A stretch of 64,000 nucleotides of DNA. It comes from an uncultured Lentisphaerales bacterium (GTDB taxonomy: Bacteria > Verrucomicrobiota > Lentisphaeria > JABSQK01 > UBA12247). Shown here one piece after another: positions 1-64,000 of the stretch. Under the pieces are notes generated by a model. The model was not told the origin of the DNA, did not search any database, and saw only the letters and a list, made by a program, of their open reading frames with translations. The stretch's first letter is position 1, and each line of letters starts with the position of its first letter. The position numbers and the translations under genes were made by a program. The DNA is taken from positions 156,059 to 220,058 of the forward strand of contig CALSSJ010000022.1 in the NCBI GenBank assembly GCA_943788985.1, given 5' to 3'.

Positions 1-1
1 T

Positions 2-766
2 ATGAAGGTGTATCGCCGAAATTGGTATACCGCCTTCCTGCCGCCCGCAGCGGAGCCTGTCCTTTTACTGCTGGCATTTGGCCTTGGCCTTGGTGCCCAC
101 GTAGGGGGCATTAGCTTTGGCGGTCGTGAGGTGAAATACGCCAGCTACATCGCGCCCGGAATCATCGCCTACACCATCTTTCTCACAGCGTTCTTCCAGA
201 CGCTGTACGGCGCCTTTATCCGCATGCATTACCAGCGCACGTGGGAAGGCCAGCTTACCACGCAGGTCGAGTTGCCGCATGTCATCTGGGGGGAGATCAT
301 CTGGGCTACAGTTCTGGCCGCGGTGTATGCCTCGATTGTCGCTGTAGTCATTATTCTGTTCAACTTCACGCCACTCATAGACATCTCTGTGTGGGGCCTG
401 ATCGCGTCGCTCCCTTTCTGCTTTCTTTTCGGTGTTGGCTTTGCTGCGGCGGGCCTGGCATTTACAGCCTGGATGCCAAGCATTGATCATATGAACTTGC
501 CGGTGTTTCTGATCGGCATGCCCATGGCATTTACCAGCAACACGTACTTCCCGATTCCACAGGGGAATCCGTGGTTGGATCTCCTGGTCCAATTGAATCC
601 CGTGTTTCACATGTCCGAGCTAACCCGTGGCCTGATGCTGAACGGAGAGCTTGGCTGGAGCCACCTTATCATTGGTCTAAGCGAGGTGCTGATTATCGTG
701 CTGCTCGCAACCCCGCCGACCTGCCGAAAGCTACGCCGACGCGTGCTGGGGGACTCGGGTAGCTGA
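2..766 (+). CDS. ABC-2 type transporter permease (NodJ-like), probably 5'-partial
   Basis: Six hydrophobic segments; VYRRN N-terminal motif, Y..FI.PG, GEIIWA and NP.FH motifs of ABC-2 permeases. Confidence 0.85.
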   Translation: MKVYRRNWYTAFLPPAAEPVLLLLAFGLGLGAHVGGISFGGREVKYASYIAPGIIAYTIFLTAFFQTLYGAFIRMHYQRTWEGQLTTQVELPHVIWGEIIWATVLAAVYASIVAVVIILFNFTPLIDISVWGLIASLPFCFLFGVGFAAAGLAFTAWMPSIDHMNLPVFLIGMPMAFTSNTYFPIPQGNPWLDLLVQLNPVFHMSELTRGLMLNGELGWSHLIIGLSEVLIIVLLATPPTCRKLRRRVLGDSGS

Positions 767-789
767 TTTTTAAGTGCCCGAGGCGGGGG

Positions 790-2355
790 CTAGCGGCTGC
801 CTTTTGCCAGCATTGGAATGGTCTTGAGAATGATCTCAAGATCGAATTTTAGAGAGAGATGGCGAATGTAGTACAGCTCGTGCTCGAGCTTGCGTTTCGC
901 GTCCTCTGTGGATGCTCCGTACCGGTAGCGAATCTGGCCCCAGCCCGTGAGCCCAGGAGGAACCAAGTGGCGCTGGTTGTACATCGGCATTTCCTTTGCC
1001 AGTTCCGTGACAAATTCCGGCCGCTCCGGCCGCGGGCCCACCAAGGACATATCTCCGACAAAAACGTTCCAAAGCTGGGGGATTTCGTCCAACCGGCTGA
1101 CGCGAAGAAACTTACCCAAACGCGTGACGCGGGGATCATTCTGAACCGCCCACTGCGCACCGTTCTTTTCGGCATCATTTCGCATTGTTCGAAACTTTAG
1201 GATGTTGAAACACTTGCCCCAGCGGCCCACGCGCCGTTGCTTGAATATCACGGCCCCTGGGCTATCCAGGCGTATGGCGAGCGCCACCAGTGGCCAGAGT
1301 GGAAGCGTAAGTATGAGGCCAATGACCGCCCCCGTGACGTCCAGAATTCTCTTGGCGGCGAAGATCGATGGGTTTCCCGGAAGCGAACGTGCCGAAGCCA
1401 TCCAATACGGACAGTTGTATTCCAAGGTGATTTCCTTGAAGTAGAACTCGATGAACGCTCCCATATTCAGAATCTCTACGCCATGCAGGGGCAGTTGCTG
1501 CAAACGCACCGCGTTTTGACGATTCAAATTTTGGGCGACGCAGATCACGACCACATCACAAGGCACGTCAAGCTTGCCCGCAAGAAAGTCTTCGATCGAG
1601 CCGACTACTGGCGCGCCGTGCTGAGTACTATCGTACAAGTCACCGTCTTGGTCGAGGTAGCCCTGAAGTTTGAAGACCGGAGAGTAGTTGACACGCTTCA
1701 TGCACTCCTGCCCGGCCTGGCCTGCACCGTAGAGAATTACGTGAATCGGCTGCATCTGAATCAGGGTTTGGAGCAGGTGGCGTGGCCCGAGGATGCCGAC
1801 ATAAGAAATGGTCACGGTGCCAATGATAATGAACCGGCCGTATGGGTTGAGCATCACCAAGCCAGCGATGGTCATGAACAGCACGAATGACACCGCGACT
1901 GCCAGTGCCGACGTCGATACCAATTCATAGTTGCTTGCCCGGCGTTCCGGCATCGGGACGCCGCACATGCGTGAGGAAATCATCAGGATTCCACCATAAA
2001 GGCCGCCGACCAAGAAATAATAATACCACTGCGGCTGATTGAGCAACGTGCCGCTGTCAACACCGAGAATCCGTCCAAGAAAGAAACTAACCTGGCCGCC
2101 CAATTCGCTTTTAGGCTGGAAGTACGGGCTCATCTGGAAAGAAAGGAAGAAAGAGATGAAGCCGATCAAAAAGTCCCAAATCTGCCACCGGGTCCCATGC
2201 CGGGAGTGGAGAAGGGCACGGCGGAATGAGCCGCTCTGTGCCTTCGGGAAGATGGTATCATCTACTGTTTCGATCGTTGATTCGGCCACGAAGCACTCCG
2301 GTACGTGCGCACTCCAGTCTTGGGAACACCCCTTTGCTGTGGCGACTATAGACAC
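790..2355 (-). CDS. Polyprenyl glycosylphosphotransferase (WcaJ/GumD-like sugar transferase)
   Basis: KRILD, FKQRRVG, KFRTM, DPRVT, RLDEIPQLWNV.GDMSLVGPRPE, PGLTGWGQI motifs; N-terminal TM helices and a YGAG CoA-binding-like domain. Confidence 0.93.
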   Translation of the reverse strand: MSIVATAKGCSQDWSAHVPECFVAESTIETVDDTIFPKAQSGSFRRALLHSRHGTRWQIWDFLIGFISFFLSFQMSPYFQPKSELGGQVSFFLGRILGVDSGTLLNQPQWYYYFLVGGLYGGILMISSRMCGVPMPERRASNYELVSTSALAVAVSFVLFMTIAGLVMLNPYGRFIIIGTVTISYVGILGPRHLLQTLIQMQPIHVILYGAGQAGQECMKRVNYSPVFKLQGYLDQDGDLYDSTQHGAPVVGSIEDFLAGKLDVPCDVVVICVAQNLNRQNAVRLQQLPLHGVEILNMGAFIEFYFKEITLEYNCPYWMASARSLPGNPSIFAAKRILDVTGAVIGLILTLPLWPLVALAIRLDSPGAVIFKQRRVGRWGKCFNILKFRTMRNDAEKNGAQWAVQNDPRVTRLGKFLRVSRLDEIPQLWNVFVGDMSLVGPRPERPEFVTELAKEMPMYNQRHLVPPGLTGWGQIRYRYGASTEDAKRKLEHELYYIRHLSLKFDLEIILKTIPMLAKGSR

Positions 2356-2414
2356 ATCCTCTTCGCTTACAAGGAATTTCTTGGCAGCCGGATGCGTAAC
2401 GTGTTGTTAACGAT

Positions 2415-3230
2415 CTAGCTATGAATTTTCCACTGTGCCAAGGAATGCCATTGTCCAATTGACAAATGCTCTGCACGAGAGTCTCTAGGAATTTCAAGCG
2501 CTTTAAACGCTTCTTCTGCATCGGGGAGTGTAGCCCTCAATAGCGGCAGTAGGCGCTTCCGACGTTGGCTAAAGCCGGGTGAGAGTAGCGCCTTCAGGGA
2601 GGCGAGCTCGTGTCGAGACGGAACGTCTACCTTGCGGCGGAGTTGCACGATTGCAGAGTCGACCGCTGGTGGGGGCCAAAAAACAGATGGAGAAACTTTG
2701 CGTAGCAGCTTTACGTCATAGGCGATCTGCGTACGGACACTGAGGGTGCCGTAGCTTTTGTTTCCCGAAGGCGCACACAGACGTTCGGCCATTTCGCGCT
2801 GCAGTAAAAACTGCATTCCCAACAACCGTTCGGAGAACTCCAGAAACCGCGCAATTGCAGGCCCACTTACGGAATACGGAAGGTTGGCGATGCACCAACA
2901 GTCCTTTGGGATCGCCGCGGCTAAATTCACCCGGCAGATATCACCCTCAATCAGTTCAAAGGCGGGGTTGTGCTCGAAGCGTTCCCGCAGAAATTCTGCG
3001 AGGCGGCGATCAAATTCGATTGCCGTCACTCGATGGCCAGCTTCCAGTAATTCGTGCGTCAGAGCACCCGTGCCGGGGCCCACTTCGAGCACTGGCGTAA
3101 CTGCGGAAATCTGCGGCGCTTGGGCGATCCAGCGCGTCAGGTTCGGGTCGATCAGGAAGTTCTGGCCAAGCCTCTTGCTCGGTCGGACATCGATCGCGTT
3201 CAGCAGGGGGATCAGCTCACTTTTGGTCAC
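2415..3230 (-). CDS. rsmA: 16S rRNA m6(2)A1518/1519 dimethyltransferase
   Basis: PSKRLGQNFL, LEVGPGTG, IANLPY, QREMAERL, FWPPPAVDS, QRRK motifs. Confidence 0.95.
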   Translation of the reverse strand: MTKSELIPLLNAIDVRPSKRLGQNFLIDPNLTRWIAQAPQISAVTPVLEVGPGTGALTHELLEAGHRVTAIEFDRRLAEFLRERFEHNPAFELIEGDICRVNLAAAIPKDCWCIANLPYSVSGPAIARFLEFSERLLGMQFLLQREMAERLCAPSGNKSYGTLSVRTQIAYDVKLLRKVSPSVFWPPPAVDSAIVQLRRKVDVPSRHELASLKALLSPGFSQRRKRLLPLLRATLPDAEEAFKALEIPRDSRAEHLSIGQWHSLAQWKIHS

Positions 3231-3247
3231 CGGGTGACTCGCTGCCT

Positions 3248-4237
3248 CTACTGTTCAAAGTAGGTGCGAATAAAGCACTGATTCCGCAACTTTTTGATGA
3301 AGGAGGCATACCGGGTGGTGCGTTCCTGGCTGTATAGCTGCTGCTCGATACTGTCCCGCACCTCCTCGAAACTCCGGTGCACGGCGGCTCTGACATCGGC
3401 CAAATGCACGAACCAGACATCATCGTTCAGCCGCACCGGCCCCGCGACGTGTCCCTTGGTGTATTCACTGATCATATCAGAGATTTCTGAGCTCAGGTCA
3501 CTGACCTTCATCCAGCCCATGTCGCCGTCATTCTCGGCGCTGAAATGCTCAGAATGCTCGCGCACCAGCTTCGAAAAGTCAGTCTCCGTCCGCACTAGGG
3601 AGGCGGTCTGCTGAATTCGGGCATCAAAATCGCCTTCGCTTCCGCCGCCACGTTTAATGATCAATGCTTGTAGCCGAATCTCCGGCGGCGAAGAATAATC
3701 GCTGCGATGCTCCTGGTACCATTGCTCGATTTCAATCGGAGCGACTTGGACCAACGAGTCCACCTCTTGGCTCAGCAACACCTCGACAGCCATGCGCTTC
3801 TCCACGGTCTCACGAAAGTCATCGAGCGACTGTCCTTGGTCCTGAAGAGTGGCGCGAAAGCGCTCCCAGTCCCCGCCGTTACGGTTCACAATTTCATCCA
3901 GTCGCTTCTCTATCACGCGTGGAGGAAGCCGAAACCCCTTGCGCTTAAACTCAGCAAACACGACCATGTGATCGATCATTTCGTTCGCGGCTTTCACTCT
4001 AAGTTTCGTCAGTTCCTCTTGAAACTTCGCCTGAGCGTCGCCGTTGTTCTTCGGGAAGTTAACCGCGAAATACTGCCGCAGCCGCTGCTCCTCCGGCTGG
4101 GTTGCCTTAGCCACATCATAGACGGTAATGATTTCGCTGTTTACCTTGGCCAGGATGCCATCGGTATAGCTGGAAATGTCTGCGTTGACGAGCGAAGCCG
4201 TTAGCCCTGTTAGCATCAGCAATTGGTATACTTTCAT
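3248..4237 (-). CDS. surA: SurA/PpiC-type peptidyl-prolyl isomerase chaperone
   Basis: Signal peptide; [14 protein letters not shown]-terminal motif; parvulin motif [15 protein letters not shown]; lies next to rsmA. Confidence 0.8.
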
Positions 4238-5529
4238 GCCACGCTGTCCACTGATTCAGTCAATGTCAAAGATGGTTTTCCACGGCCGTCAATGACTTCT
4301 TTCGTGATCCGGCAGGACTCCACGTTACGCAAAGACGGCAGTTCGAACATGATATCGACCATGACGTTCTCCAAGATCGAGCGAAGCCCGCGCGCGCCTG
4401 TGCCACGTTCCTTGGCCGCCTTGGCCACTGCTCGGAGTGCACCGTCAGTAAATGACAGTGCGACGCCGTCTACCATGAAAAGCTTCTGGTACTGTTTGAC
4501 CAGGCAGTTGCGAGTCTTGCTCAGAACTGTAACTAAGTCACCTTCATCTAGTTGCTCCAAGACGCCGATTACCGGCAGTCTCCCGATGAACTCTGGAATC
4601 AGGCCGTACTTAACTAGATCCTCAGGCTGCCCTTCGCGCAGGATGTTCAGGTCGTCCTCGCCATACTGCTGCACGCGCTTTTGGCCGTCTTGGACGGCAC
4701 TCTGAAACCCCAGGATTCGCTTGCCGAGGCGACGGCGAATGACTTTCTCCATGCCCACGAAAGCTCCGGAACAGATGAACAGAATATTGGAAGTGTCCAC
4801 CTGGAGATATTCCTGATGCGGATGCTTTCTGCCCCCTTTGGGCGGAATATTCGCAACTGTGCCTTCGATAATCTTGAGCAATGCCTGTTGGACTCCCTCG
4901 CCGGAGACGTCACGGGTAATGCTGACATTCTCCGTCTTGCGGGCGATCTTGTCGATCTCGTCCACGTAGATAATGCCGATCTGGGCGCGTTCGATGTCGT
5001 AGTCTGCTGCCTGAACGAGGCGTAGCACGATGTTCTCCACGTCCTCGCCCACGTAGCCAGCTTCCGTAAGAGTGGTCGCATCGGTAATCGCCAGGGGCAC
5101 ATCCAACATACGTGCCAAGACCCGAGCCAGCAACGTCTTGCCGCAGCCTGTCGGGCCGATTAGCATCACGTTGCTTTTCTCGATCTCCACTTCTTCGTTC
5201 CCAGCCACGTCCTCGTCCTTAATCTTCAGGCGCTTGTAGTGGTTGTGAACCGCGACCGCTAGAACACGTTTCACCGCATCCTGACCGACCACATATTCAT
5301 CCAGTTTTTTCTTGATGTCCTGAGGTGTGGGCACCTTGAGCGGGACATGCTCATGCGACTCCGGCGTTAGGAAGCCATCCTCGCCCTCGCCGTCGCCGAG
5401 CATTTCTCCACAGAGCTCTACACAAGTTGCGCAGATGAAGACCCCACTGGGGCTGGAAATCATCTGCGGTGCTTCGGATCTCGAGCGGCCGCAGAAGGAG
5501 CAGAATACGTCTTCGCCTTTCTCTGCCAC
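4234..5529 (-). CDS. clpX: ATP-dependent Clp protease ATP-binding subunit
   Basis: CSFC...C..C zinc finger, [38 protein letters not shown]; start moved to GTG 5529 directly after the clpP stop. Confidence 0.97.
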
Positions 5530-5530
5530 T

Positions 5531-6145
5531 TCAGCTCTTCTCAGCGTCTTTTTTGTCGGCGCGCAGGACTGAATCCACCACGCCATATTCACGGGCTTCT
5601 TCAGCGGACATGAAGTAATCGCGCTTGGTGTCCAGACGCACTTGCTCGGTCTCTTTGCTGGTGTGGTGGCCAATGATCTCATTCAGACGATCACGCAAAC
5701 GCAGCATTTCCTTGGCGCGAATGGAGATATCGGCAGCAGTGCCTTCCCCGCCGCCCTGAGGTTGATGCATCATGATGCGGGCGTTGGGCAGCGCGTAGCG
5801 CTTTCCGGCCGTCCCGGCGCTCAGGAGGATGGCCCCCATGCTTGCTGCCTGCCCGACACAGTAAGTGCGGACATCGCAGCTCAGAATTTGCATCGTATCG
5901 TAGATAGCCAACCCGGCTGTCACCGAGCCACCCGGAGAATTTACCCAGAAGTCGATATCCTTCTTCGGATCCTCCGACTGCAGAAACAGCAATTGGGCAA
6001 TGATTATGTTGGCGACCACATCGTCAATCTGCGTACCCAGCAGCACGATGCGATCCATCAGCAACCGGGAAAAGATATCCATTCCCCGTTCGCCATGAGC
6101 GGTTTGTTCTATGATATTGGGAATCCCAATCGCCCGTTCATTCAT
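5531..6145 (-). CDS. clpP: ATP-dependent Clp protease proteolytic subunit
   Basis: DIFSRLL, NSPGG, AASMG (Ser), HQP (His), RDYF (Asp); start at ATG 6145 overlapping the tig stop. Confidence 0.97.
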
Positions 6146-7547
6146 CGCCTGTTTTCTCCTCGGTCTCATCATCGTGGCTGTGACTGCAGTTCGAATGGTC
6201 GTGCTTATCGCAGCTTGACTCATCGTTGTCTGTAGCGTCGTCGGACTCCGAAAACTCCGTGACGTTCGCCAGTTCTAGGATTCGGTTAATGGTGCTTTCC
6301 AGCACTTGATTAAAGCGTACGGTCTCTTCCATTGCCTGCGGGTCCGCATCCTCTTCGCGGCCTGCTTGGAGCATTTGCATGCGCATCTGGGCAACACCGT
6401 GCTGCACGGCATCATCGTCAGCCTTGATCTCCTCGGCCTCGGCGATTGCCTGCAGGACGAGCCGTCCTCTGAGGTTGTTTGCTGCGGTCTCTTCAACCTC
6501 CTCACGAACACTCTCGACAAACTCCTGCATTTCCTCTTCGCTATGCATGTGTTTGTTGCGTGCCAGACGGCGCAAGACAGACTCTTCCTCATTGCGCAGC
6601 ATCGACGGAGGCAAGGGAAAATCCTGATCTTTCGTCAGTTCGCCCATGATCTGGGCCTGCGATAGCTCACGATTCATGCGCTCCGCTTCTTGGCTTGCGG
6701 ACTCCGCAATGCGGTCACGCAGATCTTGGATGCCTTCGAGGCGAACCATTTCCTTCACCCACTCATCAGTCAATTCAGGCAACGTTACCTGGCTCACTTT
6801 GAGCACCTCGACCTCATAGGCGAATGACTTTCCAGCCAGAACGGCTTCGTCCCAACCCTCAGGAAACTCGATTGTCACTTCCGTCGGCTCATCCTTAGAC
6901 ATTCCAATCACGGCGGTCTCTAGGCCGGGAAGGGGGGCGCGGGCGCCTACTTCCATAAACTCTTCATCCGACCCGAACATCTTTTCGAGGCTGGAGCAGG
7001 AATGGTCAGTCTTCGGCTTCTCTTTGATCGCATAGCGAATCGAAAGCAGATCACCTTCGGCTGCGGGGCGCTCTACGTCGTCGTAGGTGGCGTGCTGGCG
7101 CAGGATTTGCTCAATCTGACGGTCAATCTGCTCGTCAACGGCTTGGCCGGGCATCTGCTTAATCTCGACGCCCTTGTACTCTGGCACGTCGAACGTGGGC
7201 ATGGTGTCCACGTGCAAGATGCATGAGTAGGTCTTGCCATCGACTAGGCCCACATCGCCCTCGACAAAGCGCGGTGCGCTCGCAGGCTTGGCCTCAATCC
7301 TTTTGAAAATTTCAGGAAGAGAGTCCTGAATCATGGACTGGATCACATCCTGGTCGATCTGCGCGGCATGACGGCGACGGATCAGTTTGAGCGGGACCTT
7401 TCCTGGGCGAAACCCCGGCACTTGCGCGCCCTTGAGTTGCCTGACTTTGTCATTCACTAAACTTGCGACGTGGCTCGCTTCTGCTTCGAGCTTGACTATA
7501 CGAACGCAGGGCTCGCCTTCGAGCACCTCAATACTGATCTGATCCAA
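6138..7547 (-). CDS. tig: Trigger factor
   Basis: PGFRPGKVP ribosome-binding signature, FKBP-like middle domain, canonical tig-clpP-clpX order. Confidence 0.93.
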
Positions 7548-8469
7548 CGCTGCACCTGAGATTTTTGGAGGTCTGGCAGTTTATCTCGCGGCTAGAGTAC
7601 ACGCAAGAGAAACAAGTACTATAGCGCGCATTACCTGCTCCGCCTAGCAGCAACGCAGACCCTTGCGCCCTGACCGACCTAGCTTAGTCTGCTGATACGC
7701 CAGCCAAGCGGCACTATTTCGGGTGAGTATTGTCCCTGCCGACGTCGAATGAACGAGCGAGAAAGGCGGTCCAAAGCGCGGTGTGCCGCTATTTCTCGGG
7801 GTAGTTACTGTCTGGAGACCAATCACCACTACAGGCCGGACTGAGTGCATGGATCAGGTGCAAGCTGCAGGAGCGACAGTGACGCGGCCGACATATGGGC
7901 TTGGCGCACTGGAGAAGAACCCAACAGCCCGCGGAGACACTCCCGCCGTCGCAAAAATGATGAATTTGGAGATGATTTTCGGTCTGGCTCCGGAAAGCCT
8001 ACAACCGTGCGTCTACTGCGTGCGAAGCTTTGGGGCAAGGCGTCCAAAAGGCGCATTTACAGCAGGCGCGAGTTTATCCACGGGCTGCTAGCAGGGCTCG
8101 TGGCACGGAGGAGGGGCAGAAGCGTTATTCGAGGATCTCAGGCATTTGCGCAACGCCGGATGCCCGAAAGGTTGAAGGTCGACTATTTGGCCACCTCAGT
8201 GCCGTTGCCCTTGGTCTTTGAGGTGATCTGGATGCGCGCCAAGTTTCGGCGGCAACCAACCTGCTGTCGTTCGCTAAAGAGCGCCTGGGGAACCTGCGTG
8301 CCAACTAAGATTGCTCGCGCTGTCGCAGCACCGGAAACGACGGCGTTGGTCCAGCGCGATCTCGGGAGGGCGCTGGAATGGGACCTCTAACCCGCATTCG
8401 CGCCCCGCAGTTTCGATCTCCGCATCATCGGCTGCGGCCCGAGCCGTGCCACACCCAGAACCCGCATAC

Positions 8470-10854
8470 TCATCTCGTCAACAACGCCTCGAAAGGCGGC
8501 AGATAAACGCCCTCGAATGGGCGCTCTGACTGCCAGGATTGCTCCGTCTCCAGCCAAGCCTTTCCGGGCTCTAGTTCCCCCGCAAACGGCGTTGGGAATA
8601 GAGTCGGGGCGCGAGCTTTCTGAATCGTAAACAGCAGCAGGTTGCGCAGAAAAAATGACTGCGGCAGCAGCAATAAATTCGCCGGAAACTCGGGTGCGAA
8701 CTCCGCAGATTCGGGCCGCACATCCCAGCCCGCACCGCCGTGCTCGATCACGAGCATGTGATCCTCGCGCAGCCAGCCCAGCCAGCCATCGCCGGCCACC
8801 AGCAACGGCGGCGCATCGGCGAGCATCCAGATTGCGAACACCGCACAGGACTCCGCGGGGCCCGCGCCATTCACCATCTGGTCCGGGGCACGCGTGTCCT
8901 GCTCTGTCACCGTGCACTGAGCGAGAAGCTGATGCAAGTCGTTCGTTGTATCGGTCGAGCGAATGTTTCGCGCGCGGGCCAGCAGCGCCAGCCACCACTC
9001 TGCGTCAATCTCGTGAAACCCACCATGCGCCAGCTCCGTGCTAGGGCGCAAATCGGACAGTAGCCGTCCTAGGGCGGGATCGGCAAAGCGTTCTGGCCTC
9101 GCCTTCTGGTGCAGCGGGGGCCAGTCTCTCATCGCCTGAGCTGCTGCCTTGGCATCACCGGAGTTCAGGGCGACTGCCCACAGTTCCAGAGATTTTTTGC
9201 GATCGGGCCACCAAAACTTCCCGCGGTAAGCATACAACTCACGCAGGCGCTCCGAAACATCGTGAAGCTCGGCCGTTTCCCCGCACGCATGGGCGTTCCA
9301 ATACCGCTCCTGCCAGCCGCTGAGCATCCAAGGGTAGAGCTCCGTCTCGCGTTGGTAGTGCGGCCGTGCCGAGAGTGGGTCACCACTCATCATGAAGGCC
9401 AAGCCCAGATACCGTTGCAGGTGGGCAAAGTCCGGGGCCAACCTCTCGCACTGGAGCAAGAGTGGCATCGCCAGATCGGGGTCACGCTGCTGCATCGCCA
9501 ATGCCCCGCCCTCGTACAGCAGGTTGTGATTTGTGGGGTCTTCGGCGAAAGCAGACCGAAATTCGCGAATCGCTTCATGGGCTTGGCCACTTTTCTGATA
9601 CAGCTTGGCGCGGAGCGTCGCGGTTCCGGTGCTGAGCACGCGGTGGCTCAGTAGGCCAACGCTGGCCAGCAGGCACAGGCCCAGGCACGTAGAGAGCAGT
9701 CTGTAATCTTCCACCCATGCCAAAGCCTGTGGTTTTGCGGAGTTGGCAAACCGTCGCCAGCATAGGCCGATGCAGGTGAAGGCGATCAGGTCGGTCGGCG
9801 CAATTGCCTGAATGCGGTCCAGCTGGCCGTGCACCAGCAGTGCGACACAGGAGACAAAGGCAAGCTTGCGTATTGGATTTGGATCAGCGATGCAAGCGAC
9901 GACCGAAACGCACAGAATTAGCCACAGAACGGCCGCAGGAATCCCGCGCGTAGCGGCAATATTTAGCGTCTCGTTGTGTGGGTGGCGTGTCACATCAGCT
10001 GCGTCGTAGCGCAGCTGATAGTCAGTCTTTAAGGTTTGCTGTGGTGCGTGCAGTTCATAGCGCCCCACGCCTACTCCCAGAAGCGGATGGTCCGCGACCA
10101 TGTGTGCGGCCGTCTGCCACAGGGCCGGGCGCATATCCTGCTTTGCCAGTTTGGGGACGAGTTGCGTGCCAGCCGCGAGCGCGACGATCACGACCATCGT
10201 ACCAGCGCCCCAGCGCGCGCGGAGCGGCAGCTTGCCCAACGCTAGCGCTCCGAGTGCTGCCAGCAGCGCAAGCAAGGCAGCTCGGCTATCTGCCAAGCGC
10301 AACATCATCAGCGAGCCGCAGCTAATCACGCACCAGCCCGACCAGCGCAGCCCGCGGGGAAGCGTCCGCAGCATATAGCCGGCCCAAGGGGCGGTTGCCA
10401 AGACACAGGTCGCAAACCAGTTGCGGTTTCCGCAGGTGCCGATGACGGTTTCCTCCGTGACCACGGCCAGCGTCCCATAGCCGACCTGCAGGCACCAGCA
10501 CAGCGCCAGCGCCGCGGCAATCTTGCCTTCATCTCGATCATCTAAATAGGCAATCCCGAGCGCCAGCAGCGGGAAGCACGCTGCTTCGACAATCGAGAGC
10601 AGGCGCCAGCCGGGCACCGCAAACTGAGCCAGCAGCAGCAGCCCATACGCTGCTAGGCAGCCGATCAGCCACTTCGGGAGTGCCAGCCAGCGCGTCGTGA
10701 TGCCGACCACGGCCAGCCCGCTCAGCACTGCGTAGACTGGAAGCCGGATGTAGTACCCATGCAGGGTGAAGGGAGGCGGATTCAAGGCAAGGGGCCAAGC
10801 TGCCAAGATGCAGGCACCAGTCGTCAGGGCAAAGGCTGCGGACCACCAGCGCAT
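8470..10854 (-). CDS. O-antigen ligase (Wzy_C) family membrane protein with C-terminal TPR domain
   Basis: About 12 TM segments; GNRN, SRAA, R..LW..A..M..DHPLLGVG.G and HPHN motifs, followed by TPR-like helical repeats. Confidence 0.8.
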   Translation of the reverse strand: MRWWSAAFALTTGACILAAWPLALNPPPFTLHGYYIRLPVYAVLSGLAVVGITTRWLALPKWLIGCLAAYGLLLLAQFAVPGWRLLSIVEAACFPLLALGIAYLDDRDEGKIAAALALCWCLQVGYGTLAVVTEETVIGTCGNRNWFATCVLATAPWAGYMLRTLPRGLRWSGWCVISCGSLMMLRLADSRAALLALLAALGALALGKLPLRARWGAGTMVVIVALAAGTQLVPKLAKQDMRPALWQTAAHMVADHPLLGVGVGRYELHAPQQTLKTDYQLRYDAADVTRHPHNETLNIAATRGIPAAVLWLILCVSVVACIADPNPIRKLAFVSCVALLVHGQLDRIQAIAPTDLIAFTCIGLCWRRFANSAKPQALAWVEDYRLLSTCLGLCLLASVGLLSHRVLSTGTATLRAKLYQKSGQAHEAIREFRSAFAEDPTNHNLLYEGGALAMQQRDPDLAMPLLLQCERLAPDFAHLQRYLGLAFMMSGDPLSARPHYQRETELYPWMLSGWQERYWNAHACGETAELHDVSERLRELYAYRGKFWWPDRKKSLELWAVALNSGDAKAAAQAMRDWPPLHQKARPERFADPALGRLLSDLRPSTELAHGGFHEIDAEWWLALLARARNIRSTDTTNDLHQLLAQCTVTEQDTRAPDQMVNGAGPAESCAVFAIWMLADAPPLLVAGDGWLGWLREDHMLVIEHGGAGWDVRPESAEFAPEFPANLLLLPQSFFLRNLLLFTIQKARAPTLFPTPFAGELEPGKAWLETEQSWQSERPFEGVYLPPFEALLTR

Positions 10855-11927
10855 TAGGCGTCTAACGGCTCCACACGGGTGGCCGCCTGCAGTTTTCCGC
10901 GCACGGCATCTGGCCCAGGCTGAATTCTTAGCAGGGCACCGGTCTCCGCGCGCAGAAAAAACTCATTGGCTGACGATTTCTTACGGCGGCTTACTACCAC
11001 TTCCGGGGCTACGCGGCCATTGCAGAGGTAGCGAACCCCCGAGCGGTGGACCTTTCGCACGTCGGAGAGCACCCGCCAGCTGGCGGCGGTCTCTGGGGCG
11101 GCGGGACCAGTTACCAGGCCGCTGAAATGATGCCGATGGTTCAAGCGTCCAGCCTGATTCGACATGCGTTGCACAAATGGAACGATCGCGCGGTTCACCG
11201 TGAAATTACACCAATTATCCGCGGCCAACGGGCAGACCGCGTGCGCAGGGCAGGGGAACTGGATCCCGTGGCCCGTGGCCACTAAGGCGTCACGCGCGCC
11301 AAGCATGCGCAGAAAGCCGGGGCGGTTGCCTGGCTCGATCAATAGCGCGTGAGTCGGCCCGAAGTCGCGCAGCGCATCGGTTGCGGAGTCCGCACATTCC
11401 ATCAGCACGTTGCCCCCGAGGACGAGGTCGTATTGGCCGCCTGCCTGCTGCCAGTCAGCGCAACGAAACGAAACATCGATGGACTCGAATGGGGCGTAGT
11501 TGCGCAGCGATTCTGCCAGACGTTCAGCCAGCGCTACCGCTTCAGCCGTTCGCTCTATTCCGATAACGGGCGGCATGTTTTGCAGCCGCTCGGGCGCGTA
11601 CTTGGCCAGATAAAACAGCCAGGCCCAGACCAGCGTTCCCGGGCCGCTCCCGAGGTCCACCAGCGTGCCAGCTGGTGGAATGCCGGCTCGCGACAGTAAA
11701 AACCACAGCTTGGGCATGTTGATCGTCATGTAGTACAGCGAATAAGCGCGGAGCGTTGCGAGCTCGGCAAAGTAGTCCGCAGGCAGCGTTCCGCCGTCGC
11801 GCCAGGCCCGGTTCATGGCAAATAGCGGCTCTAGCACGTCCGCTTTGGTCTCTTCGCCCGCGGTAAGCTCGAGGGCAGTGAACAGCCAGTCTTGGTAAAA
11901 TTTTGGGTAGCAGTCTAGGATAGGCAA
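10854..11927 (-). CDS. Rsm22/METTL17-family SAM-dependent methyltransferase (start approximate)
   Basis: AY..YY, VDLGSGPGT, IEPG...GF, PCPAHAVCPL..NWCNF motifs. Confidence 0.72.
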   Translation of the reverse strand: MPILDCYPKFYQDWLFTALELTAGEETKADVLEPLFAMNRAWRDGGTLPADYFAELATLRAYSLYYMTINMPKLWFLLSRAGIPPAGTLVDLGSGPGTLVWAWLFYLAKYAPERLQNMPPVIGIERTAEAVALAERLAESLRNYAPFESIDVSFRCADWQQAGGQYDLVLGGNVLMECADSATDALRDFGPTHALLIEPGNRPGFLRMLGARDALVATGHGIQFPCPAHAVCPLAADNWCNFTVNRAIVPFVQRMSNQAGRLNHRHHFSGLVTGPAAPETAASWRVLSDVRKVHRSGVRYLCNGRVAPEVVVSRRKKSSANEFFLRAETGALLRIQPGPDAVRGKLQAATRVEPLDA

Positions 11928-11931
11928 GAGA

Positions 11932-12408
11932 TCACGCTTGGGAGTCGCTTCTAGTAATCGTATCCAGCAGGCCTGTGCAGGCGTCTTCGAGAAGATCAAT
12001 GACGCGCTCGAAACCTGCGGATCCGCCGTAATACGGGTCTGGGATGGCATCCACCTGATAGTTTCGGCAGTAGTCTGTCATCTTGACGATGCGGTCGTTG
12101 TATCCGTCCGCGCGCTCAAGGCCACGCAGGTCCTCGCAGTTGCTGTCGTCCATGGCCACCAAGTAGTCGAACTCTGCGAAGTCGGCAGGTCGCACCTGCC
12201 GGGACCGGCTGGTCAGGCAGTAGCCGCGGGCCTCGGCATGGCGGCGCATCCGCGCATCTGCCTGTTCTCCGACATGCCAGCCGCTGGTGCCGGCTGAGTC
12301 GCACGTAATCTCCTCGCTTAGCCCGCGTTGTGCGACGAGCGCGATCATGACCGCCTCCGCGGTTGGGGAGCGGCAGATGTTTCCCAGACAGACGAAGAGC
12401 AGGCGCAT
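11932..12408 (-). CDS. Low-molecular-weight protein-tyrosine phosphatase
   Basis: FVCLGNICRS P-loop, DSAGT, AMD, PDPYYG motifs. Confidence 0.95.
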   Translation of the reverse strand: MRLLFVCLGNICRSPTAEAVMIALVAQRGLSEEITCDSAGTSGWHVGEQADARMRRHAEARGYCLTSRSRQVRPADFAEFDYLVAMDDSNCEDLRGLERADGYNDRIVKMTDYCRNYQVDAIPDPYYGGSAGFERVIDLLEDACTGLLDTITRSDSQA

Positions 12409-12503
12409 AGTTTTCCTTCGGTAGGCGGTGATTGAAAGCGGCACGGGCATATCAACAGTAGCCGGAACCCGTGGGCACGCAATTTGACCAAGGAAAATAT
12501 CGG

Positions 12504-13559
12504 ATGGCAGCAAGGTTAAGGGCAGTAGTCGTCGGCTGCGGTGGGATTAGTAATGCTTGGATGAACTCACGTGCTGTAAAGGAGGGGGCCGAAGTCGTTG
12601 GCGTCGTGGATCTGTGCGAGGAGACCACCCGTAAGTTTGTGGAGAAGTGGAAGCTGCCGGCCTCTACCTTCAGCGGGACCGAGTTGGCAGCGGTGCTGAA
12701 AGCCGCCGAGCCGGACGTGGTGTTCGATCTGACCATTCCAGAGGCGCATTGCGAGGTGACCTGCACCGCATTGCAGCATGGCTGTCATGTCATCGGCGAG
12801 AAGCCCATGGCTGCAACCTTGGAAGAGGGGAGGCGCATGGTCGGCGAGGCCAAGGCCGCTGGCAAAATCTATGCCGTTACGCAGACGCGTCGTTACAACC
12901 CCAGAATCCGGCAGCTGCAGGCGTTTCTTGAATCCGGCGCAATTGGCCAGGTCCACACGGTGCACGCCGACTTCTTCATTGCTGCGCACTTCGGGGGCTT
13001 CCGAGAGAAAATGGACCACGTGCTGCTGTTGGACATGGCCATCCACAGCTTTGACCAAGCCCGGATGCTTACCCCCGGGCTCCCCGCCCGCGTGGTGGCA
13101 GAAAGTTGGAATCCGCCAGGCTCCTGGTACCGGGATGGCGCTTCGGCTTGGGCCGCATTTATGACGGCAACAGGCGCGCGCTTTCATTATCGCGGGTCAT
13201 GGACTGCCACTGGCGCGCAGACAACTTGGGAGTGCGGCTGGCGAATCTTGGGCGACCGCGGTGCGGTTAGCTGGAACGGCGGAGATGAGATGCATGCCGA
13301 GCGGGTGGTTGATCCGGACCAGCCATCTGCCGAACACGGCGGTGGGTTGATGCGAAACCTGGAGGAGATTGAGATCCCCAACCCGATCGCCGACGGCTAC
13401 CGCAGCGAGCATGATGGGGCGATCTATGATGCCCTCAGCGCGATTCGTAAAGGGCGAGCTCCCGAGACCGTCTGCCACGACAACTTCTACAGCTTGGCGA
13501 TGGTGCACGCCGCGATCGAGAGCTCCGAGAAGGGGTGCATCCCGGTAGAGATCGGCTAA
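12504..13559 (+). CDS. Gfo/Idh/MocA family oxidoreductase
   Basis: VVGCGGIS Rossmann motif, EKP, DMAIHSFD. Confidence 0.92.
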   Translation: MAARLRAVVVGCGGISNAWMNSRAVKEGAEVVGVVDLCEETTRKFVEKWKLPASTFSGTELAAVLKAAEPDVVFDLTIPEAHCEVTCTALQHGCHVIGEKPMAATLEEGRRMVGEAKAAGKIYAVTQTRRYNPRIRQLQAFLESGAIGQVHTVHADFFIAAHFGGFREKMDHVLLLDMAIHSFDQARMLTPGLPARVVAESWNPPGSWYRDGASAWAAFMTATGARFHYRGSWTATGAQTTWECGWRILGDRGAVSWNGGDEMHAERVVDPDQPSAEHGGGLMRNLEEIEIPNPIADGYRSEHDGAIYDALSAIRKGRAPETVCHDNFYSLAMVHAAIESSEKGCIPVEIG

Positions 13560-13619
13560 GTTCGCGTCCTTCGCGGACGTCTGGAAACCTAGAGCGTGGT
13601 TTCCTTGGGGTGGCGCGTT

Positions 13620-14457
13620 GCAGGCGAGGCTCTTTGCCGCTGCTCCTACCTTGATGGTACGCCGGCGGCCAAGCTTGAAATAGGAACTCTCGCGGCAGCC
13701 TCGTTCGGCCAAATAGCCTAGAGTCGAGATGAACTGGTCCCGGACACGTTTCGGATCTTGCGCATCAGAGCCGAGCACGAGCGGAATGCCACGCTCGATC
13801 GCTGCGCTCAGGAAGATCGGTCCCGGGCTTAGCTCCCGCGGATTCTTGTGCCGGCCTGAGGTGTTCACCTCTAGGGCCACGCCGGAGGCAACAATGCGGT
13901 CCAGCGCTTCGTAAATCTCTTTGTGAATCGGGTGGAATCGCCAGCTCCGTGGAAACAGATATTTCACCGAGTCTGGATGCGCCTGAGCATCAACAAGTCC
14001 GCTCTCTGCGGCTTCTGCCAAGTGCTGAAAGTACTACTTCTGAACGGGGATCGAGTCGCTAGTGTCTTACTGGCGTTGATATTCGTTATTTTGCGGGTGC
14101 ACCGCGCCCAGGCGGTAGTCCAGTCGCGTCCGGCCATGAAGATCTTTAAGATACGACGTGAGTTCCGGGAGGTAATCACTCTCGAGTCCGATGCGTACGT
14201 CGATCCTGCCAGCTCAGGCCTCTGCCGTACTGCGCACCAGCGATATGCAGACATCAAACTCCTTCTCGGACATGCGAGCCGCGGTAGAATAGCTGCTTGC
14301 TAACGGCGCGTGGCAGGTGAGAAATAATTCCCTTCAGACCAGTGGCATAGGCTCGCTTTGCGTATGTTTCGGGTTGACTGACTGCTTACTTGCACAGCGG
14401 CGTATGCATGTGACTGTCGTAGACCAATCGCTTGGGCGCAACGGGTGCGGAGCGCAA
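13620..14457 (-). pseudogene. Histidinol-phosphatase (HisJ, PHP family) pseudogene
   Basis: Manual translation gives DSHMHTPLCK*A, TCHAP, GLESDY, GAVH, AHPD, LEVNTSG, GSDA; in-frame stops at 14386, 14214, 14067 and 14034 plus one frameshift near 14320; ends approximate. Confidence 0.85.
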
Positions 14458-14477
14458 AACTACAGTCTTGGTTTTTT

Positions 14478-14774
14478 TCATTCGTAATCCCATCCTAGCG
14501 TCACCTCCTTCCTAGTCTGGCGCAGCCGGTCCATGGTGTCGATCATCAGCGTCCAGTCGCTCAGTGCCCTGCGGATTACCCGTGGGCTCTGGCTGGTCGC
14601 CCGCGCGACGCGCTGCCGGGTACGGTCCTCGCGGCCCTGCATTTCATCCAGCCAAGACGAGACGCGCACATGAGCCAGGGCGTGAAGCCCGGCCGTGAGG
14701 GAGGAGGAGGACGCAAAGACCGTCGCGGAAAAGGTGATCATCACAAGAAGAAAGGAAAGGGGGACATACTTCAT
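14478..14774 (-). CDS. Small hypothetical protein with N-terminal signal/TM segment
   Basis: 98-aa ORF with hydrophobic N-terminus filling the gap between the hisJ remnant and mreB. Confidence 0.45.
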   Translation of the reverse strand: MKYVPLSFLLVMITFSATVFASSSSLTAGLHALAHVRVSSWLDEMQGREDRTRQRVARATSQSPRVIRRALSDWTLMIDTMDRLRQTRKEVTLGWDYE

Positions 14775-14994
14775 CGTCAACCGAAATGTCAGAGCTGATT
14801 TTTCCTAGCTCATGCATTCTACCATCGCGCGACTGCACCGCTACGGCCTAGCAGCGCGTACAGGACGTATGATCCGTGCGGTCGTGGGCAAAAGAAATCA
14901 CCAGACTGCAACTCTGGTTCTTTCTTTTAGGAAAGAGTGTGGTAGATTTCTGGCTCTGCTGCAACCAACTGCCGATCCTGGCCATTTTCCCGTT

Positions 14995-16011
14995 ATGTTT
15001 GACAGATTCAAGTCCTTTTTCTCGAGCGATATCGGCATCGATCTAGGTACCGCCAATAGCCTCGTTTACGTGCGCGGCGAGGGGGTCGTACTTAACGAGC
15101 CATCCGTGGTTGCGATCGATACTGAGACCGGTAAGGTGCTGGCGGTCGGTAGCGATGCTAAGAAAATGCTGGGAAGAACGCCCGGGAACATTCGCGCAAT
15201 TCGGCCGATGAAGGACGGCGTGATTGCAGATTTCGAGATCACCGAACACATGATCCGGCATTTCATCCGCAAAGTCAACAAGCGTACCAACCTGCTTAAA
15301 CCCCGCGTGCTCATTGCGGTTCCCTACGGAATCACAGAGGTTGAAGAGCGCGCCGTGAAGGACAGCGCCGTCCGCGCTGGCGCTCGCGATGTCCAATTGA
15401 TCGAAGAACCGATGGCTGCGGCTATTGGCGTCGGCATAGAAGTGCAGGAGCCTGAGGGCAACATGATCGTGGATATCGGGGGCGGTACCACCGAAGTCGC
15501 CGTGATTTCTCTGCGCGGTATCGTCGATGCGCTCAGCGTCCGTATCGGCGGTGACTCCATCGATGACGCGATCATGAAATACGTGATGCGTGAGCACAGT
15601 CTCGCTATCGGTGAGCGGACCGCAGAACGCGTCAAGATTGATATCGGCAGCTGCTGCGAGTTTGAAGATGGCGAGCGCACCTTGGAGATCCGCGGGCGAC
15701 GCCTGACCAACGGCCTGCCAAGCTCTGTTGTCATCAGCTCCGAAGAGCTCACTCCCGTCATTCGCCATGTTGCGCAAGGCATGGTCGAGGCAGTACGCGG
15801 CACGTTGGAAAAATGTCCGCCGGAATTGGCTGCTGACTTGGTCGAGCGTGGTGTCACGCTCGCTGGCGGCGGCGCCCTGCTTTCTGGGTTTGACCAGCTT
15901 ATCTACGAGCAGACGAATCTGAATGTGACCATTCCGGAGGAGCCTCTGAATGCCGTTGCCATGGGCACCGGAAAAGCCCTGGAAGGGCTCGACAAGTTTG
16001 GCGGTCGTTAG
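14995..16011 (+). CDS. mreB: Rod shape-determining protein MreB
   Basis: IGIDLGTAN, EPSVVA, RPMKDGVIADF, EEPMAAAIG, DIGGGTTEVA, LAGGGALL. Confidence 0.97.
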   Translation: MFDRFKSFFSSDIGIDLGTANSLVYVRGEGVVLNEPSVVAIDTETGKVLAVGSDAKKMLGRTPGNIRAIRPMKDGVIADFEITEHMIRHFIRKVNKRTNLLKPRVLIAVPYGITEVEERAVKDSAVRAGARDVQLIEEPMAAAIGVGIEVQEPEGNMIVDIGGGTTEVAVISLRGIVDALSVRIGGDSIDDAIMKYVMREHSLAIGERTAERVKIDIGSCCEFEDGERTLEIRGRRLTNGLPSSVVISSEELTPVIRHVAQGMVEAVRGTLEKCPPELAADLVERGVTLAGGGALLSGFDQLIYEQTNLNVTIPEEPLNAVAMGTGKALEGLDKFGGR

Positions 16012-16076
16012 CCTCCCTCCCTCGGCTATCCGGCCGATGATCAGCCAGCAATCGCACCGTAAGCACGCTTCCGACG

Positions 16077-18593
16077 ATGCCTGACCCCAAGCTTACGCCC
16101 ATGATGCGCCAGTACCGCGATGTAAAGGCGGAACTAGCCGACGATATCCTCCTGCTCTTTCGCATGGGCGACTTCTACGAGATGTTCTTCGAAGACGCCA
16201 CCCGTGGCGCCGAGGTCATGGGCATCACCTTGACCAAGCGCAGCGGTGTCCCCATGGCGGGCATTCCCTATCATGCGCTCAACGGCTACCTCGAGCGCAT
16301 TCTGGCTGGCGGCGTCAAAGTTGCGATCGCCGAGCAGGTGGAGGATCCCAAGCAGGCAAAGGGCCTGGTCAAGCGCGAGATCACCCAGATTATCACGCCA
16401 GGCACTATCGTCGAAGGCAGCGTCCTCCCCGACAACCGCAGCAATTTTCTCGTCAGCATCTGCGAAGGCAAGCGCGGCCGCTTTGGCATTGCTGGTCTCG
16501 ACATCAGCACCGGAGAGTTTCGCCTCACCGATGCTGAGTCGCTCGACCAGCTTGAGACCGAGCTGTATCGCTTGCAGCCTGCCGAGTGCCTAGTCTCCGA
16601 GTCTCTCCACCAGCGTTGGGAGGCGGACGGCTATCCCAATGTCCCTACCCGAATCGTCTGGACTCCTGTCGATGCTTGGACCTACGACGATGACGTCGCC
16701 CGCGAGACCATGCACCGTCAGTTTCAGGTGGCCACGCTGGACGGCTTCGGCTGCCGCGAGTATCCACTGGGCGTGCGCGCAGCGGGCGCCGTGCTCTACT
16801 ATGCGCGCAACAATCTCCGGCGGGATGCGAACCATGTCACCCGCCTGACGCCATACGCTGCCAACGGCTACATGGTCATCGACCGTGTCTCGCAGCGAAA
16901 CCTGGAACTGGTCGAGCCGCTGTTTGCCGATTCGCGCGACGCGACGTTGTTATCCGTCCTCGATTGCTCCATTACGCCCATGGGCAGCCGGCGTATCCGG
17001 GAGTGGATCCTTAGGCCGCTGTTGGAGCGTGAGCCCATCGAAGATCGCCATGACGCCGTAACCTGGCTGCTGGCAGACCAGCTACTCCTCGTGGAACTGC
17101 GCGAGTTACTCGCTTCGATTCGCGACCTCGAGCGCACCATCACCCGCATCAACGTAGGCTCGGCAAATGCCCGAGACATGCTGATTCTGCAGCGTGGCCT
17201 GGTCGCGATTCCTGGGCTGCGAGACGTGCTGCGCGCTCAGGACGGTGCCTCGCCGGCTGTTCTTGCGAACATCGCAGACCGCCTGCACGACGCGCCCGAG
17301 ATCTGCGAGCTGATCGCCACCGCCATCGGCGATGAACCACCACTCACCGTCAAAGATGGCGGGATCATTCGTACCGGCTATCACGAGCATCTGGATCAGC
17401 TTCGCTCCGCCGCAACCGAAGGGAAGACCTGGCTCGCCCAACTGCAATTGCGCGAGCAGGAGCGGACCGGAATCAAGAACCTCAAGATTCGCTACAACAA
17501 AGTTTTCGGCTACTTCATCGAGGTTAGCAAAGCAAACCTCAGCTTGGTTCCCGAAGACTACCATCGCAAGCAGACCCTCGTGAACGCGGAGCGCTTCATC
17601 ACTCCCGGGCTCAAGGAGATCGAGGATAAAGTCCTAGGCGCAGAAGACAAATCCAAGGCCCTCGAGTACGAGTTGTTTCAGAACGTCCGCGCGCAGGTGG
17701 TTGAAGAGACCGCCGCAATCCAGGAGACCGCTTCAGCGGTCGCCGATCTCGACGCGCTCGCAGCGTTTGCGGAGATCGCACAGCGAAACGACTACGTCCG
17801 CCCCAGTGTTGGCAATGACCTCGAGCTGTCTATCGAGGACGGGCGCCACCCGGTGATCGACCATCTCCTGGCCGAAGATCGCTTCGTCCCCAATGATACG
17901 CATCTCAACGGTCAAGACCGTCAGCTGATGATCCTGACTGGGCCGAACATGTCTGGTAAATCTACCTACATCCGGCAGGTCGCGCTGCTCACGTTGATGG
18001 CGCAGATCGGGAGCTTCGTGCCAGCCCGAGCCGCCAGGATCGGACTGGCAGACCGCATCTTTACCCGCGTCGGCGCCTCTGATGACCTCGCGCGAGGCCA
18101 GAGTACCTTCATGGTCGAGATGCTAGAAACCGCGAATATTCTGAATAACGCCAGCAGCCGCAGCCTCGTCGTCCTAGACGAAATCGGCCGCGGCACCAGC
18201 ACCTATGATGGTCTCAGCATTGCCTGGGCCGTGGCAGAACATCTCAGCTTGGTCCCCGAGAAGCGCGCCCGCACGCTTTTTGCCACGCATTACCATGAGC
18301 TCACGCAGTTGTCCAACACCATCACGGGAGTCATCAACTGCAACGTGGCCGTGCGCGAATCAGGCGATAGCGTCGTCTTCACGCACAAGATCAAGCCCGG
18401 AGCTGCCGACCGCAGCTATGGCATTCACGTCGCCCAGCTCGCTGGCCTGCCCAATCCCGTGATTGCGCGCGCCAAGGAAGTACTCACCAATCTCGAAGGC
18501 GACGACAGCGGGAGCACCAACCGCCAGCCGCGGCTGGCTCGCCGCCGCCCCTCCGAGGTCGTGCGGGAACATCCGACACTCTTCGAGCTGTGA
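16077..18593 (+). CDS. mutS: DNA mismatch repair protein MutS
   Basis: TPMMRQY, FRMGDFYEMF, TGPNMSGKST, STFMVEM, DEIGRGT, ATHYHEL, SYGIHVA. Confidence 0.98.
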   Translation: MPDPKLTPMMRQYRDVKAELADDILLLFRMGDFYEMFFEDATRGAEVMGITLTKRSGVPMAGIPYHALNGYLERILAGGVKVAIAEQVEDPKQAKGLVKREITQIITPGTIVEGSVLPDNRSNFLVSICEGKRGRFGIAGLDISTGEFRLTDAESLDQLETELYRLQPAECLVSESLHQRWEADGYPNVPTRIVWTPVDAWTYDDDVARETMHRQFQVATLDGFGCREYPLGVRAAGAVLYYARNNLRRDANHVTRLTPYAANGYMVIDRVSQRNLELVEPLFADSRDATLLSVLDCSITPMGSRRIREWILRPLLEREPIEDRHDAVTWLLADQLLLVELRELLASIRDLERTITRINVGSANARDMLILQRGLVAIPGLRDVLRAQDGASPAVLANIADRLHDAPEICELIATAIGDEPPLTVKDGGIIRTGYHEHLDQLRSAATEGKTWLAQLQLREQERTGIKNLKIRYNKVFGYFIEVSKANLSLVPEDYHRKQTLVNAERFITPGLKEIEDKVLGAEDKSKALEYELFQNVRAQVVEETAAIQETASAVADLDALAAFAEIAQRNDYVRPSVGNDLELSIEDGRHPVIDHLLAEDRFVPNDTHLNGQDRQLMILTGPNMSGKSTYIRQVALLTLMAQIGSFVPARAARIGLADRIFTRVGASDDLARGQSTFMVEMLETANILNNASSRSLVVLDEIGRGTSTYDGLSIAWAVAEHLSLVPEKRARTLFATHYHELTQLSNTITGVINCNVAVRESGDSVVFTHKIKPGAADRSYGIHVAQLAGLPNPVIARAKEVLTNLEGDDSGSTNRQPRLARRRPSEVVREHPTLFEL

Positions 18594-19988
18594 AATTCTT
18601 CGCACAGCATGGATTTTGGCTAGCCTTGGGGCCCATTCTGGTTCTGCACCTTCTCTTTCCTGGGGGACATTCCCTTCCTCTGTGACGAGCCGCAGCTGAT
18701 CGACAATGCCTTACAGGCCAACGCCGCGGGCACGCTGGCCGAGCGCGGCCTACTCGGCACCGTCGGTGTACACTACGGGCCGCAAGCCACTTGGGGCTAC
18801 CAGGCGCTGCTCGCCATTACCGATAATCTCATCGCCATCAGCGTCATCAAGCAGCTGATCTCGCTGGCCCTGATTCTCAGCACCTTGCTGTTCATGGCCC
18901 AGCGCTTGGCGCTGCCCCGCTGGCCCATTCTCATCGTTTTGCTATCTCCGCAGATCCACACCTACCTGCGCCAGCTGTGGGATAACGTCTTTCTGATTCC
19001 CCTCAGCGTCGTGCTGCTCGCGCTTGCGCTCCAGTTTCTGCATCAGCCTCGTCGGCGTTGGATTGTCGCCATGACCGCGGTCGTAGTCCTGCTGGGGCAC
19101 ATCCATCTTATGACCGGGATCTTGATCCTGCCCATAGCCTGCGTCCTCTGCTGGCAGCGGCGTGATTGGCTGCTGAAAAACTGGCGGCCCACCGCTGCCA
19201 CGCAGGCCATCGGACTGGCGCTTTCCGCCCCGTATCTGGTCGGAGTCTGCCAGGCCTTCGGGCAAGCCTCGCAAGCGCATGCATCTCGGCTGGATGCACT
19301 TCTACATGCCACTTGCGGGGCCAGTTACTTCTCCTTCCTGTATACCACGCACAGCTTTCCGTCGCTTGGCAAGAGTCACTTTGTCCTTGCTCCTACGCTC
19401 ACCGCTAGTCTCAGCTGGCTGAGCGCGCTTGTTATTCCCATCTTCTTTATCGGCATTTTCCGGGCGTTGCGAAGTTCGCAACCAGACTTGCAGCGTTCGC
19501 TCGCTTGGATCTGCCTTGGCATAGTCGGGCTCACGCTCCTCTTTCATGGCGGCGGCGCTCACATCTTTCTGCCGCACTACCTGAACGGGCAGTGGTTTGG
19601 CTTCTTCTTCTTTATTTGGATCGGCGCCGCCTGGATTACCAAGTACCGTCTAGGCCAGATTGCCTCAGGCGCAGTGGTCGCCTCCCTGCTGCTGCTCCTG
19701 ACTGCGACCAAGCTGCATGTTCATGCTAACCAGGGCAACCAATCGCTTGCCTTCGGGACCACCCTGTCACATCAGCTCGAACTCGCCGACCAACTCGCAG
19801 ACTATCCCCGTAGCACCCAGCTATTTATTGCCCCGGGGCCCATGGGCACCTGTGCCGTAAGCATTCGGCTCCTGCGTGCCATGCAAGACCGGGAGCCTAC
19901 TCAGTCAGCGCCGGCTCTTTACCTCTATTATCAGAACACAATCAGCGGGACCATGGTCCTCGCAGAGAAACCGCCAGGAGGAAACTGA
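18590..19988 (+). CDS. Polytopic membrane protein, GT-C/ArnT-like glycosyltransferase; one +1 frameshift near 18664
   Basis: GTG 18590 overlaps the mutS TGA; MKFFAQHGFW..FPG/DIPFLCDEPQL joins the 18885 ORF if one G is removed from G5 at 18662-18666; DE motif after TM1 and many TMs. Confidence 0.6.
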
Positions 19989-21061
19989 TGTCGGAATCCA
20001 GCTCGATTGGAATCGCCGGAGCTGGCCTAATCGGCCGCATGACGGCCCTTGAATTGCTCCAACATGGCTACCAAGTCACCCTGTTTGACCGAGATGTGCC
20101 GGATGGTACGGGCTCGTGCGGCGCCGTCGGTGCTGGGATGCTTGCCCCTGCCTGTGAGCTCGAAACCGCGCCGCCTTCGATCAGTGACCTCGGCGCTCTC
20201 GCGCTGGACCGCTGGCCATCGATCCTCGAGCAACTTCCCGACCCCGTCTTCTTTCAACGCGAGGGCACCGTCGTGGTGGCCCATCCACACGATACCGCCG
20301 ATCTCAATCGCTTTGTCGGCCAGCTGCGCCCCCATGCCGACGATCGGTTGGTCTGGCACGACCGCGCCGCCCTGCGGGAACTCGAGCCGGGACTGTCCGA
20401 CTCGTTCACCGGCGGGTGGTATGTCCGTGACGAAGGCCAAGTGGACAATCAACAGCTCATGGCCGCGCTCTCCAACCACCTTCACGCCCACACCACCTGG
20501 CGAGCGGGTTGCGAAGTTCGCACTTGCGAAGATCGCACCATCAGCTGGGAAGCAGCTGGCGAGACTGGGCAGGAAACGTTCGACTGGGTCATCGATTGTC
20601 GGGGCCTGGGCGCCCGCGGCGACCTACCGCTGCGTGGGGTACGTGGCGAAGTGATTCGGCTCGAAGCGCCAGACGTCACCCTGAAGCGTCCCGTACGGAT
20701 GATGCATCCGCGCTATCCGCTCTACATTGTCCCGCGCACGGCCCCGCTCTTCTTAATTGGTGCCAGCTCCATCGAGAGCGACGACATGAGCCCCATTTCC
20801 GTCCGCTCGATGATGGAGTTGTTATCCGCAGCCTATGCCTTGCATCCGGCATTTGGCGAAGCCCGCGTGATCAGCACCGCAGTCCAATGCCGTCCAGCAT
20901 TCACGGACAACCACCCACGCGTCAGCATCGACGGCCACTGCATTCAAGCCAACGGCCTGTATCGCCATGGCTTCCTCCTGGCCCCCGCGGTCAGCGACCT
21001 GATCCACCGCCTGATTCGCGGTGCGGACACCACAGAATACCGGCCGCTGCTCAGATGCTAG
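19988..21061 (+). CDS. thiO: Glycine oxidase (DAO family)
   Basis: GAGLIG, GAGMLAP..E, LRGVRGE, HPRYPLYIVPR, NGLYRHGFLLAP. Confidence 0.85.
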   Translation: MSESSSIGIAGAGLIGRMTALELLQHGYQVTLFDRDVPDGTGSCGAVGAGMLAPACELETAPPSISDLGALALDRWPSILEQLPDPVFFQREGTVVVAHPHDTADLNRFVGQLRPHADDRLVWHDRAALRELEPGLSDSFTGGWYVRDEGQVDNQQLMAALSNHLHAHTTWRAGCEVRTCEDRTISWEAAGETGQETFDWVIDCRGLGARGDLPLRGVRGEVIRLEAPDVTLKRPVRMMHPRYPLYIVPRTAPLFLIGASSIESDDMSPISVRSMMELLSAAYALHPAFGEARVISTAVQCRPAFTDNHPRVSIDGHCIQANGLYRHGFLLAPAVSDLIHRLIRGADTTEYRPLLRC

Positions 21062-21197
21062 TGGTGCGTCTCATAAGTTATTTCCGGCTGAGTGGCAAAA
21101 TCAGGTCTGTTGATTGAGTCTGTTTTCGGTGTCAAATGGGCTTCAGCGAGGAGCAGGTGCCGATAGCTGCTGAGTTCCTCGTTTCTATCGAGAGCCC

Positions 21198-21373
21198 AGC
21201 CCGGAGGGCGAAACATGTCCTGCCGGTGGCGGGAGCCACCGGACCACATTCGCTCACGATCACCTTCACTTGCTCGCATGGAGTGGACCATGTGTCGGCC
21301 TCCAGCCTTGATGGCGGGGAAGTTGATACTGGTGGCTCACGCCACCGGCAAGGAGTCTGCCGGGCTCCGCCCT
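21198..21373. repeat. Inverted pair of REP-like palindromes
   Basis: tgccggtggcgggagccaccgg near 21221 and the inverted copy ctggtggctcacgccaccggca near 21329. Confidence 0.6.
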
Positions 21374-21893
21374 GTCAGAGAAGCAAAAGCATGCATTATT
21401 TCCGATGGGAGCAGGCGCAGGGGTGTTCAATACACGAAAACCGGCCAGGTTTCATATTGCCCCTCTGGCGGAAAGAATTCTTGAGACGCATCACTCGTGT
21501 TGAATTAGGGGCATTGGTAGATTTTCTGCAGACCTGCCGGACAATGCGGCATTGCGATTTACGACGGTAGGCCCGTAACGCATCATGCGTAAGGGCTTGC
21601 GTGTTCCAGGCAGGGAGGCGAAGAGTCACGGAGTAACGCGAAACAATCTCACCCAGCTTTTACACATGCAATTCTCGGCGCCAATCTGCAAGACTCCCCC
21701 CGGACAGCCGCGTGGGCATGGCACGTCGCAGCCTGGCAGCCTTGACTGACTTCGTCCGCCAGTATGACGCGTCCGGGCACCTGACGACTTGACGAGCGCC
21801 GTGGCCTCTTGGGCAGACTCATGACGCTGGACAACAGGCTCCTATAGTGGGACGTTGGTCACGCGTATCACTCACTTAATTCCGGCTTTCGCT

Positions 21894-22254
21894 ATGCCTA
21901 CCAGATCTGATTGCTTCCTGCCTTTTTGCTGGTGCCCCACAGCTCTGCTATGTAGTTGCAGCAGCGTGCCAGAAGCACCCCCTTCCGCACAGATCTCGGC
22001 ACGGCCGGTGTTGTTTCACTAAATGCCATGGTTTCAACGCGAGATCGTAGACGGCGAGGAGATTTTGGCTCATTGGGAGTGGGTTGGCCCGGGCCCTGCC
22101 CACAACCCACGCATCGTGAAGCCGAACGGCCTCCGCGACCTGGCCAGCGTCTTTTATCCACGCATTGGTCCGTATGACAGCGGCGATGAGATGGTGCTGG
22201 ACTATCACATCCTCAGCGCCAAGCTAGCGGGGATCGAAGATCTTGCCGTCGAAT
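21894..22254 (+). pseudogene. N-terminal fragment of a GH99/GH71-like glycoside hydrolase (lipoprotein)
   Basis: PVLFH*MPWF (TAA 22020-22022 where HYMPWF is expected), HW, FYPRIGPYDSGD..V..YH..SAKLAGI; truncated near 22254. Confidence 0.65.
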
Positions 22255-23189
22255 TGGCCGCTGGGCTTCGTCGCCCCAGGTCTCGGAGCCGGGCACGGTG
22301 GCCGCTTGGCGAATCAGGGCAAAGCCCACATCGGCCAGACCACTGACGTGCAGGGTGGCTTCTTTGCCCTATCCTCGGACTTGGCTGCCAGCGTGCCGGT
22401 GACGAAACGCACGTCCTGGCCGCCGATGCTCAGGCTGATCGCTGGCTTGGGGCCATTGTTGTCGATCGGTAGCAGCAGATAGGTCTGCTCGCAGGTAAAG
22501 CTGCGCTCTTGGGCCGGGCCACTGAGCGGCTTGGGCGGGCGCTTACCGGAAGCGATCTTGACCTTTGACGCCAAGATGGGCTTGATCACTTTGGCGAGTG
22601 CCTTGCCCGAGGCGGTAAAGTTGTCGGCATTGATATGCCCCCAGCCGCTTTTGGCTTGATCCAGTATTTGAAGTGCTGCTTTCTGGCCTGAGAACTGGCT
22701 GACATCGGCAGAAACTGGCCGCATCTCTTCGCTGTTTGCGCCAGAGGCGAGGTAGTAATTCTTGCCGCCCACCAGCAGGCGCACCGAGGTCTCTTTGTGC
22801 GCGCCGCCACCCACCAGCAGGCGCGCCGAGGTCTCTTTGTGCGCGCCGCCACCCACCAGGAAGTTGAGGAATGGCATTTCGATGACGAATTCGACGGAGG
22901 TCAGGGTTCCGGTTGGGCGGTCGCTCTGGGTTGTCCCAGGTTTGCCGGACGTGCCGTTGTAGTTCTCGTAGGTCCCGATCCAGAATTTGCCCTGCAGGTT
23001 GCAGCTCTCACGCCCGCGGGCCTTGGTGTTGTCGCCCTTGGTCGGCTGAGACTTGAAGGCGCTGCCTTCGGCAGTCAAATTCTCCAGGGTTCCGGTTTAA
23101 AAGTCTCTGTTGGTGAAGAGCAGGGCGGAGTCAGTAGCCATGGCGATGGTTCCCAGCGAAAAAATGGTCAGTGGAAGGAGGGGATTCAT
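22255..23189 (-). pseudogene. N-terminal part of a GH32 (levanase/fructanase-type) protein
   Basis: Signal peptide MNPLLPL..., TAA at 23097-23099, GTLTSVEF..INFLVGGG-like motif, GWGHINAD; ends at WGDEAQRP just before the expected RPQFHF start of the catalytic domain. Confidence 0.7.
22768..22859. repeat. 42-bp tandem duplication (2 copies plus 8 bp)
   Basis: Unit starts cccaccagcaggcgc at 22768 and 22810, third cccaccag at 22852; encodes LLVGGGAHKETS(A/V)R-type 14-aa repeat. Confidence 0.92.
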
Positions 23190-23203
23190 AGTATCTTTTG
23201 TGG

Positions 23204-24535
23204 TTACGCAGTTTTAGATGCGAAGAGCTTGCCAAGGTTCAGCGTGCCCCGGCGTTTGAGGGTATCGAGCAGAACGGCAGCGAGGATCACGAAGCCAAGC
23301 ACCACTTTCTGCATGTAGCTGCCGACGCCGGTGAGGTTCATGCCATTCTGAATGACGGCGATAATGAAGGCGCCGATGAGGGTGCCAAAGATTTTGCCCT
23401 GACCGCCCATCAGGCTGGTGCCGCCGACCACAACCGCGGCAATGACGTACAGCTCGTACATGATCCCATAGGTCGGAGCACCACTCTTCAGCTGCGAGGC
23501 AGTGATGATACCGCCCAGACCAGCAAGCGCACCGTTTAGCAGGTAAACCAGCAGGATGACACGCTTGACCGGAACCCCTGACAACCGAGCGGCCTCAAGA
23601 TTTCCGCCAATGGCGTAGATGTAGCGCCCAAGCACAGTTTTACTCATCATCACATGGGCGATGATGTAGAGCAGAATCATCAGGACCACGGAGTTGGGGA
23701 TGCTGCCCAAGGCGGTGCCACGCCCAAGCCAAGCGAAAGAATCCGGAACCTGATAGATAGACTGGCCACCGGCCATGGTGTAGGCCAGTCCGCTGGCGAC
23801 CAGCATCATCGCCAGGGTCACGATAAACGGCGGGATGTTGAAGCCGGTGACCATGGCCCCAGAGAAGAGCCCCACTGCCGCCGCCAGGGCGATCGCAGCC
23901 AGACAGCAAAGAACCACGCCAAGCGTGCCAGCGGCCTCGCCACCGGCTGCATCGCGGATCAGCCAAGTGGAGGCGACGGCTGCCAGAGCCAGTAGACTGC
24001 CGACCGACAGGTCAATGCCAGCAGTGATGATGACCAGTGTCATCCCGATGGCCAGCACCGCAATCACCACAATCTGGTTGGCCACATTCAGCAGATTGTC
24101 CGCCTTCAGGAAGTTAGGCCAGTGATACGGCTCGGGCGAAAGCACCGGGATCTCTGAGAGTTGTGGCAGGCTGGACAACATCGGCCAGGTAGACACGGCT
24201 GGTGTGCAGGCAAGCAGGTCGACAGAGCCCTCCGTAAGCATCTGGTCGATCCTCTTCCTGGCATCCTGAGGCGAACCATGAATGATGGCGACGATCTCGC
24301 GTTTGCCCGCGAGCTGCGCTGCCAATTCCTCGGTAAAGGCGCGATCCTCGGCCCCGTCTCGCGCCAAGACTACGATCCGCTGCTGCTGAGTGGTTTGCTT
24401 CACGATCATCTTCCCGAGCTGGCGACCGCCGCTGGCACCGGTCGGATGCTGCTCATCCCAGGTGAGCCAGCTGAACAGCACCCCGAGAACGAGTAAGGCA
24501 AAAATCATGCCGTAGTCGGCAAAAAATCGTTTCAT
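23204..24535 (-). CDS. Monosaccharide ABC transporter permease (RbsC family) with extra soluble insert
   Basis: GMTLVIITAGIDLSVGS, IPPFIVTL, GGNLEAARLSG, YEL.VIAAVVVGGTSL.GG.G. Confidence 0.92.
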   Translation of the reverse strand: MKRFFADYGMIFALLVLGVLFSWLTWDEQHPTGASGGRQLGKMIVKQTTQQQRIVVLARDGAEDRAFTEELAAQLAGKREIVAIIHGSPQDARKRIDQMLTEGSVDLLACTPAVSTWPMLSSLPQLSEIPVLSPEPYHWPNFLKADNLLNVANQIVVIAVLAIGMTLVIITAGIDLSVGSLLALAAVASTWLIRDAAGGEAAGTLGVVLCCLAAIALAAAVGLFSGAMVTGFNIPPFIVTLAMMLVASGLAYTMAGGQSIYQVPDSFAWLGRGTALGSIPNSVVLMILLYIIAHVMMSKTVLGRYIYAIGGNLEAARLSGVPVKRVILLVYLLNGALAGLGGIITASQLKSGAPTYGIMYELYVIAAVVVGGTSLMGGQGKIFGTLIGAFIIAVIQNGMNLTGVGSYMQKVVLGFVILAAVLLDTLKRRGTLNLGKLFASKTA

Positions 24536-26028
24536 TGTACGGCCAGCTCCATAATCATTTGTTGGGTCGCATTGGGCATGTCGCTGATTTCGCCAGTGAC
24601 CCGCCCCTCATGCATGACCAGGATTCGGTCCGCCATGCCGAGTATTTCCGGCAGCTCAGAGCTGATCATGATGATCGCCTTGCCCTGGGCCGCCAGTTCG
24701 TTCATTAAGACATAAATCTCGTATTTGGCGCCGACGTCGATGCCACGCGTGGGCTCGTCGAAGATAATTACGTCGCAGTTACGCTGCAGCCATTTGGCCA
24801 GCACTACCTTTTGCTGGTTGCCGCCGGAGAGATTGCCAGCAAGCTGTTCCTGGCTCGGGGTCTTGATCCGCAGCGACTCGACAAAACCGCCGAACGCTAC
24901 CTTCTCGTTTCCTTCGGCGACAAAACCAAAGCGTGAAAAGGCATCCAGGTTTGGCAGGGCAAAATTCTCTCGCAGCGACTGGCCGAGGATCAGCCCCTGG
25001 GCTTTGCGATCCTCGGTGAGTAGCCCGATCTCGTTGGCAATCGCCTGGCGCGGATGCTGAATGTCGAGAATCCTGCCATCCAAGGCGATGGTGCCGGAGT
25101 CCCGTTTGTCGGCCCCGAAAATCAGCCGGGCGGTCTCGGTCCGGCCCGCGCCGACCAAGCCCGCCAGAGCCAGAATCTCACCCTCCCGCACCGAGAACGA
25201 GACATCGCGCACCGCGGTGCCACGGTTCAGGCCTTCGACCACCAGCCGTTCTTTTCCCGGCTGGGTAGCGCGTGGCGGAAATTCTTTGTCCAATTTGCGA
25301 CCGACCATCATTTCGATCAGTTGTTCGCGGTTGATGTCAGCGATCGTCGCTTCGCCCACGCCGGTTCCATCGCGCATGACCGAAACTCGATCGCAAATCT
25401 CAAAGATCTCTTCCAGCCGATGACTGACGTAAATGATGCCGATGCCCTGCGACTTTAACTCACGCATCACGGCGAAGAGCCGCTCCACCTCTTGCGGTGT
25501 AAGCGTGGCGCTGGGCTCGTCCATAACGATGATTTTGGCCTCTACTGAGAGCGCTTTGGCAATCTCCACCACCTGCTGCTGGGCCACACTTAGGTCGCCG
25601 CAGAGAGCTTCGGGATCCACGGCCACGCCCACGCGTTTGAACAGCGCCAAGGCGGCGTCATGCTCTCGCTGGCGCGAGAAGCAGCCGAAGCGCGTCTTCT
25701 CCTGACCGAGGAAGATATTCTCGCGAGCGGTCAGCTGCGGCACCAGATTAAACTCTTGGTAGATGATCCCGACGCCAGCATTGCGGCCATCGACCGGGCT
25801 GTTGATCTGCCGCACCTCACCATCAAATGCAAGCGTTCCTTGATCAGGAAGATGAGCGCCACCAAGCACCTTGATGAGCGTGCTCTTGCCAGCGCCGTTT
25901 TCTCCCACCAGTGCCAGCACCTCGCCCGCATGCAGGGCCAAATCCACACTCCTCAGCGCTTTCACGCCGGGGAAGGATTTGGTGATGCCCTGCATCGACA
26001 GGAGCGGTGCTGCCATGGTGGACTCCAT
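24532..26028 (-). CDS. Monosaccharide ABC transporter ATP-binding protein (RbsA family)
   Basis: Two ABC domains: GENGAGKST, MDEP, LSGGNQQK, DEPTRGIDVGAK. Confidence 0.95.
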   Translation of the reverse strand: MESTMAAPLLSMQGITKSFPGVKALRSVDLALHAGEVLALVGENGAGKSTLIKVLGGAHLPDQGTLAFDGEVRQINSPVDGRNAGVGIIYQEFNLVPQLTARENIFLGQEKTRFGCFSRQREHDAALALFKRVGVAVDPEALCGDLSVAQQQVVEIAKALSVEAKIIVMDEPSATLTPQEVERLFAVMRELKSQGIGIIYVSHRLEEIFEICDRVSVMRDGTGVGEATIADINREQLIEMMVGRKLDKEFPPRATQPGKERLVVEGLNRGTAVRDVSFSVREGEILALAGLVGAGRTETARLIFGADKRDSGTIALDGRILDIQHPRQAIANEIGLLTEDRKAQGLILGQSLRENFALPNLDAFSRFGFVAEGNEKVAFGGFVESLRIKTPSQEQLAGNLSGGNQQKVVLAKWLQRNCDVIIFDEPTRGIDVGAKYEIYVLMNELAAQGKAIIMISSELPEILGMADRILVMHEGRVTGEISDMPNATQQMIMELAVQ

Positions 26029-26039
26029 CGCTGTGGGTT

Positions 26040-27023
26040 CTATTTCGCTGCGTCCGCAGCAGCATCGGCCTGGCGATAGAGTGCGGTTGGGATCAGGTAC
26101 TCGGCCGGGCAGTCTTCGCCGTTCATGTACTTGACGATGAGCTTGACGGTCTCGGCACCGATCTGGTCTGGGAACTGAACCGGATCGGCATAGATCTTGC
26201 CAGCGGCAATGGCTTTCTTGCCTTCAGGTTGGCCATCAAACCCGACAATCTTGACTTGCTTCAGCTTGCCAGCATTCTCTAGCGCGGCTACCGCGCCCAA
26301 GGCCGAAGGATCGTTGATCGCGAAGATGCCTGCGAGGTCCGCATGCGCCTGAATGATGTCCTGGGTGACCTTGAAGCTCTTAGCCTTGTCGCCGCCGCCC
26401 GGCAGTATGGTGACTACCGTGATATCACAATCTGCAGCCTTGTTCAGCTCCGCCAGCTTCTCTTGAAACCCCTTGGTCCGGAGTAGCACCGATTCCACTT
26501 CCGGGAAGTCTAGGATCGCCACCTTGCCGCGTCCTCCCAGTGCCTCGACCATGGCTTTCGCCGCCATTCTGCCACCGAGGTAATTGTCGGTCGCCACGTG
26601 CGAGACGACCTTGGCACCAGCGGCCGTGCAGGCAATGTCAGCGGTGAACACCGGAATGCCAGCCGCATTAGCTTCCTGGATTGCCGGGCCAATCGCCTTC
26701 GAATCACACGGGCAGAGGACAATCGCCGAGACTTTCTTGACGATGAAGTCCTTGATCTGGTTCTGCTGGCGAGCCACATCGAAATCACCACTGACGGCGA
26801 GGAGCTCGAAGCCACTCTTCTTGGCTTCGGCCTCCATGCTGTCGACGATCTCCTTAAAGAACGGATTGTTCATGGTCAGCACGGATACCGCGATAATTGG
26901 AGTCGCTTTGCTGCTGGAAGTCGCTGGTGCCGTTGAGCTGGTTGCAGGGCCCTTCTTACCACAGCCGCAGATTGCGCCTATGAGAGTTGTCGCCAGCATG
27001 AGGTTCCACATTGTCTTCTTCAT
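26040..27023 (-). CDS. Monosaccharide ABC transporter substrate-binding lipoprotein (RbsB family)
   Basis: Lipobox-like GCG, NPFF, TDNYLGG, AIND, VGFDG. Confidence 0.92.
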   Translation of the reverse strand: MKKTMWNLMLATTLIGAICGCGKKGPATSSTAPATSSSKATPIIAVSVLTMNNPFFKEIVDSMEAEAKKSGFELLAVSGDFDVARQQNQIKDFIVKKVSAIVLCPCDSKAIGPAIQEANAAGIPVFTADIACTAAGAKVVSHVATDNYLGGRMAAKAMVEALGGRGKVAILDFPEVESVLLRTKGFQEKLAELNKAADCDITVVTILPGGGDKAKSFKVTQDIIQAHADLAGIFAINDPSALGAVAALENAGKLKQVKIVGFDGQPEGKKAIAAGKIYADPVQFPDQIGAETVKLIVKYMNGEDCPAEYLIPTALYRQADAAADAAK

Positions 27024-27907
27024 CGTTCATCTCCATTCTCGGTTTTTGGTGGTAAGGGCGGCACAGCTCCAAGCTGCGTGCATACGTGAGAAGCGACCGT
27101 GTTCGCGTGTCGGTTTATGTCCTCCAGAGTGTTTCCATTGAGATAGCCTGTAACGACCGCTGCAGTGAATGAGTCACCAGCCCCGACCGTGCTGGCCAGA
27201 ACGGTTGGGGGCGGGGCGGCCGCGAAATTCGCATCATCCGGCGTCACAATCCAGGCACCTTTCGAGCCACAGGTGAGAACAGCCAGCTTCATGTCATGGG
27301 CCCGCACAATCGCCTTCAACTGCTCACTGTCGGTGCCAGGAATCCCCAGCATCGCTGCCAGGATTGGCAACTCTTCGTCGTTTACCTTCAAGGCATTGGC
27401 ACGCTTGAGCGAGTCGAGGATGACCGCATCAGAGTAATAGGTTTGGCGAAGATTGATGTCAAACATGCGCAGGCAGTCCGGCCGGGTCGCATCGAGAAAC
27501 CTGCCGATCGCGTCTCTGGATGCGTCGCTGCGTTGCGACAGACTGCCAAAGCAGACCGCATCAAGTCGGGGGGCAAGCCCTGCCAGTTCAGCTGTAAACG
27601 AGATGGCGTCCCAGGCCACATGCTGCTTAATCTCATACTCCGGCTGGCCACCGTGCCCCAGCGTCACCTGCACCCTTCCAGTCTGTAGGGATGCCGCGAC
27701 CAGCAGTCCGCTGCAATCGACCCCGTGCTGCTGGAGAAAGTCGCGCCCGGCGGCTCCGAGCGCGTCATCTCCCACGCAACTCACTACATACGCATGCGCC
27801 CCTAGGATGCCGCAATGGCAGGCAAAATTGGCCGGCGCGCCGCCCAAAGTCTTGTCATCTCCATGAATGTCCCACAGGACCTCACCGATGCCAGCGACTT
27901 TAAACAT
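27020..27907 (-). CDS. PfkB family carbohydrate kinase (fructokinase-like)
   Basis: GEVLWD, GGAPANFA, FDINLR, TVGAGDSF. Confidence 0.9.
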   Translation of the reverse strand: MFKVAGIGEVLWDIHGDDKTLGGAPANFACHCGILGAHAYVVSCVGDDALGAAGRDFLQQHGVDCSGLLVAASLQTGRVQVTLGHGGQPEYEIKQHVAWDAISFTAELAGLAPRLDAVCFGSLSQRSDASRDAIGRFLDATRPDCLRMFDINLRQTYYSDAVILDSLKRANALKVNDEELPILAAMLGIPGTDSEQLKAIVRAHDMKLAVLTCGSKGAWIVTPDDANFAAAPPPTVLASTVGAGDSFTAAVVTGYLNGNTLEDINRHANTVASHVCTQLGAVPPLPPKTENGDER

Positions 27908-27950
27908 TTTGTTTATTACCACAGCTTTCACCTACTTACACGACTATTCC

Positions 27951-27967
27951 GCTGTTACGGTAACGGC
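27951..27967. promoter_or_regulatory. Candidate repressor operator (imperfect palindrome)
   Basis: gctgttacggtaacggc, in the divergent gap between the kinase gene and the regulator gene. Confidence 0.3.
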
Positions 27968-28102
27968 ACCCGCCAGTGGCTTCAAGAGTAAAGCTATGTA
28001 AATGTTATCTCATTTGTATTTCGTCCTAGGTGCGACAGCGGGCGTTGGATTAGATTGTAAATTCCCTCTTGCCTCAGTTAACATTAAGGTTACATTTTGG
28101 CC

Positions 28103-29200
28103 ATGGAGAAACGAACAAATAGAATGCTGGAGATATACACCTTCCTCAAGCAGGCAATTGCCGAGGGGGTCTATGTCGAGGATGATCTGCTGCCCACAGA
28201 TCTGCAATTGGCGGAGCAATTCGGTGTCAGTCGCCCGACAGTCGCCAGAGCGGTCAAGAAGCTCCAGGCGGAAGGGCAGGTCGGCCGGAAGCCAGGCTAT
28301 GGCACCTACATTATCCCCCAGCCATTAGCCGAACCAAGCAGCGCAGAGCGCGTCTTCGGCTTACTTATTCCTGCCCTCGGCGAAACGGAGATTTTTGAAC
28401 CGATCTGCGGTCAGATCGCCAATCTTGCGGACTCGCACCACTTCAGCCTGCTCTGGGGCGGCGGCGGTACCCTGCATGATCGCGGATTGGGAAATGCCCT
28501 GCAATTAGCCGAGAAGTATGTGGCCCAGAAAATCGATGGGGTGTTCTTCGCACCATTGGAACTAATCCCAGAAGCCGCCGAGCAGAATGCCCGGATTGTC
28601 GCCATGTTCACCGCGGCATCCATCCCCGTGGTTCTCCTCGACAGCGATATCGTCCCGCCGCCGCTACGTAGCGCCCACGACCTGATCGGTATCAACAACA
28701 TCAATGCCGGTTTTACCCTAGCTCGGCATCTGATTGACCGCGGCTGCCAATCGATCGGCTTTATAACCAGACCGAATATTGCCGGCACTGTCCATATGCG
28801 CTTGATCGGGGCTCGCGAAGCGGTCCTGCAGGCTGAGCTCCCCCATGACAGCCTCAGCGTGATCGAGATCGACACCGCCGTCGAAGCATTCGCGATCGGC
28901 ACCACGTGGGACGCCTTGGACGGCCTGATTTGCTACAACGACGCGCTTGCGGCGCCGTTGCTCGTCGAACTAGACAAGCATGGCGTAAATATTCCCCGTG
29001 ACCTCAAGATCTGCGCCTTCGACGATGTCAAATACGCCAATCTGATCAAGATCCCGCTGACCACCTACCGGCAGCCCTGCCGGGACATCGGCACGGGCGC
29101 TGTCGACGCCATGCTCGCGCGCATCCGCCAGCCCGACGCCGTTGCCCGAATGCTCCAGCTCCAGGGCGAGCTCATCGTCCGCACCTCCACCGAACAGTAG
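28103..29200 (+). CDS. GntR-HTH plus LacI-type sugar-binding domain regulator (AraR-like)
   Basis: LPT..QLAEQFGVSRPTV..A winged HTH; C-terminal CYND, FDD, LTTYRQP, L.VR.S. Confidence 0.9.
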   Translation: MEKRTNRMLEIYTFLKQAIAEGVYVEDDLLPTDLQLAEQFGVSRPTVARAVKKLQAEGQVGRKPGYGTYIIPQPLAEPSSAERVFGLLIPALGETEIFEPICGQIANLADSHHFSLLWGGGGTLHDRGLGNALQLAEKYVAQKIDGVFFAPLELIPEAAEQNARIVAMFTAASIPVVLLDSDIVPPPLRSAHDLIGINNINAGFTLARHLIDRGCQSIGFITRPNIAGTVHMRLIGAREAVLQAELPHDSLSVIEIDTAVEAFAIGTTWDALDGLICYNDALAAPLLVELDKHGVNIPRDLKICAFDDVKYANLIKIPLTTYRQPCRDIGTGAVDAMLARIRQPDAVARMLQLQGELIVRTSTEQ

Positions 29201-29222
29201 ACGCGGGCTTATTAGCCTGGGC

Positions 29223-30749
29223 TTACTCAGCGCCTTCTTCAGTGGCCTCTTGGTCTGTGCCGCCGTGATAGCAAGCTTCATGGGCATCAGCACGCTTCTT
29301 GAAAAAGCGGCGTAACCCGAAATTCAACAACACGGCCAGGAAGATGCCCGGAACTGCCAAGTGGTAGACAATGTTCGCGACTAGGCCCGTGGCTAAAATG
29401 GCAATGATCGGCGCTATGCACCAGCAGGCGATGACCCAGACTGCGCGGCCGAGTTTCAGGTCTGCATGTCCGCCGGTGTAGACGCAGTCTGCCGCGCCTG
29501 TTCCCAACACGGCGGCGAAGGCGACGTAGGTCGTCGAGACCGGCATCCCTCGCCCGGAGGCAAAGGCAATGACGCTGGCACTGACGGCGGTAATGACCGA
29601 GGCCCGCAGGGCGTCGTAGTGAATCTTTTTGCCTGAATCTGTGACATCTGCCGTCGGTGCCAGACTCTCGTGCTTCGGACCAAAGCGCAGCAGAACGCCG
29701 GCCAGCCGTCGGCACCAGTTCGGCGCGTAGAGGGCCACATGCTCAAACTGGCTGCCGGTATTTACTTCGGCCCGCGTCACTCGTTGGGCGTAGGAGCTGA
29801 ACATACCAGAGGCCATGAGGATCCCGCAGCCGGTGAGCGCCCAAATCGGGATCGGAATCTTTGAGGCCAAGTCTGCGAGATCGCCCAGCTCCGAACCACT
29901 TTGCCACAGATTCAGCGCCGCAAGTCCGGGCGAAGCCGCATTGGCTAGATCATTTTGGCCGAAGGCGAAGGCCATACAGATCATCCCCAGTATTGCCATC
30001 ACCGAGAACAGCTTGTCGATCCCGCGTCGGTGATTGAACACCAGAATCATGTGCACGATAAAGGTGAAGCCTGCCCACATGAGGAGCAGTACCAAGCCTA
30101 CGCCGTATTCTTCGAAGAACCCGCTGCGGATACTCTTGACAAACGCCACGTTCTTCATCCCTTTGAAGATCATAAACCAGCCAAGGCAGGTCAAGATCGC
30201 GCCACATATCCAGGGGCCATGCAACAAAAGCGTGTCGCGGTCTCGATATTTGGTCTGAATTGCCCCACGAAAAACCCGCATGACCATAAAGGAGGCGACC
30301 CCCGAAACTGCGATGGAGACGAAGATTGCGGTGGTGACTGAACCGACCTTGGGCCAGTTTACATTGTCGAAGCCAGCCAGAAACATCGCAGCTCCCACCA
30401 GCTCAAACACCAGGCAGGCGGTGGTGCTAACCGGCATGCCAAAGGCCGAAAACGTATAGAGCAGCAGCGTATCCACAAAGTAGACACTGATGTAGATCGC
30501 CAGGGCCATTTGCACGGTCAGTAAGGTTGGATCGAAGATCCCCTTCCGTGCAGTTTCCATCACTGGTGCGGCAAATGTAGCCCCGAGAATTACGGCTGCG
30601 CCGGCCAAATAAACCGCCTTGCGCCGCTCCATCACTCGGGCACCAAAAACTGCGTTCACCAAGTTGGCCGCATCATTTCTGCCCACCTCGATACAGTCCC
30701 AGATCAAAAAGGCCAAGCCGACTATTACTGCGATCAGTAGGAAGTTCAT
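29223..30749 (-). CDS. Inorganic phosphate transporter (PiT/PHO4 family)
   Basis: GRNDAAN and GQNDLAN signatures; two PVSTT motifs. Confidence 0.85.
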   Translation of the reverse strand: MNFLLIAVIVGLAFLIWDCIEVGRNDAANLVNAVFGARVMERRKAVYLAGAAVILGATFAAPVMETARKGIFDPTLLTVQMALAIYISVYFVDTLLLYTFSAFGMPVSTTACLVFELVGAAMFLAGFDNVNWPKVGSVTTAIFVSIAVSGVASFMVMRVFRGAIQTKYRDRDTLLLHGPWICGAILTCLGWFMIFKGMKNVAFVKSIRSGFFEEYGVGLVLLLMWAGFTFIVHMILVFNHRRGIDKLFSVMAILGMICMAFAFGQNDLANAASPGLAALNLWQSGSELGDLADLASKIPIPIWALTGCGILMASGMFSSYAQRVTRAEVNTGSQFEHVALYAPNWCRRLAGVLLRFGPKHESLAPTADVTDSGKKIHYDALRASVITAVSASVIAFASGRGMPVSTTYVAFAAVLGTGAADCVYTGGHADLKLGRAVWVIACWCIAPIIAILATGLVANIVYHLAVPGIFLAVLLNFGLRRFFKKRADAHEACYHGGTDQEATEEGAE

Positions 30750-31045
30750 CTTACAGGCTCCAGGCGACGTTGTTGGTGGCATCAGGAAAACGGAAATTGC
30801 AGACAAGCTGATTCATGGGGGCAATCCTATCCAAGTGTTCAGCTGTTCTAGAAGCTGATTTGCGGAGCTATACCAAGGCTGATTACGAGGAAATCAGGCC
30901 TGAGAGGGAATTGTGCGTGAAAAGGTCTCCCGCTGCGCAGAATTTACTAGCAGCGAACACACGACAATGTGGTGAGCGCACTGCGAAGGAAGGACGCCAC
31001 TCCCGTAGCTGACACGAACGAGGCCCAGTCACTCCCTCCAAGGGG

Positions 31046-31267
31046 CTACCAGCCCAAGATGTCGTCTTCGGCATATGATCCGCCAGCGCGTCGATCGGGA
31101 CGACAGCTCATGAGTTCGAACCTGTCATCTTCAGACCATGGCCGGTATATGCTGCCCCATCGATCTAATAAATCAGTGCTTTTTGCGAGGTAAGGCCCGT
31201 GCCAGTCCTCTACATCGGAGCCGCGGAGCAAGTCTTGATGCGATTCCGGGTACTTGCCAGTATCTAG
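31046..31267 (-). pseudogene. gspG: 3' part of a GspG-like type II secretion pseudopilin, split by the IS
   Basis: LDTGKYP..L...W.GPYL....D(R)WG..Y....F.L.S...D...GG...DDI..W. Confidence 0.8.
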
Positions 31268-33478
31268 CCCGACTTCCGCACCTAGGATCGTAAGTCCCTG
31301 ATATGAGGGAGATAAGAAAAAAGGCACTACAAAGTCGCGAGTTCCTCTCGTGTCATTTTGGCGTGATAATCACCTTGCTCTGCGGCAAGGCGGTCGTGTC
31401 GATGTCGAAGTGGCGATAGATCTGCGCCTGCGATGCCTCAGGAAGCCCTGGCTTGCGAATGCGATGAACAGTGCCGTCGACAGTCGGAACGATCAGTGTC
31501 GCGTAGCTATGCGCTGCAAGACGCAGCGTACCGTGTGCCAGCCGCGGGTGTCTCCGCGCTGGCGTAAGGTGTACAGGATGTGCGTCAGTACGTGTAGGCA
31601 AGCACGGTGATGAAAATGTGCCCGTCCACGCGATCTTCGATCTGATGGAAGTTCGGGCGCAGGCCTAAGTCGGTTTTTAGTAGCCGAAAACCCTCTTCGG
31701 CCAAGACTAAGGTGATGTATAGCTGCCAAAGTTGCTCGGCAGGCAGATCCTGCTGATCGGTGCGTAGCACGTAGCAGCCCATAACCAACTGACTGTCAGC
31801 AAAAAGTTGGTCTTTGCGGGTGTAGTGCAAGACGCCCGAAGGCTCGCCTTTCGCAGGTTTCTTGGCTGCCTGAAAGTCGATGTCGTAGAATCTGACTACT
31901 CGCGAGTTGTTGCTGCGCAGCCGACCGATGGCTTCATGAATCTTGGAAACCTTCTTGATTTGACCCTTGGCGATGCGAGTGGCGAGCTTCTGCAGGCGCT
32001 CAAGGAGTTTCTCCTCGGCCTTGCTGATCATAGCACGTTCTTTGTCACCGCGAGTGTCGCTTTTACACAAGACCAAGCGCTCAGTAATGGTCTCTGGTGC
32101 GTTTTCGCTGTCGCTGGCCTCGCTGGGGTCGTCGCTGGCTTCTTCGGTGAAAGTGTGGATCGATGGCTTTAACCAGAACTGGGGCTCGCGCTCGGCCGTT
32201 TTTCTCGCGACCGGGCACTGCCTCAAAGCCGCTGTCGTCGCGAAAATGATCGGCGTAGACCTCTCGCTGTTGCCGACTGGCATTGACGAGGTAACTAAAG
32301 CCTTCTTCACGCAGTCGGCGCAGGTTGTCTTTGGTCGCGATGCCCGCATCGACGACGACAATGGGCTTGGCCGTCGGCCAAACTCCTGATCGCTATCGGT
32401 GAGCTTTTTGAGGGTGTTTACCAAGAACGCGAGCGTGGTCGAGTCCTGGGTGTTACCGCTGAAGGTCTGGTGCGCCAGTTCGAAGCCAAATTCGTCGAAG
32501 ACCATGCCGACAAACAACCTGTGGACAGTCGTTGCGCTTCTGCTTGTTCTTGCCGCGCTTGGCCTTGGGATTGTTGGCGCAGACACCCTCGAAGTGCGTA
32601 TTTGTCAGGTCGTAGAGGATGATAGTGCGCTGGAGGTTGAAGCGTTCTTTTTGGGCGTGTCGCAGGTGGGCTTCGATCTTGTCTTTGGCCGCCAGGAGCT
32701 TGTCGCTGATGCGATAGTAGCGGTCATCGGCAAAGTTCAGGATGTCGCTGCCGAGCAGGTCGGAGAGGGAACTGGTGGTCAGCCAGGTTTGCATGAAATG
32801 CTCGCTGCAGGGGGCCCACGAGTCGGTTAACGACACTGACCGCGGCGGCGTCACATTGTGCTTGGTTGAAGCCGAGCGTCTCCAGCAGACCGGGCATATT
32901 CAGCTGCTTCCAGGCGTGCAAGGCCAGAAGCTCGGGGCCCAAGGTGGTGCTGTGGGTGTGGTCGATTTTGTCGGACAACACGCCATCAATCGCCTCCGAG
33001 CTGGTGTTGTCTTGATGGGCGCGGCGTTTGCGCCCGGGGGTCCATGTTCCATTATGCTGGACAGTGTTGACGATACGATCGACCCAATAGGCGGCCTCTA
33101 GCGTCAGTGGGCGTTCAAGCAGTTCTGGTTCGTGATACAGGCGGGTTTCGACGACTTTGGGCGACGTCGCGGCGAATGTCCTCGTTGATTTTGGCCTGCC
33201 CCAGTGACAGAATGAGCTGCTCTGCCTCGCCTGGCCCTCGTCATTGCGAAAGGACTCAACCAACTGAGTGACGGTGCCGGAAGGCGATTTTTTTGTGCGG
33301 AAGAACATTACGTAATCTAACTGACTTGCCACAAAAAGTAAGGCGCCTCATATCACTTCATAGGCACTACAAGCTGGCCTTGCGACAACGCGCAGGCAAG
33401 GGGGCTTGCGAAAAACGCCGACATTCGCCGGAAATTTTCCAGATATAGGACATAAAGAGTCAAAGGGCGAAAGTCGGG
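31268..33478 (-). mobile_element. IS1634-family-like insertion sequence, 2211 bp
   Basis: Terminal inverted repeats cccgacttccgc / cccgactttcgc (11/12 match); CTAG duplicated at 31264-31267 and 33479-33482; internal DDE transposase. Confidence 0.88.
31353..33308 (-). pseudogene. IS1634-like DDE transposase, split over several frames
   Basis: MFFRTKKS..QLVESFR, LYDLTNTHFEG, GKNKQKRNDCPQV, F.GN..D..T, EEGFR.LKTDLGLRP.FHQ..RV.GHIFI.VLAY. Confidence 0.85.
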
Positions 33479-33665
33479 CTAGATAGAGGGAGTCGATCTT
33501 TCGTTGAATAATCTTGACTTCGTTCCTTGCCACTGGCCATTGTGATGGGTGAAAATGGGAATCAGTCTGGAGCTTGGGAACCACGATTCCAATCAAGAGC
33601 CCCATGATAACGATCACGACCATGAGTTCGACCAGCGAAAAATAGTGCCGGTCACTTATTGTCAC
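33479..33665 (-). pseudogene. gspG: 5' part of the GspG-like pseudopilin, split by the IS
   Basis: GTG start with GGGAGG upstream; FSLVELMVVIVIMGLL..IVVP prepilin motif; rejoins in frame with the 3' part as DSLYLDTGKYP. Confidence 0.8.
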
Positions 33666-33795
33666 CTGCGTGGCCCTCCCTTCGGTTCGTGCTTTTATCC
33701 GCAGTTTGCACACGCTGGTGCATGGGAGTTCAAGCGCTGGCGTCTGTTTGCTCGCGGCATCATCCGTTCCGAGGCGCAGAAAGAACGTCACTGCC

Positions 33796-33896
33796 TTCTG
33801 GTACCCCGCCGGGGCACTGGGTGACGAGGCCCGATACAGGTGGTGGAACCACCGGATAGATCCAACCAGTTTTTACGCCTTGAAAGGGCGACAGAA
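33796..33896. repeat. REP-like palindromic element downstream of rapA
   Basis: ttctg..cccc.ccgggg...ggtggtggaaccaccgga...cgccttgaaagggcgacagaa; shares motifs with the copies at 42051 and 56096. Confidence 0.65.
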
Positions 33897-33922
33897 ACGC
33901 GGCGTAGACGGATCCACCGAGC

Positions 33923-36650
33923 TTACGCCTCGGGCCCGTGCCAGATGAGGCGGAGAGAATCGACGCGCAGGCGGGCCTGCGAAAGGCGCTCGGCGGTGGA
34001 CGCGAGATTCTGGCGAGCCAGTTCGATTTCGTCGCTGCGGACGCTGTCGTTCACTTTCCGCAAGGACAGCAGACGCTCAAGTTCGTGACCGAGCGTAGTG
34101 CCAGCGTCGCGGCTGGCCTCGTCGACAATCCGGGCCATTCTCGTCTCGGCTTCTTCTTCGGCGGTGGCAAGCATTTTGGGCGCGAGCGCCTGAAGGATGG
34201 CCTGATTCTGGAGCAGGGCACTCTCGGGCGAGACGGTGGCGAGCGCTGGCCACTCTCGGGGCTCTTGGACCGTCATCCGATTGTCCACGCTGATCGAGAT
34301 CGGCGTGGGCGGCAGGAAGCGGTCAACATGCAGGCGACGGCGGTGCGATGCATTCGACGACGAAGCGTACGTCCAAGACCAACTCACGGTGCTCGGTGCT
34401 TGCGGAGATCGCAAACACGACATTGCCGTGGTGGCCGCTGAGCATGGCATCGAGGAGGCCCAAGACCAGCGGATGGTCCCAGCTGAGGAAGGCTAGGTCT
34501 TCGCGGCTCAGCGCGCGGCGGCGTTCGAAGGTGCCAAGCAGGCCTTCTTCGGGGGACGCTGGGGAGGGAATCACTGAACAGCCGTTCGGCGCGAATCATG
34601 TAGGTGCGGTTTGCTCATGTCCTCGACAGGTGAACCTCCGAAGAAGTCGAGCAGGCGCAGGGTGAAGATATCAACCTCGGTGCTGAAGTCGCGGTCGGCG
34701 ATCTGCTCGGTGATCTCGTGGGCCACTTCGGGCCGATAGGAGTTCAGCTCGAGGAGCCGATCCCGGCCTTGTTCGAGACGCTTGATCAGGTTGCGGCGAT
34801 AGGCCGCAATCTCGCTCAGCAGCCCGGGACGAGCCTGGTCGGGGAGTCTGGCACCAGTCGTGGATCTGAGGCAGAAAGTGCTCGTGGGCTTCGTGGCTGC
34901 CGTGGAGATTGTGCTCGATGGCGTCGAGCCCCTCGTGGTAGTACTGACGGAGAATGTCCTCCGGAGTATGGGGAACGTAGGGCACGTGGATGGCGATCTC
35001 TTCGGTCTGGCCGATTCGATCCAGCCGACCAATGCGCTGCTCCAGTAGCTCCGGGTCATCAGGCAGGTCGAACAAGACGAGGTGGTGGGCAAACTGAAAG
35101 TTACGCCCCTCGCTGCCGATCTCGGAGCAAAGCAGCACGCTGGCGCCGTCTTGCTCGGAAAACCAAGCCGCGTTGCGGTCGCGGGTGATGAGGGTGAGCT
35201 CTTCATGGAAAATGGCGACTTTGGCGTTCAGGCGGGCGCGAAGCGCAGCCTCTAGAGCCAGGACCTTGCGGCGCGAGCGGCAGATCAGCAGCACTTTCTC
35301 GTCGCCGATTTCCCGCAGGAACTCTACCAGCCAGAGCGCACGGACGTCTGTGCCGAATTCGTAGTCGGGAGCTTGCTCCGAAGCTGCAGTCTCGAATGCG
35401 AACTCCGCACTGCAGGCCTGCGCCTGGGCTGGGGTTTTGGTTACGAGCGGATGCAGGTGCAGTTTTCGATCGGGGAAGCCTTTAATCGCGGCGCGGGTGT
35501 TGCGGTACATGACGCGGCCGGTGCCGTGTTGATCGATCAGCTCATCCAACGCCTGCTTGCGGTCGCTCTCCGGCACGGCGCTATCGGCCAGGAGCGCGGC
35601 TGCGGACTTCGCAACAGCTTCGTACTCTTGGGCTTCGCGGCGAAAGACGTCGAGGCTGTAGTAGCGGTTTGGATCGAGTAACCGCAGGCGGGCAAAGTGG
35701 CTTTCTTGCCCGAGTTGCTCGGGCGTGGCCGTAAGCAACAGCAGGCCGGGGCTGCTGCGGCCAATGGTCTCCACCGCCCGGTATTCAGGACTGATGAGGT
35801 CCTCGGACCAGCCTAGATGGTGGGCTTCGTCGACGACAACGAGGTCCCAGCCCGCCTCCGCGGCTTCTTCGATGCGCTTCGGGTGCTGAGTGAACAGGGA
35901 GAGCCCGGCCAGGACCAGCTGCTCATCCAAGAAGGGATTGACAGGCTCAGGTCCTGCTTCGATCGCGCCGCAACGTTCTTGGTCATAGATGCTGAACCAG
36001 AGATTGAAGCGCCGCATCATCTCGACGAACCATTGGTGCACGAGTGAGTCGGGGACGAGAATTAGAGCGCGTGCTGCACGTCCGCTCAACAGCAGGCGAT
36101 GGATGATCAGGCCAGCTTCGATGGTCTTGCCGAGGCCGACTTCGTCTGCCAGCAGCACGCGCGGCGCGTTACGTGAGGTGACCTCGCGGGCGATGTAGAA
36201 CTGGTGACCAATCAGGTCGATTCGGCCGCCGGTGAAGCCGCGCAACGGAGAGCTGCGGATTTCATGCCGCTTGGCCAGGGAGTCCTCGCGCAAGGCGAAG
36301 GCGTGGGGTGTCTCGAATTGCTGGTGTTGCAACCGTACCAGCGGTTCATCGAAGGTGAGATCGTGGGAAAGATCGGCTTCGGGGAGGCGTTGGTCGTTGC
36401 CGTGGTAGACGAGGCAGCCGTCCACGGTCTCGATATCCTCGACCACGATCTTGATCCCGTCCTCGGCTTCGATGGTATCACCGATTTGAAACAGCACGCG
36501 GCGCAGCGGGGCGCTGTCTTGGGCGTAGCGGCGGACGTCTTCGGAGCCGGGGAAGCGGATTTCGACATCGCGCTCCCCCAGGGCTGAGACGCTGCCAAGG
36601 CCCAGCTCAGGCTCGGTCTCGGAGATCCAGCGTTGGCCAATGGCAAACAT
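33923..36650 (-). CDS. rapA: RNA polymerase-associated SNF2-type ATPase RapA/HepA; several frameshifts in the 3' third
   Basis: GQRWISETEPELGLG, LLADEVGLGKT, DEAH, LLTATPEQLG, SEIGSEGRNFQFA, EQRIGRLDRIGQ, GRDRLLELNS, FLSWDHP, EL.RL..L..VN..VR.DE. Confidence 0.9.
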
Positions 36651-36651
36651 T

Positions 36652-38592
36652 CTATGCCTCTTTGCGGCGGAAGTTGGCCAGTAGCAGTTCGATAAACAGG
36701 CCCGCGATCAGAGCCCAAGCAACATGGGCCTGAAGCGAGTCACGTTCGTTCTCGGGGACTTCGCGCTCGTCTGCCATCAGCAGCACGTCCTGCGTGGTCA
36801 GGTGCGCGCGAACGGCGGCATCGCTTACCGCAGTAAAGTCGGACTCTTCGCGGGTGTAGTTCACTTGCACTGGCTGATCCCCCACGCGCAGAACATCGGG
36901 GCTGGTCGGGGCCACGGTCTCATCAGGCAGCTCGATGCCAAGCGGCTTGCCGAGGATGCGATTCAGGACGCGGCGGTCATCGGCAGCCGTGCTGAGTTCT
37001 ACCATGCGTCGAACCAAGGGCAGGAAGCAAATGGCGGTGGGCAGCTCGCTCCAGCTGGCGGACAGAGAGGTGCCGATTACATAGAGTTCGCCACGGCCTA
37101 CCTGCTCGCGGATCAACAGCGGTAGCTCGCCAGCGGCCAGCAAGATCTCGTGCTTCTTACCGGGATCGAGGCGGGCGGCTTTGTAGATCGGGAAGAGCGT
37201 AAGGTCGGCGGCATCTTCGGCAAAGGGAGCAATGAGCGGATGTGCGGTGTCCGCACTATCCACCATGCTGCTGCGAAACCGGCCGACACCGCCGTAGAAA
37301 CCACGGAAGTTAATTCGATTAAAGCCGGCATCGGCCAGGCGATTCAGACAGTCTGCAGTGCGATTTCCTGCGAACAACACCAGGGTTCCGCCATTGCTAC
37401 AGTACTCGTGCAGCAGTCCGGCTTCGGCTTCGGAGAAGTCGGCGATGGCATCCAGCAAGAACACGCTCTGGAAGCTAGCGATATCGGTGTCCCACATGAT
37501 GTCTGGCCCGCGGGATGTAACTGCCATCATCGGAGTGCCCGGTAAGGAAATGCTGAGGGCATTGCTGAGAAAGAAGACCTCGCTCTGCTTTGAGCGATCG
37601 GTTGCGGAGTTCGCAACCACGGCGACATGCAGCGGCGGTTGCGGGCCAGCCCAGAAGTGAAAGACGTCATCGTCTACATACTCATCCATACTTGCCAGCT
37701 CGACGGTGCCTTTGCTGCCGTCGACATCGGGCAAGGTGAGGGTAACGGTGGCCGTATCACCGGCCTGGAGCACGACGGGGCGCAACTGGTTGACTGAACC
37801 GACTCGTACGATCAGGGAGGTATCGACTGGCTCTAGCCAGAAGTTGCGGAGCCGAATGGTCAGGCGCAGGTTTCTGGTGCCGTCGCGTTCGACGGACTCG
37901 GCATCGACGCCCAGAATAGCGACGTTGCGGCTATTGCTGTGCGGCGGTGCGATGATGCGGACGCTGGCCGCCACATCCAGGGCGCCGAGGCGCTCGGGCT
38001 GCCAGTCTACGGCCTGGAGATCGCTTAGCACGTAGACGTGCCGGCCTGGACCTTCTTCGGTAGTCATTAGGCTGCCGATCCTGGAAATCGCGTCGCTGTG
38101 GTTGCCGACTGTGGAGCGCGGCTTATCCGCCAGAATTGTGGCCCAGACGTCAAGATTTGGGGTGGTCACGGGAAGCGCGTAGATCACGCCATCAGCAGAG
38201 CCAATGGCGCCTACCTCGGCATTCGGGTGCGCGGCTTCGATCTGCTTGCGTGCGTTTGCCACGAACTCGTCAAAATTTGCCGCCCGCATGCTGGCGGACA
38301 GGTCGACCATTACCACGACTTGGTCAGCGTCCTTCGAGATCACCGCGACGGGACGTGGAATGAACGGATCGGCGAGCAGCAGGACGATGGCGGCCAGGAT
38401 CAGCATCCGCGCGAGCATGACCCAGAAGTCCTTGATGCCGCGTCGACCATGCTGGACGCGCTGGCCCTTCTTGATGTAGCGGATAGTCGGGAAAACCACA
38501 CGGCGTGGCTTCTCCCGACTCATCAGATGCAAGATCAATGGGACGGCAAGCGCACCAAGCCCAAGTAGAAATGCGGAGTTCGCAAAACTCAT
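36652..38592 (-). CDS. BatA/double-TM N-terminal domain, VWA-containing membrane protein
   Basis: MSF.N..FL.GL..LAVPLILHL, FPT, DLSASM MIDAS motif, SDLQ, C-terminal TM. Confidence 0.8.
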   Translation of the reverse strand: MSFANSAFLLGLGALAVPLILHLMSREKPRRVVFPTIRYIKKGQRVQHGRRGIKDFWVMLARMLILAAIVLLLADPFIPRPVAVISKDADQVVVMVDLSASMRAANFDEFVANARKQIEAAHPNAEVGAIGSADGVIYALPVTTPNLDVWATILADKPRSTVGNHSDAISRIGSLMTTEEGPGRHVYVLSDLQAVDWQPERLGALDVAASVRIIAPPHSNSRNVAILGVDAESVERDGTRNLRLTIRLRNFWLEPVDTSLIVRVGSVNQLRPVVLQAGDTATVTLTLPDVDGSKGTVELASMDEYVDDDVFHFWAGPQPPLHVAVVANSATDRSKQSEVFFLSNALSISLPGTPMMAVTSRGPDIMWDTDIASFQSVFLLDAIADFSEAEAGLLHEYCSNGGTLVLFAGNRTADCLNRLADAGFNRINFRGFYGGVGRFRSSMVDSADTAHPLIAPFAEDAADLTLFPIYKAARLDPGKKHEILLAAGELPLLIREQVGRGELYVIGTSLSASWSELPTAICFLPLVRRMVELSTAADDRRVLNRILGKPLGIELPDETVAPTSPDVLRVGDQPVQVNYTREESDFTAVSDAAVRAHLTTQDVLLMADEREVPENERDSLQAHVAWALIAGLFIELLLANFRRKEA

Positions 38593-38659
38593 GAAGTTGG
38601 CCTCGGATTATGAGGAATGCAGAAGGGCGGCTTGCGTCCCGGTGTCACTGAGTGTGTGC

Positions 38660-40117
38660 TCAGACGTTGTAGGTAGACGCGGATGTGGTGCCACCGCGGC
38701 CAGTCCAGTTGGTGTGGAAGAACTCGCCGCGGGGGCGGTCCACGCGCTCGTAGGTATGGGCCCCGAAGTAGTCGCGCTGGGCTTGCAGCAGATTCGCCGG
38801 GAGGCGGGCGCTGCGATAGGAGTCGTAGTAGTTCAAGGCGCTGCTCAGGCTCGGCGTGGGGATGCCAAGCTTTACGGCGGTGCAAACGACGGCACGCCAG
38901 CTCTCTTGAGCATCTACGACGACTTTCTGGAAGAACGGGTCCAGCAGCAGGTTGGTCAGCGTGGTGTCGCGCTCGAATGCTTCCTTGATGTTCTCGAGGA
39001 AGGTGGCGCGAATGATGCAGCCGCCGCGCCACATGAGCGCGATCTCACCGTAGTTCAGGTCCCAGTTGTGCTCTTTGGCCGCGGCTGCGAGCAGCTGAAA
39101 GCCCTGCGCATAGGAGCAGATCTTGCTGGCAAACAGGGCGTCGTGAAGCTGCGCGATGAATTCTTTACGGTCCCCGTCGAATTCGGTTTCGGGGCCCGGA
39201 AGGTGCTTGGAGGCCTCGACGCGCTCTTCCTTAATTGCGGAAAGGCAGCGGGCGAAAACGGCCTCGGCAATCTGCGGGATGGCGACGCCCAAGTCCAGGC
39301 CTGAGACGCTGGTCCATTTACCGGTGCCTTTCTGGCCGGCGGTATCGAGAATCATCTCGACCATCGGACTGCCGGTCTCTTCGTCTTCTTTGGCAAGGAT
39401 GTCGCGAGTGATCTCGATCAGGTAGGAGTCGAGGGCGCCTTCGTTCCAGGTGGTGAAGACTTCGTGCATCTCTTCTGCGCTCATTTCGAGGGCGGTGCCG
39501 AGCAGATTGTAGGCTTCGCAGATGAGCTGCATATCGCCGTACTCGATGCCGTTATGCACCATCTTGACGAAGTGACCGGCACCGTCGGCACCGACCCATT
39601 CGCAGCAGGGGCTGCCGCCGTCTACTTTCGCGGAGCAGGCCTGGAAGATTTCCTTGACTTGCGGCCAGGCAGCAGCGGAGCCACCGGGCATGATGGAAGG
39701 GCCGGTTAGTGCGCCTTCTTCACCACCGGAAACACCGGTGCCGATGAACAGCAAGCCAGCTTCTTCTACGCGCTTGGTGCGGCGGATGCTGTCATCGTAG
39801 TGGCTGTTGCCGCCGTCAATAATAACGTCGCCCGGCTCAAGGTGCGGAATGAGAGCTTCTATGATTGAGTCGATCGCGCCTCCAGCTTTCACCAGCATCA
39901 TGACCTTTCGGGGGCGTGCGAGTGAGGCGCAGAGCTCTTCGATTGTGTGGGTGCCGACGATCTTCTTGCCTGCGGCGCGCCCGGTCACGAAGTCGTCTAC
40001 CTTGCTGGTCGTACGGTTATAGACCGCGACTGTGTAGCCGCGGCTTTCGATATTCAGGACGAGATTCTCGCCCATAACTGCCAGCCCAATCAGACCAAAA
40101 TCTGCTTCTGCACTCAT
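38660..40117 (-). CDS. gnd: 6-phosphogluconate dehydrogenase, NADP-dependent, decarboxylating
   Basis: [52 protein letters not shown]. Confidence 0.97.
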
Positions 40118-40275
40118 AGTGTCCCCACCGTAATTTTCAAGATGCTCTGCGCCGTGCGTTTGGACGGCAAGCCGGTTACTATCTGAAGCGGCGAGCCGAT
40201 TGCGAACGCTCGATCCTTTCATCCTAAAGGTCCGGCGTTAGGTTGTCACCCCACTAATTCTGGAGGCGTAGGCTG

Positions 40276-40737
40276 ATGAGAGGTATTCTGTTCTGTTTGG
40301 CGATCTTGTTGCTGTCCTGCGGGCCCAAGCTTGAGTTGGGGATGAACGTCACAGTAGACGTGGCGGAGGGGAGGCCTCCCGCCTTGAACCGTGATGGCTT
40401 GCGGGAGCAAAGCGCTGGCGAGTTTCGCTGGGCCGTGGCATGTAGCGAGGAAGAACTCGCGGCCTTGATCCGGGCGATGCCCACGGAGACGGCGTTTCCG
40501 GCTGGTGAGCTGGTGATTACCCGGCTGGTGGTGAAGAACAGGCAGCAGCGGAATCCGGCGCGTGCTTCGGCCACCTTAGTCGCTGAAGCATTTTGGACGC
40601 AGGATGATGAGACGCAGGTGATCACCATCGACATCAAGACGCACTCTGTGGAAATGGATCATCCAGACACCCAACTGCCCTGGCTGAAGGCGCAGGCTCG
40701 CGCGGGAATGTGGCTGCATCTGCACGAAGCGCTGTAG
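40276..40737 (+). CDS. Hypothetical lipoprotein
   Basis: LLSC lipobox after a hydrophobic N-terminus; GGAGG upstream. Confidence 0.55.
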   Translation: MRGILFCLAILLLSCGPKLELGMNVTVDVAEGRPPALNRDGLREQSAGEFRWAVACSEEELAALIRAMPTETAFPAGELVITRLVVKNRQQRNPARASATLVAEAFWTQDDETQVITIDIKTHSVEMDHPDTQLPWLKAQARAGMWLHLHEAL

Positions 40738-40970
40738 CACCCTGGGACGGAGGCGGCCTGCAACTCGATCGGCCTTCGTCCGTTTCCCTCCGGGAAACAG
40801 AAATGCACACCCCGAAATCAGGGCGCTCAGGCGCCCCACCTGCCTATTTTCCTACTTCGCCAGACTCGCAGACCGCCCCATCAGATAAGGGTGGTTAGCC
40901 GCCCGCGATCCCAGCATAATTTACCATACCTGGCGATACGAGAGCTAGGGAATTTCCGGTCAGACTAACC

Positions 40971-40989
40971 TGACTAGTGTATATGGTCA
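40971..40989. promoter_or_regulatory. Candidate TA autoregulation operator
   Basis: Imperfect palindrome tgactagtgtatatggtca about 40 bp upstream of the antitoxin start. Confidence 0.35.
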
Positions 40990-41028
40990 AGTCACGGTGT
41001 GCTGTTGCAAACGACTGGAGTTTCTGCC

Positions 41029-41264
41029 ATGGATAGCTTGATGATTTCGGAGTTCAAAACCCACTGCTAGGCGGTGATTGAAAAGATCCACGCGACCGGC
41101 GAGCCGGTGCTCGTGACGCGTCGGGGAAAGCGGCTGGCCAGAGTGCTTCCAGCGGAGGCAGTTGGCAGCAAATAGCGCTGCCTGGGAGAGCTGGCCGGTG
41201 AAGCCACTGTTCAAGAGACATCGTCCGCTTTAGCTCGAGCGATGACTGGGAAAGTCCGAAATGA
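41029..41264 (+). pseudogene. Phd/YefM-family antitoxin pseudogene
   Basis: MDSLMISEFKTHC*AVIEKIHATGEPVLVTRRGK.LA; TAG at 41068 and 41173, plus a late frameshift; TGA overlaps the toxin ATG. Confidence 0.8.
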
Positions 41265-41662
41265 CCCTGCTGCTGGACACGCATGTCTGGTTTTGGTCTC
41301 TTCAGTCGCCTGACGAGTTGGGCAAGCGTTGCCGCACAGCCGTGGAGTCGCCAGCAAACGAGTTGGCCGTGGCTACTATTTCGACACTGGAACAAGGCCA
41401 ATTGATTTCGGTGAACCGAATCGTCTTCAAGGGCACCCTTGAATCCTGGGTGCGCCGCGGCACGGCAGCATTGGGCTTAAAGTCGGTCGAACTCTCCCAT
41501 CCGCCAGCTATTCTTGCCTACGACTTGCCCGGCACCTTCCACAAAGATCCGGCAGACCGAATGTTGTTAGCCACTGCCATTCATTATGACGACCCCCTCG
41601 TGACCGCAGACGAACGCCTTATCGCCTAGCCTCACGTCCTGTCGCTGGATGCACGAAAATAG
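41261..41662 (+). pseudogene. vapC: VapC/PIN-domain toxin with premature TAG at 41627 (last 11 codons lost)
   Basis: LLLDTHVWFW, HKDPADRML.ATA, LVTADE; frame continues *PHVLSLDARK to TAG 41660. Confidence 0.8.
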
Positions 41663-42050
41663 GAGCGTCGGATGTCACCGGCGGCCTACCACTGTGGCGT
41701 AGGGCGAAACCCGAAAATCGAGAACGAGAACAAGTCTATTTCCAAGTGAACGGGAGCCCCGCGCGGTCCAGAAGCCGCAGCTTCAGATTCCGAGGGCCGT
41801 CCTCAGGCTGTCCATGATGCTTAGTTCTCGGGTTTTCTAGGACTACCCAGCCAGCGCTCATTTTGTCGTCGTTCTTCTCCCCATCCTGTGTAATACCCTC
41901 TTCGCCGCCTCGGGGCAAGCCCGGACGACGTGGCACGGCACGCCACGACTTACCGTTCTTTCCTACCCTAAAACTGGAAACCATCGCAATCAAATGCAAC
42001 ATGTTTTGTCGCGGCATCAGTAGTAAGAATTACGGCAGGCCGTTATTCCC

Positions 42051-42299
42051 GTTCACGGAGGGAACCAAGAACGTAGCCGGTGGTGAAGCCACCGGACTGG
42101 ATCGGCCTAACCATCCCGCCCTGAAGGGGCGACAGAACGAGGCGTGCAATGGCGGGATCGGGCGGAACGGGGACTGATTGCGTACCACCGCAAGATGTCT
42201 GCGCGCACGGTTTCTGGCAACCCTCCCGGGGCGCGAGGCAACGACGCCGGATACCGGTGGTTGCCACCACCGGCAACGTTCTTGTTTCCCGCCGGGAAA
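42051..42299. repeat. REPIN-like inverted pair of ~87-bp elements
   Basis: Forward copy 42051-42137 (caagaacgtagccggtggtgaagccaccgg...cgccctgaaggggcgacagaa) and inverted copy 42212-42299. Confidence 0.75.
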
Positions 42300-42382
42300 G
42301 TATGATTCACACGCCTCAAACAGACGACGGCTTCTCGTGTCTCGTCGGTTTCTCCGTGAAGGAACACGAAAAGCCCGTTCTT

Positions 42383-42497
42383 GACAGAAATATGACGGAC
42401 AGAAAAATAGGACAGTGGCTCAAAAACGGCCAGTATGAATTATTCAGGCGAGTAATCAGGGGCTCCCTTCTATTTTTCTGTCCCAAATTTGCCTGTC
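42383..42497. repeat. Inverted repeat with 28-bp arms
   Basis: gacagaaatatgacggacagaaaaatag ... ctatttttctgtcccaaatttgcctgtc; inner 14 bp match perfectly. Confidence 0.7.
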
Positions 42498-42622
42498 CGA
42501 TTCTCTTCATCCGGATGATCTACCGTTGATGTGAGCAATTCACGTGGGAACCCCAGCGTGCTCGTGATTGCCGAAGCCGTGAAAACGGCGTGATAACGGC
42601 GGTTCCGGGTGTATTGAGAAGC

Positions 42623-44062
42623 ATGCCTACATCTCCTTCAATTCCTGCTTTCCGTCTTGGTGTGCTGTATGACAGCTTGAACCAGGTTGCGATCGACGAC
42701 TGCCGCGGCGGCGAGCCGGTGGGCACCATGGGCCTGGTCAATGCCGGCGTGGTGCGCCGCGATCTGCGTAAAATTGAGGAATCGTTTGCTTGCCTCCAAG
42801 CGTTGTCGATTGAGGAGATGATCGCGATTTGCGGTCGTGCCGCCGAACTATTTATGGACGGAGACCTGTTCCTGACTGCGAGTCAGTCGCAGACGGCGGC
42901 CGATTACGTGCGCCAGCTTTCCGCCTCGAGCGGGCTGCCACATGCGCTCATTCGTAGCAACATGGAAAAGATTGCTTTTGTCCTGCGTGAAGTGCGGTCG
43001 GTGGTAAATGGGCTGACTCGCGGGTTGCCGTTCGAGGCGATCGAGCAGGGAATCCTGCAGACGGATGCCTCGTTGCTGAGCTTTTATCCGGCGACGACCT
43101 GCCTAGGAGCCGTGCTTCCGAGCAACTCTCCGGGCGTGAATTCGCTCTGGGTCCCGGCATTGGCACTGCGAATTCCGGTGATGCTCAAACCCGGCAAACA
43201 GGATCCGTGGACGCCGTGGCGCATGATTCAGGCGTTGATCGCAGGGGGCTGCCCAAGCGAGGCGTTCGGCTACTATCCGACCGATCACGAGGGTTCGAAT
43301 GTGCTGGCAGACAGCTGTGGCCGGGTGATTCTGTTTGGCGATGCCAAGACGGTCGCCCGGCACGCGGGGGATCCGCGCGTGAGTTGCCACGGGCCTGGCT
43401 ACAGCAAGATCGTGATGGGAGAGGACTGCGTCGACGAGTGGCCGCGCTACGTGAATGTGCTGGCGGATTCGATGCTGCGCAATAGTGGCCGCAGCTGTGT
43501 AAATGCTTCGACGATTGTGGTGCCGCGGCATGGTGCGGAGATCGCAAAGGCGATCGCCGAGCAGGCGATCAAGCTGGTCCCAAGACCGCTGGAGGCTGCG
43601 GATGCCGGACTGGCCGGGTTTACGAATGCGGCGTGGGCCGAGGCAATCGACGAGCTGATCGAGCAAGCGCTGGAGGAGCCAGGGGCCGTGGACGTGTCCG
43701 CTGCGCTTCGAGGCGGAAACCGGCTGGTCAGTTGCGATGGCATCAGCTACCTGCACCCCACGGTGGTGCATTGTGCGGACTCCGCACATTCACTGGCGAA
43801 GACGGAGTACATGTTCCCGTTTTGCTCGGTGGTGCAAATGCCACAGGCGGAGATGGCCGCATGGGTTGGGCCATCGCTGGTGGTTTCGGCGATCACCGAT
43901 GATGTGGGCTTTCGGGCGGAGTTGTTGCAGAGTGCGCACATTGACCGCCTGAACCTAGGGCCAATTCCCACGCCCAAGGTGGCGTGGGATCAGCCGCATG
44001 AGGGGAATTTGTTCGAGTTCTTGTACGCGCGGCGCGCGATTCAGGAGCAGCGCTGTGGCTGA
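42623..44062 (+). CDS. Aldehyde dehydrogenase-fold protein, acyl-CoA/acyl-AMP reductase-like
   Basis: LPSNSP, LKPG, NSGRSCVNAS (catalytic Cys), EYMFPF; HGPG where ELGG is normally found; C-terminal QPHEGNLFEFLY. Confidence 0.8.
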   Translation: MPTSPSIPAFRLGVLYDSLNQVAIDDCRGGEPVGTMGLVNAGVVRRDLRKIEESFACLQALSIEEMIAICGRAAELFMDGDLFLTASQSQTAADYVRQLSASSGLPHALIRSNMEKIAFVLREVRSVVNGLTRGLPFEAIEQGILQTDASLLSFYPATTCLGAVLPSNSPGVNSLWVPALALRIPVMLKPGKQDPWTPWRMIQALIAGGCPSEAFGYYPTDHEGSNVLADSCGRVILFGDAKTVARHAGDPRVSCHGPGYSKIVMGEDCVDEWPRYVNVLADSMLRNSGRSCVNASTIVVPRHGAEIAKAIAEQAIKLVPRPLEAADAGLAGFTNAAWAEAIDELIEQALEEPGAVDVSAALRGGNRLVSCDGISYLHPTVVHCADSAHSLAKTEYMFPFCSVVQMPQAEMAAWVGPSLVVSAITDDVGFRAELLQSAHIDRLNLGPIPTPKVAWDQPHEGNLFEFLYARRAIQEQRCG

Positions 44063-44618
44063 GGATTCTCCATCCTGGCCGATGGACTTGTTTATGAACG
44101 ACCGTGACCTCCCACTGCTGGAACTGCAGCAGGGCGCGGAGATTCCGCCGCCGTACCGAGACTTGCTGGTGCATATGAGGGAGATGACGCCGACGCTAGA
44201 GGCGTATTACGGCAGCTCGATTCATATCGAGCCTCTGCAGGTGCTGGATGGCCAGCTGACGTTTACCCGTGAGGCATTGCTGCGGCTGGATTCGTGCGAT
44301 AGAGTCGTGGAGTACGGGGTCTTGCGGGCGCACTTGGGCCTGCTGTCACCAGAAGCCGTGGAGTTGTTGCGAGCTCGGCGGGTGCCGATGGGGACTATTC
44401 TGGCGCGGTGCGGGGTGACGCACAGCTCGAGCCCAAGCGGCTTTTTCCGCTTCCGGAATCCGAAATTCGCGGCCGACAAGTTTTGTTTGGTATGGGACGG
44501 CTGGCTATACGGTCGGCGCAATACGCTGTTAAATGAGTCAGGTAGGCCGCTCGCCGAAGTGTGTGAGATCTTGCCGCCGGACGCACAGACTGGAGGTCGT
44601 GATGAGTCAGGAGTTTGA
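44055..44618 (+). CDS. Chorismate pyruvate-lyase-like protein (UbiC/Rv2949c fold)
   Basis: [37 protein letters not shown] pattern; about 187 aa. Confidence 0.62.
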
Positions 44619-45848
44619 TGTTCTTGTGGTGGGTGGTGGGCCGGGAGGGGCGACGGCCGCTGCAATTTTGGCCCAACGCGGGTATGCGGTGGCGCTGCTC
44701 GATCGGGCTACGTTTCCGCGCTATCGGGTCGGCGAGTCAATGATCCCGTACAACTACTTTCCGCTGGAAAAGGCGGGCATGATCCCCGCGTTGCGGAGTT
44801 CGCAATTCCCGCAAAAATATAGCGTGCAGTTCATCGGCCAAAGTGGTCGTCAGTCGCAAACCATTCTACTTTGATACACATATCGATCACGAGTGTGCCC
44901 AGACTTGGCAGGTGACGCGTGGGCTGTTCGACGCGATGCTGGTAGACCAGTGCCGCAAGGTGGGTGTAACGGTGGTAGAAGGCATGCAGGCGGTGGAGCT
45001 GATTGAGCAGAACGATGCGGTCGTAGGCGTCGTGGCTCGCGGGTTGGATCGGACGGAGCATCGGTATCGGGCGAAGATGACGATGGACGCGAGCGGCGGC
45101 CACGGCTTTGCCATGGGCCAACTAGGCTGGCGGATCTATGACCCAGGCCTGGAGAAGGTGGCAATCTGGGGCTATTTCAAGGGCGCCAAACGGGATGAGG
45201 GCAAGGACGAAGGCGCGACCACGATTACCTACCTGGAAGGAAAGAACTGGCTGTGGTACATCCCGCTGCAGGATGACATCGTCAGTGTCGGGGTGGTCGG
45301 TGATGACGACTACATCTACCGGGAAAGCCGGGATCTACAGACGATTTTTGAGACGGCTTGTGAGAAGAACACGTGGATCCGCGAGCACATGGCCGGCAGC
45401 CAGATCGCCGGGAAGTATCGCAGCTGCGTGCATCGCTCTTATCGCTCGCGGCATTGCGCCAAGAATGGCCTGGTGCTGCTCGGGCGATGCGTTTTCATTT
45501 TTGGATCCGGTCTTTTCGACCGGGATGTTTATTGCGCTGCGCACGGCGGATTTGGCGGCGGAGGCCGTGGACCTGGCGCTGAAGGCTGGGGATGTCTCGG
45601 GCAGCCAGTTTATCGAGTATGGCGAGAAGGCGTGCCGCGAGATCGAGATGCTGCGGAGACTGGTCTACGCCTTCTACGCGGATCGCTTCAGCTTTAAGCA
45701 GATTGTGGTGAAGTACCCGGAGCTGAAGGACGCGATCACGGATTGCCTCGTGGGGCATTTGGATCGAGATTTCAGCGAGCTGTGCAGCGCGCTGGCGGAA
45801 TTTTTGGAGTTGCCGCCGGTCGTGGAGCACGGCCGCGCAAAAGAATAA
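44602..45848 (+). CDS. Flavin-dependent halogenase-like protein; +1 frameshifts near 44859 and 45483
   Basis: [19 protein letters not shown] (catalytic Lys position), WLWYIP (WxWxIP), [14 protein letters not shown] across three consecutive frames. Confidence 0.78.
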
Positions 45849-45957
45849 ACAATGCCCAACAACCAACAGGGATTGTCCAATTTCCAATGAAGACCGCAGA
45901 TAGGGCTTGGATGTCGACTGGTCTGAGATAAAGAATTTTTCTAGGGATTGATAGACG

Positions 45958-46482
45958 ATGAAATGGCTATGGTTTGCACTGATGACGGTCTCGATGTGGG
46001 GACTGTATGGGATTTGCCTGCATGCGGGGCAGTTGGGCATGAACGATCCGGTCAATGGCCGCTACAAGGCGTTCTTCTGGGTGGGGATTGCGTATTTCCT
46101 GACTGCGGTCTTGGCACCGGCGGCGATTCTGACGATGCAGGGCGCGGACTGGTCGTTTCCGAAGGCCGGGCTGACCTGGTCGCTGATCGCCGGGCTGGTG
46201 GGAGCTGGTGGGGCGTTCTGCGTGCTGCTGGCGTTTGGCGCCAAGGGCACGCCTGCGACGGTGATGACCATTGTTTTTGCTGGCGCGCCGATCGTGAACG
46301 CTGTGGTGTTTATCTGTATGCACCCGCCGGAAGGGGGCTTTACCGCGCTGCCACTGCCGTTTATTCTGGGCATCGTGCTGGCCATTACCGGCGGCGGACT
46401 GGTGACCTACTACAAGCCGACTCCGGCCAAGGCACACAAACCGATGCCAGAGGCGGTCAGCCCCGCTGCCGATGCCAGGTAG
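45958..46482 (+). CDS. Small five-TM membrane protein, EamA/DMT-like
   Basis: WGLYG first helix, five hydrophobic segments, APIVN motif. Confidence 0.6.
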   Translation: MKWLWFALMTVSMWGLYGICLHAGQLGMNDPVNGRYKAFFWVGIAYFLTAVLAPAAILTMQGADWSFPKAGLTWSLIAGLVGAGGAFCVLLAFGAKGTPATVMTIVFAGAPIVNAVVFICMHPPEGGFTALPLPFILGIVLAITGGGLVTYYKPTPAKAHKPMPEAVSPAADAR

Positions 46483-47707
46483 CGCCGACTATCCGAGGCT
46501 GCGGAGTCAGCAACAGCAGGCACTCAGCGTGTTGCTGGGCAAGCTGACGGCGAGCAACGCCTTCTACGGACCGCGGATTCGCGCTGCTGGACTAGCGCGC
46601 GAAGATGTTACGCTGGATGATTTCTGCGCGGCGATGCCGGTCACGACCCGGGAGGACTGGGCTCAGGATCAGATCGATCATCCACCATTTGGCACGAATC
46701 TGACCTACCCGGAGTCCGCGTATATCCGATTCTGCAGGACGAGCGGCAGCACGGGGCGGCCAATGACCTGGCTGGATACGCGGGAGAGTTGGGCTGGGTT
46801 GCTAGATAGCTGGGGACGGGTGTTTGCGGCCGTCGGATTGGTGAAGCCGACGCGGATTTTTTTCGCCTTCTCGTTTGGGCCGTTCCTGGGCTTTTGGACG
46901 GCGTATGAGGCCGCGACGAAGTTTAACCACCTGTGCATTCCGGGCGGCGGCTTGCCGTCGGAGGCGCGGCTGCACTTGCTGATGGATACGCAGGCGGAGG
47001 TGCTGTGTTGTACACCTACGTACGCGATTCGGCTGGCGCACGTGGCGGCGGAGAAAGGGATAGACTTGGCCCAAAGCGGAGTGCGCAGTATCATCGTGGC
47101 TGGAGAGCCGGGCGGTAGCCTGCCGGCGGTGCGGGCGCAAATTTCAGAGGCCTGGCCCGGGGCGCAGGTGTACGACCACCATGGCATGACCGAGGTGGGG
47201 CCGGTGACGTATCAATGCCCGGCGGAGCCAGGCGTGCTGCATGTGATGGAGAATGCCTACCTGGCAGAGGTTGTGGACGACGAGCTACTTTTGACAACGC
47301 TGCTGCGTGATGGCTCGCCCTTGCTGCGCTACCGTACGGGAGATGTAGTGCAGGCCGAGCGCCACGAGCCATGTGCATGTGGAAGCCATGAGCTGCGGTT
47401 GGTCGGCGGGATTCGTGCCCGCAAGGATGACATGGTGGTGATACGCGGGGTGAATGTGTTTCCCGCCGCCGTCGACGAGATCGTCCGTTCGGTGCCGGGG
47501 ATTGTCGAGTATCAGGTGCGGATATCGCAACCTGAAGACCTGCCTGAGTTGACGGTGTTGATCGAAGCGCCGGATGGCGAGGCAACCGCGGAGAGGCTGC
47601 ACCGGAGCCTGCAGGGCGGGCTTTGTCTGCGCATTCCGGTGGAGCTGGCAGAGGCTGGGAGCCTGCCAAGATTTGAACTGAAAGCAAAGCGCTGGATTCG
47701 CTGCTGA
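46472..47707 (+). CDS. Phenylacetate-CoA ligase family (PaaK-like) adenylate-forming enzyme
   Basis: TSGSTGRP, CTPTYA, AGEPG, DHHGMTEVG, LLRYRTGD, RKDDMVVIRGVNVFP, LPRFELKAKR. Confidence 0.9.
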   Translation: MPGSADYPRLRSQQQQALSVLLGKLTASNAFYGPRIRAAGLAREDVTLDDFCAAMPVTTREDWAQDQIDHPPFGTNLTYPESAYIRFCRTSGSTGRPMTWLDTRESWAGLLDSWGRVFAAVGLVKPTRIFFAFSFGPFLGFWTAYEAATKFNHLCIPGGGLPSEARLHLLMDTQAEVLCCTPTYAIRLAHVAAEKGIDLAQSGVRSIIVAGEPGGSLPAVRAQISEAWPGAQVYDHHGMTEVGPVTYQCPAEPGVLHVMENAYLAEVVDDELLLTTLLRDGSPLLRYRTGDVVQAERHEPCACGSHELRLVGGIRARKDDMVVIRGVNVFPAAVDEIVRSVPGIVEYQVRISQPEDLPELTVLIEAPDGEATAERLHRSLQGGLCLRIPVELAEAGSLPRFELKAKRWIRC

Positions 47708-47721
47708 ACAAGGGATGAATC

Positions 47722-49590
47722 ATGACTGACTGCAACCATTTTGGGCTTGATGCCGGGCCAGAGGCCTTCGCGCGTTTGGCCCCGCATGTTCCGTCGATCT
47801 CGGGCAATTTTGAAATTCCAATGCATGTGGGCAAGCTGATCGCGGCGTGGGATCGGCCGAAGTTTGTGGCTGCGGAGTCCGCAATCCACATGCGCGATGA
47901 CGACTACGTAGTGGGGCTGGTGCACAACGGCGTGGCCCGTGCCTACCCGATGTGGGTGACCGATAACTACCACATGATCAACGACAAGATTGGCGGCGAC
48001 CCAGTGCTGTACGCGACCTGCGAGCGCTGTCAGTCTGGATCCGCCTTTCTGGCCGAAGTACAGGGCCAGCCCGCGAAGTTCAGCGCTTTGGGGATGCACA
48101 ATGCGTCGCTGACGATGATGAATCGCAAGCGCGGTCCGGTGACCAAGGGTAGCCTGTGGCTGCACTACGAGGGCGTCGCGATCACGGGCCCAGAACAAGG
48201 CAACTTTCTGCGCCAACTGGCCACCTATCACATGACCTGGGAGGAGTGGCGTACCGCGCATCCCGAGAGCGACGTGATGCTGGCGCCGGACGATGTGCAT
48301 CACCGCGACGCGCGGCATGGGCACGGACGCGAGGAGATTTTTGCCCGGCCTGGGATGGACCAGCCGCTGGCTTCGACCATCACCACTAGCTTCGACACGC
48401 GCTACCCCGAGAACGAGGTGGTGCTGGGCATCAATATTGACGCGGGCATCCGCGCCTATCCGCTGGTGGAAGTGAAACGTAGCGGCAGCGTGGTCAACGA
48501 TGTGCTCGGTGAATTGCCGATCGTCGTATTTGCCGGGCCACGGCCGGAGCAAGTGACGCTGGCCGCGTTCTGCCGGATCGTGAATGGCGAGGCGCTGAGC
48601 TTTGAACTCGCGGACGGGGCGTTTCGGGATCGTGAAACTGGGAGCACTTGGTCGGTCGAGGGGCAAGCATTGGCGGGGCCGCTGGCTGGCGAAAGTCTGA
48701 TCGCGTTGCGCGGCCAATACGTGCGCTGGCACGCCTGGGTATATCCGCATCCGGAGTCCGAACTGTATACAACGCCCCAGGCCATGCTGCGCTATGCGGA
48801 TCTGCCGGACGCAGCGAAGAGCAAGGCACTGGTGCCGGTGGTTGCCGGGATGGAGGCGCTCGGACTTACGGTCTACCTACACCACCAGATTGTGAATCTG
48901 AGCCTGCCGCATGAGGCAAAATCCGGGGTCTGTGTATTTGCCGGAAACGATCGTCTTAACCTCTACGAGTTTGAATCGGCTTCTGCTGCCGAGGATTACG
49001 TCGCATTTCAGGGGGCGTGGTTTTGCTGGCCCTTTGGGGTGAAGGTGGGGCGCAAGCGGGCGGCGCGTGCTGGCCGGCTTGTCGTGGAGTCAGATCCCAC
49101 GCGGACCTTTGCCGAGCCGACGCAGATTATCCGCTATCCGGACGAGCAGATCCCGTGGTCCTTTTTGGTGCAGGACGAGGCGGCAGTGGCGACTTGGTCT
49201 GTGGAGATCGCAGACGAGCCACTTACGGAGCCGTCCTACCGCGGCTTGATCGCCGGGTTGAAGGCGCGGCGGATCGATACGGTGGAAGCGGCCTATCTGC
49301 CGCACAGTCAACAGCGTCCCGGGACGCTGAGCTGCATTGCCGCGACGCTCGAGGCGGGGCGCTTCGCGATCTATCGCTGTGAATCCGAGGCCGCCGCGGA
49401 TGCGATCATCGCCGATGTCGGCCATGCGATTCGGGTGGGGACGTGGGTGTTTCGTTCGATTCCGGTGCTGATGTATGAGGAGCCGCATTACGAGATGGGC
49501 ATGTTGCCGGACGAGAAGATCGACTGGTCGCCTTTGCTGGGCGATGCCCAGTTTCGCAAGGCGCTCGAGGAGATTCTAGGCGGCGCGTGA
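47722..49590 (+). CDS. DUF3179-domain protein with duplicated C-terminal domain
   Basis: ARAYP..V...H.MIND..GG.PV..T.CERC.SG, G.AI.GP..G..L, TW.EWR..HP.S, DRETGSTW...G.A..GPL.G. Confidence 0.75.
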   Translation: MTDCNHFGLDAGPEAFARLAPHVPSISGNFEIPMHVGKLIAAWDRPKFVAAESAIHMRDDDYVVGLVHNGVARAYPMWVTDNYHMINDKIGGDPVLYATCERCQSGSAFLAEVQGQPAKFSALGMHNASLTMMNRKRGPVTKGSLWLHYEGVAITGPEQGNFLRQLATYHMTWEEWRTAHPESDVMLAPDDVHHRDARHGHGREEIFARPGMDQPLASTITTSFDTRYPENEVVLGINIDAGIRAYPLVEVKRSGSVVNDVLGELPIVVFAGPRPEQVTLAAFCRIVNGEALSFELADGAFRDRETGSTWSVEGQALAGPLAGESLIALRGQYVRWHAWVYPHPESELYTTPQAMLRYADLPDAAKSKALVPVVAGMEALGLTVYLHHQIVNLSLPHEAKSGVCVFAGNDRLNLYEFESASAAEDYVAFQGAWFCWPFGVKVGRKRAARAGRLVVESDPTRTFAEPTQIIRYPDEQIPWSFLVQDEAAVATWSVEIADEPLTEPSYRGLIAGLKARRIDTVEAAYLPHSQQRPGTLSCIAATLEAGRFAIYRCESEAAADAIIADVGHAIRVGTWVFRSIPVLMYEEPHYEMGMLPDEKIDWSPLLGDAQFRKALEEILGGA

Positions 49591-49763
49591 GTGGCTGGGG
49601 GTAGGAGAGGAGGATTCTACAGGCGGGCAGGAAGGTTCGGAGGGAAGAATTAGACTCCCGCAGGCGCAAAGACGCAGAGAAGAAACGCTCGCGCGAATGG
49701 TGAAAAGCGTAATGACGGCGAGCGCGATGGTGGGGGGAAGAAGCCATTGGCCAGCGTTTAGCG

Positions 49764-49810
49764 GATCGACTCGAGTCGACCCCATCGACTGCAGTCGACT
49801 CGAATCGATC
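49764..49810. terminator. 17-bp stem hairpin between convergent genes
   Basis: gatcgactcgagtcgac / gtcgactcgaatcgatc (16/17 complementary), 13-nt loop, followed by tgttt. Confidence 0.5.
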
Positions 49811-49856
49811 TGTTTGCAGTCCGTCTGCTATCGCACGGTTTGGGGCCAAAGTCGCA

Positions 49857-50119
49857 TCACTGGTGAGGGCCGTCGGCCAGGTGAATGTCCAGGATTTTGA
49901 CGTGTTTGTCGTTGACGTCGATCCAATATTTGATCGCGTACCGGCGAAAAACGTGCACCTCTACTGTGTAGGGATCGGTACCGGTTTCCTGATAGTCACT
50001 GAAGCGTTCTGGGTAGCTGCGGATGTTATTGAATTGCTCTAGCAGTTGCTGTCGCTCTCGGGGCGCTGGCTGTTGAGGAAGGAAAGCGCGTCCAAGTCTA
50101 CGAGCAGGCGATAAGTCAA
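49857..50119 (-). pseudogene. RelE/ParE-like small protein with a -1 frameshift
   Basis: TTG start gives MTYRLLVDLDALSFLN../RERQQLL..F..I..YP...Y.IKYWID..DKHVKILDI; preceded by an overlapping ORF tail EVQVDEIMRQGTN*. Confidence 0.5.
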
Positions 50120-50185
50120 TTGGTGCCTTGGCGCATGATCTCGTCAACCTGGACTTCCTGTTAAATAGGGAGCGCGGGTCGCTTT

Positions 50186-52981
50186 TTAGCCGTGGGCGTC
50201 AAGCCAGTTTTTTCCCATGCCCATGTCGACGACGATGGGGACGCGGAGCGGCATGGCGTGCACCATCTCTTGCCGGACCACGGCAGCAACTTCTTCACGC
50301 TCGTCGCGATGGACGTCGACGACGAGCTCGTCGTGGACCTGAAGGACGAGCTGGGAGCGAAACTTCTCGCGCTTGAAGGCGTTCTGGACCCGAATCATGG
50401 CGATCTTGATCATGTCGGCAGCGCCGCCCTGGATGGGCGCGTTGATCGCGTTGCGCTCTGCCGCCTGGGACATGTTGCGGTTGCGTGAGTTGATGTCGCG
50501 CAGATAACGCCGCCGTCCAAGCGGCGTGGTGACGTAGCCGTGCTCGCGGGCAAACTCGATGGTGCTGTCGATGTAGCCGCGGACGCCGGGATACTTCTCG
50601 AAGTAGTGCTCGATGAGCTCTTTGCCCTCGCGTTGCGGAATCCGCAATCGCTGGGAAAGTCCGAAGGGACTGATGCCGTAGACAATGCCAAAGTTGACGG
50701 TCTTGGCGCGACGGCGCATTTCGCTGGTGACGTCTTCGAGTTCGACATTGAAGACGCGTGCAGCGGTGGCGCTGTGGATGTCGAGGTTCTTTTCGAAGGC
50801 GGCGCAGAGGGCGGGATCCTCGCTGACGGAGGCGACGATGCGCAGCTCGATCTGTGAGTAGTCGGCGGCGAGCAGGGTGTGGCGGGCGTCGCGGGGGACG
50901 AAGGCTTTGCGAAGTTCGCGACCGCGCTCGCCGCGGACCGGGATGTTCTGCAGATTGGGATTGTTCGACTGGAGGCGCCCGGTGGCTGTGACGGCCTGAC
51001 CAAAGGTGGTGTGGACGCGCCCGGTGGTGGCGTGGATGAAGTGGGGCAGGGTGGTGACGTAGGTGCTGAGGAGTTTGCGGCATTGCCGATACTCGAGCAG
51101 GTCGCGGACGATGGGATGTTGGCCCGCGAGGCCGCGTAGGATGTTCTCGCCGGTGGCGTATTGGCCGGTACCAGCGGTGCGCTTGGCTTTGGGGTCGAGC
51201 TTCATCTCGCCAAAGAAGACGTTGCCGATCTGCTTGGGGGAGTCAAGGTTGAATTCTTTGCCGGCGTCTTTGAAGATGCGGCTGCGGAGCTCATCGGCCA
51301 CGACGGTGAGCTCTCCGCCAATCTTCTCCAGCGGCTTATCATCGAGACGAATGCCGGCGTGCTCCATCTCGACCAGAACTGAAATGAGCGGGCACTCGAT
51401 ATCGTGGAAGACGGATTCGAGGGCCTTGTCGGCGAGAATGGGCACGAGGACTTCCCGCAGTTGCCAGGTCAGGTCGGCGTCTTCGCAGGCGTAGCGGGCG
51501 AGGGATTCGACGGCGACGGTGCGGATATCGGCATCGCCGACGGCGTCCTGGTAGGAGACTGGCGCGTAGTTGAGCAGTTGATTGCAGGCATAGTCGAGCC
51601 CGTGGCGCCCTTCTGGATCGAGCAGATAGTGGGCGAGCATGGTGTCCCAGAGCGGGCCGGCTACAGCGAGGTTATGCCAGAGCAGGATGCTGATGTCATA
51701 GTGAAGGTTGTGTCCGATCTTGGTGACGGCTGGATCCGCGAAGGGTGTGGTCAACAGCTTGAGGATGGCAGCGCGCTCCGCCTTGTCTTCGGGGATAGGC
51801 CAGTAGTAGGCCGCCCCTTTTTTCCAGCTGAAGGAGATGCCGACGAGTTCGGCATCTTTGGTGCTTTTGCCGGTGGTCTCGGTGTCGAAGCAGAATTCGT
51901 GCTGCATGGCGAGCTCGGCGCAGAAGCTGTCGGGGCTGATGTCGCGACCAATGATCTTGTAGTCGGCGTCGACGTCGTCGATGGTCTGGAGCTTGGCCGC
52001 GGGGGCCGGGGCGATGTCGGCGGAGCCATCGGAGAGGGAGAACAACTCGAGCTGGCGGTCATCGCGCGCTTTCTTGTCTTGGACCTGGACTTGTGCCTCG
52101 AATTTCTCGAAGGTTTTTCCGAAGAGGCGCTTGCCCATGGCGGTGAACTCAAACTCGGTGAAGATGGGGCCGATTTTGTCCTGATCGGGCTCTTGGACCA
52201 GGAGCTCATCCCAGCTGATGTCTACGGGTACGTCGCGGTCGATGGTGACAAGGTCCTTGCAGAGCAGCGCCTGCTCGACGTGGGCTTCGACGGTCTCACG
52301 CTGCTTGCCCTTGAGCTTGTCGCTGTTGGCGATGACGCCTTCGACGGTCCCAAATTCGGCGATAAGCTTCTTGGCGGTTTTCTCGCCGATGCGCGGGACG
52401 CCGGGGATGTTGTCACTGGCATCGCCCCAGAGGGCCAGGATATCGCGCACCTGATCTGTGCGCTCGATGTTCCAGTCGGCACAGATTTCGGGTATGCCTT
52501 TGATTTCTGGCGGGCCGCCAGCGCGGGCTGGTTTGTAGAAGAAGGTGCGTTCATCGACGAGCTGGGCGAAGTCTTTGTCCGGAGTGACCATGTAGGTCTC
52601 GTAGCCTGCGGCAGACCCGCGGGTAGCCAAGGTACCAATGACGTCGTCGGCCTCGTAGCCAGGAATGCGCAGGACGGGGATGCCCATGGCCTCGGTGACG
52701 CGATAGATGTGCGGCAGCGAGGCGCTCAAGTCTTCGGGCATGGCATCGCGTTTGGCCTTGTACTCGGGAAAGGCAGTATGCCGACGGGTAGGCTCGGGGG
52801 TATCAAAGGCAACGGCCATGTGCGTGGGATTCTGCTTCTTGAGAATCTCGATCAGGGCTGAAGTGTAGCCGAAAATGGCGCTGGTATTGAAGCCGTCGCG
52901 GGTCATTCGCGGGGCACGGATCAAGCCGAAATAGGCGCGGTAGGCAAGGGCCATACCATCAAGGAGAAACACACGGTTCAT
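50186..52981 (-). CDS. polA: DNA polymerase I
   Basis: LLDG.ALAYRA, EADDVIGT, GDASDNIPG, FDTETT, TGRL.S.NPNLQNIP, DYSQIELR, AKTVNFGIVYG, LQVHDEL. Confidence 0.98.
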   Translation of the reverse strand: MNRVFLLDGMALAYRAYFGLIRAPRMTRDGFNTSAIFGYTSALIEILKKQNPTHMAVAFDTPEPTRRHTAFPEYKAKRDAMPEDLSASLPHIYRVTEAMGIPVLRIPGYEADDVIGTLATRGSAAGYETYMVTPDKDFAQLVDERTFFYKPARAGGPPEIKGIPEICADWNIERTDQVRDILALWGDASDNIPGVPRIGEKTAKKLIAEFGTVEGVIANSDKLKGKQRETVEAHVEQALLCKDLVTIDRDVPVDISWDELLVQEPDQDKIGPIFTEFEFTAMGKRLFGKTFEKFEAQVQVQDKKARDDRQLELFSLSDGSADIAPAPAAKLQTIDDVDADYKIIGRDISPDSFCAELAMQHEFCFDTETTGKSTKDAELVGISFSWKKGAAYYWPIPEDKAERAAILKLLTTPFADPAVTKIGHNLHYDISILLWHNLAVAGPLWDTMLAHYLLDPEGRHGLDYACNQLLNYAPVSYQDAVGDADIRTVAVESLARYACEDADLTWQLREVLVPILADKALESVFHDIECPLISVLVEMEHAGIRLDDKPLEKIGGELTVVADELRSRIFKDAGKEFNLDSPKQIGNVFFGEMKLDPKAKRTAGTGQYATGENILRGLAGQHPIVRDLLEYRQCRKLLSTYVTTLPHFIHATTGRVHTTFGQAVTATGRLQSNNPNLQNIPVRGERGRELRKAFVPRDARHTLLAADYSQIELRIVASVSEDPALCAAFEKNLDIHSATAARVFNVELEDVTSEMRRRAKTVNFGIVYGISPFGLSQRLRIPQREGKELIEHYFEKYPGVRGYIDSTIEFAREHGYVTTPLGRRRYLRDINSRNRNMSQAAERNAINAPIQGGAADMIKIAMIRVQNAFKREKFRSQLVLQVHDELVVDVHRDEREEVAAVVRQEMVHAMPLRVPIVVDMGMGKNWLDAHG

Positions 52982-53006
52982 GGGCTAGAAAATCCTGATT
53001 AAGCAG

Positions 53007-53975
53007 TCAGAGCAGCTCGTCGAGCATGTTCACGTAGGCAATGACGGCGGTGATGATAATCGCGCCGACCAGCAAGGCGAGCAGGAGCATAAGAATGACC
53101 GGAATGAGGACGCCGACTCGTTCGATCGCCTGCGTGGCAGCGTGCTCTGCGTTCTCGGCGACGTGGTTGAGCATTTCATCCAACCGGCCGGTCTGCTCCC
53201 CGGTGGCGATCATTCCGAGGGTGACGCCGTCGACGGCGTTGGAAGTAGCGAATGCTTCCTCGATTCCGGCGCCGCTGCGGAGGGCCTCGGCGGCAAGCTC
53301 AAGGCGGGAGGCGGTCATGCGGTTGCCGCAGAGCGGCGCGCAGGCAGCGACTGCGTCTGGCACGCCAATCCCGGCGTCATACATGGAGGCGAGACTTCTC
53401 GAGAAGCGCGCCAGTGCCAGCTTGCGGTGGACGCCGCCGATGATTGGCAAGGCGTTCGCCAGTGCATCGACGAAGGTGAGTAGAAACGGAATCTTGTGCC
53501 CGATCTTAGACAGAACGAAGACTACGATCCCAAGGAGGTAGAGCGGGCCGAGGATCCCAGCACCAGCGGAGAGCCCAGTGGTTGGCCCGCGGGCGACAAA
53601 GCCAATGACGGTGACAGCGGCAGCGGCGACATGGAGAACCAGGGTAGGGTAAATCATCTGACTGAGAAGATTCCCGCGTAGCTTGCGCCAAAATTCTCGG
53701 TCCGCGGCGATGCGTGTGAGCACGCGGTCAAGAGAACCAGTGCGCTCGCCTACTTGAATGAGACGTCGCTCGAGTGGCTCAAACAGCGGGCTTTGCTCGG
53801 CCGCATCGTAGAAGGTATTGCCGCGCTCGACGGAATCATGCAGGCGCATGACCAAGTTGCCAAGCGGGCCGCTGCAGGCACGCTCAAGGCTCCGCAGCGC
53901 TTTCAGCATCGGCAAGCCCGCGTGCAACATTGCGGATAGCTGCCGGAAACATTCTTCGGTCTTTCTTCCAGTCAT
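53007..53975 (-). CDS. Type II secretion system F / PilC family protein
   Basis: RQLSAML.AGLP, GERTGSLD, MIYP, ARFSRSL..M..AG, GEQTGRLD.ML. Confidence 0.88.
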   Translation of the reverse strand: MTGRKTEECFRQLSAMLHAGLPMLKALRSLERACSGPLGNLVMRLHDSVERGNTFYDAAEQSPLFEPLERRLIQVGERTGSLDRVLTRIAADREFWRKLRGNLLSQMIYPTLVLHVAAAAVTVIGFVARGPTTGLSAGAGILGPLYLLGIVVFVLSKIGHKIPFLLTFVDALANALPIIGGVHRKLALARFSRSLASMYDAGIGVPDAVAACAPLCGNRMTASRLELAAEALRSGAGIEEAFATSNAVDGVTLGMIATGEQTGRLDEMLNHVAENAEHAATQAIERVGVLIPVILMLLLALLVGAIIITAVIAYVNMLDELL

Positions 53976-54197
53976 GCTGTCACACTACCACGATCCGAGT
54001 GCACCGGGATACGCCAGCGCCAAGTCCGTTGACTGGAGAAGCTGCGGAATGTATACGCATTATGGGCTTACCACCCGTGACAGCTCCAGCCATCAACTGT
54101 GAAAACGGGGGGCCCTGACCAGCTCGTCGACGGTCACGGGCGATGGTGTGAACGAATAGCCGCTGGACAACGGCCGGACCGCTGCTACCTGTCCGGC

Positions 54198-55911
54198 ATG
54201 ACTCTTCGCCTCTTTGCCCTTTTTTTCGTCGCCCTCGCGGCCTGCGCCGATAACCAGCTCCTACGGGAGTTTCATGCGGATCGGCAGCTGTTGCATCGCT
54301 TTTTCGATAGCGACCTGTCTGCGGACTCCGCAATGCGCATCGGCGACTTTTACCAAACGCAGCTATTGGCCTTGCAGAAGCAGCCGTTCGCGGATCTCGA
54401 CCGCAGCGGACAGGTCGACTTTTTGTTGCTGCAGAATCACCTCAGGCAGCGGCTGTTCTTTCTCCAGAAGGACGCAACATACCGCGACCTAGACGCTGAG
54501 TTTCTGCCGTTTGTTGCGCCCATTCTGGCGCTTGAGCTTGCTCGGCAGAAGATGGAGCCGCTGGTGGAAGCTGACGCCGCAGCCGCGCTCAGCGAGATCG
54601 CAACCGGCCTCGAGACGCTGCGCGAAACGGTGGACAAGCGCTTGGGCGAGCAGAAAGAGGACAGCGGCATCGAGCAGCTTCCGCCGGAGCAGGCCCAGCG
54701 CCTGGCCCAGCGAACGCAGCGCTGCAAGCAAAAGCTGGAGCATTGGTACAAGCAATACGCCGGGTATCGGCCTGGCTTCGCCTGGTGGATGAAGAAGCCG
54801 TACGAGGCCGCCAGCAAGGCCCTGGACGAGTATGCCAAGGTGTTGCGCGAGAAAGGAGCGGGGATCAAGGAAGACGCGGATGCGCCGTTGATCGGCCAGG
54901 CGGTCGGGGGCCGATACGCTCGCGGCCATGATTGGGTTTGAGATGCTGCCGTACAGCGCCGAAGAGCTGCTGGCGATCGGCGAGAAGGAGTTTGCTTGGT
55001 GCGAAGATCGCATGGAGGAGGCGGCCCAGACCATGGGGCTGACAGATCGCTTTGCTGCGCTGGAAGCGGTGAAGAAGAAGCACGTCGCGCCTGGCAAGCA
55101 GGATGAGCTGGTGGCGCAATACGCCCATGAGGCGGCTGCATTTGTCGAGGAGAATGATTTGGTCACGGTCCCACCGCTGTGCAAAGAACTCTGGGACGTG
55201 CGCATGATCGCGCCGGAAAACCTCGACCGTCTGCCCTACGCACTCTATCGCGGAAACAGCGTGGTGGTGGCCTTTGCTGCAGATGTGCTGGAACACGAAG
55301 AGAAGCTGATGAGCATGCGCGGCAACAACCTGCATGCGACCCGCATCGTCACGGCCCATGAAGTCATTCCTGGGCATCACCTGCAAATCTTCTACGGCAG
55401 CCGCTACCGGACCGATCGGCACATCTTTCGCACCCCGTTTTACGTGGAAGGCTGGTCGCTCTACTGGGAGATGTTGCTGTGGGACAAGGGCTTTGCGCGG
55501 GGACCCGAGGACGAGATCGGCATGCTGTTCTGGCGGATGCACCGCTGCGCGCGCATCATCGTCACGCTAAAGTTCCATCTCGGGCAGATGGCGCCGGAGG
55601 AAATGGTGACGTTTCTCATTGACCAGGTTGGCCATGAGGAAGAACCCGCAAAGTCCGAAGTGCGGCGCTTTATCGGCCCGGGCTGGGGCGTGCTCTATCA
55701 GGCTGGCTACATGCTGGGCGGACTCCAGATCCGCGCGCTTCAGCGCGAGCTGGTGCCGGAGACAATGAGCATGCGCGAGTTTCACGATGCGATTCTGCGG
55801 CAGGGCCCGATCCCGATCGAGATGTTGCGGGCGCAGCTGACGGATGGTCCGCTTTCTGCGGAGTTCGCACCGTCGTGGCCGTTTTACGAGGCTGCTGCCT
55901 CGGCGCCATAG
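54198..55911 (+). CDS. DUF885 family protein; +1 frameshift in a G-run near 54907
   Basis: Signal/lipobox; HEVIPGHHLQ, YVEGWSLYWE, R.ARIIV, YQAGYMLG, FHDAIL..G.IP. Confidence 0.82.
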
Positions 55912-56095
55912 GCGACTTCGTTGGTGGAATAGCCCGCGAAATACGCGAATCACACCGAAAGCCACCGCCTTGATCATCGGTTGGATATCGGGCATGCCCC
56001 ACGTATGATATCACCATGAATCCCACACCGAAAAATCCCAGTGCTTCGCCGCTGGCCTGATCTTTGCTTCGTGGGAAGGGGCAGTGGTCCGGCTG

Positions 56096-56181
56096 GTATC
56101 CGGGAGGGACAATCGAACGTAGCCGGTGGTGAAACGACGGAACGGATCGGAAAACGAGTTCGCCCTGGAAGGGCGGCAGAA
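56096..56181 (+). repeat. Single REP-like element
   Basis: gaacgtagccggtggtgaaacgacgg...ggatcgg...cgccctggaagggcggcagaa, closely matching 42051-42137. Confidence 0.7.
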
Positions 56182-56277
56182 GGTGCTGCGCTGGCCACGC
56201 ATTTGATCGACCATAAACCAGGTGATGTTTGGCTTTTTGATTTCGCTACCTCCCTGTTAGCCGTTGGGTATCGAACA

Positions 56278-57208
56278 TTAATAGAAGAGCGCTGCGGCAC
56301 CGATTAGGCCCGCGTCGTCTGGATGCTCTGCCTTGAGGATGTCCACCTGGCCTTCTTCTGCCCAGGCCAGTTCACGAACTGTCTTGCGAAAGCTTGCCAG
56401 TACTGGCTCAGGCGAATTCATCACGCCCCCACCAATGATGATGCGCTCGGGGTCAAAGCAATGGATAAAGGTGACCAATGCCTCGCCCCAGCAGCGAAGA
56501 CAATGGGCGAGTACGTCCGCGGCACAGCTGTCCCCCCGGGTCGCGTGGTCCATCAGCTCATGAAACCCCAGCGTGTCACTGCCCCGGAGGCTGCTTGCTC
56601 GGTACTGGACGTGGCCCTGCACCAGCTCCGGTAGCGCCCAAGCCGGAGGCTTCGGCCTCCAGGCACCCGACTCCGCCACAGGTACAGGCTCGCCCGCCGG
56701 AGCGCACGAGAATGTGGCCACCAAGATTGCCGGCGGTAAAGTGGGGCCCGGTGAGCACACGCGCTTCGCTGATGACCGCCGTGCCGATTCCGGTCCCCGA
56801 TGGTCATCATGACCAGGTTGTCCGCGCCCCGGCCAGCGCCATAGCGCCACTCACCAATCAAGGCACCGCGGGCGTCGTTTTTCCAGGCGCAGCTCCAGGC
56901 TGGCTTGTTGCTGGGCCCAGCCCACAAAATCAAAGTCGACTGCATCGTCGTACTTTGCCGTTGGTCCCCATCACTCGCATCGCCTGGCTATTCACCAAGC
57001 CGGTGCTGAGGACGCCCAGCCCCTCGCAGGCAGCGATGCTCGTATGCTGCTCGTCGCAGAGTGCCCGCAGACGCGTCAGAACCTCGTTCAAGTGAGTCGC
57101 CAGGGATCCCTGCGCATCAGCCGGACAATTCGAGGAACTGACGACACGTCCCGCCTGCACCAGGCCAAATTTGGTGCGGGTTCCCCCGAGGTCGATCGCA
57201 GCAATCAT
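56278..57208 (-). CDS. ROK family sugar kinase, several frameshifts between about 56.6 and 56.95 kb
   Basis: IDLGGT, NDAR, GNLGGH, CTCGGVGCLEAEAS, IIIGGGV, DAGLIGAA spread over different frames. Confidence 0.8.
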
Positions 57209-57210
57209 GG

Positions 57211-58968
57211 TCAGATTCTCACATACGCTTTGAGGGTTGCACATTGCTGGCCTTCGGACTCGCCATGCGGCCGGATGGTATAGGCCCCCACCGCAGCCGG
57301 GACAATGAAGGTCTCGGCATAGTGTACGACATAGGGCGCGAAGGCGCCGTTTGGACTCTCGACCACAGCTTCGGTGCCTTCTACCAGGTTCAGGACGTTC
57401 ACGCCGCCATTGGTATTGTGCTCAACTGGCCTAGCGAACCAGTGTCGCCGAGTTTCGATAAACTCGCGCTCATGCAGGCCCGTGCGTTCTTCGCGCCAGC
57501 CCTCGCCCGAGGCGATCGGCTCGACGGCGTTGATTAGGTTTTCGCGCACCCACTCGGTGTCGCACTCCCATTGGATGTTCTTGGCGCCGTGCTCGAGGTT
57601 AATCGGGCGTGGCAGACCATCCAGGCCAAGACGGCCCCAGTCCCACATCTTGAAGGTGAAGATGTAGGGCGTGGCGCTAATCTCCAAGACCATTCCGCCC
57701 TTGCCTCCGCAATGTACGGTCCCAGCCGGAATGAGAAAGTGATCGTGTTTTTGGGCCGGCCAGCTATTGACGAAGCGCTCGTCATCAAAGGGTTTCTCGC
57801 CACGCTGGGCCGCGCCCAGATCGGCGACCATGGCCTCGGGATTGATCCCGGTCTTGGTTCCGAGGTAGACGGTGGCTCCTTCGACGGCCTCCAACATGTA
57901 ATAGGATTCGTCCTGTGTGTAGTTCATCCCGAAGTGCTGTTGAATGTACTCTGTCAGCGGGTGCACCTGGAAGGAGAGGTTCCCGCCGTCGATCGTGTCG
58001 AGAAAGTCGAACCGAATGGGGAACTCATCGCCAAACCGCGCGTGAACGCGTTCGCCCAAGAGGGCCCGCGGCTCTTGGAACACCACGTTGATTGAAGGAA
58101 GCTCCATGATGGTACCATCGAAGTCCAGCAACAGAGAATTCTCCTCTGGGACGCAGTCGAAGCCCCAGCCATAGTTTGCCGGTTCAGGGTCCAGGTCATA
58201 GGCGTCTCTCATCCACTGGCCACCCCATGGTGCCGGGTCGAAGAACGGGACCACGCGAAAGGGCTGGCGGGTGGCGGCAGAGAGCGCCGCGCGTACGGGC
58301 TCTCCTTCTGCCAGCCGGGGCTCATTCGCTGTGTTGGTGTCGAGCACGAAGTCCCAGCGGTGCTGCAACTCACGTTTGAGCCGGTCACAAACCCGCCAGT
58401 CCGTGAAGTACGCACGCTTGTACTGCAGGCTCCATTTCAGCGTACGATTCTCGACAGCCAGGTTCGAGATCTCGTCGCGGCGCATGCGTAGTTGGGCTTC
58501 CCAACGGGCCAGGTCTGCGTAGACGAGGATGTCGCCGGGGTGAATCAGGCTGGCGCCTGGCCCAATGATAATCACCAAGCCAGCGTCTAGTGACGTGAGT
58601 TCCTCACTGAGCTGGGCAGCCTTGGCTGGATCCAGAAAGTCAGCCATCTGCAGGTTGGTAATCCAGCCAAAGATGGGGTCATCACCGCCATTAAACGGCG
58701 CGACCTTGCGCTCAATCTCAGCCGTTTCCAGAAAGGCTTGCGAAGTTCGCACAATGCGCACGGGCTCGAGCGGACGCAGCGCGGCCAGGACTTCTTCCTC
58801 CTGCACACCGACGTAGCATTCTACCGTCAGGATGGTGGCGCCTGGAGACTCATGCTCGGCGATGGCCTGCTGCAGTTTAGCACACGTTGCGGGCCAGCCG
58901 GCGACGCATTGTCCAGCGGAACCTGGCACCGCTAGAGTCGGCCGTTTATCGTAGTTAGACGGTCTCAT
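57211..58968 (-). CDS. Class I mannose-6-phosphate isomerase, long form with N-terminal extra domain
   Basis: PWGGQW, FPIRFDFLD, NLSFQVHP, QDESYY, IPAGTVH, LEIS. Confidence 0.85.
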   Translation of the reverse strand: MRPSNYDKRPTLAVPGSAGQCVAGWPATCAKLQQAIAEHESPGATILTVECYVGVQEEEVLAALRPLEPVRIVRTSQAFLETAEIERKVAPFNGGDDPIFGWITNLQMADFLDPAKAAQLSEELTSLDAGLVIIIGPGASLIHPGDILVYADLARWEAQLRMRRDEISNLAVENRTLKWSLQYKRAYFTDWRVCDRLKRELQHRWDFVLDTNTANEPRLAEGEPVRAALSAATRQPFRVVPFFDPAPWGGQWMRDAYDLDPEPANYGWGFDCVPEENSLLLDFDGTIMELPSINVVFQEPRALLGERVHARFGDEFPIRFDFLDTIDGGNLSFQVHPLTEYIQQHFGMNYTQDESYYMLEAVEGATVYLGTKTGINPEAMVADLGAAQRGEKPFDDERFVNSWPAQKHDHFLIPAGTVHCGGKGGMVLEISATPYIFTFKMWDWGRLGLDGLPRPINLEHGAKNIQWECDTEWVRENLINAVEPIASGEGWREERTGLHEREFIETRRHWFARPVEHNTNGGVNVLNLVEGTEAVVESPNGAFAPYVVHYAETFIVPAAVGAYTIRPHGESEGQQCATLKAYVRI

Positions 58969-61648
58969 GGGAGCCTGATTGTGGGGAGAATTGCAGGAGA
59001 ATGGAGACGATGCCCGTGGCGGGAATGGTGATTGAGACGGTGTGATTGGCCACTAAACACGGCTGCAGCAGATCCTCAACCGGGCTGATGCACCAGGCAG
59101 CCTGGAGCGGCCGCATCATGTCCAACGTACAGGTTTCCGCATCCGGGCCGTAGTTAATCAAGCGGCAAATCGTGCCGGTATGGTGTTTGGCCTGGTCGAT
59201 GGAGATGAGCCGCACCTTGGGGTTGTCTAGCCGCACCAAGGTCTCGGATTGTACAGCGGCGCAATGAGCCAGGGGCAGAAAGATCGGCTTGCGGGCAAAG
59301 GCATCGGCCATCTGGTAGGTCTGGGCATTGGTCTCGCCAGCGGAGGTGTAAAGCGCACAGTGGTAGCGAATGACGCCCTCTTGTGTGGTTGGGAAGTTCG
59401 TCTCCCAATAGTTGTTGCAGGCCCACGCCAGATGCAGGGGGCTGGCGGGCCGGGGAATGCGCGCTTGGGGTCTGCCAAAGTGAAAATCGCCGAATTGCGC
59501 CAGTGGAATGTCCGGCGCAAACACGCTGAACTGGTGCTTGTCGTCAGCCATGCGGGTGAACGCTTCGGCGGTGATCCAGCCGTTGCTGGTGCGATCGAGT
59601 TGCTGATCGTCGAGCTTGACCGGAATCCCAGACGAGTCGTACGTGGCCTCCCAATCGCTTTCCAGATTTAGCTGACTGACAAAGTAGATGGATTCTGCAG
59701 ATGGTACTTTGTCCTTGTGGAGGATGATTGAAACATCAATCCACGGGTGGTCGGGCGACAGGGTAAACTTCTGGATGATCCTCGATGCCCCCTCAAGGCT
59801 GACTTCGCGAATCAGGCTCAGGCTGCGTTCGCTGCGGTCGACGCGAACGCCATGAAAGGCCTGAATTCCGGTGCGGACTGCGCGCCAATCTTTCCAACAG
59901 GGCTCAAGCTTGGTCTCGATCTCGACCACACGATCGTAGTAGGACTTGCGTGAGGCATCAAACCGCGGATCGGGCTTCTCGTGAATCGGTTCGAAAAGGC
60001 CGTACTCAGCCCCTTCCGGGAGGACATCCCAGCTAGTTTTCTTATCCAGCAGGCGCACGATGCGCCCATTGGCCGGGTTGTATTCGAGCCGATGGAACTC
60101 GGTTTCGAGAACCCGAGTTCCACTGGTGCGCAACTCCGCATCGTGCCCGTCCAGTGCCTGGATGGCCACGGATTCTTCTACCGAGATGTCCTGAAGGCAG
60201 GCCGCTGGTTCGGGCGCTTTACACGCAGCCCATGGCAACCGCAGGGTGCTGAATGGCTCCAGCTCCAGGTCTATGGGGATGGTGCCTGCCTGGCTGGTGC
60301 GAAAGTCATCCTCGCCGACTAGCGTGTCGACCTCCGAGATCATGTAGGAAAACCCCTGGAGGCGGCCGAAGATGGCATCCTTCCAACGGGCAGGGAGGTT
60401 CAGAGTAAGGCGGCGTTTACGTGGGGATGGGTTGACTGCCAGCAGGCCCTCGGTTGTCGCCATCGCTGGATTTCCGGCGATATCGGACAGCCGACTGCCC
60501 AGGACGTAGCGAGCCATTTCCTGGCCATCATGAGCCACGTTTCGCTTGTACATCTCTGTGGTGATGACTTGCGGGTGCGAGGGCTGACTGGCGCAGGCCC
60601 AGTAGCCGAAGGTGTGCTCGTCGAACGTTACTGCCTGCTGCCAGGCCTGCGCTTGCAGCTGTTTCAGCCGTTCGTTTTCTGGCAGCTGCGTAGCCAGCAG
60701 CGCCGAGCTGAACAGCTTCTGTTTCGTGCTGGCGTTGATGGTCACTTCATGGGCAGCGGCGCCTGCGCCCACATTCCAGAAGTCACTCCAGTCGCCCACA
60801 AACGTGGGTAGCGCGGTGTCTGGAACACACGCGAGCCGTTCGGAGAATTGCTCGGGTGTGACGTACTCAATGCGCGGGTAGTCGGCGTGGGTGTTCCACT
60901 CGCGCACCTTTTCTGCGGTCATCAGGCTCGGGCCACCGTTGTCGTAGGCAACGGGCACGTTGGTAGACGAGAGAAACAGAAAGTCGTGGGGGTAGTCCAT
61001 TCCCTGTAAGTTCTCCCAGAATGCATCCATCGCTGCTTTCATCTCGACGACGGGGGATGTGCATGGCTGGGTGACGACATCGAAGGTGCTGTAGTGGTGG
61101 CCGCTAAAGACTTTGAGTGTGCGCCCGCTCGGCGTCTGCCAGTTGAAGACGCCAGGGCGAATGGGGCCGTTGCCACCGGTGTGCAGGTTGATTCCCATGA
61201 CCAGCAACTTCACGCCAGAGTCGATCAACAGATCGGACATGGCCCAGGGGATGCCATTGACATCGTGTTGAAAGGCGACCGTCCCAGGGATGCTCAGCTC
61301 CTGGCGGTACTGCCGTAGGTCCACCAGTTGCTTGCATAGCGATTCCAGCGAACTGAGCGGTGTGGTGTTGAACTGGATCGCGCCGACACCGATGCGTTCG
61401 TTGTGAATGTAGTGCTGCATGCGAGCCTGCTGGGCTGGCGTGCTGCTGGCCAGCCACTGCCGCAGCTGCTCATGTACTTCAATCGTCCAGCGTGGCTGGG
61501 ATGGGGCATCCCACTCTGCCGTGACATCCAGCACATCAAGCACATCATTGATGAAGTCGGTCTGCAACTGTTGAATGACGACCTGGCTGTGGGTGAATCC
61601 CACATCGTAATGGCTATGATGGAGGAGGTAAATATTCTTCAGCTTCAC
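58955..61648 (-). CDS. GH38-related alpha-mannosidase-like glycoside hydrolase
   Basis: HHSHYDVGFTH, DVNG, DNG, GDWSDFW, FDEHTFG, NNYWETNF. Confidence 0.75.
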   Translation of the reverse strand: MKLKNIYLLHHSHYDVGFTHSQVVIQQLQTDFINDVLDVLDVTAEWDAPSQPRWTIEVHEQLRQWLASSTPAQQARMQHYIHNERIGVGAIQFNTTPLSSLESLCKQLVDLRQYRQELSIPGTVAFQHDVNGIPWAMSDLLIDSGVKLLVMGINLHTGGNGPIRPGVFNWQTPSGRTLKVFSGHHYSTFDVVTQPCTSPVVEMKAAMDAFWENLQGMDYPHDFLFLSSTNVPVAYDNGGPSLMTAEKVREWNTHADYPRIEYVTPEQFSERLACVPDTALPTFVGDWSDFWNVGAGAAAHEVTINASTKQKLFSSALLATQLPENERLKQLQAQAWQQAVTFDEHTFGYWACASQPSHPQVITTEMYKRNVAHDGQEMARYVLGSRLSDIAGNPAMATTEGLLAVNPSPRKRRLTLNLPARWKDAIFGRLQGFSYMISEVDTLVGEDDFRTSQAGTIPIDLELEPFSTLRLPWAACKAPEPAACLQDISVEESVAIQALDGHDAELRTSGTRVLETEFHRLEYNPANGRIVRLLDKKTSWDVLPEGAEYGLFEPIHEKPDPRFDASRKSYYDRVVEIETKLEPCWKDWRAVRTGIQAFHGVRVDRSERSLSLIREVSLEGASRIIQKFTLSPDHPWIDVSIILHKDKVPSAESIYFVSQLNLESDWEATYDSSGIPVKLDDQQLDRTSNGWITAEAFTRMADDKHQFSVFAPDIPLAQFGDFHFGRPQARIPRPASPLHLAWACNNYWETNFPTTQEGVIRYHCALYTSAGETNAQTYQMADAFARKPIFLPLAHCAAVQSETLVRLDNPKVRLISIDQAKHHTGTICRLINYGPDAETCTLDMMRPLQAAWCISPVEDLLQPCLVANHTVSITIPATGIVSILLQFSPQSGSHETV

Positions 61649-61851
61649 AGTTCCGCTTCCTTCGTGGCCAGGTTAATTTTCGGCTTGATGGTGGCCTTAT
61701 TCAGGCGTCCCCCGTGAGGGCCGAGCCCAATCGTCATTAGGCGTGAACCATAGCAGATTCCCAGCCGAGCACAATGAGTCAGAATGCATCATTACTGGAT
61801 GAAAATTCCATCATTCTGCCCCCAGTCGGCACGGTCACTTTTTGGGGGAGA

Positions 61852-62217
61852 CTACGAACAGGGGTCGGATGGGATCAGCGGGTTGCACGAGCCATCCTCG
61901 TAGACGGGCTTCGGCCGCTGCGGGGTGCTGCCGTGCTCCACGTCACGCTCCACTGGTGTCGGCAACTCGGCGAGGACGTCTGCGAAGTCATAGCCAACCC
62001 GGTGGCAACGACCAACACGCCACCTCACTGGCGCCCGATACTTCCAGACCGTCTCGCCTTCCGGCGAAAGCTCGAACATCAGCTTATGGTCGGCCTCGTT
62101 AATCACGGTATAGCCGTTCCAGCAGGCATCGGCGCGATAGCGCGTGACGATGCTGTCGTCTTCCGCAGCAATCCCCCCTTCAGACAGATAGGGCTTAGGA
62201 TTCTCGCCGGTCATCAC
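61852..62217 (-). pseudogene. Short ORF resembling the C-terminus of an aryl-sulfate sulfotransferase (probable remnant)
   Basis: I.E....MFELSPEGETVWKY..P....R..RV.YD....L..LP.P.E; ATG overlaps the sulfatase stop; only 121 aa. Confidence 0.4.
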
Positions 62218-63692
62218 GGCGAATCCTTAGACTTCAGCTTCCGATTTTTGGCGAAGGTGGTGAAGTCAGCAAATAGCCGTTGGGCTCTTTCTGGATGGGA
62301 CTCGGACACATCATTCTCTTCAGCAAGATCATCAGCGAGGTTGTACAACTCGAACTGGGCAAGGCTCACGGAGCCCGCATCCTCATGCCTGTGGCGTGAG
62401 ACCAGCTTCCATTTTCCCTCTCGAATCGCATGCCGGCCGTTGACCATGGGCGGTCGCCGGTGGTGCTTCGCTGAATCCAGCAGAACGGGCAAGAAGCTAT
62501 GGCTGTCTGCGGCACTGCTCGGGTAGGCTTCAGCGAGATCGATCTGTAACAGTTCGCCAAGGGTGGCGAAGATATCGGTAAAGTTGATGATGCTATTGGT
62601 CTGGCGTTCTGGGGCGATTTGGCCGGGCCACGTGATCATGAATGGGACGCGATGACCGCCTTCCCAGGCATCTGACTTTCTTCCTCGCAACGGCCCGGAC
62701 GAGGCATGTCCAAGCGCTGCCATGGCTGCCACGGCCCAAGGCCCAGGCCCGTTATCACTGGTAAAGATCAAGAGGGTGTTTTTGTCGAGACCGGTCTCCT
62801 TCAACGCACGATTGATCTGCCCAACAACATCATCAAGTTGCATGATCACATCGCCATAATCGCCCAGCGTACTCTTGCCTTTGAACGCCGAGCTAGGCGC
62901 CCAAGGCTGGTGAGGCACAGGTGATGCGTAGTAGAGGAATAAGGGGGTGGCCGCCTCCAACGCGGCGTGGGCGTGAATCAGCTCAACTGCTGCCCGACAG
63001 AATCCTGAGCTCGCATCTTCTGGCTTATACCCGGGGGCCCTCATGACCTTGACAGCTAGTGTTTTCTCGCCCTCTCGCTGCTTGATAACAGTTGCCGTTT
63101 CAGTGGGAAGAGCGACGACGCTGCGGTCCCGGATATAGAACAGTGGCGATGCCCCCGGCGACGACGGGATGCCAAAGAACGAGTCAAATCCGTGATCCAG
63201 CGGTCCCCCCGCCAACGGCTTGGAAAAATCGAATGAGACCGTTCGGCCCTGCTTTTTATTCTCGAAACCAAGATGCCACTTGCCGATCATTTCTGTACGA
63301 TAGCCTTGGTCCCTGAGCAAGCGCGCGAGCGTGGCCTCATCTTTGTCGATAATGGGCCTTCCCGTTGCCAGCGAGGTGTTCTTCACCCCGGTACGGGCGG
63401 GGTTGATCCCGGTCAGTAGCCCGTATCGTGACGGCGTGCAGGTGCCGGAAGCCGAGTGGGCATCCGTAAACCGCAGCCCCTCTTTCGCGAGTTGGTCGAT
63501 GTGCGGCGTGGCGATCTTGGAGTCGGGGTTGTAGCAGGAGACATCCCCATAGCCCAAGTCATCGGCGAGAATGATGACGATGTTGGGCTTACGTCCCGCA
63601 AGCGGTTCTGCCTGTGCCAGGATCGTGCTTAGCAAGACTACGCATAAACAACAAACCAAAAGAGCCGACCAACTGAGTTTTCTCGCTATCAT
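62214..63692 (-). CDS. Formylglycine-dependent sulfatase (S1, arylsulfatase A-like)
   Basis: Signal peptide; PNIVIILADDLGYGD, CTPSRYGLLTG, GKWHLG, SDNG, EGGHRVP, LYNL..D..E. Confidence 0.95.
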   Translation of the reverse strand: MIARKLSWSALLVCCLCVVLLSTILAQAEPLAGRKPNIVIILADDLGYGDVSCYNPDSKIATPHIDQLAKEGLRFTDAHSASGTCTPSRYGLLTGINPARTGVKNTSLATGRPIIDKDEATLARLLRDQGYRTEMIGKWHLGFENKKQGRTVSFDFSKPLAGGPLDHGFDSFFGIPSSPGASPLFYIRDRSVVALPTETATVIKQREGEKTLAVKVMRAPGYKPEDASSGFCRAAVELIHAHAALEAATPLFLYYASPVPHQPWAPSSAFKGKSTLGDYGDVIMQLDDVVGQINRALKETGLDKNTLLIFTSDNGPGPWAVAAMAALGHASSGPLRGRKSDAWEGGHRVPFMITWPGQIAPERQTNSIINFTDIFATLGELLQIDLAEAYPSSAADSHSFLPVLLDSAKHHRRPPMVNGRHAIREGKWKLVSRHRHEDAGSVSLAQFELYNLADDLAEENDVSESHPERAQRLFADFTTFAKNRKLKSKDSP

Positions 63693-63707
63693 GTTCTCAG
63701 CACGACT

Positions 63708-64000
63708 TCATTCCCCGGTCGGAACCTGCAATGCTTCGAGAACAAGAGAGGCCAGTAAACGATTACCTGCCTTGCTCAGATGAACAGAATCCGAGGTCAG
63801 GATTCCCTTTGCCACATTCTCTGAGTTGTGCTCTCTCAGGTAGTTAATGAATGCCTTGCGCAGATCAAGCAACTGCGCGCCGCTCTCCGTGGCCACTTTC
63901 CGACTGATGTTCGAATACTCATCCAGTAGCTTGTCCGAGGGATTTTCCCCGTGAGCCTTTTCGCCAATCACCGTCGGCGTGCAAAGTATGACTCGCGCGC
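63708..64000 (-). CDS. SGNH/GDSL hydrolase, 5'-partial
   Basis: ILCTPTVIGEK and DSVHL...GN (DxxH block V); ORF runs off the window end. Confidence 0.75.
   Translation of the reverse strand, partial: ARVILCTPTVIGEKAHGENPSDKLLDEYSNISRKVATESGAQLLDLRKAFINYLREHNSENVAKGILTSDSVHLSKAGNRLLASLVLEALQVPTGE

Follow-up and report, generated by a model that had tools for sequence, protein, structure and literature searches.

The six co-oriented genes at 42623..49590 (+) of the window, the whole 64,000-nt stretch of DNA analysed, form the last part of a more extensive set of roughly 15 genes that is common to many Planctomycetes and Verrucomicrobia. We propose that this larger conserved system builds a halogenated 4-hydroxybenzoate derivative without a carrier protein, and put the chances that the whole route is correct at about even. 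The substrates, the order of the steps and the product are those we infer from genes, folds, motifs and co-occurrence. All six open reading frames were verified:

42623..44062, + strand: EhpG-like ALDH-fold acyl reductase, predicted (Pfam Aldedh E 2e-15; KauB alignment; conservation over 35 rows)
44055..44618, + strand: chorismate-lyase-fold protein, DUF98/Rv2949c/UbiC-like (AF2, Foldseek, VIA, 534 homologs)
44602..45848, + strand: probable flavin-dependent halogenase of the CndH/PltA/ChlB4 class, 414 aa (motifs, profile matches)
44858..44858, no strand: extra base, an assembly error (absent from the assemblies of 4/4 runs)
45482..45482, no strand: extra base, an assembly error (absent from the assemblies of 3/3 DNA runs)
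45958..46482, + strand: small hydrophobic membrane protein, EamA-like half (homolog EamA E 6e-4)
46472..47707, + strand: PaaK-like adenylating enzyme of the acyl/aryl-CoA ligase family (NCBIfam PaaK E 1e-46, PDB matches)
47722..49590, + strand: long-form DUF3179 protein (DUF3179 E 8e-42; predicted structure)

The genes mostly overlap, as the earlier note had described: the ALDH-fold and UbiC-like genes by 8 bp, the UbiC-like and flavoprotein genes by 17 bp. The ligase and DUF3179 genes are 14 bp apart, and 109 bp separate the flavoprotein gene from the membrane-protein gene, a spacing that the earlier note had not given. The identical six-gene order is found at 3 of 80 lyase loci (L011–L013, in three Phycisphaerae genomes, 44–72% identity), thus the arrangement is not due to chance. 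Near-complete contiguous blocks of the larger system occur in G353, G398, G046 and G230, and some relatives have all parts together. Co-occurrence in other genomes is therefore borne out, and the view of the six genes as a whole, self-contained pathway has to be given up, since further partner genes adjoin them in relatives. In this genome the partners lie at five further loci; a hotdog thioesterase (4HBT family, on contig C14), secreted beta-propellers, a GT4 and transporters are all encoded elsewhere in it. Promoter and terminator scans were at chance level (3 versus 2.0 and 7 versus 6.5) and an Rfam search upstream of the six genes gave no match. In the RNA run X17 genes and intergenic DNA are covered at similar depth, so DNA carry-over rather than expression may lie behind them.

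Of the genomes sampled, 60 of the 81 from one verrucomicrobial order and 28 of the 151 from Planctomycetota have the system, counts that overstate independence because the genomes are related. In the verrucomicrobial order the lyase and a homolog of EhpF occur together in 55/81 genomes, both are absent from 21/81 and one only is found in 5/81; co-occurrence is thus near all-or-none despite the usually separate loci. Among the Planctomycetota (n = 151) all 17 lyase-positive genomes fall within the 28 with a close EhpF. The lyase was not found in the other 11 of these 28, so either the system can do without making 4-hydroxybenzoate or the gene has diverged too far. The cluster is flanked by importers (SSS with DUF3311, or TAXI-TRAP). 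In the verrucomicrobial order an importer was found in carriers only (19/60 versus 0/21 non-carriers), which fits precursor uptake. The importers, the 11/28 EhpF carriers without a recognised lyase and the role of EhpF as a phenazine tailoring enzyme (PMC3175449) could also point to modification or detoxification of an aromatic acid taken up from outside, such as a phenazine or an algal phenolic, rather than synthesis of one from chorismate. We regard this as highly improbable: the lyase gene accompanies the halogenase gene at 54 of 80 loci and is present in 57/60 carriers of the verrucomicrobial order, only 19/60 of which have the importer.

Synthesis from chorismate is the reading we prefer. 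The product of the gene at 44055 had been described as chorismate-lyase-like, and its AF2 model (pLDDT 92.5) has the chorismate-lyase fold as a stand-alone domain. The model matches 2NWI and 1FW9 both in Foldseek (E 1.6e-7 and 5e-5) and in VIA (Z 15.7 and 11.4). UTRA ligand-binding domains share the fold at similar Z (up to 12.2), which counts against the enzyme reading. Across 534 homologs R72, P111, R154 and E171 are invariant, as is M44-T45; these residues may correspond to the UbiC pattern of an active-site Arg and Glu with MT and PLG motifs.

In the window sequence the flavoprotein open reading frame, with the motif WLWYIP, is spread over three frames. The two extra bases are missing from independent assemblies (the RNA run gave no contig at 45482) and the gene is intact in L181, a 99.86% identical contig assembled from short reads that belongs to this organism; both frameshifts are therefore assembly errors, which rules out a halogenase pseudogene. 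The full halogenase motif set (GxGxxG, catalytic Lys, WxWxIP, FxDPxxSxG) is present, and K72, WxWxIP and FxDPxFSxG are kept across 53 alignment rows. When the profile was compared with the PDB, the ten best rows, at E 5e-89 to 6e-56, were all halogenases apart from a related flavoprotein, with the best reductase at 2e-28. The closest structural-sequence relatives are PltA, CndH, ChlB4 and CmlS, which have the full motif set in common with it. The protein groups with CndH/PltA/ChlB4 and lies nearer to halogenases than it does to reductases or hydroxylases, in agreement with the halogenase class first suggested for it; these sequence comparisons make it a likely flavin-dependent halogenase of the two-component CndH/PltA class. 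PltA, CndH, ChlB4 and CmlS act on carrier-tethered substrates, whereas no carrier protein and no NRPS or PKS was recognised in the cluster copies examined; a CoA thioester would take the place of the tether.

A QhpG-like hydroxylase giving a catechol-type, halogen-free product seems quite unlikely. The flavoprotein does match the QhpG profile (E 1e-33), the halogenases of the window's subtype form a separate clade with a long stem (1.07 changes per site in a quick version of the tree), and the system is common in records titled as groundwater, lake or river, settings in which bromide would be scarce. The CmlS profile, however, fits better (E 3e-54), and the catalytic Lys and WxWxIP, which halogenation is described as requiring and which may keep hydroxylation from occurring (PMC10696468), are invariant. 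For the halogenase we favour, no flavin reductase was recognised in the cluster copies examined; PF01613 matched in 2 of 5 genomes, with none in G000 (83.6% complete), G043 and G270. G041 lacks a heme-copper oxidase and has cytochrome bd, and neither is clear in G042, a poor fit with an O2-dependent enzyme.

The ALDH-fold protein keeps Cys292 and PSNSPG, and its general-base Glu is replaced by His256 (HGPG) in the KauB alignment and over 35 rows. A catalytic Cys without the general-base Glu is a mark of acylating ALDH-fold enzymes, and the role proposed for the EhpF/EhpG pair is conversion of an acid to an aldehyde. In most relatives examined the gene immediately upstream encodes an EhpF homolog (E 2.5e-46 to PDB EhpF); in this genome that gene is on C14 and the ALDH-fold gene on C22. 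The EhpG-like reading of the ALDH-fold protein thus stands, and its likely partner is the C14 protein, not the PaaK-like ligase to which the earlier note had given the EhpF role; a true EhpF homolog rules the ligase out as its equivalent. The genes ehpA-O direct D-alanyl-griseoluteic acid biosynthesis (PMC3175449, PMC11278526) and ehpG is listed after ehpF (PMC11278526), the same succession of an EhpF gene and an aldehyde-dehydrogenase-family gene as in the relatives here. Unlike in ehp, phenazine core genes were not recognised at the cluster loci examined, and the likeness to EhpG is one of fold and gene order; a PhzA/B search was uninformative, as both it and its control matched in 0/5 genomes. 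Since the EhpF structure matches come from a phenazine pathway (PMC3175449), the substrate may exceed benzoate in size.

The ligase matches NCBIfam PaaK at E 1e-46 but below the curated cut-offs (159 bits against 700, and 128 against 646), and by sequence it belongs to the PaaK family only loosely, as family-like. Orthologs with 44–45% identity occur in three single-contig carriers; the non-carrier G229 has only 30–31% paralogs. Its matches include AjiA1, PaaK-like ligases and BagE/FevW. We take AjiA1- and BagE/FevW-type ligases to be ester-forming, AjiA1 and BagE being PaaK family members that presumably work without CoA. The enzyme might thus couple two aryl units through an ester or amide, the pathway supplying an activated acid plus a reduced aryl partner, and the halogenase would act on another tether such as the ALDH acyl-Cys. 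This appears decidedly improbable, as the best matches are CoA ligases (6HDW E 7.5e-41, PaaK E 8.5e-37, against 4e-20 for AjiA1) and the thioesterase gene, which in relatives adjoins the membrane-protein and ligase genes, fits a CoA intermediate.

With a CoA intermediate, the lyase would first convert chorismate to 4-hydroxybenzoate, which the PaaK-like ligase would turn into an aryl-CoA thioester, replacing a carrier protein. The flavoenzyme would then halogenate ortho to the phenol, the seawater setting making bromine the likely halide, and the hotdog thioesterase would release the free acid. Finally, the EhpF homolog would adenylate the acid and the ALDH-fold protein accept it on Cys292 and reduce it to the aldehyde. 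In the common form of the system an Fe-alcohol dehydrogenase may then act, giving the benzyl alcohol, with a C1 unit added by a radical SAM enzyme of HemN-like type; a HemN-like gene is found at 68 of 80 lyase loci. The lyase and halogenase of the window's subtype are orthologous to those of the common PVC form, but orthologs of HemN (best 26–30%) and Fe-ADH (≤32%) are absent and a long DUF3179 protein, a fourth propeller and TAXI-TRAP are added. It would appear that this subtype lost both enzymes and gained the DUF3179 protein. The GT4, the membrane protein, an FtsX-type ABC transporter and the secreted beta-propellers may handle the product. The membrane protein (45958-46482) has no Pfam match of its own, and a homolog scores weakly, under cut-off, with EamA (E 6e-4). 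It is found in 53/81 genomes and in 0/21 of those with neither lyase nor EhpF; a transport role is putative.

The DUF3179 model (pLDDT 94.8) has two predicted Rieske-like repeats and a duplicated C-terminal half. Most of 50 VIA rows are Rieske proteins (top row Z 8.1, rmsd 3.5, 98 aligned), Foldseek gave no E better than 8e-3, and a sequence search of the PDB found no relative. H84, C100, C103 and H148 are invariant in the first repeat, in an order that differs from the Rieske CxH and CxxH ligand boxes. We predict that the protein is a redox partner working through a metal or thiols. A modelled complex of the halogenase with DUF3179 residues 8–352 scored 0.02 against a mark of 0.32, uninformative either way.

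The cluster itself contains three to four genes for propellers. PQQ-like propellers are abundant in carriers, and their cofactor might thus be what the pathway makes. That the product is a cofactor or prosthetic group of the expanded secreted beta-propellers rather than a released metabolite would be compatible with the same chemistry, though we consider it unlikely. At least 9 propeller matches were found in 60/60 carriers and 7/21 non-carriers of the order of G045, at least 10 in 26/28 carriers and 16/123 other Planctomycetota, and among genomes of at least 5 Mb 23/24 carriers and 7/35 non-carriers are propeller-rich; these counts are lower bounds, include the cluster's own propellers and ignore kinship. 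Conserved His/Asp/Asn motifs in the cluster propellers and EhpF homologs 66–95% identical across one order also count for a cofactor. Propeller-rich genomes without the pathway do exist, however, including the single-contig G229; such genomes retain a propeller-GT4 module, and the prediction that propeller-rich non-carriers would salvage the cofactor by keeping the importer failed (0/21). This genome itself has only 7 propeller matches among those listed, 5 of them cluster-linked. The more specific combination of a new halogenated hydroxybenzoate-derived propeller cofactor with DUF3179 as a Rieske-like halogenase redox partner, marking the subtype without radical SAM enzyme, is unlikely. We note that the propeller family travelling with the system is large and secreted.

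We prefer the route to a halogenated 4-hydroxybenzoate derivative, likely one that nobody seems to have identified. Bmp5 and BaaB presumably belong to a single-component brominase family other than CndH/PltA, and by that class the window flavoprotein probably differs from them. The bmp analogy drawn earlier is loose: the lyase gene beside a halogenase gene holds and the Bmp5-type brominase does not, as the profile maps to CndH/PltA. In the baa locus and in bmp5/bmp6 of Pseudoalteromonas, as in the window, a chorismate-lyase-like gene adjoins a flavin halogenase gene without PKS/NRPS. The baa locus of Planctomycetales strain 10988, a planctomycete like some carriers here, is linked to 3,5-dibromo-p-anisic acid, and BaaB shares a similarity of about 44% with Bmp5; a CoA ligase, a thioesterase, an EhpF/EhpG pair, a radical SAM enzyme and propellers all go unmentioned for baa in the accessible preprint text (bioRxiv 10.1101/723874). 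No description of the present system was found in a literature search that covered openly accessible papers and the main text of preprints. A widespread organohalogen pathway without a carrier protein would probably escape rule-based cluster finders. If correct, it would be a further natural source of halophenols, with a halogenase possibly acting on CoA thioesters, and every step is accessible to soluble-enzyme assay. Were the product to serve the propellers, it would account for a large unexplained protein expansion in Planctomycetota and Verrucomicrobiota. DNA of this marine carrier is present in runs from ten studies.

The six genes at 42623-49590 on the forward strand are part of a larger system. 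They had been described in the earlier note as mostly overlapping genes for an ALDH-fold protein, a chorismate-lyase-like protein (44055), a flavoprotein, a membrane protein, a PaaK-like ligase and a DUF3179 protein; ORF and family searches bore out the ORFs, their overlaps and the family assignments. A lyase search of genome contigs gave a set of 80 loci (the best 80 of 508 matches), many truncated by contig ends. All six families occur together elsewhere, in order, at three of these 80 (L011-L013, Phycisphaerae records). Across the same best 80 loci we found a HemN-like radical SAM gene at 68, a halogenase nearby at 54, a propeller at 52, GT4 at 25, a thioesterase at 16 and the ligase at 10. 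In L012 and L013 the ALDH gene is immediately preceded by a true EhpF homolog; the upstream part of these operons also has three propellers, TAXI-TRAP genes and a thioesterase of the 4HBT family. A near-complete set forms a single block in G353, G398 and G046: two propellers, SSS importer, EhpF, ALDH, Fe-ADH, propeller and HemN, then lyase, halogenase, GT4, thioesterase, membrane protein, ligase and ABC transporter. In the window's own genome (G000) such parts lie on other contigs:

Contig C14: thioesterase, propellers and EhpF
Contig C43: GT4, flanked by propellers
Contig C21: FtsX-type permease
Contigs C8 and C33: TRAP parts

Matches to the lyase were found in 57 of 81 genomes from one order (the order to which G045, a Limisphaerales record, belongs), to EhpF in 58 and to the membrane protein in 53. 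Lyase and EhpF occur together in 55 of the 81, and 21 lack all three. EhpF matches were found in 36 of 151 Planctomycetota genomes, of which eight (31-34% identity) were left out as distant and 28 kept; all 17 lyase carriers fall within the 28. The window genome's own phylum has the lyase in 3 of 151 sampled genomes. Since the genomes are related and mostly incomplete, these counts should be read as a pattern rather than as a test.

In about ten verrucomicrobial loci the lyase gene is directly followed by an inserted type VII-like block with WXG100 and FtsK/SpoIIIE (L014, L023, L033, L039, L053, L054, L056, L059, L084, L087). A right-handed beta-helix protein of 710-800 aa repeatedly adjoins the lyase or GT4 gene (L016, L042, L059, L079, L081, L082, L085, L088, L118). 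Loci titled Klebsiella, Akkermansia, Bifidobacterium, Chitinophaga and the like (L015, L020, L021, L022, L047, L050, L071, L080, L087) are probably mislabelled deposits; all those that entered the tree nested among Verrucomicrobiota.

The 44055 protein has a confidently predicted fold (pLDDT 92.5), and the model upholds the chorismate-lyase fold claimed for it: its top structural match is DUF98 AF1396, followed by E. coli chorismate lyase and by UTRA domains. Many of its 534 homologs are source-labelled chorismate-pyruvate lyase. The ALDH-fold protein keeps Cys292 and has His at the position of the Glu of hydrolytic ALDHs, a combination that fits thioester reduction. The ligase is PaaK-like, yet under every curated cut-off. 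The nearest solved relatives of the flavoprotein are halogenases (8ZOP, 3E1T, PltA, ChlB4 and CmlS). K72, WxWxIP and FxDPxFSxG are conserved across 53 alignment rows; the lysine and WxWxIP count as halogenase hallmarks according to PMC10696468.

In the most economical route, to which we give an even chance, the lyase would act first, followed by CoA ligation, halogenation on the CoA thioester, hydrolysis and reduction by EhpF/ALDH; the common form would add further reduction, C1 addition and glycosylation. The CndH/PltA type of halogenase acts on tethered substrates, and no carrier gene was recognised, hence the proposed order ligase, halogenase, thioesterase. Counted against the route, the lyase was not found in 11 of the 28 EhpF carriers (Planctomycetota), one carrier is without a clear terminal oxidase and the PF01613 reductase was not found in three of five genomes.

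The association with propellers raises another reading, that the product is a cofactor for PQQ-like propellers. Richness in PQQ_2 propellers is seen in 60/60 carriers versus 7/21 non-carriers in G045's order, and in 26/28 versus 16/123 in Planctomycetota. However, propeller-rich non-carriers do exist; they lack the importer and retain propeller and GT4 genes as a module apart (GT4 is present in G229, G211 and four of five further genomes). G000 itself has few propellers. We consider the cofactor reading unlikely. The GT4-propeller pair is a second, wider module. At L108, L110, L194-L197 and G000:C43:58304-61630, PQQ-like propeller genes adjoin a GT4 whose N terminus has a CxxC motif, often with an FtsX/LolD ABC pair; the arrangement also occurs in genomes without the biosynthetic genes.

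Within the proposed lyase-to-reduction pathway, the window represents a rare subtype with a long DUF3179 protein, found in 1 of 301 Planctomycetota. Orthologs of HemN (best identity 26-30%) and Fe-ADH (at most 32%) are absent from G000 and G041-G043, G041 being a single contig. In a quick tree the halogenases of these four genomes and locus L184 form one clade (SH-aLRT 100, stem 1.07). Its sister group is two relatives from the same order, a placement that suggests transfer between lineages. The DUF3179 fold is predicted with pLDDT 94.8. An internal duplication (E 4e-11) makes up the N-terminal half, whose structure matches are mostly Rieske proteins with moderate Z-scores of 8.1 at most. H84, C100, C103 and H148 do not vary across 111 alignment rows, and PMC9312934 lists selenocysteine members of the family with a UxxC/T motif; together these point to a redox site. 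The protein database nevertheless lists about 80 homologs above 44%. Whole or partial clusters accompany 4 of 12 metagenome DUF3179 loci: L181, from the window's organism, L184 (five of six genes recognised, the lyase excepted), L192 and L182, which starts at the DUF3179 gene. The other eight have an unrelated halogenase-like gene nearby at L183, L185 and L191, an FMO-like gene at L190, an AMP-binding gene at L188 and no assignable neighbours at three. The long form may, at these five loci, mark overlooked small-molecule clusters. An ACP-like ORF was seen by eye at L185.

Earlier work has described a lyase with a halogenase in baa (bioRxiv 10.1101/723874) and bmp, and EhpF with EhpG in phenazine clusters (PMC3175449, PMC11278526); both the former pair and EhpF with ALDH are present here. 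No paper combining the two was found in the literature searched, subscription journals lying outside it. This is a real pathway of known enzyme kinds that has apparently not been described. The present analysis adds the EhpF/EhpG/Fe-ADH half, the association with propellers, the DUF3179 subtype and an all-or-none profile across loci that lie apart.

The flavoprotein gene lies in three frames in the window. Base 44858 is left out by the public assemblies of four of four runs and base 45482 by those of three of three DNA runs; L181 carries an intact gene (product 414 aa). Of the 24 runs listed, 18 contain 50% or more of the words of this region; 17 of them carry a marine or estuarine label and one that of a coded organism. 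These runs come from ten studies. G000 (4.6 Mb) is 83.6% complete, and the labels of homologs suggest that it comes from the PVC superphylum. Apparently frameshifted genes also occur at 34671-36650 (RapA-like helicase), 54099-55911 (DUF885-like, by eye) and among the cluster propellers of C14 and C43, which would fit indel errors in the assembly. Upstream of the operon, 42047-42290 is a structured-looking element with complementary ends and no Rfam match; contigs from other organisms align to its two ends and skip 131 bases in between. A PIN-domain (VapC-like) gene at 41030-41629 has a short antitoxin-like frame upstream, and one indel near 41212 distinguishes L181 from the window in this region.
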